NCBI GenBank assembly: GCA_964291295.2
Contig: OZ219756.1
Location: 1-32,130, forward strand
From: an uncultured Candidatus Binatia bacterium
Lineage (GTDB): Bacteria > Desulfobacterota > Binatia > UBA9968 > JAJDTQ01
Reading direction: 5' to 3'
DNA length: 32,130 nucleotides
The position numbers and the translations under genes are program-made. Positions 1-32,130 of this stretch are shown here, one piece after another. Positions within the stretch are counted from its first letter, which is position 1, and each line of letters starts with the position of its first letter. The notes under the pieces were generated by a model. The model did not search any database, was not told the DNA's origin, and saw only the letters and a program-made list of their open reading frames with translations.

Positions 1-37
1 GATCCCCGCAATGCTCTACCAGTGCCGCGCCTACCCC

Positions 38-66
38 TTGAAAATACGGGATTGATACAGTACCAT
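38..66 (+). promoter_or_regulatory. sigma70-type promoter of the TA operon
   Basis: TTGAAA (38-43), 17-nt spacer, TACCAT (61-66); GAGGAGG SD before ATG 110. Confidence 0.55.
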
Positions 67-109
67 TACTCAACCTCATACTGAGGCGAGCAAGAGGAGG
101 CTCCCAGCC

Positions 110-379
110 ATGAGTACCATTGTTTTCCAGGCTGATGTTGACCCGCAGGTTCGAGATGAAGCAGTTGCAGTGCTGGCGGAAGATGGACTTACCGTATCCG
201 ACGCGATCCGCCAGATGCTGACGTACATCGCCATCGAGGGGCGGGTGCCTTACTTCGACTGTTTCGTTCCCAATGCGGATACGCTAGAAGCTATGGACTC
301 GGTAGAGAAGGGCGATATGGTCACCATAGGTAGCCTTGCCAACCTGATGGATGACCTGAACAACGATGAGGACGATTAG
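110..379 (+). CDS. dinJ: RelB/DinJ-family antitoxin
   Basis: 89 aa; RHH-like N-terminus (GLTVSDAIRQML), PNADTLEAM motif, acidic tail; overlaps the toxin start. Confidence 0.88.
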   Translation: MSTIVFQADVDPQVRDEAVAVLAEDGLTVSDAIRQMLTYIAIEGRVPYFDCFVPNADTLEAMDSVEKGDMVTIGSLANLMDDLNNDEDD

Positions 380-647
380 GCGAACTACGAGATTTAAGCG
401 CGATTACAAACGCGAAAACCGCGGTCAGTACCGCGAAACTCTGGGCGATGACCTCTATGACGTTGTGAGTTCTCTAGCCTCATGCGACACACTGCCGGAG
501 AAGTATAAAGACCATCCCATGCGTGGGATTTGGAATTATCACCGCAATTGCCACGTGCATCCGGACCTCATCCTTATCTACAGCAAGGCAAGTCAACGGT
601 ATCTTGACCTAGTCCGATTAGGTTCGCACAGTGAGCTTGGGATATGA
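366..647 (+). CDS. yafQ: YafQ-family (RelE superfamily) mRNA interferase toxin
   Basis: 93 aa; TTRFKRDYK, KYKDHPM, CHVHPDLILIY and RLGSHSEL motifs. Confidence 0.92.
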   Translation: MRTIRRTTRFKRDYKRENRGQYRETLGDDLYDVVSSLASCDTLPEKYKDHPMRGIWNYHRNCHVHPDLILIYSKASQRYLDLVRLGSHSELGI

Positions 648-681
648 TGCCGGTATAGGCTCACCCGGATAGCTCAGACTT

Positions 682-3138
682 ATGACCCCGGCGGACGAAA
701 GTCAACCCATTCCCAACGATTCCGACGGCAGCTTCCGGCGCGCGCTGGGACTGCTGGAATTCGGTGAAATCCGCCGCCAGCTGGCCGCTGCTGCCGGCAC
801 CGCCGTAGGCGCCGAAGCCGCTGCCGCCCTCGCTCCCTCAAGCGACCCCCGCGAAGTGGCCGTCCGCCAGCAGGAAACCGCCGAAGCCCGCCGCCTGCTC
901 GACATCTCCGGAGCCCTGGAACTAGGCCCGGCCGACGACCTCCGGCCGGCCGTTCATCGCGCTCTACTGGGCGGCGTACTGTCCGGCCTGGAACTCCGCA
1001 ACCTCGGGGCGATGGCCGCCGCCGCCCGTTGGAACCGCAGCGCCCTGGCCCACCGGGATGACTTGCCTCTGCTGACCGCCATCGCCCGGAGCCTGCCCGA
1101 ACTGCCCGAACTGGAAAGCGCCGTCAACCGCTCCGTCAGCTCCGCCGGCGAAGTGCAGGACAGCGCATCGCCGGAACTGGCCCGCTTGCGCCGCGAATCC
1201 CGCTCCGCCTATTCCACCCTCAACGACGTGATGCAGCGCTCCCTCCGCCGTTACCAGCGTGCCGGCATCGCCCAGGAGGACATCGTAACCGAGCGCAACG
1301 GACGCATGGTGCTGCTTGTCAAAACCGATTTCAAGGGCCAGGCTCCCGGCATCGTTCACGACGTTTCCGACAGCGGCGCAACCGTCTTCATCGAGCCCAT
1401 GCCCGCCATCGATCTGGGCAACCGCTGGCGGGAAACCCGTCTGGCCGAACAGCGGGAGGAAGAGCGCGTGCTGCGGCAGCTGTCCTCCCTTGTTGCCCGC
1501 TGCGCCGAAGACCTCACCCTGACGCTGCACCTGCTGGGCCGCCTGGATTTGGCCATGGCCAAGGGTCGATACGCCGCATCTCTCCGCGCCGTCGCGCCCA
1601 GCCTGCTGGCGCCCGGCGAACCCAGTCGCCTGCGTTTGACCGGCGCCCGCCACCCTTTGCTCAGCGGCAACGTCGTGCCTACCTCCATCTCCATTGACGC
1701 CGGCCATCCCGTTCTGCTCATCACCGGCCCCAACGCCGGCGGCAAAACCGTGGCCCTTAAAACCGTCGGACTGCTGGCTATGATGGCCCACGCCGGCCTC
1801 CAGCTCCCCGCCAGCGATGCAGAACTGCCCCTGTTTGACGGCATCTACGCCGACATCGGCGACCAGCAGAGCATCTTCGAATCCCTGTCCACTTTCAGCA
1901 GCCACGTTCGCAACCTGCAAGGCATCATAAACGTCGCCACCGGCCGCTCTCTCATCCTTATTGATGAACTCGGCTCCGCCACCGACCCGGAAGAGGGATC
2001 CGCCCTTGCCATCGCTCTGCTGTCCCACCTGCGCGACGCCGGGGCTATGGTCGTGGCGACTACCCATCACCGCAGCGTGGCTCGCCTGGCTCAGGAAGAA
2101 CCCGGCATGGTCAACGCCAGCGTTGACCTCAACCCCCGCACGCTGGAACCTACCTACCGACTCACCCACGGCGTCCCCGGCCGCAGCTATGCCTTGACCA
2201 TCGCCGCCCGCCTGGGCCTTCCGCAGTCAATCATCGCCGGCGCCCAAAGCCACTTGGAGCCGTCCCATGCGCAAACCGACCGCCTCCTCCGAGAGCTGCA
2301 AGAAGAACGCCTCACCGTGGCCGAACTGCGCCAGGAAGCCGAGCAGGCGCTGGACGACGCCCGCCGCCACGAGCGGGAAATCGCCCAGCGCCTCGCCACC
2401 GTGGCCGACGCCAAAGCCCAGCTGGTCGAGGACGCCCGCCGCGAACTGGCTCAGGAGATTGCCGAAGTATCCACTCGCATCCGCCAAGCCGAGCGTTCCC
2501 TGCAACGCCGGCAGGCCCGGCAGTCTCACCGCTCCGATATCGCTGCTGAGGCCCCGGCAGCAGCCTCAACGTCAACCCCCGACGTTGACCTGGCCGCGGA
2601 ACGCCGGCGTCTCGCTGAAACGCAGCGCGAGGTGGTGTCGCCCGACTGGTCGCCCATCCCGGTAGAGCGTCCACCCTGGTATCACGACCTGCGCGTCGGC
2701 GACCGCGTGTATCTCCGCGGCGTCTCCCGCCCGGTGGAAGTCGTCACCCCGCCCAACGAGCAGCAGGAGATTGAGGTCGTCATCGGCGCTATGCGCGCCC
2801 GCCTCCCCGTGTATCAGCTTGACCGTCCCGCCGACCTTGTCCATCCCGCCGCCGAGCAGGCCGGCGTCGTCTATCGCCGCCCGGAGAGCAAACGCACTCT
2901 CAGCCCGGAAGTCAACCTACACGGCTACCGCGTGGACGAGGCCCTCAACGTCATCGACTCGCTTCTTGACGACGCTGCGCTGGAGGGTATGTCCTCCCTC
3001 AAAATCGTCCACGGCAAGGGCACGGGCGCCCTCCGCCGCGCCATCCGAGAGTACCTTGCCGGCCATCCTCTGGTCGCCGCCGCCAAGCCGGGCGAAGGGA
3101 GCAGTGCGGCCGGCGTAACCGTCGTCCAGCTGCGCTAG
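682..3138 (+). CDS. mutS2: Endonuclease MutS2
   Basis: Walker A GPNAGGKT, DIGDQQSIFESLSTFSSH, DELGSATDPEEG, coiled coil, C-terminal Smr domain (LHGYRV..HGKGTGAL). Confidence 0.96.
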   Translation: MTPADESQPIPNDSDGSFRRALGLLEFGEIRRQLAAAAGTAVGAEAAAALAPSSDPREVAVRQQETAEARRLLDISGALELGPADDLRPAVHRALLGGVLSGLELRNLGAMAAAARWNRSALAHRDDLPLLTAIARSLPELPELESAVNRSVSSAGEVQDSASPELARLRRESRSAYSTLNDVMQRSLRRYQRAGIAQEDIVTERNGRMVLLVKTDFKGQAPGIVHDVSDSGATVFIEPMPAIDLGNRWRETRLAEQREEERVLRQLSSLVARCAEDLTLTLHLLGRLDLAMAKGRYAASLRAVAPSLLAPGEPSRLRLTGARHPLLSGNVVPTSISIDAGHPVLLITGPNAGGKTVALKTVGLLAMMAHAGLQLPASDAELPLFDGIYADIGDQQSIFESLSTFSSHVRNLQGIINVATGRSLILIDELGSATDPEEGSALAIALLSHLRDAGAMVVATTHHRSVARLAQEEPGMVNASVDLNPRTLEPTYRLTHGVPGRSYALTIAARLGLPQSIIAGAQSHLEPSHAQTDRLLRELQEERLTVAELRQEAEQALDDARRHEREIAQRLATVADAKAQLVEDARRELAQEIAEVSTRIRQAERSLQRRQARQSHRSDIAAEAPAAASTSTPDVDLAAERRRLAETQREVVSPDWSPIPVERPPWYHDLRVGDRVYLRGVSRPVEVVTPPNEQQEIEVVIGAMRARLPVYQLDRPADLVHPAAEQAGVVYRRPESKRTLSPEVNLHGYRVDEALNVIDSLLDDAALEGMSSLKIVHGKGTGALRRAIREYLAGHPLVAAAKPGEGSSAAGVTVVQLR

Positions 3139-3206
3139 CCGGTTCAATCAGCCGCTCCCGAAACCTGCTTCCCAGCTTCCGCTATGCCCCGGCTTGGCTC
3201 CTTTGC

Positions 3207-3491
3207 CTAGCCCCTCCCGCTACGGTAGCCGTCATCCTCCTCATACCCTTCATCCAAATCCGCCTCCCGGTCGTAATAAGGATCATACCCGTCATAATAT
3301 CCGTACTCATCCACTTCATTCCGGCGGCGCCACCAACCCCAAATCCACTTGCCCACTACCACTGCCACCGCCAGCAGCACCAGCCCGCTGATTATCCACA
3401 CGTCCAGATACGCTAGAAACGACAGGTCGCCGGCTCCTTCGCCAGCCTGCAGCCCAACGGACCAAATCACCGACGGGTTCATTTCCTCCAT
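3207..3491 (-). CDS. Small single-TM membrane protein with acidic, Tyr-rich tail; start uncertain (3491 or 3482)
   Basis: Hydrophobic WIISGLVLLAVAVVVG, then WWRRR and DEYGYYDGYDPYYD; fills the mutS2-xerD gap. Confidence 0.65.
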   Translation of the reverse strand: MEEMNPSVIWSVGLQAGEGAGDLSFLAYLDVWIISGLVLLAVAVVVGKWIWGWWRRRNEVDEYGYYDGYDPYYDREADLDEGYEEDDGYRSGRG

Positions 3492-3663
3492 GCTCCAAAG
3501 TCCGAAATCGCCGAATCTTGCGCCTTTGCAACTAGGCCCGTATCCTGCGAATTTACCATAATACCACCGTTCCCCGCCGCGCTTGCGCAATCCCATCGCC
3601 GCAGGCCGCAATTGAACGGCAAACTAAACCGGACGATTCAGGGCGGGCTAATGGCGAAACATT

Positions 3664-4578
3664 ATGAAAGAGACCGTAAATTCCTTCCTCCAGTATCTGG
3701 TCGTCGAGCGCGGCTTCTCCCAGAACACCCTGGACGCCTACAGCAACGACCTCAACCAGTTCCTCAAATTCGCCGCCCAAACGCTCAAAGTGTCCGGCGA
3801 CGACCCCGAAGACTGGCGCCGCGTTGACATCGATCTGCTCAACTCCTACATCAGCGAGCTGCGCGATGTGAAGCGCTACCGCGACGCCACCACCGCCCGC
3901 AAAGTAGCCGCAGTGCGTTCCTTCTTCGGTTACCTCAGCGCCAACGAACTCATCAGCGAAGACCCTACCGAAAACCTCGGTTCCCCCCGCGTCGGGCGTT
4001 CCGTCCCCAAATATCTATCCCAGGAGGAAGTGCAGCGGCTTCTGTCCACCGCCAACGATACCGGCACGCCAGAAGGCCGCCGCGATGCCAGCATCCTGGA
4101 ACTCCTCTACGCCACCGGCGTCCGCGTCAGCGAGCTTGTCGCCCTCAACGTCCAGGACATCGACTTCGAAGAGAGCTTCATCCGCGCTTGGGGCAAGGGA
4201 TCCAAAGAGCGTATCGTCTATTTGTATCCCGAGGCCTTGGCCAACCTCCGCGCCTACATCGGCGACGCGCGTGCCCAGCTGGTCAGCAGTAAAAAAGGGG
4301 AAACCGCCCTCTATGTCAACCAGCGCGGCGAGCGTCTTACCCGCCAATGGGTCTGGAACATCCTCAAATCCGCCGCCAAAAAGTCCGGCGTTGACACCGG
4401 CATCACGCCGCACACCCTCCGCCACAGCTTCGCCACCCACCTGCTCCAGAACGGCGCCTCTCTCCGCCATGTTCAGGAACTCCTCGGCCATTCCAACATT
4501 TCCACCACCCAGATGTACACTCACCTCACCGACGACCACGTCCGCGAAGAATATCAGCAAAGCCACCCCCGCGCTTGA
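3664..4578 (+). CDS. xerD: Site-specific tyrosine recombinase XerD
   Basis: RDASILELLYATGVRVSEL, GKGSKER, TPHTLRHSFATHLL, LLGHSNISTTQMY. Confidence 0.93.
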   Translation: MKETVNSFLQYLVVERGFSQNTLDAYSNDLNQFLKFAAQTLKVSGDDPEDWRRVDIDLLNSYISELRDVKRYRDATTARKVAAVRSFFGYLSANELISEDPTENLGSPRVGRSVPKYLSQEEVQRLLSTANDTGTPEGRRDASILELLYATGVRVSELVALNVQDIDFEESFIRAWGKGSKERIVYLYPEALANLRAYIGDARAQLVSSKKGETALYVNQRGERLTRQWVWNILKSAAKKSGVDTGITPHTLRHSFATHLLQNGASLRHVQELLGHSNISTTQMYTHLTDDHVREEYQQSHPRA

Positions 4579-4655
4579 AGCATCTTTCCCGCCGACTTCT
4601 CTCCAAATCGCAGCTCCCGCGCCGGCGGGAACCCACAAGCCTCTACAGTGTGAGC

Positions 4656-5441
4656 ATGACCTCGCCACGCATCTACCGCGCCGAGGGCCTCACCCTGCGC
4701 AAAGCCGCCGTCGGAGAGGCCGACCTAATCTCGTTCCTCTACACCCGCGAGCTCGGCAAACTGGAAGTGCGGGCCCGCAGCGCCCGGCGTCTCACCAGCA
4801 AGCTTATGGGCCATTTTGAGCCGCTGACCCTGCTCCGCCTCTCCGTAGCGCCGGGCCGCTCCCTGGACACTGTTGTTGAGGCGGAGGTCGTCGACGCCTT
4901 CCCCGCCGTCAAATCCGGCTACGCCGCCGCTGCTCGCGGCCTCTACGTCGCCGAGCTGATTGACGGCTTCAGCGCCGTCGCCTCCGCCAACCCGCAGCTC
5001 CTCGACCTCGCCCTTCAAACCCTGGACGCCATCGGCCATACCCCCGACGCCGCTCACGATGACCCCGCGTCCGACCTGGCCCTGCGCTGCTTTGACCTCC
5101 AAGTCCTGCACCTCTCCGGCTTTCTCCCCGAACTTTACCAGTGCGTGGAGTGCGGCGCCGACCTGGAGCCCGAGCGCCATCGCTTCGCCCCCGGCGCCGG
5201 CGGCGTCATCTGCCCCGACTGCCCGACTCCTCCCGACACAATCGCGCGCCCGCTGTCTCTTCCCGCTCTCAAAGTGCTGCGACTGCTGCATCGCACCCAA
5301 TCCCCCGGCCAGCTCCCCCGCCTGGATATGCCGCCCGCCGTGCGCCAGGAAGTCCACGCTCTCCTCACCGCAACCCTGCAACACTGGCTCGACCGACGGC
5401 TGCGCTCCCAGGCCTTTCTGGACGCAACCGAAAATCCCTGA
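4656..5441 (+). CDS. recO: DNA repair protein RecO (start reassigned to ATG 4656)
   Basis: N-terminal OB fold (GEADLISFLYTRELGK), Zn finger CVEC..CPDC, C-terminal LRSQAFL. Confidence 0.93.
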   Translation: MTSPRIYRAEGLTLRKAAVGEADLISFLYTRELGKLEVRARSARRLTSKLMGHFEPLTLLRLSVAPGRSLDTVVEAEVVDAFPAVKSGYAAAARGLYVAELIDGFSAVASANPQLLDLALQTLDAIGHTPDAAHDDPASDLALRCFDLQVLHLSGFLPELYQCVECGADLEPERHRFAPGAGGVICPDCPTPPDTIARPLSLPALKVLRLLHRTQSPGQLPRLDMPPAVRQEVHALLTATLQHWLDRRLRSQAFLDATENP

Positions 5442-5563
5442 AAATTGCAAATGCTGTGTTGGCCTGCCAACCGGGAGAACGTAATAGACTGTTGCTCCTC
5501 CCTCAACCCAAGTAAATGGCAAATAAACCGTCGTCCTCTCCGACCAGTAAGCGGTGTATCCCG

Positions 5564-7153
5564 ATGTTCAGCAAAATACTGATTGCCAACCGGGGCGAAA
5601 TCGCCGCCCGCATCATTCGCACTTGCCAGCGTCTCGGCGTGGCCACTGTGGCCGTTTATTCCGAAGCCGATGCTGGCGCCATGCACACCCGAATGGCCGA
5701 CCAGTCCGTCTGCATTGGCCCGGCGCCGGCCGCCGAGTCCTATCTCAACGTCGGCGCCGTCATTGACGCCTGCCTCGCCACCGGCGCCCAGGCCGTCCAT
5801 CCCGGCTACGGCTTCCTGTCCGAGAACAGTGAACTCGCCGGCCGTTGCAAATCCGCCGGCGTCGCTTTCATCGGCCCCACCGCAGAGGTGCTCAATCAGA
5901 TGGGCGACAAGCTTTCCGCCCGTCGCGTCGCACGCAAGTCCGGCCTCCCGGTTATGCCCGGAACGGAGGAGCCCGTCAGCGACGACGAAGCCATCGCCAA
6001 AGCCTGGGAACTCGGCTTCCCCATGATGGTCAAAGCCGCTGCCGGCGGCGGCGGCATCGGCATCCACGTCGTCCACACCATGGCCGAGCTGGAACCCATC
6101 GTTGAGCGCACCCGCAAAACCGCCCAGGCTGCCTTCGCCGATTCCAGCCTCTTTTACGAACGCTACCTTGAAGGCGCTTCCCACATCGAAGTCCAGCTTA
6201 TCGCCGACCAGTACGGCAGCGTCCTGCACCTCTTTGAGCGCGACTGCTCCATCCAGCGCCGCAACCAGAAACTCATCGAAGAAACCCCCGCGTCTGCCAA
6301 AATGACTGCCGAAGTCCGCGCCCAAATCGGCCGCTTGGCCCGCCAGCTGGGGCGGGAAGTCGGCTACACCGGCGCCGGCACCGTAGAGTTCCTGGTAACC
6401 CCCGACGGACACTTCTACTTCCTCGAAATGAACCCGCGCCTCCAGGTTGAGCACGGCGTAACCGAGCTCCTCACCGGGCAGGACATCGTGGAGCTGCAAC
6501 TGCAATCCGCCGCCGGTATTCCCTTCTCCATCCGCCAGCCCGACATCAGCGCCAACGGCCACGCCATCGAGGCCCGCGTCTATCCCGAAGACCCCGACAC
6601 CTGCCTGCCCAACGTCGGCGTCGTCACCGATCTGCGCCTGCCCCAGGGTGAAAACGTCCGCGTTGATACTGCCCTTTGCATCGGCTACGAGGTTTCGCTA
6701 CACTACGAACCGTTGCTTGCGAAAGTGATGGCTTGGGGTGAAAACCGCGCCGCCGCCATCGCCACGCTGGACTCGGCCCTGGCCGACTTCCACGTGGCCG
6801 GCGTGGGCGCCAACATCCCCCTGCTGCGCGACGCGCTGGCCAGCGCCGACTTCACGTCGGGCAACTACCACACCGGCAGCCTGGCGCGCATTCTCGAGCG
6901 ACGACAACAAGCCAACAGCGAAAAGAGCGCCGTGCACCGCAGCCCAATATCCGCCTCCGGACACCGACCGGACGCCGGCCAGCTTCCCGAACTCGACCCG
7001 CGAGCGTTGGCCGCCGCCATCGGCGCCGCCGCCGTTGCCGTCGAACGGGCTGCCCGACCGGACGGCTCTGCCCTGACCCAGGGCGGTTCCCGCTGGCGCA
7101 CCCTTGGACGCCGGGAACTCTTCCGCTCGCGGCTGGGGAGCGCGTCCTGGTAA
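5564..7153 (+). CDS. accC: Biotin carboxylase subunit of an acyl-CoA carboxylase (start probably ATG 5564)
   Basis: [45 protein letters not shown]. Confidence 0.92.
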
Positions 7154-7154
7154 C

Positions 7155-7604
7155 TTGACCACTATTCGGGTTCGCGTCGGCGAGCGCTGGTACACCGTTG
7201 AAGTTGGCGACCTCAGCCAATCGCCCGTCCGCGTCACCGTGGACGGCGCCGCCTTTGAGGTAGATGTCGCCGCAGACCTCGGCCCAACGCCGCCCCGCCG
7301 GGGCCGGCCGGCCGGCGGCCTTCCCATACCCGCAGCCCCTCCGTCCGTAGCATCGGGTTCCGTCGTATCGCCGGCCGGCCCTCCCGTAGATGACGACATC
7401 CTCCGTTCGCCAATGCCGGGCCGGGTCATGTCCATCCTGGTGCGCCCCGGCGACGCCGTTTCCGCCGGCGATGAAGTATGCGTCGTAGAAGCCATGAAAA
7501 TGGAGCAGAGCATCCGGGCCCATCGCGACGGCATCGTCAAAACCGTCTTCGTCCGTCCTCTGGATTCCGTCAACGCCAACGACCCTCTGCTGGAATTGCA
7601 ATAA
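7155..7604 (+). CDS. accB: Biotin carboxyl carrier protein (probable TTG start 7155)
   Basis: SPMPG..EAMKME biotinylation motif; Pro/Ala linker; directly follows the accC stop. Confidence 0.88.
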
Positions 7605-7642
7605 ACCCGCAACATTCCCATCTTTGGTAAAATTGCCTTGTT

Positions 7643-10600
7643 ATGCCTCAAGAAACCATCTACATCAAGGGCGCCCGCGAGCACAACCTTAAGAACGTCG
7701 ACGTTTCCATCCCCCGGGATCGGCTCGTCGTTATAACCGGCGTTTCCGGCTCCGGCAAGAGCAGCCTTGCTTTTGACACCATCTATGCCGAGGGGCAGCG
7801 CCGCTACGTCGAATCCCTCTCCGCCTACGCCCGGCAGTTTCTCGGCCGCATGGACAAGCCCGACGTTGACTACATCGAGGGCCTGTCCCCTGCCATCTCC
7901 ATCGACCAGAAGGGCGTCTCCAACAACCCCCGCTCCACCGTCGGCACCGTAACCGAAATCTACGACTACCTCCGCCTCCTTTTCGCCCGCGTCGGCCGGC
8001 CCCATTGTCCCAAGTGCGGCAACCCCGTCGCCCGCCAGACCGTCCAGCAAATCGTCGACGCCATTCTGGCCCTGCCCGAAGCCTCCCGCATCACTCTGCT
8101 CGCCCCCAAAGTCCGCCGCAAAAAGGGCGAACACCGCGAAGTCTTCGAGGCTGCCAAACGCGCCGGCTTCGTCCGCCTCCGCGTCAATGGCGATACCATC
8201 CTCGTGGAGGATGCCGATGCCCTGACTCTTGACAAGCAGAAGTGGCATTACATCGACATCGTCGTTGACCGCCTCATCATCCGCAGCGACACCGAACCGA
8301 ACCGGGTGACCGAGTCCGTCGAGACCGCCCTGCGCGAGGGCGAAGGCGTGCTGACGGTAGGGCGCGAAGGCCAGGAAGACCTCACTTTCAGCGAGCAGTT
8401 CGCTTGCGTCGCCTGCGGCGTCAGCCTCCCCGAAATCGAGCCGCGCACCTTCAGCTTCAACAGCCCCCACGGCGCCTGCTCCACTTGCACCGGGCTCGGC
8501 TACCAGCTGGAAATTGACCCCTCCCTGGTCATCCAGAACCGTTCCCTGTCCCTCCTGGATGGCGCAATCGTCCCCTGGTCCCGCTCCGGCGCCGCCAATT
8601 CCTGGTACGCCAGCATGATGGAAGCCGTTGCCCGCGAGTTCGACTTCTCACCCCATGCTCCCGTGCGCGAACTCACCGAGGAGCAGCTCAACGTTGTCCT
8701 CTACGGCGCCGGCAAAAGGCAGGTCAAAGTGCGCCACCGCACCGGACGAGGCCGCACCTACGCCTGGAACACTTCCTACGAAGGCGTCATTCCCAACCTG
8801 CAACGCCGCTACCGCGACACCGAATCCGACCACACCCGCAGCGAAATCGAGCGTTACATGGCCCAACGAGCCTGCCGCTCCTGCAACGGCGCGCGCCTGC
8901 GCCCCGAAGCCCTCGGCGTCCTGGTCTGCGGGCGGAACATCATGGACGTTACCGGCCTCACCATCGGCTCCGGCCTGCAATGGATTCGCAGCATCAAGCC
9001 CGGCGCAGACGCCGCCGCCAACGGGCATAGCGCCAGCAACGGACACCATCCGCCGGAGGCATTGGAGACGCTGCCCGCCGCCAAGAGCGTCCCCTCCAAC
9101 GGCGACCGGGCTAACGGCGACCGGCCGAAAACTCGTCGCGCCCGCAAGAACGGCAAACGCGCCGCGCCCCCCGTCGCCGTCGCCGCCACCCTAACCCAGC
9201 GCGAAATGGTCATCGCCGACCAAATCCTCAAAGAAATTGAAGGGCGCCTCCAATTCCTGGACAGCATCGGCCTTGACTACGTAACCATGAACCGCACCGC
9301 CCGCACTCTCTCCGGCGGCGAAGCTCAGCGCGTCCGCCTCGCCACCCAGATCGGCAGCGGTCTTACCGGCGTCCTTTACGTCTGCGACGAACCCACCGTC
9401 GGACTCCACCCTCACGACGACCACCGCCTCATCGACACCCTCACCCGCCTCCGCGATATGGGCAACACCGTCATCGTCGTTGAGCACGACGACGCCATGA
9501 TGCGCGCCGCCGACCACATCGTTGACCTCGGCCCCGGCGCCGGCGAGCACGGCGGCCACATCGTCGCCGCCGGCGACGTCTCCCAGGTTATGGCCAGCGA
9601 AGCCTCCCTCACCGGCGCTTATCTCAGCGGGCGCAAGCGTATCCCCACGCCGGAGCGGCGACGCCCCGGCAACGGCAACTACATCACCGTTAAAGGCGCC
9701 CGGGAAAACAACCTCCGGGGCATCGACGTTGATTTCCCCCTCGGACTCCTCGGCTGCGTTACCGGCGTCTCCGGCTCCGGCAAAAGCACCCTCATGTACG
9801 ACATCCTCTACAAACGCCTTGCCCAGGCCGTCGCCCAGGGCCGCGACCGCCCCGGCGACCACGACGAAATCACCGGCATCGAGCACATAGATAAAGTCAT
9901 CAACATCGACCAGTCTCCTATCGGGCGCACCCCGCGCAGCAATCCCGCCACCTATACCGGCGCCTTCACCCCCATACGCGAAGTTTTCGCCGCGCTTCCC
10001 GAAGCCCGCATCCGCGGCTACAAGGCCGGACGCTTCTCTTTCAACGTCAAGGGGGGACGCTGCGAAGCCTGCCAGGGCGAAGGTTACAATCAGATTGAGA
10101 TGCAGTTCCTCCCCGACGTAACCGTGCCTTGCGAAGTCTGCCAGGGCCGCCGCTACAACCGGGAAGCCCTGGAAGTTACCCTCCGCGACCAGTCCATCGC
10201 CGACGTCCTCGCCATGACCGTGGAGACCGCTCTCGACTTCTTCTGGAACTACTCCCGCATCCGCAACCGCCTGGAAACCCTGCGCGACGTCGGCCTCGGC
10301 TACATCCGTCTCGGACAGCCGGCCACTACCCTCTCCGGCGGCGAAGCTCAGCGCGTCAAACTCGCCACCGAACTGTCCCGCCGCGCCACCGGGCGCACCC
10401 TCTACCTCCTCGACGAACCTACTACGGGCCTTTCCTTCGCAGACTGCGCCGCCCTGCTCCATGTCCTTCATCGCCTGGTTGACCAGGGCAACTCCGTCCT
10501 CCTCATCGAGCACAACCTCGACCTCATCAAAAACGCCGACTGGATAATCGACCTCGGCCCCGGCGCCGGCGACCGGGGCGGCAATCTCATCGCCTGCGGC

Positions 10601-10690
10601 GCCCCCGAAACGCTGGCCGAAGTTGCCGAATCCCACACCGGCCGCTACCTTCGCCAAGCCCTCCACCAACCCCAACCCGCCGCCAGCTAA
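7643..10690 (+). CDS. uvrA: Excinuclease ABC subunit A
   Basis: GAREHNLKN, two GVSGSGKS Walker A motifs, two LSGGEAQR signatures, Zn fingers. Confidence 0.98.
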
Positions 10691-10704
10691 CCGCGGCCCC
10701 CAAG

Positions 10705-11865
10705 GTGAGCGCCATGACCGACGCAGTACCCGACCCGACTCTGCATTTGCCTAGTCTGGTCATCAAAAATTTCCGGGGCATATCTGATCTCACCATCCCC
10801 CGCCTAGGCCGCGTAACTCTATTCAGCGGCAAAAATGGCGTGGGAAAATCGACCGTGCTTGACGCGGTGCGCATTTACGCTGCCCGTGCACGCACTCGCG
10901 TTTTATCCGAGATATTGCTCGACCGAGATGAACTCGTCAATGTGGTTGACGAAGAAGGTGACGAATCAGCTGCCCCTGACTGGAGCGCTCTATTCTCGGG
11001 TCGTCACACCTTGCCGGAGCAAACTATCTCAATAGGGCCAATCCAGGATTTTGATACGCTCCAAATTCGTATGGTTTCACTAAGCGGTGAGGACTTTCCC
11101 CAGCTGGATCTATATCAGTCCGGTATCTTCGCGGATGAAGAAATGACTGGACTGGAGGTAAAATTCCAAGATGCAAAGCACACGGTTCCTATAAGCTATT
11201 TGCAACGCATAAGCAGGTCTCGAGTGCGACTTTGGACATCTCAAAGGAGACCCCGTCTGTCCCTACCTCAAGAATTTCCTTCTGAAGTGCTATGCAGCGC
11301 CTTAGGTCCTGACGTTCCAAACAATCGCACTATAGAACAATGTCTGAACGATGTGGCCCTAACCCCTCATGAAGAGAGGGCAGTAGAGGCGCTGAATTTG
11401 GTCACATCCGTCGCAGCAGAGCGTGTTGCATTGGTCGGCTCAGATACCAGCAGGGGAATGAGGCCAAGGCGCAGTGTCCTGGTGAAAGTGAGGGGCAGCG
11501 ATGACCCTATACCCCTAAGAAGCCTCGGGGACGGGGCTGTGCGCACGTTTTCAGTCGCTCTTGCCTTGGCCAATAGCAGTAATGGCTTTCTGGTGGTTGA
11601 CGAAGTCGAGAACGGCATCCACCACTCCATCCAAACCAATTTCTGGAAAATGGTTCTTCAATCCGCCCAACGCAACAACGTACAGGTGCTGGCCACCACC
11701 CACAGCGCAGATTGTATCAAGGGTTTCGCTCAAGCCGCTAACGAGCTGGAAGACGTTGAGGGTGTGCTTTACAGCATACGACGCAACGTCAACCGCCTGC
11801 GCGCGGTTGAATACCCCGAACCCGAACTTGCTATCGCCGCCGAGCATGGCATTGAAGTGCGCTAA
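10705..11865 (+). CDS. ABC-type ATPase (AAA_15/AAA_21-like) of a putative defence pair
   Basis: IKNFRGI, Walker A GKNGVGKS, SLGDG signature, VDEVENGIH, ATTHS; more A/T-rich codons than flanking genes. Confidence 0.88.
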   Translation: MSAMTDAVPDPTLHLPSLVIKNFRGISDLTIPRLGRVTLFSGKNGVGKSTVLDAVRIYAARARTRVLSEILLDRDELVNVVDEEGDESAAPDWSALFSGRHTLPEQTISIGPIQDFDTLQIRMVSLSGEDFPQLDLYQSGIFADEEMTGLEVKFQDAKHTVPISYLQRISRSRVRLWTSQRRPRLSLPQEFPSEVLCSALGPDVPNNRTIEQCLNDVALTPHEERAVEALNLVTSVAAERVALVGSDTSRGMRPRRSVLVKVRGSDDPIPLRSLGDGAVRTFSVALALANSSNGFLVVDEVENGIHHSIQTNFWKMVLQSAQRNNVQVLATTHSADCIKGFAQAANELEDVEGVLYSIRRNVNRLRAVEYPEPELAIAAEHGIEVR

Positions 11866-11868
11866 TCC

Positions 11869-12511
11869 ATGTCCACTCCCACCCAGACCTCTGCATCCGG
11901 CCTGCTGGTTGTCGAGGGCCAAAACGACCAGAACGCGATACTGCACCTATGCCGACAGGGGCAACCGGGACTGGCTGAACGCTTCACTATTCACGACGCC
12001 AAGGGTTTTCAAGGTGTGATCAACAGCATCCGCGGGTTCATCAATCAAGATGGCATTACCGCAGTCGGTTTCATAGTGGACGCCGATGATGACCCACAGG
12101 CTCGTTGGCGGCAAGTGCTCAATCGCATTGCCGACGCCGACAATCGAATCGCGCTGCCAGCCTCCCTCGACTCCAACGGCGCCATCATCCCCGAAAATGC
12201 CGACGCCGACATCCCCCGCATCGGTGTCTGGATAATGCCGGATAACCTGTCCGGCGGCGAGCTCGAGGATTTCGTCTCCCGAATGGTGCCTGCCGATGAT
12301 CCGGTATGGCCTCGCGCGCAAGACTATATCGCCCAAATCCCACAGCCGCGCAAGTTCAACGACAAAATCACCAAAGCCAAAGTTCATGCTTGGTTATCCA
12401 CCAGAAAGTTCCCCGGCCTCATCGGCTTGGCAATTCATGAAGGCGACCTGAACACCAATGCCCCCCGTGGCCCAAACTTTCCTCGCCTGGCTATCCCGCC
12501 TTTTCACCTAA
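11869..12511 (+). CDS. DUF3226-like TOPRIM-fold protein with an apparent frameshift in the C6 run 12461-12466
   Basis: VVEGQND and VDAD motifs, GVWIMPDN..GELEDF, KAKVHAWL; deleting one C gives APVAQTFLAWLSRLFT-stop (TAA 12509-12511). Confidence 0.8.
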
Positions 12512-13799
12512 CTCCGCCCTCCGGCCGCCGCGCCGTCAGCATCAGCAGCGACACCGCTGCCAGGTTAACCCCAAACGCCAGAAACACCCACTGGTAGCTT
12601 CTCGTCCAGTCCCAGACGAATCCCGCCGCCGTTGGCCCCAGCGCCTGCCCTCCCACCTGCGCGGCCAGCCCCCAGCTGCGTATCTTGCCTAGATGCAGCC
12701 GCCCGAAGTAGTCCGCCCAAGTCAGCCGCGCCGTGATGTGCAGCCCGCCCACTCCGAACCCCAGGATAAACGCCCCCACTATTCCCACGCCGATGCCGCT
12801 GGCAAAGGCCGTGATGACCGCGCCGCCGGCTACCACCAGGCCCGCCGCCGCCATCACAAACCGCGCTTCTATCCGTCCCCCCAGCGCCGACCACGCAATG
12901 CTGGCCGGCACCTGTGATATGGCAAAAGTAACCGGCGTGAACACGGCCACCGAGCCCGGCGCCCCCTGGTCAATGAAGTGCGGCGCCTGATGCAGCGACA
13001 CCCCCGCCTGCACGATAAACCCGGCGAAGGCGAACAGCATCATCAGCCAGAAAGAGCGCGTCCCCATCGCCTGACGCGGCGTAAAGTTGATTTCCTCCGA
13101 CGCGCTGCGGGGCCGCCGTCCCGCCGCCGGACGTCCGCCCGACGCTGACCCCGACTCGCCGTCCCCGTCCGGTTCCACGCCCAGGTCCTCCGGACGCCGC
13201 GCCATCAGCAGAATTGCCGGCAGCGTTCCCACCGCCATGGTCCACGCTCCCAGCGCGAACCACGCCGTCTCCCAGCTCTGCGCTCCGATGACAGCCTGCG
13301 CCACCAGCGGCATCACTGCCAGCCCCGAACCCTGCGCAGCGTGGTTCAGCGCCAGCGCAAAAGGACGCCGCCGGATGAACCAGTTGCTCACCGCCACCGA
13401 CGTGCCCAGCTCCAGCGGACTGGCAAAAACCGTCCGCCCCGGAACGTATGCCAGGTAAAACAACCAAATCTGGCTCACTGCCCCCAGCGCCACGGCGCAC
13501 AGCCCGGCTATCCCCGACGATATTCCCACCACCAGGCCCGAGCCGTAGCGGTCCAGCACCGGCCCCACCAGCGGCGCCGCGGCTACTGCCAGCACTCCCC
13601 CCAGGCTCACCGCTCCGGAAAACTGCGCCCGCGTCCATCCCAGCTGCTCCGTCATCGGCACCATGAACACCGTCAGCACCGCTACCGACATCAACGGCCG
13701 AGACGAATACGACACAACCCCCGACAGGCCCAGAATGACCCAGCCGTAGTAGAAGGGCATCGTCCGGGCCAAGCGGGCCGGCAGCGCGCGCATCACCAT
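12504..13799 (-). CDS. MFS transporter
   Basis: About 12 hydrophobic segments, FYYGW start, GPVLDRYG motif A, DYFGR. Confidence 0.93.
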   Translation of the reverse strand: MVMRALPARLARTMPFYYGWVILGLSGVVSYSSRPLMSVAVLTVFMVPMTEQLGWTRAQFSGAVSLGGVLAVAAAPLVGPVLDRYGSGLVVGISSGIAGLCAVALGAVSQIWLFYLAYVPGRTVFASPLELGTSVAVSNWFIRRRPFALALNHAAQGSGLAVMPLVAQAVIGAQSWETAWFALGAWTMAVGTLPAILLMARRPEDLGVEPDGDGESGSASGGRPAAGRRPRSASEEINFTPRQAMGTRSFWLMMLFAFAGFIVQAGVSLHQAPHFIDQGAPGSVAVFTPVTFAISQVPASIAWSALGGRIEARFVMAAAGLVVAGGAVITAFASGIGVGIVGAFILGFGVGGLHITARLTWADYFGRLHLGKIRSWGLAAQVGGQALGPTAAGFVWDWTRSYQWVFLAFGVNLAAVSLLMLTARRPEGGVR

Positions 13800-13992
13800 A
13801 GCCGCCGATTATAGCAGGCGCATCCGCCGCCTCCGAAAGCTCTGCCATTTGATACGGGGCCCCGTATAGTGCGGCTACCCTACCTTCCTGCGCGAGAATA
13901 ACGGAATAAAGCGCGGAGAGGTTCTCCCCCTCCGTGCTTCTCCGGCTGCGGCTTCCTCGCCGCAGGTCTTTCTATCCAGGCGGGAAAGAGAC

Positions 13993-15006
13993 CTATACCC
14001 TCGCCAGCTCCAGCCCGCCGCCTTCCGCCGCCATCGCCGGCGCAAACTTCCCGGCCCGCAGCGGCGACCGCACCAGCAGCGTCGACGCCGGCGAACGACG
14101 CACCACCTGGTCCGCCACGCTACCCAGCAGCGCCCGGCCCACCCCCCAGCGCCCCCGCGTTGCCATCATCACCAGCGCGTTGCGCGACCGTCGCGCCAGG
14201 TCAACCACGGCCTCCGCCGGAGGCTCCGTAGAGTTCACCGCCTCCACGTCCGCAAGCCCGAACCCGGCCTCCAGCTCTTCCGCCTTACGCCACAGATATT
14301 CCCGCGACAATGTAGCCATGCTGGCCGCCATCTCCAACGGCCCGCCGAAGTTGAACCCTCCCTCGCCGTCCAGCCGCGCCCACTGCGTATGCGCGCGGAA
14401 ATAGTCCGCGTTGTGTGTGCTGCGCATCAGGATAACCTGTGCCCCGCAAGCCTCGGCCAGCGCGCCGGCGTAGGCCAGCGCATTCTCCGCAAACGCTGAA
14501 CCGTCCAGCGGCACGATGATGTTGTCCACGGATTCCCCAACCCTCACGCCGTCCGACGCGCCGCCGCGCACAATCAGCGCCGGGTTGCTCACCGAGCTGA
14601 CCACCCGCGCCGTCACGCTGCCCATCAGCATCCGGGTCAGCCCGCCGCGCCCGTGAGTTGACATCACGATAAGCCCATCCGGTTCCCGTCCCGCCAGCTC
14701 CGAGATGACCGTCTCCGCTCGGCCTTCCCGCACGTGAATATCAATGTGCGCGATTACGCCCAGCCCATGGAGGCGATGCTTCTCCGCCGTCAGAAACGCC
14801 GTAATCCGGTCATGCTCCGCCACCGCCAGCGAGCCGCTGAACCTTCCCAAATCGGCATCGGCGTGCCACTGTGGCGCCCCCTCAAAAGACCTCATCAGCG
14901 TGATGCGCGCCCCGGCCGCTTCGGCCATCAGACTCGCCGCCGGCAGCGCCGCCGCCGACAATTCCGACCCGTCCAAAGGAACAATAACGCTCTTGAAAAA
15001 CGCCAT
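13993..15006 (-). CDS. Tandem-domain universal stress protein
   Basis: Two USP domains (VPLDGS..MSTHGRGG..GSV; VPLDGS..ATRGR..GSVAD); AGGAGG SD. Confidence 0.94.
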   Translation of the reverse strand: MAFFKSVIVPLDGSELSAAALPAASLMAEAAGARITLMRSFEGAPQWHADADLGRFSGSLAVAEHDRITAFLTAEKHRLHGLGVIAHIDIHVREGRAETVISELAGREPDGLIVMSTHGRGGLTRMLMGSVTARVVSSVSNPALIVRGGASDGVRVGESVDNIIVPLDGSAFAENALAYAGALAEACGAQVILMRSTHNADYFRAHTQWARLDGEGGFNFGGPLEMAASMATLSREYLWRKAEELEAGFGLADVEAVNSTEPPAEAVVDLARRSRNALVMMATRGRWGVGRALLGSVADQVVRRSPASTLLVRSPLRAGKFAPAMAAEGGGLELARV

Positions 15007-15071
15007 AACAACACCTCCTTCCTATCCGTCCATCTCTCTCCCCTGTCACCACCTCTCCACTCCACAGCGGC

Positions 15072-15089
15072 TTGTGCAGCATTTCACAT
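15072..15089. promoter_or_regulatory. Candidate Rex- or CRP/FNR-type operator
   Basis: TTGTGCAGCATTTCACAT matches 12/14 positions of TTGTGAA-N4-TTCACAA; lies just downstream of a minus-strand TATAAT (15105-15110) facing the USP gene. Confidence 0.5.
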
Positions 15090-15222
15090 CGCATATCGCA
15101 ATATATTATATTCTTGATACCAATACTATATCACGCCACAACGCCTCTTGCAACCCCTCATCACCAAAATCCTGGCCCCAAATCACCGTGGCCTCCACCC
15201 TCGCCTGCGTTATAATGCCGCA

Positions 15223-17010
15223 ATGCAGCGCTCTTTCCGGCTGGCCCTCGGCCAGTTCAACCCCACCGTCGGCGACATCACCGGCAACGCCGCGCGCATC
15301 ATCGATCTCATCGACGAAGCGCGCGGCGCCCACGCCGACCTCGTCGCTTTTCCCGAGCTCGCCGTCACCGGCTATCCTCCCGAAGACCTCCTCTTCAAGC
15401 CCTCCTTCCTTGCCGACGCAGCCGATGCCGTCCAGCGCATCGCCGCCGCCGCCCGCGGCATCGCCGTCATCGTTGGCTCCCCCGGCCCTTCTCCCAGCCA
15501 CTCCGGCAGCCGGGCCAGCGACGATGTCGCCAACGCCGCCTCCATCATCAACGACGGCCGCATCCTGGACTGGTATCGCAAAATGTACCTACCCACCTAC
15601 GGCGTCTTCGACGAAGACCGCTATTTCCAGCGCGGCCACGCCTGCCCCGTGTACGTCATCAACGGCGCCTCCGTCGGAATCAACATCTGCGAAGACATCT
15701 GGTATCCCATCGGCCCCATCGCCGTCCAGCGCGACGCCGGCGCCGAAGTCATCGTCAACATCAACGCCTCTCCCTTCCACGCCGGCAAAGCCGCCCAGCG
15801 CGAGCGCATGATTGCCACCCGCGCCGCCGACAACGGCCTGTTCGTCGCCTACCTCAACACTGTCGGCGGCCAGGATGAACTCGTCTTTGATGGCGCCAGC
15901 ATCATCTGCTCCCCCGACGGCGGCATCATCGCCCGCGCCCCCGCTTTCGAAGAAAGCCTCATCACCGCCGACCTCGATGTCGACTCCGTATTCCGACAAC
16001 GCCTCCACGACCCTCGCCCTCGTAAGGAAAACCGGGCCATCCTCGCCGAAGTCGGCCAGGCCAAAGTCATCCCCGTCTCCGACTACCGACGCAGCGCGGC
16101 CCGCGCGCAGCCCGCTCAGCCCATCCTCTGCCGCGCCCTCGACGAAACCGAAGAAATCTACCAGGCCCTGGTCGTCGGCGCCCGCGATTACGTCCGCAAA
16201 TCCGGCTTCCGCCGCGCCCTGGTCGGACTCTCCGGCGGCATCGACTCAGCCCTCACCGCCACCGTCGCCGTCGACGCTCTCGGCCCCGAAAACGTCGTCG
16301 GCGTCGCCATGCCATCCCGCTACTCCTCCGAGGGCAGCGTCGCCGACTCCCAAACCCTCGCCGACAACCTCGGCATCAGCCTCTGGCATATCCCCATAGA
16401 ACCCGCCCATCACGCCTTTACCGAAATGCTCGCCCGCCCTTTCGCCGGTTCCGAACCCAACACCGCCGAGGAAAACGTCCAGGCGCGCATCCGCGGCAAC
16501 GTCCTCATGACCATCGCCAACAAGTTCGGCTGGCTCACCCTCACCACCGGCAACAAGAGCGAAATGGCCATGGGCTACGCCACCCTCTACGGCGACATGG
16601 CCGGCGGTTTCGCCGTCCTCAAAGACGTTCCCAAGACCCTGGTGTACCGACTCGCCCGCTGGCGCAACGCCGGCGCCGCCCCGGACTCCGCCGGCAACCC
16701 GCGCCCTATCATCCCCCGGGCCGTGCTGGATAAACCTCCCAGCGCCGAACTCCGCCCCAACCAAACCGATCAGGACACTCTCCCGCCCTACGAGCTGCTC
16801 GACCCCATCATCAAAGCTTACGTCGAAGACGACTACGCCTATGCCGACATGGTCGCCATGGGCCACAACCCCGATTGGGTCCGCCAGGTCATCACCTCCG
16901 TCGACCGCAACGAGTACAAACGACGCCAGGCTCCCCCAGGCGTCAAAATCACCCCTCGCGCCTTCGGCAAAGACCGCCGCCTACCCATCGTCAACCGCTA
17001 CCGCCCATAA
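15223..17010 (+). CDS. nadE: Glutamine-dependent NAD+ synthetase (start probably ATG 15223)
   Basis: Nitrilase domain (FPEL, ICEDIW), GLSGGIDS, ENVQARIRG, TGNKSE, PPSAEL, NEYKRRQ; TATAAT at 15211-15216. Confidence 0.96.
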   Translation: MQRSFRLALGQFNPTVGDITGNAARIIDLIDEARGAHADLVAFPELAVTGYPPEDLLFKPSFLADAADAVQRIAAAARGIAVIVGSPGPSPSHSGSRASDDVANAASIINDGRILDWYRKMYLPTYGVFDEDRYFQRGHACPVYVINGASVGINICEDIWYPIGPIAVQRDAGAEVIVNINASPFHAGKAAQRERMIATRAADNGLFVAYLNTVGGQDELVFDGASIICSPDGGIIARAPAFEESLITADLDVDSVFRQRLHDPRPRKENRAILAEVGQAKVIPVSDYRRSAARAQPAQPILCRALDETEEIYQALVVGARDYVRKSGFRRALVGLSGGIDSALTATVAVDALGPENVVGVAMPSRYSSEGSVADSQTLADNLGISLWHIPIEPAHHAFTEMLARPFAGSEPNTAEENVQARIRGNVLMTIANKFGWLTLTTGNKSEMAMGYATLYGDMAGGFAVLKDVPKTLVYRLARWRNAGAAPDSAGNPRPIIPRAVLDKPPSAELRPNQTDQDTLPPYELLDPIIKAYVEDDYAYADMVAMGHNPDWVRQVITSVDRNEYKRRQAPPGVKITPRAFGKDRRLPIVNRYRP

Positions 17011-17042
17011 TACGCGCCAACGCGCACAGGAGTCATCACACA

Positions 17043-17507
17043 ATGGAAGTAGAAAACAAACTGGCCGGCATGGGCCTCACCGTTTCCGAGCCTAACCCCT
17101 CCATCGGCAACTTCCTGCCCGCCGTCCGCGTCGGCAACCTGCTCTTCGTCTCCGGCAACCTCCCCCGCCTGGAAGACGGCAGCATGGTCGCCACCGGCAA
17201 AGTGGGCCGCGACGTCAGCATCGAGGAAGGCTACGCCGCCGCCCGTCAGTGCGCCGTCAACTGTCTCTCCTCCGCCCGCAGCATCATCGGCGACCTGGAC
17301 AAAGTGCAGCGAGTCGCCAAATTGCTGGTCATGGTCGCCTGCGACCCCGATTTCGACCAGCAGCCGGCGGTTGGCAACGGCGCATCCGACCTCCTGGTGG
17401 AACTCTACGGCGAGAGCGGACGCCACGCCCGTTCCGCGGTCGGCATGGCCGCCCTTCCCAGAGGCGCCCCCGTAGAAGTCGAAATGATACTGGAAGTAGC
17501 CGACTAA
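17043..17507 (+). CDS. RidA/YjgF family protein
   Basis: LFVSGNLP, GNGASDLL, HARSAVG..LP..APVEVE; AGGAG SD before ATG 17043. Confidence 0.92.
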   Translation: MEVENKLAGMGLTVSEPNPSIGNFLPAVRVGNLLFVSGNLPRLEDGSMVATGKVGRDVSIEEGYAAARQCAVNCLSSARSIIGDLDKVQRVAKLLVMVACDPDFDQQPAVGNGASDLLVELYGESGRHARSAVGMAALPRGAPVEVEMILEVAD

Positions 17508-18075
17508 CCCCCCAGTATTTCCCGAACCGGGCAGCTGAACCCCGGCAATATCTCACCGCCGTCCAGCGCATCGTCCCTGGTGAGAACCACCGCCGGCCGG
17601 TTCGGCTGCCGCGTCTTTATCGTGCCTGCCTCGGGTCAATTACCAGCGCCATCCGCACGCCGAAGGCCAACCATATATCGGCCTTCTCTTCAACTTCCCG
17701 CTCCGAGTCCCTCGGCGATTTAATCTCCGCCACCAGATCCGGCGCTAACGGACAGTAACCGGCAATCTCCACATCCAGAGGCAGCCTCTCTGCGGAAACA
17801 AACGCCACGTCCGGCTCCCGTACCGTGTCCGGATCCCTTTCCAGCAGTACCCCGCTATCCGACCCGAAAACCCGGCCCAATCCTCCCGCGCGAACGTGCG
17901 TCCCCAATGCAACCATCAGCGCGGCGACTACCTCTCCGTGCAGCATTCCCGCCGGCGCCGTCCTGCGCACCGCCCCCTTGATTAATTCGCCCCCCACGCC
18001 CTCGTTGTGAAGACGCAACAGGTCATCGGCAGTCAACAGCTCCCGTTTAACCCCGGCCATCTCAATCGCAGTCAT
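17504..18075 (-). pseudogene. Uma2/DUF820 endonuclease, frameshifted near 17632-17636 (pseudogene or sequence error)
   Basis: VREPDVAFV, PDLVAEIKSP; the ORF stops at 17617 but another frame continues PEAGTIKTRQPNRPAVVLTRDDALDGGEILPGFSCPVREILGG-stop, a typical Uma2 end. Confidence 0.85.
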
Positions 18076-18131
18076 CGCGGTCACCCGACCTTGGGTCGTC
18101 AATCCTAGCCAAGATTAACGGCATTGTATCA

Positions 18132-18782
18132 CTATCCCACGCTGCTGTTCCCCATCTCCTTATAGGCGAACACTGCAAACAGCGGGTCTCCCGGCGGCGC
18201 CATGTCCGGGTTGGCCAGTCCTCCGCGCACCCCGCTGAATCCGCCGGCGCAGCGCATATACGACGCCACCAGCTCAACGTGATCTTCATCGTTGGTCCCG
18301 CGCCACACCCGCACCGCCTTGGTCGGAAAACAGCGGTTGGAAAACATCACGATGAACACGCCGCCCGGCCGCAGCGCCCGCGACACCTCCGCGAACACCT
18401 CCACCGGCCTGGTCAAATACTGCACCGACACCGTAATGATCACCGCGTCAAACGACCCGTCGGCAAAGGGCAGCGACGGGTCGGCGTTGATGTCCCGGAG
18501 CACGTATTCATCCAGCTGCGGATTGTCCGCCATCTCCGTGGCGTTCATCCCCAACCCTACGATGCGGCGGCGCGGATGCTCCTCCGGCCAGTGCGTTCGC
18601 CAGCTGCTCATCAAATCCAGCAGCTCCGCGTTTTCCGGAACCAACTGCTGCAACAGCCGCCCCACCGCCCGGATTGCCCCGTCGTCAATGTGAACCACCA
18701 AACGGGGCATCGCGTAAAAATCAGCGTCGTCGCTTTCGTCCTCCCGCTGGAAAAACTCCGGCGGAAAGCCCCTCGGGTCCAT
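18132..18782 (-). CDS. Class I SAM-dependent methyltransferase
   Basis: FYAMPRLVVHID, LDLMSSW, LPFADGSFDAV, FSNRCFPTKA. Confidence 0.9.
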   Translation of the reverse strand: MDPRGFPPEFFQREDESDDADFYAMPRLVVHIDDGAIRAVGRLLQQLVPENAELLDLMSSWRTHWPEEHPRRRIVGLGMNATEMADNPQLDEYVLRDINADPSLPFADGSFDAVIITVSVQYLTRPVEVFAEVSRALRPGGVFIVMFSNRCFPTKAVRVWRGTNDEDHVELVASYMRCAGGFSGVRGGLANPDMAPPGDPLFAVFAYKEMGNSSVG

Positions 18783-18882
18783 CGCCAAACCCAACCTCCT
18801 GATTAACGTCGCCCGCCCGATCACCGCTGGAAAGCGCATCCTCGCTTCTCCCAGCGGGAAAACTACGGGCGGGCGACGTTCC

Positions 18883-19908
18883 CTAGCTTTCGTCCACCCG
18901 GTACACCCGTACCGCCGTGTCGTGGAACATCGCCGCCCGCTCGCTGGCCGAGTAGCCCTTGGACAGCCGCTTGAATGCGTTGTACATCACGTTGTACGAG
19001 TATGACACCTTGTCCACCGGGAAATTGCTCTCAAACATACAGCGGTCGGGCCCAAACTGCTCAATGCAGTAGTGCACCAGCGGCGCCATATCCGCCGCCA
19101 GCTCCTCCGACCCCACCGGGATGGCCCTCTCATGCCAGTCAAAGCCCGTCCGCGGCATCCCGATGCCTCCCAGCTTCACGACCACGTTCGGACACTCCGC
19201 CGCCGCCGCAATGCCCTTGCGCCAGGTCGCCAGCGTCTCCTCGCTGTTGCGGTACGGTCCCACTCGCAGCAGCCCGCCGATGTGGTTCAGAATGATGGTC
19301 AAGTCCGGAACCGCTTTGGCGAACTCCGCCAGCTCCGGCAGCTGCGGGAAATACATCCATCCTTCCAATGTCAGCCCCATGCCGGCCAGCGCCTGCGCGC
19401 CGGCCCGGAAGTTGGCGCTGGACATCTGGTTCGCCATCCGATGCGCTGCCGTATTCTCCACCTCCGGATGCGGATCCCACGTCACCGAGTGCCGGATGCC
19501 CCGGAAGCGGTTGGGGCTGGCCGCCTGCAACGCCTCCAGCACCGGCTTAACGCCGTCTCCCAGGTTCAGGTTCGCGTGCCCGACGATAGACGCCGCCGCC
19601 CGTCCGGGTCCGTACAGCCCGCTGGCCGAAGCCGCCGCCAGTCCCTGCACAAACTCCACCTCGCCCACCGACTGCATCTCCTCCGGCCCGGTAGCGCGAT
19701 ACATGGAACGGGCCTCCACAAAGACCGTCGACGTAACGTTGTGCCCGCTGTTGATGTCCTCGGCCAGCTCGTGGAGCAAATATCTCTGGTAAGGAATCCG
19801 CTCACTGCGATAGTCCCAAAAGTGATGATGCGGGTCGCAAATGGGAATCTCCGGCTCCAGCGTCTCTTCTTGACGGAGCGCGTGCCAGTCATTGCCTCCA
19901 AACGGCAT
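18883..19908 (-). CDS. Amidohydrolase_2 family protein
   Basis: DPHHH metal motif, ILNHIGG, VKLGG, MFESNFPVD; GGAGG SD. Confidence 0.92.
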   Translation of the reverse strand: MPFGGNDWHALRQEETLEPEIPICDPHHHFWDYRSERIPYQRYLLHELAEDINSGHNVTSTVFVEARSMYRATGPEEMQSVGEVEFVQGLAAASASGLYGPGRAAASIVGHANLNLGDGVKPVLEALQAASPNRFRGIRHSVTWDPHPEVENTAAHRMANQMSSANFRAGAQALAGMGLTLEGWMYFPQLPELAEFAKAVPDLTIILNHIGGLLRVGPYRNSEETLATWRKGIAAAAECPNVVVKLGGIGMPRTGFDWHERAIPVGSEELAADMAPLVHYCIEQFGPDRCMFESNFPVDKVSYSYNVMYNAFKRLSKGYSASERAAMFHDTAVRVYRVDES

Positions 19909-20192
19909 AATCAAGCCTCCTGTGTTCCGGGTGTCAGTGTGTCCTCTCCGGGCTATGCTAACTACCGCCGCCGCTTTGCGTCAGCTTTTGAAAACGCCGC
20001 GGAATTCCCTTACGCTGTGCAGAACACGCCCCACAACGCAGAACCCCCACGAACGCCTCCCGATTTTATCACCGAACCCCACCGCCGCATACCCGCCCCT
20101 CGGCCTCCAATCCGAAAACCCCCAGCCAGCCCACAACCCAATCCTGAAAATCCCCAAATCCGGTAAATCCTGATTCTGACAAAAACCTCTGT

Positions 20193-20220
20193 TTGCAAAA
20201 CCGTACCATCGTGCTACAAT
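20193..20220 (+). promoter_or_regulatory. sigma70-type promoter with extended -10
   Basis: TTGCAA (20193-20198), 16 nt, TGcTACAAT ending at 20220. Confidence 0.6.
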
Positions 20221-20329
20221 ATCCCCGTCAGGCTCATCCAACGGCCCCGCGCGAACCGTCGGATACCCGTCCCAGCCCGGTGCACCGGCCAGGACACCGC
20301 CCGACACCACAACTTAATAGGAGTCTCAC

Positions 20330-20573
20330 GGGGTTCGGGATAACACTGTCTAATCCGCCGCATCCGTACTGTGCGGCATGTCGGATCCATTGCACCACTG
20401 TAGGTGCGCCGGAGGTCGGTCACATTACCCGGCTGGCGCACCCAGCACGGCGGGAGTCACCACCGCTGCGCGAGGACGTAATACTGCGTAAGCAGGAAGC
20501 CGTTAGCACGCGCAAGACTAGGACGTAAATAGCAAGCACGCTCTCGGGCCGTAGCGCCGACATCCTGAACCCC
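20330..20573 (+). ncRNA. Putative structured RNA or leader element of unknown class
   Basis: 12-bp closing stem GGGGTTCGGGAT/ATCCTGAACCCC (one G-U) enclosing several hairpins, including GGTGCGCC/GGCGCACC and CTGC-GTAA-GCAG; no credible ORF. Confidence 0.5.
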
Positions 20574-20623
20574 CAGGAACCCAACCAAAATCCACCGACC
20601 GACCAAAAGGAGAGACAATTCCA

Positions 20624-20671
20624 ATGAAAACCACTAAAATCAACCCAACCGACCGCGCCCCGCCGCCCTGA
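20624..20671 (+). CDS. Putative leader peptide MKTTKINPTDRAPPP
   Basis: AAGGAG SD at 20607-20612 in an A/C-rich unstructured stretch; ATG 20624, TGA 20669-20671; RAPP motif at the end. Confidence 0.55.
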   Translation: MKTTKINPTDRAPPP

Positions 20672-20766
20672 AGGAGCTGCCGCACCTGCGCCGCAGCGCA
20701 ACTGAAAGTCCCGGCTCTTTCCTCCTCTGCTCGGCCACGACGCCGGTTAACGGAGGCTCAACCACC

Positions 20767-21846
20767 ATGACCACTGCCGCATCTGCCGTCCGCGCTGCGC
20801 ATCCTTATCGGATGTACGACGCAATCGTCGCGCAGCCCGACGCCGTCGCCTCAGTCATCGCCGGCCAGCGCGACCGCTGCGCTGAGATTGCCGGCGCGCT
20901 GGCCGGCAAACGCCGCATCCATATCGTTGGCATCGGCACCTCCTGGCACGCCGCCCTCGTCGGCGCCGCCGTCATGACCAACGGTCCGGAGGCCTTCGCG
21001 CACAACTCCTTCGAATTCTGCGCCGCTGATCCGCCCGTAACCGCGGACGACGCCGTTATCGTCATCAGCCATCGCGGCACCAAGCGCTCATCCTACGACG
21101 CCCTGGACTGCGCCATCGCCCGCAACGCCTACACCGTTGCCGTCACCTCCACCGACCCCGGCCCCCGCATCCGGGCCGCCGACGCCGGTATCCCAACCGT
21201 CCCCCAGGAAACTTCCGCCGCCTTTACCGTCAGCTACACTACCGCCCTCACCGTCCTGGCCATGCTCAACCTCGGCCTGGCGGAACGCCTCTATGACGCC
21301 GATAACGGACTGCCCGAACTTCCCGGCCAAATTGCCCAAGTCCTGGCCGCGGAGGACGATATAAAGGCCGTCGTCGCCGACCACCGCGACCGGCGCCGCT
21401 TCATCTCCGCCGCTTGGGGCTCCAACCGCGCCAACGCCTACGAAGTTGCCCTCAAAATTAAGGAAACCAGCCGCGCCGACTGCGAAGGTTTCCAGATTGA
21501 GCAGCTGCTTCACGGCCCCTTCTGCTCCCTCGACGCCGACTGCCTGCTGACCATCATCGCCACACCCGGCGACGACCGGGGCCGCGCCCTTGACCTCACC
21601 CGCGCCGCCGCCGCGTTGGGCGCTCCGGTATGGGCGTTGAGCAGCCGCCCCGACGCCGCGCTGTCCGAGGCCGGCGCCCGTGTATTCCCCCTGCCCGACT
21701 GCCCGCCAATGCTGACCCCCATCGCCAGCGTCGTCCCCTTGCAGCTCTTTACCTATCACCTCGCCCTGGCCAGGGGCAAGCGCCCCGACCTGTTCCAGCA
21801 GGACGACCCGCTCCAGGCCGCCGCCCGCGTCCACTACGACCTGTAA
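20767..21846 (+). CDS. Double-SIS-domain sugar-phosphate isomerase/deaminase (GlmS C-terminal-like, no glutaminase domain)
   Basis: GIGTSWHAA, ISHRGT, EVALKIKE, LHGP, VVPLQLF; GGAGG SD. Confidence 0.88.
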   Translation: MTTAASAVRAAHPYRMYDAIVAQPDAVASVIAGQRDRCAEIAGALAGKRRIHIVGIGTSWHAALVGAAVMTNGPEAFAHNSFEFCAADPPVTADDAVIVISHRGTKRSSYDALDCAIARNAYTVAVTSTDPGPRIRAADAGIPTVPQETSAAFTVSYTTALTVLAMLNLGLAERLYDADNGLPELPGQIAQVLAAEDDIKAVVADHRDRRRFISAAWGSNRANAYEVALKIKETSRADCEGFQIEQLLHGPFCSLDADCLLTIIATPGDDRGRALDLTRAAAALGAPVWALSSRPDAALSEAGARVFPLPDCPPMLTPIASVVPLQLFTYHLALARGKRPDLFQQDDPLQAAARVHYDL

Positions 21847-21919
21847 TCCCTTATAATGCCCGCCGCCCGCCATTCCACCGCCGGCGGCAATACCCATCTT
21901 CTTCCGAGGTACTGAACCT

Positions 21920-22294
21920 ATGCCCGACGCAAACAACGCCCAGCGCCTGATTGACGAAGCCGCCCAAACCCGCGGCTACACCCTGGAAATGCACCGCATC
22001 AACGCCCTCGCCGACCCGGAGTGGACGCAAAAGTACGGCGAGTTCATCACCGCCACCTACACCGGCCAGCGCCTCCTCGACCGCAAAACCAAAGAACTCC
22101 TCCAAATCTGCGTGGAAACCGCCCTCCGCGCCGACCAGGAACAAATACAGGCCCACATCCGCGTCGCCCTCAACGAAGGCGCCACGCCCCGGGAAATCCT
22201 GGAGGCCATGCAGGCTGTCATCGCACCCATGGGCGCCCTGGCCTTCCGCCGCGGCGTCCAGGCCTGGGCCGCCGAAACCGGCTTCGAATACTAG
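21920..22294 (+). CDS. Carboxymuconolactone decarboxylase (AhpD-like) family protein
   Basis: LDRKTKELL, HIRVALNEGATPREILE; no CxxC. Confidence 0.88.
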   Translation: MPDANNAQRLIDEAAQTRGYTLEMHRINALADPEWTQKYGEFITATYTGQRLLDRKTKELLQICVETALRADQEQIQAHIRVALNEGATPREILEAMQAVIAPMGALAFRRGVQAWAAETGFEY

Positions 22295-22342
22295 CCCCCT
22301 GTCCATCTTCCCCGGTATAGCCGTGTCAGAGGAGCGCCCATA

Positions 22343-23065
22343 ATGACTGCCCAGTCCACCGCCGCCGGCCCCATAGCCCAAAACGGCGCCGCCGCCGACA
22401 CTGAACCCTCCGTAGCCCAAACCCAGGCTGCGGAGACCGGTCGCGCCCGGCACAGCCCCATAGAGTGGGTAGTCGAACCGCACCTGATTGGCAACCGTCT
22501 CCTGGCTATCGGCCGTTCCCGAGGCGGCGCGCGAATCAACAACGTCCTCTCCGATGATGGCACTGCCTTCGACGTTTATCGGGATGGAGTCTCCGACGAA
22601 CTCCCCGGAGAGGTTGTGCTGATCATCGTCCCCAGACGAAATGACGGAATAACCTGGGCCATCGAGACCGAGCAGGGAGTACCCATCATCACCGCCCACG
22701 AATACGATACTTCCGGCGGGCGGTTCATCCTTTACGCCGACACCGCCGACCTCCTGCCCGATGAACGGCGTCATACTCTCCGCGTCTGGGGCGCAATGCC
22801 CGACAGCGGCCCAAGACTGCTTGCCGAACCGGCCATCGGGCGATACGTCCACCGCAGACTGCCGCAAGTATCTTTGGGAAGCGTCATCCGTCGGTGGTTG
22901 GCGGCTCTGTGGCGCCGTTTTCTCTGGCTCGGCATCGTAATGCTGGTACTCATACTCCTGGCCTTGTCCGCCATCGGTGCCGTCGTAGTCATTGACCCCT
23001 CCTGGATGGGCCTGGAGTACATCGAGGAGGTCAACCGCTTCTTCGACTGGCTGCCCTGGCGCTGA
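22343..23065 (+). CDS. Hypothetical protein with a C-terminal membrane anchor
   Basis: AGGAG SD; 240 aa; C-terminal hydrophobic FLWLGIVMLVLILLALSAIGAVVVI. Confidence 0.75.
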   Translation: MTAQSTAAGPIAQNGAAADTEPSVAQTQAAETGRARHSPIEWVVEPHLIGNRLLAIGRSRGGARINNVLSDDGTAFDVYRDGVSDELPGEVVLIIVPRRNDGITWAIETEQGVPIITAHEYDTSGGRFILYADTADLLPDERRHTLRVWGAMPDSGPRLLAEPAIGRYVHRRLPQVSLGSVIRRWLAALWRRFLWLGIVMLVLILLALSAIGAVVVIDPSWMGLEYIEEVNRFFDWLPWR

Positions 23066-23157
23066 CCTCTCCTCCCCTTTCCCGCGCGGTGAGCCTGTCG
23101 CCCCGCCATCGTCAGCCTCTCCTGTCGCCGCCCTTGACTTGGCCCGGCCCTCTCTCG

Positions 23158-23187
23158 TTGACGCTCCTCACAGCCTTACCCTACAAT
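23158..23187 (+). promoter_or_regulatory. Promoter of alaS
   Basis: TTGACG, 18 nt, TACAAT. Confidence 0.55.
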
Positions 23188-23246
23188 CAAATGCGTTCCC
23201 CGCAAAACTCAATTCTCCAATCCACTCCACCGGAGCCGTGACCCCT

Positions 23247-25988
23247 ATGGACACCGCCGGCGATAGCATCCGCAGCGCTTTCATCGACTTCTTCCGGCAG
23301 CGCGGCCATCTCCCCATGCCTTCCGCATCCCTCATCCCCGCCGGCGACCCTACCCTCCTTTTCACATCTGCCGGCATGGTTCCCTTCAAGCCCTTCTTCA
23401 TGGGCGAGCAGACCCCGCCCCGCCGCCGCCTCACCAGCTGCCAGAAATCCTTTCGCACCACCGACATCGACGAAGTCGGCGACCACAAGCACCTCACCTT
23501 CTTCGAGATGCTGGGCAACTTCAGCATCGGCGACTACTTCAAGCAGGACGCCGCCGCCTTCGCCTGGGAACTCTGCACCGGCCTCTTCAGCCTGCCGCCG
23601 GAGCGTATGTACGTTACCGTCCATCTTGACGACGACGAAGCCTACGACATCTGGCGCAACGAAATCGGCATCCCGCCCCATCGCATCTATCGCTACGGCA
23701 ACAGCGACAACTGGTGGGGGCCGGCCGGACTGGAAGGCCCTACCGGCCCCTGCTCCGAACTCCACTACGACGGCGGCGCCGAGAAAGGCATCGGCCAGCA
23801 CCGCCTTACCGACGAGCTGATGACGCCCGACGACCTCACCGCCATGCTCCGCATCGAGGCGGATGGCGGCCCCGTCGCCGCGCCCGGCGGCTGCCATCCC
23901 AACTGCGATTGCGAGCGCTTCGTCGAACTGTGGAACCTGGTCTTCATGCAGTACTACCAGGACTTGCAGGGCGTCCGTACTCCGCTGCCCGCTCCCAGCG
24001 TGGACACCGGCATGGGCCTGGAACGCGCCGCCGCCGTGCTGCAAAACAAGCCCAACGTCTATGAAACCGACCTCTTCCGTCCCATCATCAACGCCGTGTG
24101 CCAACTGGCCGGCTGCGAATACGGCGCAGACGGCGATACCGACTACGCCATCCGCGTCGTCGCCGAGCACGCCCGCGCCGCATCCGTCCTCATCAGCGAC
24201 GGCGTGGTGCCGTCCAACAGCGAGCGCGGCTACGTGCTGCGACGCATCATCCGCCGCGCCATTCGCTACGGCCGGCAGCTCGGCCTCGACCGCCCCTTCA
24301 TGACCGAAGTCGCCGACGCCGTGATACATAGATTCGCCGCAGCATACCCCGCCCTCTCCGAAAACCGCGATTTCATCCGCCGCGTCGTCGGGCTGGAAGA
24401 AGCCCAATTCCTGGACAATATCCGCCAGGGTATGCCCTTGCTGGAAGAACGCCTGGCATCATCCCGCGCCGCCGGCGTCATCGCCGGCCACGTAGCCTTC
24501 GAACTCTACGACACCTACGGCTTCCCTCCGGAACTCGTGGATGAAATCGGACGCCGCGAGTACGGCCTCGCCGTAGATATGGACGGCTTCAACGCCGCAA
24601 TGGCCGCCAAGCGCCAGCGCGACCGCGCCGGCCATCAGGTAACCGGCAGCATGGAAATCGTTACCGCTTACGAAAACCTCGGCGCCGGACACACTCCCTT
24701 CATCGGCTACCGGCAGACCGCTGTCCCGGCCCGCATCCTCGGCATCCTGCGCGATGGCGAAGCCGTGGGCCACGCCGCCGCCGGCCAGCCGGTCGAAATC
24801 GTCCTCTCCGAAACCTGCTTCTACGCCGAGGCCGGCGGGCAGGTTGGCGACAGTGGCGTCATCATCGGCCCCAACGGGCGCGTCCAGGTAGCCGACACCC
24901 ATAGCCCTGTCGCCGGCCTCATCGTCCATCGCGGCAAGGTTGCCGACGGCGACGTCACCTTGGGCGACGTCGTAACCGCCCAGGTCGCCGCCGAGCGCCG
25001 CCTGGACGCCTCCCGCAATCACAGCGGAACCCATCTGCTCCACGCCGCCCTGCGTTCCGTCCTCGGCCCCCATGTCCGCCAGGCCGGTTCCCTGTGCGCC
25101 CCCGGCCGGCTGCGCTTCGATTTCAACCACGTCGGCGCAATGACGCCCGACGAACAGATCTCCGTGCAGAGCCTGGCCAATCGCCAAATCCGCGCCAACC
25201 TGGCCGTCACCGCCCAGGAAACCACCTACGCCGACGCCGTGCGCGACGGCGCGCTGGCCTTCTTCGGCGACCGCTACGGCGACGTGGTGCGCGTGGTCAA
25301 AATGGCCGGACATTCCGATGATCCTAACCCCTTCAGCTTTGAAGTCTGCGGCGGCACTCACGTCCACGCCACCGGCGAATTGGGCGCCTTGGTCGTGCTG
25401 GGCGAGTCCAGCATCGGCGGCGGTATGCGCCGCATCGAGGCTATGACCGGCCGCGCCGCCGAGGAACTGTTCACGCAGCAGTCCGCCACCCTGCAAGCCA
25501 TCGCGCAGAAACTGCAAGCCCCCGTCCACGAACTGGAAGCCCGCCTGGACGCCTACATCGCCGACGCCGACGCCCTCCGCCGACGCCTGGCCGAAACGGA
25601 ACGCGCCAGCCTGCGCGCCGAAGCCGAATCCCTGCTGGCCCGCGTCCGCGATGTGGACGGCGTAAATCTGGTAGCGTCCGTAACCTCCGCCCACAGCCCG
25701 GAGGCCATGCGCGAAATGGGCGACTACCTGAAGCAGAAACTTGACAGCGTGGCCGTAGCCCTGGGCGCCGTCAGCGACGGTTCTCCCATCATCATAACCA
25801 TGCTCACCCCCGACCTGGTAAGTCGCGGCCTCCACGCCGGCAACATCGCCCGGGACGCCGCCAAACTCATGGGCGGCGGCGGCGGCGGACGTCCCGAAAC
25901 CGCCCAGGCCGGCGGTCGCCAGCCCGACCGCCTCGGCGCCGCCCTGGACAGCGTAGCCGGCCTCATCCGTGCCGTATTGCAAAGCTAA
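23247..25988 (+). CDS. alaS: Alanine-tRNA ligase (start ATG 23247 or GTG 23238)
   Basis: DPTLLFTSAGM, HLTFFEMLGNFS, ELWNLVFMQ, DTGMGLER, HSGTH and CGGTH editing motifs, GGGGGG in the C-Ala domain. Confidence 0.98.
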   Translation: MDTAGDSIRSAFIDFFRQRGHLPMPSASLIPAGDPTLLFTSAGMVPFKPFFMGEQTPPRRRLTSCQKSFRTTDIDEVGDHKHLTFFEMLGNFSIGDYFKQDAAAFAWELCTGLFSLPPERMYVTVHLDDDEAYDIWRNEIGIPPHRIYRYGNSDNWWGPAGLEGPTGPCSELHYDGGAEKGIGQHRLTDELMTPDDLTAMLRIEADGGPVAAPGGCHPNCDCERFVELWNLVFMQYYQDLQGVRTPLPAPSVDTGMGLERAAAVLQNKPNVYETDLFRPIINAVCQLAGCEYGADGDTDYAIRVVAEHARAASVLISDGVVPSNSERGYVLRRIIRRAIRYGRQLGLDRPFMTEVADAVIHRFAAAYPALSENRDFIRRVVGLEEAQFLDNIRQGMPLLEERLASSRAAGVIAGHVAFELYDTYGFPPELVDEIGRREYGLAVDMDGFNAAMAAKRQRDRAGHQVTGSMEIVTAYENLGAGHTPFIGYRQTAVPARILGILRDGEAVGHAAAGQPVEIVLSETCFYAEAGGQVGDSGVIIGPNGRVQVADTHSPVAGLIVHRGKVADGDVTLGDVVTAQVAAERRLDASRNHSGTHLLHAALRSVLGPHVRQAGSLCAPGRLRFDFNHVGAMTPDEQISVQSLANRQIRANLAVTAQETTYADAVRDGALAFFGDRYGDVVRVVKMAGHSDDPNPFSFEVCGGTHVHATGELGALVVLGESSIGGGMRRIEAMTGRAAEELFTQQSATLQAIAQKLQAPVHELEARLDAYIADADALRRRLAETERASLRAEAESLLARVRDVDGVNLVASVTSAHSPEAMREMGDYLKQKLDSVAVALGAVSDGSPIIITMLTPDLVSRGLHAGNIARDAAKLMGGGGGGRPETAQAGGRQPDRLGAALDSVAGLIRAVLQS

Positions 25989-26051
25989 CCCAGCCATCCC
26001 TCACCCCCCTCTTTGGTGGTTCCAAAACGCTTCCTTCCGGTGTACAATAAA

Positions 26052-26276
26052 ATGATGAAGTTGATACTACAGAGAATCCTCATTACATACCGTCGGGAAC
26101 ACCGGCAGAATCCTCTTGCCGCTAAGGTCTATGCCACGATGCTTGTCGGTGCGCTTATCGGTATTCCAGCGATATTAATTGCGGCCAGTATAGTTCAGGG
26201 CGATGGGTTTTGGATTGCCGCGGTAGCATTAGTGGTTCCCACAGTCCTTATCATTGCTTGGGTCGGCCTCCAATAA
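26052..26276 (+). CDS. Small AT-rich two-TM membrane protein (start 26052 or 26055)
   Basis: Two hydrophobic segments; TACAAT at 26043-26048; composition differs from flanks. Confidence 0.55.
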   Translation: MMKLILQRILITYRREHRQNPLAAKVYATMLVGALIGIPAILIAASIVQGDGFWIAAVALVVPTVLIIAWVGLQ

Positions 26277-26292
26277 TCATAAAAGTGGAGCG

Positions 26293-26727
26293 ATGCCAAC
26301 CGTCGCCCGCCTCGCCCGCGCCGGCCGCCTCCTCGCCCTGGACGTTGGTGACCGACGCATCGGCCTGGCCGTCAGCATCCCGCCCGGCGAGCTGATACTG
26401 CCCATCGGCCACCTCCTGCGACGCAACCGTCGCGCCGACATCGCCGCCATCCTGGACGCCGCGGCGCAGCGGGACGCCGCAGCCATCGTCGTCGGCATCC
26501 CCTACGACGCCCACGGCCGCATCGGCGAGCAGGCCCGCAAAACCGCCGCCCTGGTCCGCGCCCTGGAACGCGCCGCCGACATCCCGATACTCACCGTTGA
26601 CGAATCCTTCACCTCCCAGACCGCCGAAACCGCCCTGCGCGACGCCGGCGGCGGCGCCGCCATCTCCCCCGGCGATATTGACGCCGCCGCCGCCGTCGCC
26701 ATCCTCCGCCGTTCCATCGGCAAGTAG
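26293..26727 (+). CDS. ruvX: YqgF/RuvX family nuclease
   Basis: LALDVGDRRIGLAVS, IVVGIP, VDESFTS, IDAAAAVAIL; downstream of alaS. Confidence 0.92.
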   Translation: MPTVARLARAGRLLALDVGDRRIGLAVSIPPGELILPIGHLLRRNRRADIAAILDAAAQRDAAAIVVGIPYDAHGRIGEQARKTAALVRALERAADIPILTVDESFTSQTAETALRDAGGGAAISPGDIDAAAAVAILRRSIGK

Positions 26728-26800
26728 CCCCCTGCATCGTGACGTCAGGCCGTTGCCCCCTCTCAAGCGGCAGTGTTAGGCTGATGACGGAGGTATCCTC

Positions 26801-28297
26801 ATGCCCAGCGCCTGCAACGTCCCTAGCCGAACCATTTTCACCGGCGACAACCTCGACATCCTGCGCGGCATCAACTCCCAGTGCGTCGACCTCATCTACC
26901 TCGACCCTCCCTTCAACTCCAACCGCACCTACGCCGCGCCCTTGGACAGCGAGGCCCGGGGCGCCGAGTTCGATGACGTCTGGACGCTGGACGACATGAA
27001 GGCCGAATGGATTGATGAGATTGAGTTCCGCCGGCCGTCGCTTTTCCACCTTATCAACGGCGCCAAACTGGCGCACGGCGAGAGCATGGCCGGCTACCTC
27101 ACCTTCATGAGCATCCGCCTGCTGGAACTGCACCGCGTATTGAAACCCACCGGCAGCATCTACCTGCACTGCGACGATACCGCAGTCCATTACCTCAAAA
27201 CCATCATGGACGCGCTGTTCGGCTGGCAGCATCATCGGGCGACGATTAGTTGGAAACGGACTTCGGCGCACAACGACTCCCGTACCTTTGGCAGAGTCAC
27301 CGACAATATCCTCTTCTACAGTCGGCGCAGCTCCATAAACGTCGCTGAGGTTCGGGTTCCACTGGACAGCGATTACGTGGAACGGTTCTACCGCTTCGAA
27401 GACGAGCGGGGGAAATACCAGCTCGGAGACCTCACTGCCCCACGCTTGGGCGCGGGCGAAACCGGGCAGCCCTGGCGCGGCTATGACCCAAATCTGCGTG
27501 GACGGCAGTGGAACGCGCCGCTGGCCGGGCGTTACGCCGCCTGGATTGAAGAAAACGTTATTCCAGGATACCGGAACATCACGAGTCCGTTAGCCCGGCT
27601 GGACGCGCTCGACGCCGCCGGCCTAATCGCCTATCCCGCTGATGGCAACATACCCCGCCTTAAGCGCTACCTTGCGGAAAACCCCGGCCAGGCCCCTACT
27701 GACCAGTGGCTGGACATTCGCCCGGTCAGCGCATGGTCAAGTGAACGCACCGGCTGGCGCACGCAAAAGCCGGTAGCCCTGCTGGAACGCATCATCAAAG
27801 CCTCCTCCAACCCTGGCGACTTGGTACTCGACCCGTTCTGCGGCTGCGCCACTGCCTGCATCGCCGCCGAAAAGCTGGGCCGCCAGTGGATTGGCATTGA
27901 CAAGCTCCCGCAGGCCGCCGATGTCCTGGCGCAGCGCGCCCGGCGGGAATTGCAGATACCGATGAACGGCGACGACGGAAAGCCGTGGGAAGACTGGACG
28001 CCAATGGCCCTGCAAGAACCGCCCCGGCGCAGCGACCTGACCCTGCTCATCCCGGCCAATCCCCAATCAGACAAGGAACTGCTGTACGCCAGCCAGAACC
28101 GCCGCTGCGCCGGCTGCGAATACGAACTGCCCCTGCACGTACTCACCATAGACCACATTCACCCCCGCTCACTGGGCGGCTTGGACGCTCTCGGAAACCT
28201 GCAATTGATGTGCCACAGCTGCAACGCCATCAAAGGCAACCGCGATATGGCCTACCTGCGCGAGCAGCTACACCGCCGGGGCATCCTACGGGAGTAG
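26801..28297 (+). CDS. Beta-class N6/N4 DNA methyltransferase fused to a C-terminal HNH domain
   Basis: IYLDPPFNS, TQKPVALLERII, LDPFCGCAT; C-terminal CAGC..DHIHPRSLGG..NLQLMCHSCN; GGAGG SD. Confidence 0.92.
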   Translation: MPSACNVPSRTIFTGDNLDILRGINSQCVDLIYLDPPFNSNRTYAAPLDSEARGAEFDDVWTLDDMKAEWIDEIEFRRPSLFHLINGAKLAHGESMAGYLTFMSIRLLELHRVLKPTGSIYLHCDDTAVHYLKTIMDALFGWQHHRATISWKRTSAHNDSRTFGRVTDNILFYSRRSSINVAEVRVPLDSDYVERFYRFEDERGKYQLGDLTAPRLGAGETGQPWRGYDPNLRGRQWNAPLAGRYAAWIEENVIPGYRNITSPLARLDALDAAGLIAYPADGNIPRLKRYLAENPGQAPTDQWLDIRPVSAWSSERTGWRTQKPVALLERIIKASSNPGDLVLDPFCGCATACIAAEKLGRQWIGIDKLPQAADVLAQRARRELQIPMNGDDGKPWEDWTPMALQEPPRRSDLTLLIPANPQSDKELLYASQNRRCAGCEYELPLHVLTIDHIHPRSLGGLDALGNLQLMCHSCNAIKGNRDMAYLREQLHRRGILRE

Positions 28298-28377
28298 CGC
28301 AGCGCCCGCCGAATAGCGTCCAGATCTGATTTGCCGCCGCCAACAAGTGAACACCCAAACGATACGCGGTCGTTGCA

Positions 28378-28825
28378 TCAGAGTACGGCGGGGTGTATGG
28401 CGTTGACGCGCCTGGCAATCATATCGCCGATTGTGAGTGCCATACTTTCTGCTTCCGCCGGCGGCAATCCTAATAATCTCGCAGTGCGATGGATCCGGCT
28501 CAGGAAAACGATCAGTGCCCAGTTGCGGCGTGTTGATGACGTGTACATCCGGCAACTCGTCTCGGAGATATTGTTTGACGTCGCCAATGTTCAATTCCGC
28601 GAAGATAGCCTGCCTTCCCAGCGTGCGATGAATCACCTTCCTGACTCCGGAAACTTGCTGCGGCTTGGCAAGATCGGCAAAAAACTCCAGCAAGTTGACG
28701 GATAACCCACCCTCATTAAGCCGTCTGCAAAATGCCGCGCCGTCAATCCGACCGTTTTCCCTGATTTGTGAATAACCGACATAACGAACGATGTTGTCGC
28801 TATCTTCCGGGAAATCCGCCGTCAT
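28378..28825 (-). pseudogene. Hypothetical protein with an apparent frameshift near 28469-28477
   Basis: IVRYV..IDGAAF..LSVNLLEFF..DPSHCEI; the adjacent frame continues GLPPAEAESMALTIGDMIARRVNAIHPAVL-stop and removes the overlap with the methyltransferase gene. Confidence 0.65.
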
Positions 28826-29490
28826 GCGTACACCAGCGAGCTCAGGTCAAAAGCGGCAACCTGACGCTTGATCCCGTCAAAGGTGTCGGCGCCGGCAACG
28901 CGCGAGACTTTGACGGCACCGGGGCGGCGCTTGAAAATCACGTACTGGACGTGGCCATCGCCAAGAAATTGCAGCGCCACGTGCCTATCGTCGTCATTGT
29001 CGTCATCCCAGACGGTGCGTAGATTGCCGTTCTCCATAAGGACAACAGACCCCTTGCGCCAGCCGGGGTTGCCGGTGACGAAAGCGCGGAAATCCTCCGC
29101 AGAGGCCTCGCTCCACTCAATGCCTTCTTCCTCGGCGGCTTCGCGCAGTTCAGCGAGGCGTTCGTGGTAGCGCTCATAGGCGCCGGCCGCGTCTGGGGCG
29201 ATGCGCTCCGGCGCTACTCCAATCGAGCCGGGAGGGAACTCTTGAATGATATACCCCGCTTGTCCCAAAGCGGTGGACAGATTCGACAGATGATCAAGCT
29301 GGTCTTCCTGAGCCTGGTCCGGCTCATGGGTGCCCATAGCAAAGACCCTGACGTCATTCATGCGTACGATGCGGCGTCGGAGGTCTGCGGGCGCCATGAT
29401 AATGTGCCCCACATTGAACTCGGCGGCCCAATCTTCAGGGATATCCTCAGCCATGTTGAGATTCCCTTGGGTTTCCGCTTCAGTAGTCAT
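28822..29490 (-). CDS. Acidic hypothetical protein coupled to the downstream gene
   Basis: 222 aa; GGAGG SD; TGtTAGAAT promoter-like motif upstream; ATGA overlap at 28822-28825. Confidence 0.8.
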   Translation of the reverse strand: MTTEAETQGNLNMAEDIPEDWAAEFNVGHIIMAPADLRRRIVRMNDVRVFAMGTHEPDQAQEDQLDHLSNLSTALGQAGYIIQEFPPGSIGVAPERIAPDAAGAYERYHERLAELREAAEEEGIEWSEASAEDFRAFVTGNPGWRKGSVVLMENGNLRTVWDDDNDDDRHVALQFLGDGHVQYVIFKRRPGAVKVSRVAGADTFDGIKRQVAAFDLSSLVYA

Positions 29491-29675
29491 CGCGCGGCCT
29501 CCCGTCTGCGGCGCCAGCGCGCCGTATGATAGGCTCCGATTCTAACAAGTTGCGGTTCGCCCGGCAAACGATGCTTGCTGTGTCAATCGACATCAGCGCC
29601 ATCCTCCCCGTTTGCTATACTGCCGCCATCAAGCAAACCGGGCGGAACGGTCCGGAACCATAAGGACGTGCCTCA

Positions 29676-31091
29676 ATGCCCACCAACCCCAACCCCAGCG
29701 CTCTGCCCGCCACCCTCGGCCAGCTCCGCAGCAGCGGCTATCAATCCGTTTCCGTGCGCGAGGAAATCCGCCGCAATCTCATCGCCAAAATCCGCGCCGA
29801 AGAACCCGTTTTCCCCGGCATCGTCGGCTTCGAGCAAACCGTCATCCCCCAGCTGGAAAACGCCATCCTCGCCGGCCAGGACATCATCCTCCTGGGCGAG
29901 CGCGGCCAGGCCAAAACCCGCCTGATACGCGCCATGGTCAGCTTGCTGGACGAGTACATCCCCGTCATCGCCGGCGGCGAACTCAACGACGACCCCTATA
30001 ATCCCATCAGCCCCGACGCCCGGCGCATCGTTGACGAAATGGCCGACGACGCCCCCATCGCCTGGCTGGCCCGCGACCAGCGCTATTCCGAAAAGCTTGC
30101 CACGCCCGACATCTCCATTGCCGACCTGATTGGCGAAATCGACCCCATCAAAGTTGCCGAGGGCCGCCACCTTTCCGACGAAACCGCCATCCACTACGGC
30201 CTGGTGCCTCGCACCAACCGGGGCATCTTCTGCATCAACGAACTGCCCGACCTGGCCGAGCGCATCCAGGTGGGCCTGTTCAACCTGATGGAAGAGCGCG
30301 ACGTTCAAATAAAAGGCTACCGCGTTCGCCTGCCCCTGGACGTCTTCGTGGTAGCCACCGCCAACCCGGAAGATTACACCAACCGAGGCCGCATCGTAAC
30401 GCCGCTGAAAGACCGCTACGGCGCCCAGATTCATACCCACTATCCCCGCGTTATTGAAGAAGAAATCGAGATAATGGAGCAGGAACGCAACCGCTTCCCC
30501 GACGAGGACAAGGTGTTCGTGCCGTCCTATATGACCGAGATTGTCGCCGAAGTAACGGCCCGGGCGCGCCTGAGCAACGAAATCAACCAGCGTTCCGGCG
30601 TCAGCGTGCGCGTGTCCATCGCCAACTACGAAACCCTCATCAGCAACGCCCTGCGCCGCAGCATCCGCCAGGGCGAAACCGTTGCCTGCCCCCGCGTCAG
30701 CGACCTGCCCTATCTCATCGCCTCCCTCGGCGGCAAGATTGAGCTGGAAACCTTCGGCGAGGGCCGCGAAGACCGCCTGGTTGATGACCTCACCAAACGC
30801 GCCACCCTCGCCATCTTCACCCGCTACTGCAACGTGGACGACCTGGACGACATCGTAACCTCCTTTGACCTGGGCAACGCAGTGGAAACCGGCAGCGATG
30901 TGCCCGCCGCCGCTTACTCCTCCGCCCTGGCCAACATCGAGGGATTGTCGTCCGTCGTGTCTCAGCTCACCGGAGACGACGGACGGCCCGAAGTGCAAGC
31001 GTCGGCAGTCGAGTTCGTGCTGGAAGGGCTCCACCTGAACCGCCGCCTCAACTGCGCCCGCACCCCGGCCGGCTACCGCTACGCCCGCTAG
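29676..31091 (+). CDS. AAA+ ATPase, Mg-chelatase/MoxR-like
   Basis: LLGERGQAKTR, DLIGEIDP, INELPDL, ATANPEDYTNRGRI; TGcTATACT upstream. Confidence 0.9.
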   Translation: MPTNPNPSALPATLGQLRSSGYQSVSVREEIRRNLIAKIRAEEPVFPGIVGFEQTVIPQLENAILAGQDIILLGERGQAKTRLIRAMVSLLDEYIPVIAGGELNDDPYNPISPDARRIVDEMADDAPIAWLARDQRYSEKLATPDISIADLIGEIDPIKVAEGRHLSDETAIHYGLVPRTNRGIFCINELPDLAERIQVGLFNLMEERDVQIKGYRVRLPLDVFVVATANPEDYTNRGRIVTPLKDRYGAQIHTHYPRVIEEEIEIMEQERNRFPDEDKVFVPSYMTEIVAEVTARARLSNEINQRSGVSVRVSIANYETLISNALRRSIRQGETVACPRVSDLPYLIASLGGKIELETFGEGREDRLVDDLTKRATLAIFTRYCNVDDLDDIVTSFDLGNAVETGSDVPAAAYSSALANIEGLSSVVSQLTGDDGRPEVQASAVEFVLEGLHLNRRLNCARTPAGYRYAR

Positions 31092-31135
31092 TCGCCGCCG
31101 TACAGACCACAGGCAAAACGACACGGAGGTTTGCC

Positions 31136-31711
31136 ATGGCTACGCAACAAACCGTCGCCGCCCCGCCGGTTACGCTGAAAAAGTACGCCGCCCTGCCCAA
31201 ACACCCCCGCTACGAGCTGGTCAAAGGATCCCTGGTCGAACAGATGGCAGCTTCGGAAAAACACGAACATACCGGATCGCTGGTCAACTGGCTTATGTCA
31301 GCGCACGTCTTTCCTAATAACTTGGGGCGGGTGTACGGCAGCAACCGGGGCTATGTTACCGGCCCGGCTTCTCCCGCCACCTCCCGGATGCCCGATGTCT
31401 CCTTCGTGTCCAATGCCCGCTTAGGCCGCCCCGAACTCTTCGGTATGCTTTATAATGGCGCCCCCGACCTCGCCGTAGAAATACTCTCCGACAGCAATAC
31501 CCCCGCCGAAATCGCTCAGAAAGTCAACGAATACCTCATCACTGGCGGCAAAGCCGTCTGGGTCATTGACATCGACGCCCGCACCCTCACCCTGCACACC
31601 CCTGACGCGCCGCCGCATACCCTGACCGAGGATGACACCCTGGACAGCGCCGACTACCTGCCCTGGTTCGCCTGCCGCATAGCCGAGCTGCTGCCCACAC
31701 GGGCGGATTAA
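31136..31711 (+). CDS. Uma2/DUF820 (PD-(D/E)xK) endonuclease, copy 1
   Basis: RYELVKG, RMPDVSFV, APDLAVEILS, VWVID, LPWFAC; GGAGG SD. Confidence 0.93.
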   Translation: MATQQTVAAPPVTLKKYAALPKHPRYELVKGSLVEQMAASEKHEHTGSLVNWLMSAHVFPNNLGRVYGSNRGYVTGPASPATSRMPDVSFVSNARLGRPELFGMLYNGAPDLAVEILSDSNTPAEIAQKVNEYLITGGKAVWVIDIDARTLTLHTPDAPPHTLTEDDTLDSADYLPWFACRIAELLPTRAD

Positions 31712-31817
31712 ATCGCCTGAACCGCCGCCTCAACTGCGCCCGGACCCCGGCCGGCTACCGCTACGCCCGCTAGCCGCCGCCGTACAGACCACAGGCAAAA
31801 CGACACGGAGGTTTGCC

Positions 31818-32130
31818 ATGGCTACGCAACAAACCGTCGCCGCCCCGCCGGTTACGCTGGAAAAGTACGCCGCCCTGCCCAAACACCCCCGCTACGAGCT
31901 GGTCAAAGGAGCCCTGGTCGAACAGATGGCAGCTTCAGAAGAACACGAGAGAACCGTAATCCGAACCGGCCGCCACCTGGACATTCACGTTGACAACCAT
32001 AACTTGGGGCGGGTGTACGGCAGCAATCGAGGCTATGTTACCGGCCCGGCTTCTCCCGCCACCTCCCGGATGCCCGATGTCTCCTTCGTGTCCAATGCCC
32101 GCTTAGGCCGCCCCGAACTCTTCGGTGCCG
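31818..32130 (+). CDS. Uma2/DUF820 endonuclease, copy 2 (runs off the window end)
   Basis: MATQQTVAAPPVTLEKYAALPKHPRYELVKGALVEQMAASEEHERTVIRTGRHLDIHVDNHNLGRVYGSNRGYVTGPASPATSRMPDVSFV; frame is open to the window end. Confidence 0.92.
   Translation, partial: MATQQTVAAPPVTLEKYAALPKHPRYELVKGALVEQMAASEEHERTVIRTGRHLDIHVDNHNLGRVYGSNRGYVTGPASPATSRMPDVSFVSNARLGRPELFGA

Follow-up and report, generated by a model that had tools for sequence, protein, structure and literature searches.

The window, by which we mean the whole 32,130-nt stretch of DNA that was analysed, carries an insert of ~790 bp between an amidohydrolase gene and a SIS-domain gene, with homology to the related locus L006 ending near 19960 and resuming near 20750. 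Positions 20330-20573 are the core of one 'solo' copy (S form) of a multi-copy transcription unit, in which a 42-nt A-tract motif, a sigma-70 promoter, a 5' hairpin, the RNA core, a CA-rich linker and a Shine-Dalgarno sequence follow one another and lead to one of two endings: the gene of a HEPN-like protein of 230-420 aa in the L form, or a mini-ORF of 12-20 codons in the S form (Table 1).

Table 1. Features of the solo unit, helices of its RNA core and the gene that follows, in window coordinates.
Feature	Positions	Strand	Basis or remark
C-rich, G-poor DNA, upstream end of the ~790-bp insert	19961..20140	+	absent from short-gap relatives L005, L006, L051
42-nt A-tract / AAATCC-periodic motif, ATCCTGAAAATCC..AAATCC..TAAATCCTGATTCTGACAA	20141..20182	+	directly upstream of promoter
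Sigma-70-type promoter: TTGCAA (20193-20198), 16-nt spacer, TG, TACAAT (20215-20220)	20193..20220	+	consensus scan, 9/12 matches plus TG
5'-terminal hairpin of the inferred transcript, GUC.GGC ... GCC.GAC	20227..20305	+	predicted in window and in 41-copy alignment
Conserved structured RNA core	20330..20573	+	R1 match, covariation
Core helix P1	20330-20340 with 20563-20573		
Core helix P2	20345-20351 with 20546-20552		
Core helix P3	20357-20363 with 20371-20377		
Invariant GUCGG and its complement CCGAC	20380-20384 and 20557-20561		
Long core hairpin	20398-20445		
Small invariant core hairpin	20448-20465		
Variable-length core hairpin	20467-20514		
CA-rich, G-poor unstructured linker	20574..20605	+	GC skew -0.44
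Shine-Dalgarno AAAGGAGAG	20606..20614	+	11 nt before ATG
Mini-ORF MKTTKINPTDRAPPP, then stop	20624..20671	+	R-A-P-P codons 20654-20665
3' tail of insert	20672..20749	+	common to few copies only
SIS gene	20767-21846		downstream neighbour, co-oriented with RNA

A preliminary description of this DNA, made from the sequence, had placed a promoter ~110 nt upstream of the core and had seen the strong C-skew of the flanks disappear within it. Both points hold: the -10 hexamer ends 110 nt before the terminal stem, and the GC skew is about -0.5 in both flanks (-0.5 in 19961..20140) and about +0.08 inside. The equivalent place in the copies of genome G044 is occupied by a TTGC..(17)..TAcAaT promoter, likewise in other genomes, and from the sequence we infer a transcription start near G20227. 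The predicted 5' hairpin is not significant on energy alone (z -0.56), and its closing sequences, GUCAGGC/GCCCGAC, recur in other genomes. Upstream of the promoter, the A-tract motif has a mean pairwise identity between copies of 94.5%, on par with the core, and before some of the G044 copies it is also repeated in tandem, with periods of 109 and 135 nt; further upstream, positions 14-130 of the query 19970-20740 match sites beside other G044 copies at 71-77% identity. On the other side of the core, the linker is present in all copies at lengths of 30 to ~190 nt, and AAGGAG-like sequences follow it in most copies of every genome examined. Similarity to loci L074, L078, L079 and L082 reaches query positions 717-768, in the 3' tail, whose fold is unremarkable (z +0.38). 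Between 19800 and 20900 there were no terminator-like sites, and no terminator is predicted before the SIS gene.

The contig bearing the window is probably misbinned. Contig C1 has its own alaS, for which reason we rejected as copy-number evidence the single copy in bin G000, where BLAST, nhmmer and a covariance model of the core (R1) found the window's own copy alone; since the contig is probably misbinned, the genome copy-number test proposed for it is misleading when run on the bin that holds the window. A DNA search of 40 relatives of G000 found no RNA copy, these being the wrong relatives. G000 is probably not the true host, G044 is the closest true relative of the window, and the RNA family is hosted by a clade of uncultivated Dehalococcoidia. 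G044 contains at least 40 copies of a ~0.53-kb unit with 81-92% identity, of which the 244-nt stretch 20330-20573 is the best-conserved portion. Among 81 genomes related to G044, screened with R1 by scoring up to 25 candidates per genome, 28 have full-length core matches; the matches were full length at all 28 loci and, in a second set, at all 40. The window copy scores 283 bits, diverged copies in 21 other genomes score 47-152 bits, and a search of metagenome contigs with a pattern from the 3' part of the core gave one contig, on which R1 agrees (118 bits). None of 13 core-pattern matches on viral contigs is a true R1 match, the best being partial at 14.3 bits. The case also carries a practical caution, in that a copy count made on the bin of the window comes out wrong.

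The core has no counterpart among known RNA families. At gathering threshold, Rfam 15 (4227 models) gave no match in the whole window, and over 19850-20850 at E up to 10 the sole hit overlapping the core was to the minus strand, by mir-587, whose 15.2 bits fall short of its gathering score of 80; there was thus no match to glmS, nor to the abiF motif, which is among the Rfam models. In the full-text literature searched we found no published description of this RNA. These searches support a previously uncatalogued, new structured RNA, as the preliminary description had proposed; of its suggested checks, the Rfam scan yielded no match at gathering scores and nothing credible around the site at E <= 10, and the search for homologues yielded 84 sequences with extensive covariation.

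Single-sequence folding energy of the core is not convincing on its own: the plus strand has a minimum free energy of -99.4 kcal/mol and a z of -1.81, with 7 of 200 shuffles folding equally well, and the minus strand has a z of -1.49. The comparative evidence is much stronger. In the 84 sequences, 92.1% of cells are paired vs 29-41% with the partners slid, and 44 of 70 pairs show double, compensatory changes, against a shuffled mean of 30.9 and with none of 500 shuffles reaching 44, figures to be read with the qualification that alignments A3 and A5 were fitted to the model and that copies from the same genome are paralogues and non-independent. An alignment made without fitting to the model recovers the terminal stem and other helices, with 16 of 34 pairs compensatory. 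By helix, both-sided changes among the 84 homologues occur at 7/11 pairs of the terminal stem, 7/7 of GCCGCAU/GUGCGGC, 10/11 of the GGTGCGCC/GGCGCACC hairpin and 4/7 of UGCGCG/CGCGCA. Across the family the core is a multi-helix RNA of 250-380 nt in which insertions are confined to hairpin tips and many unpaired bases are invariant. Identity between copies is 95.5% for the core, against 72% for the promoter, 81% for the leader and 80% for the linker. The pattern of sequence change thus indicates that the fold is real and conserved. A protein-coding role for the core was considered and rejected: copies differ by 1-nt indels, and the core is therefore non-coding.

The features first read from the window copy are all present in it. 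The terminal stem, in which GGGGTTCGGGAT (20330-20341) pairs with ATCCTGAACCCC (20562-20573) with one G-U at 20337/20566, is as described, and the hairpins listed inside it are present where they had been placed. Some details were not borne out by the other copies. Uncompensated changes disrupt the ATCCG/CGGAT extension in 6 of 41 copies, the GTAA loop described as a GNRA cap is variable and belongs to a region that differs in length between copies, and AGGACGTAA, which does occur twice (20473-20481 and 20520-20528), has its first occurrence in only 4 of 41 copies. Of the ATGTCGG/CCGACAT pairing suggested as a switch, GUCGG/CCGAC is kept and the two outer pairs are not conserved; with 82 to 84 of the 84 sequences sharing this inner segment unchanged, covariation is uninformative as to its pairing. 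In the window copy itself, P2 has a T-C mismatch at 20347/20550, a position that is G-C in 40 of 41 copies.

That the stems could be by-products of recently amplified selfish DNA, a non-functional repeat whose conservation reflects youth or gene conversion, has to be weighed against this pattern. The G044 cores are 95% identical to each other, as such amplification would leave them, and comparison with the near-identical relative L004 points the same way: 15 of the 244 core positions differ (6.1%), a rate close to that of the remaining spacer (7.2%) and well over the 0.6-0.8% of the genes on either side. Of the four L004 changes that fall on modelled pairs, two keep the pair (G-U to A-U and G-C to G-U), one restores the P2 pair broken in the window and one breaks a G-C in the variable hairpin. 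In the diverged copies of 21 other genomes, compensatory changes preserve the helices, the core has changed far less than the promoter, leader and linker that accompany it, and insertions are tolerated at hairpin tips only. A non-functional repeat is hence already disfavoured, and we consider it very improbable.

At the window locus, relatives differ in what lies between the two genes: the site is empty in L005, L006 and L051, and others have a Uma2 gene. The spacer as a decayed Uma2 gene was tried and rejected, as the tblastn matches were weak and inconsistent (best E 0.005 vs an 852-nt target). The RNA occurs at one of 55 syntenic amidohydrolase-SIS loci, and that one is L004. This bears directly on the earlier proposal that the element is a ribozyme or cis-regulatory RNA through which an amino sugar such as GlcN6P controls the SIS-domain gene; its position upstream of that gene, in the same orientation, speaks for it. 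With the RNA before 1/55 SIS orthologues, no glmS or other Rfam match, at least 40 copies elsewhere in G044 and unrelated genes after it at other loci, SIS regulation as a general rule is refuted, and the proposal is hardly credible; a local read-through effect on SIS is possible. Elsewhere the RNA precedes genes for the HEPN-like protein, an M20 peptidase, an APS kinase and an aminotransferase, the APS kinase starting 45 nt past the core in L103 and the M20 peptidase 78 nt past it in L109; an M20 gene is preceded by the RNA in three genomes.

The second early proposal was a miniature inverted-repeat element (MITE). MITEs, REP/REPIN and Correia elements are short, non-protein-coding intergenic units that occur in tens of copies, some with promoters, and are present or absent at orthologous sites. 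The unit described here is likewise short, present in tens of copies and variably present at orthologous sites, and its multiplicity in G044 agrees with the suggestion. The terminal inverted repeats that are the hallmark of MITEs are, however, missing, none being found at the ends of 19940-20770; since the unit moreover has its own promoter and a core far steadier than its flanks, it is no plain MITE. It further differs from all three classes of element in an internal 250-nt fold kept by compensatory changes and in a constant link to one protein family.

That link is to the HEPN-like protein of the L form. The RNA lies upstream of every full-length gene of this kind in G044 (11/11), G067 (3/3), G047 (2/2) and G069 (1/1), and in G056 six of the 12 copies fetched are of the L form. 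Of the 28 RNA-positive genomes, 24 encode the full-length protein and two more have a HEPN-only gene directly after the RNA. The association is not one to one: G044 has about four RNA copies for each protein gene; in G061 the RNA is present and no protein matches at E <= 1e-20; 13 genomes have the protein without an R1 match; and in G083 the DNA before genes of that protein subfamily gave weak or diverged matches only (37, 19, 19, 9 and 9 bits). The predicted protein model (pLDDT 91) has a four- to five-helix HEPN fold in residues 1-130. A VIA structure search gave Z values of 16.4 for 2hsb (rmsd 2.7 A over 121 aligned residues), 14.2 for 1wol and 13.4 for 1ufb, the top six matches all being HEPN, and Foldseek gave E 8e-3 with TM(target) 0.81. 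The family does not clearly preserve the canonical HEPN motif Rx4-6H, the position of which reads RRAASH (R-x4-H) in most members and ARCISH (R-x3-H) in the G044 copies; other invariant His and Arg residues exist. Pfam returned no family for the L098 protein (E <= 1) or for P0001 (E <= 0.01), and PADLOC and NCBIfam no family match. In the C-terminal domain, D-P-H and C-x-C-H residues are invariant. This domain gave no usable match among atlas features, and its structure matches were all below TM 0.5; modelled by itself it is poor (pLDDT 67), and matches in a wide structure search span residues 1-130 only.

The RNA might belong to a new mobile element and guide or assist its movement in the way of omega, bridge and group II intron RNAs; the enzyme would be the HEPN-like protein or its C-terminal domain, and the solo copies would be non-autonomous derivatives. 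This would suit a multi-copy unit with a presence/absence difference at the window locus, L-form units that carry the A-tract repeat on both flanks, and a C-terminal domain with invariant residues and no structure match at or above TM 0.5. We think it quite improbable, as no family of transposases, recombinases, reverse transcriptases or nucleases turned up, terminal inverted repeats are lacking, the insert edges are too diverged from L006 to define a target duplication, and the 13 viral contigs matching the core pattern hold no copy. Moreover, the copies include the promoter, which is not part of the transcript, so the unit spreads at the DNA level.

In the solo form the place of the protein gene is taken by a frame in which R-A-P-P (or R-P-P-P) are the sole conserved residues, at the 3' edge of the unit. 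The window mini-ORF ends in DRAPPP and a stop; among 32 mini-ORFs from G044 and the window, 31 have R-[AGPDS]-P-P and 26 have RAPP. The codons for R-A-P-P vary synonymously (Arg as CGC, CGA, AGG or CGG, and Pro in all four of its codons), the codon after the motif is free to vary, and similarity between copies stops directly after it. The motif is preceded by 7-13 (about 10) mostly polar residues with no hydrophobic or secretion segment, and the same design, as LPPTARPPP, is found in six of 12 copies of G056. Such synonymous variation argues that RAPP is under selection at the peptide level. RAPP is described as causing robust arrest that EF-P does not relieve and as being avoided in proteomes (PMC12992588); RAPP-type arrest peptides are described as including ApdA and ApdP (PMC12992588; PMC10951233; PMC7897499) and as typically having a secretory or membrane-targeting N-terminal part, the monitoring substrate (PMC12992588). 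The mini-ORF of the window copy shares with them the small upstream frame ending in Arg-Ala-Pro-Pro and, on the strength of the motif, probably stalls the ribosome. It differs from ApdA and ApdP in lacking the targeting part; known RAPP peptides regulate one defined downstream gene, whereas here arbitrary sequence follows the frame; and here the frame, with its putative arrest, forms the 3' edge of a repeated RNA unit.

These features also bear on whether the core belongs to a family of trans-acting small-RNA or ribonucleoprotein genes with a cellular role unrelated to the neighbours, the ORFs that follow being incidental. A conserved promoter and 5' hairpin of its own would fit such a gene, as would the many invariant unpaired core bases, typical of ribonucleoprotein or tertiary contacts. 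The link to the HEPN-like gene is, however, constant, and selection acts on the RAPP codons as well as on the linker and the Shine-Dalgarno sequence, which makes translation after the RNA part of the design. A purely trans-acting RNA is for these reasons improbable.

A stronger contender, if still an unlikely one, is that the unit is a portable cis-acting leader, comprising a promoter, a structured 5' untranslated region and a ribosome loading site, which spreads by duplication and controls or stabilises whatever frame comes next. The core would then be a sensor of a ligand or factor, or a 5' stabiliser, the RAPP frame a second, translation-coupled control, and SIS would be reached by read-through. 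In its favour, promoter, 5' hairpin, linker and Shine-Dalgarno are kept in all copies, the genes that follow the RNA are as varied as those of L103 and L109, no terminator precedes SIS, and the insert has moved the ancestral SIS upstream region away by about 790 bp. According to a rough gene call from GC3, which errs for at least one copy (L059), 24 of 33 solo copies are aimed at a next, co-oriented gene, an orientation that fits a cis-acting leader too. The downstream genes, however, have no common function, unlike those of a riboswitch; many solo copies are followed by apparent -35/-10 boxes of the next gene; no expression platform is seen, neither terminator nor anti-Shine-Dalgarno pairing; and the tight tie to one protein family is not accounted for.

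The reading that we tentatively favour, as possible rather than probable, is that the HEPN-like protein has this RNA as its partner or regulator, the window copy being a solo unit with a RAPP-parked ribosome. The RNA would be provided in cis, as the leader of the mRNA of the HEPN-like protein, and in trans, supplied by the commoner solo copies, and it may be bound by the protein, titrated against it or cut by it, serving as an antidote or feedback RNA in the manner of abiF RNA/AbiF or type III toxin-antitoxin systems. On solo copies, a ribosome would load at the linker and Shine-Dalgarno sequence and park at RAPP, where it might shield or stabilise the RNA, with translation uncoupled from the downstream sequence. 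At the window locus, such a unit would have inserted between the amidohydrolase and SIS genes, its promoter now probably reading into SIS. Counted against this reading are the ~4:1 excess of RNA, the RNA without the protein in G061, the 13 protein-only genomes, the unrelated downstream genes, the aim of 24 of 33 solo copies at the next gene, the unclear Rx4-6H motif and the want of a Pfam, PADLOC or NCBIfam family for the protein. A more speculative version, in our view distinctly unlikely, sees an RNA-ribosome module in which the RNA is tethered to a RAPP-arrested ribosome and, at tens of copies per genome, provides an antidote pool or sensor for HEPN-type RNases; if true, this would be the first arrest peptide to serve a non-coding RNA instead of a downstream gene.

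Type III antitoxin RNAs consist of tandem ~36-nt repeats processed by the toxin, and type III toxins are, to our knowledge, not HEPN proteins. In these systems (ToxIN, CptIN) the RNA gene is described as lying upstream, with RNA in excess that is thought to restrain the protein (PMC4627078). The arrangement here is alike in having an RNA gene upstream of a protein gene; in contrast to the transcribed tandem repeats of type III antitoxins, the core is a single non-repetitive fold, and tandem arrays (109/135-nt) sit upstream of the promoter. The closer precedent is RCd22, an abiF-motif RNA of Clostridioides difficile that is described as lying directly upstream of, and co-oriented with, the gene of AbiF (Abi_2/HEPN), as acting in cis and in trans, and as neutralising AbiF by direct binding (PMC12373285). 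Both systems have a structured RNA directly upstream of a co-oriented gene for a HEPN-fold protein, and the working model is the same. They differ in that AbiF is an Abi_2 protein and the protein here matches neither Abi_2 nor any other Pfam family, so that what they have in common is just the general HEPN fold; in that abiF RNA comprises two short motifs and the RNA here a single 250-380-nt multi-helix junction, with no match to the abiF model; and in that the RNA here, unlike abiF, occurs tens of times per genome and mostly without the protein, carries a RAPP mini-ORF, and was not found on the viral contigs searched.

The family has several unusual traits: a core of 250-380 nt with many invariant unpaired bases, tens of copies per genome, a tie to an uncharacterised HEPN-like protein family and a solo form ending in RAPP. 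Few large bacterial RNAs are known that have a structure well backed by covariation and no function assigned to them, and such RNAs have time and again opened new biochemistry. Should the RNA turn out to regulate or neutralise the protein, a new phylum and a new RNA architecture would be added to the RNA-controlled HEPN systems; and if the arrest frame serves the RNA itself, this would be a new use of programmed ribosome stalling.

The structured RNA flagged in the window is the core of a repeated unit of about 0.53 kb, and it represents a new, conserved, multi-copy RNA with its own predicted promoter. Judged by folding energy alone the stretch is unremarkable (z −1.81 on the + strand, with 7 of 200 shuffles folding equally well, and z −1.49 on the − strand). 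Inspection of the sequence bore out much of the preliminary description, namely a 12-bp closing stem with one G-U pair, several of the internal hairpins that it named, AGGACGTAA in two places within the core, a promoter-like site upstream (TTGCAA, 16 nt, TG, TACAAT) and the local loss, in the core region, of the strong C-over-G skew of both flanks. Three finer details did not hold across 41 aligned copies: the ATCCG/CGGAT stem extension is broken in six, the first AGGACGTAA is carried by only four, and the GTAA loop is variable. A scan of the entire window against Rfam gave no match at gathering scores, and around the site nothing credible appeared at E ≤ 10; full-text literature searches found no description of the core RNA.

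The core fold is real. A covariance model of the core (R1), built from 40 distinct cores, matched at full length each of the 28 loci in the initial set from other genomes (47–152 bits, 230–377 nt) and each of 40 further loci. With up to 25 candidates scored per genome, R1 matches occur in 28 of 81 genomes related to G044, itself the genome of an uncultivated Dehalococcoidia, and copies number at least 25 in G044 itself and at least 24, 20 and 15 in genomes G056, G083 and G071, respectively. Covariation, which the preliminary description had proposed as a check, was assessed on 84 sequences (the window, 18 of 40 G044 copies and 65 copies representing 21 other genomes), after removal of 22 redundant G044 copies and of three truncated at contig ends. 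In this alignment, which was fitted to R1 and in which same-genome copies are kin, 92.1% of cells are paired compared to 29–41% with partners slid, 44 of 70 pairs have double-sided changes (shuffled mean 30.9; none of 500 shuffles as high), and the covariation score is 0.238, compared to 0.106 shuffled and 0.011–0.043 slid. As a model-independent check, 23 sequences were aligned with MAFFT alone and folded with RNAalifold, and 16 of the 34 resulting pairs are compensatory. The helices recovered in this way were the closing stem, a UGCGCG/CGCGCA helix, the small invariant hairpin and both base and tip of the long one. Core lengths differ only at hairpin tips. Several unpaired runs are invariant, including GUCGG and its complement CCGAC, and these two, both never varying, could form a candidate pseudoknot across P2. 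The window copy is slightly degraded: its P2 contains a T-C mismatch at a position that is paired in 40 of 41 copies, and its R1 score is 283 bits, compared to about 310 for the top-scoring copies of G044.

Features of the RNA unit, its surroundings and related loci (window coordinates unless a locus is named)
Feature	Location	Strand	Remarks
Core	20330-20573	+	flagged structured RNA
Closing stem	20330-20341 with 20562-20573		12 bp
P1	20330-20340 with 20563-20573		
P2	20345-20351 with 20546-20552		
P3	20357-20363 with 20371-20377		
Long hairpin	20398-20445		
Small invariant hairpin	20448-20465		
Variable hairpin	20467-20514		
GUCGG run	20380-20384		invariant, unpaired
CCGAC run	20557-20561		invariant, unpaired
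Promoter-like site	20193-20220		
A-tract motif	20141-20182		42 nt
Mini-ORF	20624-20671	+	MKTTKINPTDRAPPP*
Insert relative to L006	about 19961 to about 20749		
GAACCCCCACGAAC	20041-20054		13/14 bases like 20567-20580
alaS	22992-25988		
Uma2-family gene	e.g. L009:2273-2866	minus	Pfam PF05685, E 2.5e-26
A-tract array, G044	L066:719-1566		7.8 copies x 109 nt, 98% matches
A-tract array, G044	L098:1095-1680		4.4 copies x 135 nt

As a test of copy number, the bin that holds the window was nearly misleading, with the core stretch occurring once in it (the window's own) and in none of 40 relatives. The window makes up an entire 32-kb contig, which is probably misbinned and foreign to the rest of this bin. 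A separate alaS, with only 42% identity to that of the window, lies on another contig of the bin, and GC content is 63.7% in the window and 66.2% in that contig; an orthologue of the sugar-isomerase-type (SIS) gene downstream of the RNA was found at E ≤ 1e-40 in 0 of 27 same-genus genomes. Fifty-five loci of uncultivated Dehalococcoidia share with the window the gene order amidohydrolase, SIS, orf338, alaS, the closest being L004 in G044 (98.4% identity over 7 kb), and the window's genes are ~99% identical to their G044 counterparts.

At least 40 places in G044 match window ~20131–20666 at 81–92% identity (query, window 19970–20740; 40 of 194 candidates scored). Aligned with the window copy (41 sequences), they share the order A-tract motif, promoter (in three sequence variants), leader of ~100 nt, core, CA-rich linker and Shine–Dalgarno sequence. 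Mean pairwise identity among 34 solo units, that is, those without a long protein gene, is 95.5% for the core, 94.5% for the A-tract motif, 81% for the leader, 80% for the linker and 72% for the promoter, and the flagged stretch is thus conserved more strongly than any other part of the unit. Copies of the core differ by one-base indels, which rules out that it codes for protein. The A-tract motif, AAATCC-periodic and 5′ of the promoter, is about as conserved as the core; it forms tandem arrays upstream of the promoter at some G044 copies and also lies at the 3′ flank of G044 units of the long form described below. C-rich DNA upstream of the window copy contains GAACCCCCACGAAC, which resembles the core 3′ end and linker start, and may be what is left of the linker of another unit.

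A start codon follows the Shine–Dalgarno sequence in 39 of the 41 units, and two endings are found. The solo (S) form, in 32 of 41 units and in the window, ends in a mini-ORF: R-[AGPDS]-P-P occurs among the first 25 residues in 31 of 32, and RAPP in 26, with between-copy similarity stopping exactly after the R-x-P-P codons. The codons of the motif differ (Arg: CGC 27, CGA 1, AGG 2, CGG 1; Ala: GCC 15, GCG 11; Pro: all four in use) while its residues remain constant, which argues for selection on the peptide and not on the DNA; the codon next after the motif takes 16 different forms. The RAPP frame of the solo form is under selection. RAPP is described as causing robust ribosome arrest that is not relieved by EF-P, and as avoided in bacterial proteomes (PMC12992588). 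The same split recurs in G056, where the RNA has diverged strongly (about 60 bits): of 12 copies fetched, six carry M..LPPTARPPP and six a HEPN-like protein. No comparable mini-ORF was found in the 12 G083 copies fetched.

In the long (L) form, 7 of 41 units encode a 274–419-aa protein with an internal 19-aa repeat array. It had no match in Pfam, PADLOC or NCBIfam, and its 102 homologues contain no Pfam domain, the few named ones being hypothetical Chloroflexi proteins. In the predicted structure (pLDDT 91) residues 1–130 adopt a HEPN fold (VIA comparison with 2hsb: Z 16.4, rmsd 2.7 Å, 121 residues aligned; the six top matches all HEPN; Foldseek E 8e-3), and the C-terminal ~110 residues, in which D-P-H and C-x-C-H are invariant, have been assigned to no fold. 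Between the two domains lie ~19-residue repeats rich in T/H/N/D/R/Q, whose number accounts for the length range of the G044 proteins (L087, L088, L092–L094, L097 and L098).

RNA and HEPN-like gene are constantly linked: the RNA immediately precedes, in the same orientation, all full-length genes examined in G044 (11/11), G067 (3/3), G047 (2/2) and G069 (1/1). Among the 81 G044 relatives, the full-length protein is encoded by 24 of the 28 RNA-positive genomes, and in another two (G051 and G081) a HEPN-only gene lies directly 3′ of the RNA; 13 genomes have the protein without an R1 match (up to 25 candidates scored per genome). No RNA was found upstream of six HEPN-only homologues (G067, G069 and G047), and five G083 genes belonging to a diverged subfamily have weak or split upstream matches (37, 19, 19, 9 and 9 bits). 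At L173 of G083 the RNA copy 5′ of the HEPN-like gene has a ~200-nt insertion in the variable hairpin, by which it seems split, and its closing stem is not recognisable.

The amidohydrolase–SIS intergenic site is a hot spot for gain and loss: the RNA lies 5′ of SIS in only one of the 55 syntenic loci (L004), L005, L006 and L051 have a 107–181-nt gap there, and many others (L007–L023) have a 198-aa Uma2-family endonuclease gene. The insert has no terminal inverted repeats, and in comparison with L006 its edges are too diverged for a target-duplication search. Window and L004 cores differ at 15 of 244 positions, roughly as much as the remaining spacer sequence and about eightfold more than the flanking genes. 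Of these differences, four affect modelled pairs and the others lie in variable segments or at unpaired positions. Pairing is preserved by two of the four (G-U to A-U in P1; in the long hairpin, G-C to G-U), a third restores in L004 the P2 pair broken in the window, and the fourth breaks a variable-hairpin pair.

No terminator was predicted between unit and SIS, so the unit promoter probably reads into this gene. Elsewhere the RNA precedes genes for APS kinase (L103), an aminotransferase (L197) and an M20 peptidase (L109, by Pfam; L107 and L125, by sequence likeness). As seemingly the same M20-family gene follows the RNA in three genomes, some solo copies are at orthologous places. A co-oriented gene lies downstream of 24 of 33 solo copies by a rough GC3-based gene call that is wrong for at least L059. 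The main rival explanation, set beside these downstream genes on the one hand and the constant link to the HEPN-like gene on the other, is that the unit is a portable cis-acting leader, which we consider rather unlikely.

We tentatively favour, from sequence and short of even likelihood, the RNA as a partner of the HEPN-like protein, acting in cis as a leader and, from the solo copies, in trans. Towards this protein it would serve as antidote, decoy or feedback leader, the nearest precedent for such a pairing being RCd22/AbiF as described in PMC12373285, and in solo copies a ribosome would be held in place at the unit edge by the predicted arrest frame.

Follow-up and report, generated by a model that had tools for sequence, protein, structure and literature searches.

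Two tandem Uma2 nuclease genes with a near-identical scaffold and unlike versions of one helix-coding block

The AAA-Uma2 locus and its two repeat units

The window, i.e., the whole stretch of DNA analysed here, is a complete contig of 32,130 nt from an assembly of three contigs, and it is cut inside the second of two tandem Uma2 genes. These genes follow one coding for an AAA+ ATPase, for which the matches to BchI/ChlI-type NCBIfam models were weak and far under the cut-off. The same locus was found in a closed Dehalococcoidia MAG chromosome (3.27 Mb, referred to as L004), in which both repeat units are complete, and a further related locus from another species (L017) is used for comparison. 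The features of this part of the window are the following.

29676..31091, forward strand: AAA+ ATPase gene (471 aa, MoxR / Mg-chelatase-like; Pfam AAA_5, AAA_3 and Sigma54_activat)
31034..31715, forward strand: repeat unit 1, 682 nt, 100% identical to positions 11359-12040 of L004
31136..31711, forward strand: Uma2 copy 1, 191 aa, PD-(D/E)XK nuclease fold, with an A-type block (PF05685, 84.7 bits)
31255..31316, forward strand: variable block of copy 1 (core 31267-31316), residues 40-61, most of helix alpha-1
31716..32130, forward strand: repeat unit 2, in which the contig ends after 415 of 682 nt (the complete unit is L004 12041-12722)
31818..32130, forward strand: Uma2 copy 2, first 104 codons, with a C-type block (PF05685, 39.2 bits; the full gene in L004 codes for 191 aa)
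31937..31998, forward strand: variable block of copy 2 (core 31949-31998), 91% identical in nucleotides to the block of gene 2 in L017
32127..32130, forward strand: final 4 letters of the contig, an error of the assembly end (the only mismatches, 4 of 415, to copy 2 of L004)

A repeat search detected two families of direct repeats spaced by 682 nt, 31034-31266 with 31716-31948 (97% identity) and 31317-31444 with 31999-32126 (98%). Each unit is made of the final 58 nt of the AAA gene (31034-31091 in unit 1), a 44-nt spacer with a GGAGG before the ATG, the Uma2 ORF of 191 codons and 4 nt. Unit 2 thus opens with the AAA tail as a dead duplicate, followed by the spacer, and this stretch is identical to that of unit 1 in 100 of its 102 nt. 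The ungapped comparison of the two Uma2 units gave four mismatches in 31034-31254, 35 in 31255-31316 and two in 31317-31444, i.e., 6 of 349 nt outside the block against 35 of 62 inside it, with zero indels, so that the approximately 98% identity around a single 62-nt block that had been counted in a first-pass annotation of this DNA was reproduced exactly. The two peptides given there for the block are also found in the ORF translations. The accompanying statement that the copies are identical except for the block was only partly borne out. The block is by far the most divergent segment, but the complete 682-nt units of L004 differ at 54 positions, 35 of them in the block and 19 elsewhere (of 620 nt). 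Some of the latter are clustered, and the differences between the copies are patchy (for example, four synonymous-type changes in 13 nt at unit positions 417-429). The last four letters of the window also mismatch completely (4 of 4 between 31445-31448 and 32127-32130) and had been read as a possible second variable patch; this had to be abandoned, because the complete copy 2 of L004 matches copy 1 there, and we regard these letters as an error at the contig end.

The edges of the block, where tests for recombination breakpoints had been suggested, are sharp beyond chance. Over the full units of L004 the maximum chi-square was 249.7, for a segment equivalent to 31267-31316 and 31949-31998 of the window in which 33 of 50 nt differ, and 0 of 200 permutations reached this value (the largest gave 64.4). 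The substitutions in the block affect all four bases of copy 1 (T 12, G 8, A 8 and C 7), with 17 transitions and 18 transversions, and many of the replaced codons have two or three changed positions.

Both copies were recognised as Uma2 (PF05685, COG4636/DUF820), copy 1 with 84.7 bits and the 104-aa fragment of copy 2 with 39.2 bits, for a cut-off of 27. Their AF2 models have the same fold, with a mean pLDDT of 78.1 for copy 1 and 79.8 for copy 2. The closest PDB structures found by Foldseek were 3ot2 (E 2.3e-13), 6okh, 1wdj and 9y1l, with a TM score of up to 0.85 on the target; a profile search gave the same four entries, all of them uncharacterised DUF820/Uma2 proteins. Over 78 aligned homologues H43, E44, P86, D87, D111 and E115 are invariant and K129 is conserved in at least 90%, and all of these residues are found in both copies. 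The active site of Uma2 has been proposed, in the available text of Feder & Bujnicki (2005, PMC551604), as H-PD-EXX-K with the lysine moved to the next helix. The conserved residues of the two copies fit this putative site, the residue-to-residue matching being our own assignment. PADLOC matched the proteins to three models of its candidate PDC-S03 (E 1.6e-13, 5.9e-12 and 6.2e-09), models that have no curated cut-off, and a defence role assigned through PDC-S03 is to be taken as a candidate label.

With respect to these landmarks, the block comes directly after the invariant H43-E44 and before the PD motif (P86-D87), as the first-pass annotation had described. When mapped on the two predicted structures it makes up most of helix alpha-1, modelled with confidence in both (residues 41-58 in copy 1 and 41-60 in copy 2, pLDDT 91-97). 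Residues 45-61 are the most variable window of 17 residues among the Uma2 homologues, at 1.90 bits vs. 0.71 for the rest of the protein. Within the block T46, L49, V50, a hydrophobic residue at 54, H57 and V58 are kept, and radical changes are found at 45, 48, 51-53, 55, 56 and 59, a spacing that fits a helix with one face predicted to be buried and the other exposed.

Host organism and continuity of the tandem

The genes of the window contig include alaS, uvrA, recO, mutS2, nadE and ruvX. Of nine genes compared, eight have a separate and distant counterpart on the main contig of the bin (3.65 Mb), with a protein identity of 28-54%, which indicates that the window contig belongs to a second organism in the bin; ruvX of the window contig had no match on the main contig at E 1e-5. 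By its sequence, the window contig is assigned to a Dehalococcoidia bacterium and not to the main chromosome of the bin. The L004 locus, located by a search with the AAA protein, is 99.08% identical to the window over 12.4 kb. There are 115 differences in this stretch, clustered away from the Uma2 genes, and only three of them lie in the last 2.5 kb. Unit 1 is identical at 682 of 682 positions and the partial unit 2 at 411 of 415. In L004 the number of complete units is exactly two, the sequence beyond them is unique, and further 682-bp units, as a longer array beyond the contig end would have supplied, were absent from this closed chromosome.

The tandem could still be an assembly artefact, in which two strain alleles of a single-copy gene were falsely joined at a contig end, an origin that the first-pass annotation had itself named as one that would overturn its reading. 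The window contig does terminate within copy 2 with four wrong letters, and it was binned with another organism. Against this, the closed chromosome of L004 has both full units and the unique sequence beyond them, and among the Logan unitigs, built from the k-mers of raw reads, one of 105 nt from a sequencing run (X1) spans the joint between units 1 and 2 without a mismatch, reaching 47 letters into one and 58 into the other. Unitigs of X1 and of a second run of the same study (X2) contain each of the two blocks with 0-1 mismatches. The X2 record at the joint extends just 27 letters to one side and was excluded as bridging evidence, and both runs may come from the source samples, so that the joint is confirmed in reads but not independently. 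A third sequencing run contains a relative at 90-95% identity with both kinds of block, and tandem sets are found at the same spot in 26 other genomes. A chimera of strain alleles is therefore very unlikely, and we give hardly any weight to a false join at the contig end.

Separate histories of the block and the scaffold

With the AAA gene as anchor we have collected 80 related loci. Genes of this Uma2 subfamily were found directly after the AAA gene in 42 of them, one to five at each and 82 in total (one gene at 16 loci, two at 16, three at seven, four at two and five at one), and the remaining 38 had no Uma2 gene of the subfamily at a tblastn E of 1e-20. The two loci closest by AAA identity (L005 and L006, 93-94%) are among those lacking the set, and there the flanks are conserved around a clean gap of 1,281 nt. 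The blocks of the 82 genes fall into 12 kinds at the clustering cut that was used, nine of them with at least three members, which grade together at looser cuts. Among the 59 within-genome pairs, 13 had a scaffold identity of at least 90%, and in ten of these 13, from seven genomes, the identity of the block was 65% or less; the edges of block divergence in the DNA of such related pairs are sharp. The host chromosome has in total 46 Uma2 matches, 19 of which are located in eight tandem clusters. In three further Uma2 clusters of the host, at 2505k, 610k and 515k, the ends are nearly the same and the variation falls in alpha-1 or the central part, a hint of a similar bounded block.

A tree of the scaffold (483 columns, quick search of IQ-TREE, SH-aLRT support) paired copies from the same genome in L004 (100), L010 (95), L019 (98), L028 (98), L029 (98) and L041 (100). 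Along this tree the kind of block changes 37 times (minimum 11; shuffles 53.5 +/- 1.9) and the genome label 43 times (minimum 25; shuffles 56.5 +/- 1.5). When the seven C-type genes, a group named after the tree had been seen, were constrained to a single clade, the likelihood fell by 334 lnL units (p-AU 5e-86). The genes in first position with ITVV.../LTVIRTG... blocks form a scaffold clade that follows the block kind (12 rows, SH-aLRT 99), and hence the incongruence between scaffold and block is strong yet not universal. In L017 the order at the locus is also A-type then C-type and the two scaffolds pair by genome (SH-aLRT 86), but gene 2 has no co-duplicated upstream tail, which means that homogenising conversion may produce a similar picture in other genomes.

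Between the two copies, the scaffold has a dN of 0.017 and a dS of 0.067 (14 of 483 nt differ). For the block, taken as 25 codons, dN was 0.649 and dS 1.11 (35 of 75 nt), a dN/dS of 0.58. Replaced codons amount to 15 of 25 in the block vs. 6 of 161 in the scaffold (p 3e-11), and even among the codons that keep their residue synonymous change was found in 3 of 10 vs. 7 of 155 (Fisher p 0.016). In addition, the block of copy 2 is 91% identical in nucleotides, over 75 columns, to that of gene 2 in L017, i.e., in another species, while the scaffolds are at about 83%. On these values, the block divergence is best described as old divergence inside a young gene rather than as fresh point mutation. 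Scaffold and block histories differ significantly (AU test, dS) and the breakpoints are sharp, the pattern of a recombination mosaic, and the difference in histories points to recombination rather than to local mutation. The dN/dS between the copies is below 1, so that positive selection for difference is unsupported. Within a kind, across genomes, the block dN/dS was about 0.08-0.25 in seven of eight kinds, like that of the scaffold. The exception is the EAAALN... kind, where the median block dN (0.200) was above the dS (0.060) across genomes.

As to the source of the copy-2 block, a 74-nt query found no donor in the host chromosome, where, apart from the self-match, there were only chance matches no longer than 23 nt, at E of at least 0.7, so the source would be external or lost. 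A tblastn search with both block peptides against 30 paralogue loci gave weak family-level likeness only (e.g., SHEHGRVAARLGRRIG... at 33%). Conservation at third codon positions was 0.41 in the block and 0.42-0.66 elsewhere, with no marked excess at the block flanks, so that specially conserved anchors for recombination are not proposed here for the DNA itself. Within arrays, avoidance of repeated kinds was not significant (5 of 59 pairs share a type vs. 8.1 +/- 2.6 in shuffles, P = 0.15). No evidence was found of block switching within a population.

Origin of the pair and comparison with known systems

We think it likely that the tandem pair arose by a recent duplication of 682 nt together with the recombinational exchange of an old helix cassette, giving one catalytic body with two alpha-1 surfaces. 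The duplication took in the Uma2 gene, the 44-nt spacer before it and the final 58 nt of the AAA gene; as unit 2 begins with the AAA tail and spacer, only the duplication of the whole 682-nt piece can yield it. By sequence divergence, it is shown to be about as young as the divergence of the scaffold. Since the spacer was included, both copies share the ribosome-binding context and a near-identical protein body, in which the predicted catalytic residues H43/E44, D87, E115 and K129 are intact. In a second step, some 50-75 nt of one copy would have been replaced through homologous recombination anchored in the flanking conserved codons. The incoming segment would be a different, old version of the variable face of alpha-1, right after the catalytic His-Glu, taken from a limited set of types found across relatives, each under purifying selection and carried by scaffolds that group by genome. 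The setting is a variable islet of zero to five Uma2 genes directly 3' of the AAA gene. The cell would then make two nucleases with the same catalytic body and distinct alpha-1 surfaces. The first-pass annotation had proposed a diversifying array in which the scaffold is homogenised and a segment exchanged. The exchange stands, given the separate histories, the presence of the copy-2 block type on other scaffolds in other genomes and the sets of one to five genes that usually have different blocks. The homogenised array does not hold in this genome, where there are two copies only and where recent duplication explains the likeness of the scaffolds better than long homogenisation, because unit 2 includes the tail of the AAA gene and the spacer.

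The pair could instead be an old A-C pair as in L017, in which ongoing gene conversion (concerted evolution), and not a recent duplication with a swap, has kept the flanks alike. The same order at the same locus in L017, where the two scaffolds also pair together, the grouping of scaffolds by genome in several species and the patchy differences between the copies (e.g., unit positions 417-429) all speak for such a history. But the AAA tail and spacer of unit 2 (100 of 102 nt) cannot arise by conversion between Uma2 paralogues, and gene 2 of L017 has no such upstream homology, so that for the pair described here we find this account quite improbable. Still less can be said for the making of the block in place, either by a local hypermutation similar to that of diversity-generating retroelements (DGR) or by strong positive selection on point mutations. 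It would agree with divergence limited to a single in-frame segment that is short and as long in one copy as in the other, but the synonymous divergence of the block is saturated and the block of copy 2 is 91% identical to that of another species (L017 gene 2). The substitutions are moreover not A-specific, as had already been noted in the first-pass annotation: all four bases are hit, the chromosome has no second copy of the block that could act as template, and the scan of 27 window ORFs gave no reverse-transcriptase family. We consider an origin in place extremely unlikely.

A different matter is whether the versions of the block do different things. Conversion and duplication might keep the scaffolds alike while the block, too diverged to convert, persists in versions that are functionally equivalent, and would not be a determinant of specificity. 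The lack of significant avoidance of repeated types in arrays and the dN/dS of 0.58 between copies are as such a neutral island would have them. On the other hand, each block type is conserved across genomes with a dN/dS like that of the scaffold, at least nine types recur among the 82 genes, the block begins directly after the invariant catalytic His-Glu, and the radical changes (W/R/I/H at 52, S/D/G/L at 55) are on one face of the helix with the other face kept, which leaves neutrality, in our opinion, rather unlikely. The mosaic probably marks the part of Uma2 that sets specificity. The exposed face of alpha-1 may determine the specificity for a partner or a target, as suggested by the conserved versions, by the adjacency to the catalytic pair and by a screen for self-interaction of DUF820 proteins: in the available text of this two-hybrid study in Synechocystis, nine self-interacting proteins had DUF820 and some paralogues cross-interacted (PMC2779905). 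What is recognised might be the protein's own partner chain in a homo-oligomer or a nucleic-acid target, and a swap of the block would then give a new specificity without rebuilding the enzyme.

A bolder proposal, which we put forward as a speculation with a low probability, is that the islet is a combinatorial repertoire in which a few old alpha-1 cassettes recombine within and between species onto local scaffolds, and in which the pairing of chains or the choice of the nucleic acid to be cut depends on the helix. If this were true, an exchange of about 17 residues could be enough for bacteria to readjust a nuclease of the defence or selfish type, in a protein-level counterpart of the domain shuffling of hsdS, and a very large family, without an assigned role since 2005, would be open to functional study for the first time. 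A selected repertoire has against it that repeated kinds are avoided in arrays no more than by chance and that the block dN/dS between the copies is below 1. Few small families with a nuclease fold have expanded as much as Uma2/DUF820 in Cyanobacteria, Thermus and Chloroflexota. The mosaic singles out a short helix face, predicted to be exposed and near the catalytic His-Glu, as the part that evolution has varied, and turns this family of unknown function into a testable question, namely the effect of a helix swap.

In the available text of earlier work, members of the family (Uma2/COG4636/DUF820/TT1808) are described as putative PD-(D/E)XK nucleases that proliferate and form cassettes of paralogous genes (Feder & Bujnicki 2005, PMC551604; Makarova et al. 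2009, PMC2701414; Omelchenko et al. 2005, PMC1274311), and a part as selfish nucleases or as solo toxins has been suggested for them (the same sources and PMC3424549). No activity assay for any Uma2 member was found in the accessible parts of these four papers. Within the accessible parts of PMC551604, PMC2701414 and PMC1274311 there is no description of a bounded helix block that has discrete types and is combined with scaffolds grouping by genome, and the term "gene conversion" has no occurrence in that of PMC551604. In the main texts of the mostly open-access literature searched, Uma2 is nowhere linked with gene conversion or a variable helix, the two terms Uma2 and gene conversion meeting only in unrelated contexts. 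The Pfam match, the fold, the active-site pattern, the tandem duplication and the many paralogues per genome are all features that the host copies have in common with the known family.

Two further kinds of organisation were considered and rejected. For a polymorphic toxin with an immunity cassette there is no place in the arrays, as the genes are about 18-59 nt apart and the gap in the window contains only the dead AAA tail and the spacer. As for a shufflon of the hsdS type, 28000-32130 has only two unrelated inverted pairs, and the only recombinase family in the window is that of an Xer-type integrase-family gene at 3664-4578, 27 kb away.

The shuffling of target-recognition domains by recombination in type I hsdS genes is the classical exchange of specificity cassettes in restriction systems. 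The Uma2 pair resembles it in having a constant enzyme body with alternative short segments exchanged through conserved flanks, the specificity being in the case of Uma2 conjectural, but differs in that there are neither inverted repeats around the block nor silent cassettes in the chromosome. With DGR it shares a short variable segment in an otherwise constant gene, but the block has no A-specific pattern, template repeat or reverse transcriptase. A further parallel is segmental gene conversion, or concerted evolution of tandem paralogues, as in the outer-membrane protein paralogues of Helicobacter, where paralogues are likewise alike within a genome save for one sharply bounded segment with older versions. 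Here, in contrast, a small cytoplasmic nuclease takes the place of the surface protein, the bounded segment amounts to a single helix adjoining the active site, and the alike parts in this genome are explained by a fresh duplication and not by conversion. A recombination mosaic in tandem paralogues is a well-known process and not a new diversification machine.

Assignment of the contig

The contig under study (C3, window positions 1-32130) carries the housekeeping genes alaS, uvrA, recO, mutS2, nadE and ruvX. For eight of the nine C3 genes compared, a version was also found on the 3.65-Mb contig of the same assembly (C1), with an identity of only 28–54%. C3 is a foreign contig within its bin (G000, contamination 4.39%), because C1 has its own distant versions of these genes and C3 has a 99% match to a closed Dehalococcoidia chromosome.

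Other genes of the window and a third Uma2 gene

Elsewhere in the window, a toxin-antitoxin pair and several other genes were found, together with a third Uma2 gene.

Features of the window outside the tandem Uma2 pair
110-647, + strand: RelB antitoxin/YafQ toxin pair, at the extreme start of C3
10705-11865, + strand: ATPase directly after uvrA (PADLOC PDC-M38A, E 4.4e-78; AbiLi, E 3.9e-43)
11947-12387, - strand: unknown 146-aa ORF adjoining this PDC-M38A/AbiLi-like ATPase, without family match
17617-18102, - strand: third, distant Uma2 gene (Pfam match)
26801-28297, + strand: N6/N4 DNA methyltransferase with a fused C-terminal HNH nuclease domain
28286-28825 and 28822-29490, - strand: two ORFs after the methyltransferase-HNH gene, on the opposite strand, with no match in Pfam, PADLOC or NCBIfam

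The third Uma2 gene shares 33–41% identity with the tandem pair. Since its Pfam match is partial (profile positions 2-138 of 172) and reads through a TAA, the gene may be truncated.

Gain, loss and growth of Uma2 arrays

The two relatives closest by identity of the upstream AAA+ ATPase (L005 and L006) lack the whole Uma2 set, around position 11420. The gap is clean and corresponds to 11435-12715 of L004, the same locus in a closed 3.27-Mb Dehalococcoidia chromosome (G001), so that the site after the AAA gene behaves as a hot-spot of gain and loss. At another related locus, L042, five consecutive Uma2 genes were found (11487-14383), of which genes 2-3 and genes 4-5 are two copies of one two-gene unit. 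Between these copies the blocks (the variable segment encoding most of helix alpha-1) are identical, and the scaffolds, i.e., the rest of the gene, are 95–97% identical. This duplication shows that Uma2 arrays grow by unequal crossing-over. Along G001 there are 46 Uma2 matches, 19 of them within eight tandem clusters. In the clusters near 2505k, 610k and 515k the N and C termini are near-identical, and the divergence is located mostly in alpha-1 or in the central part.
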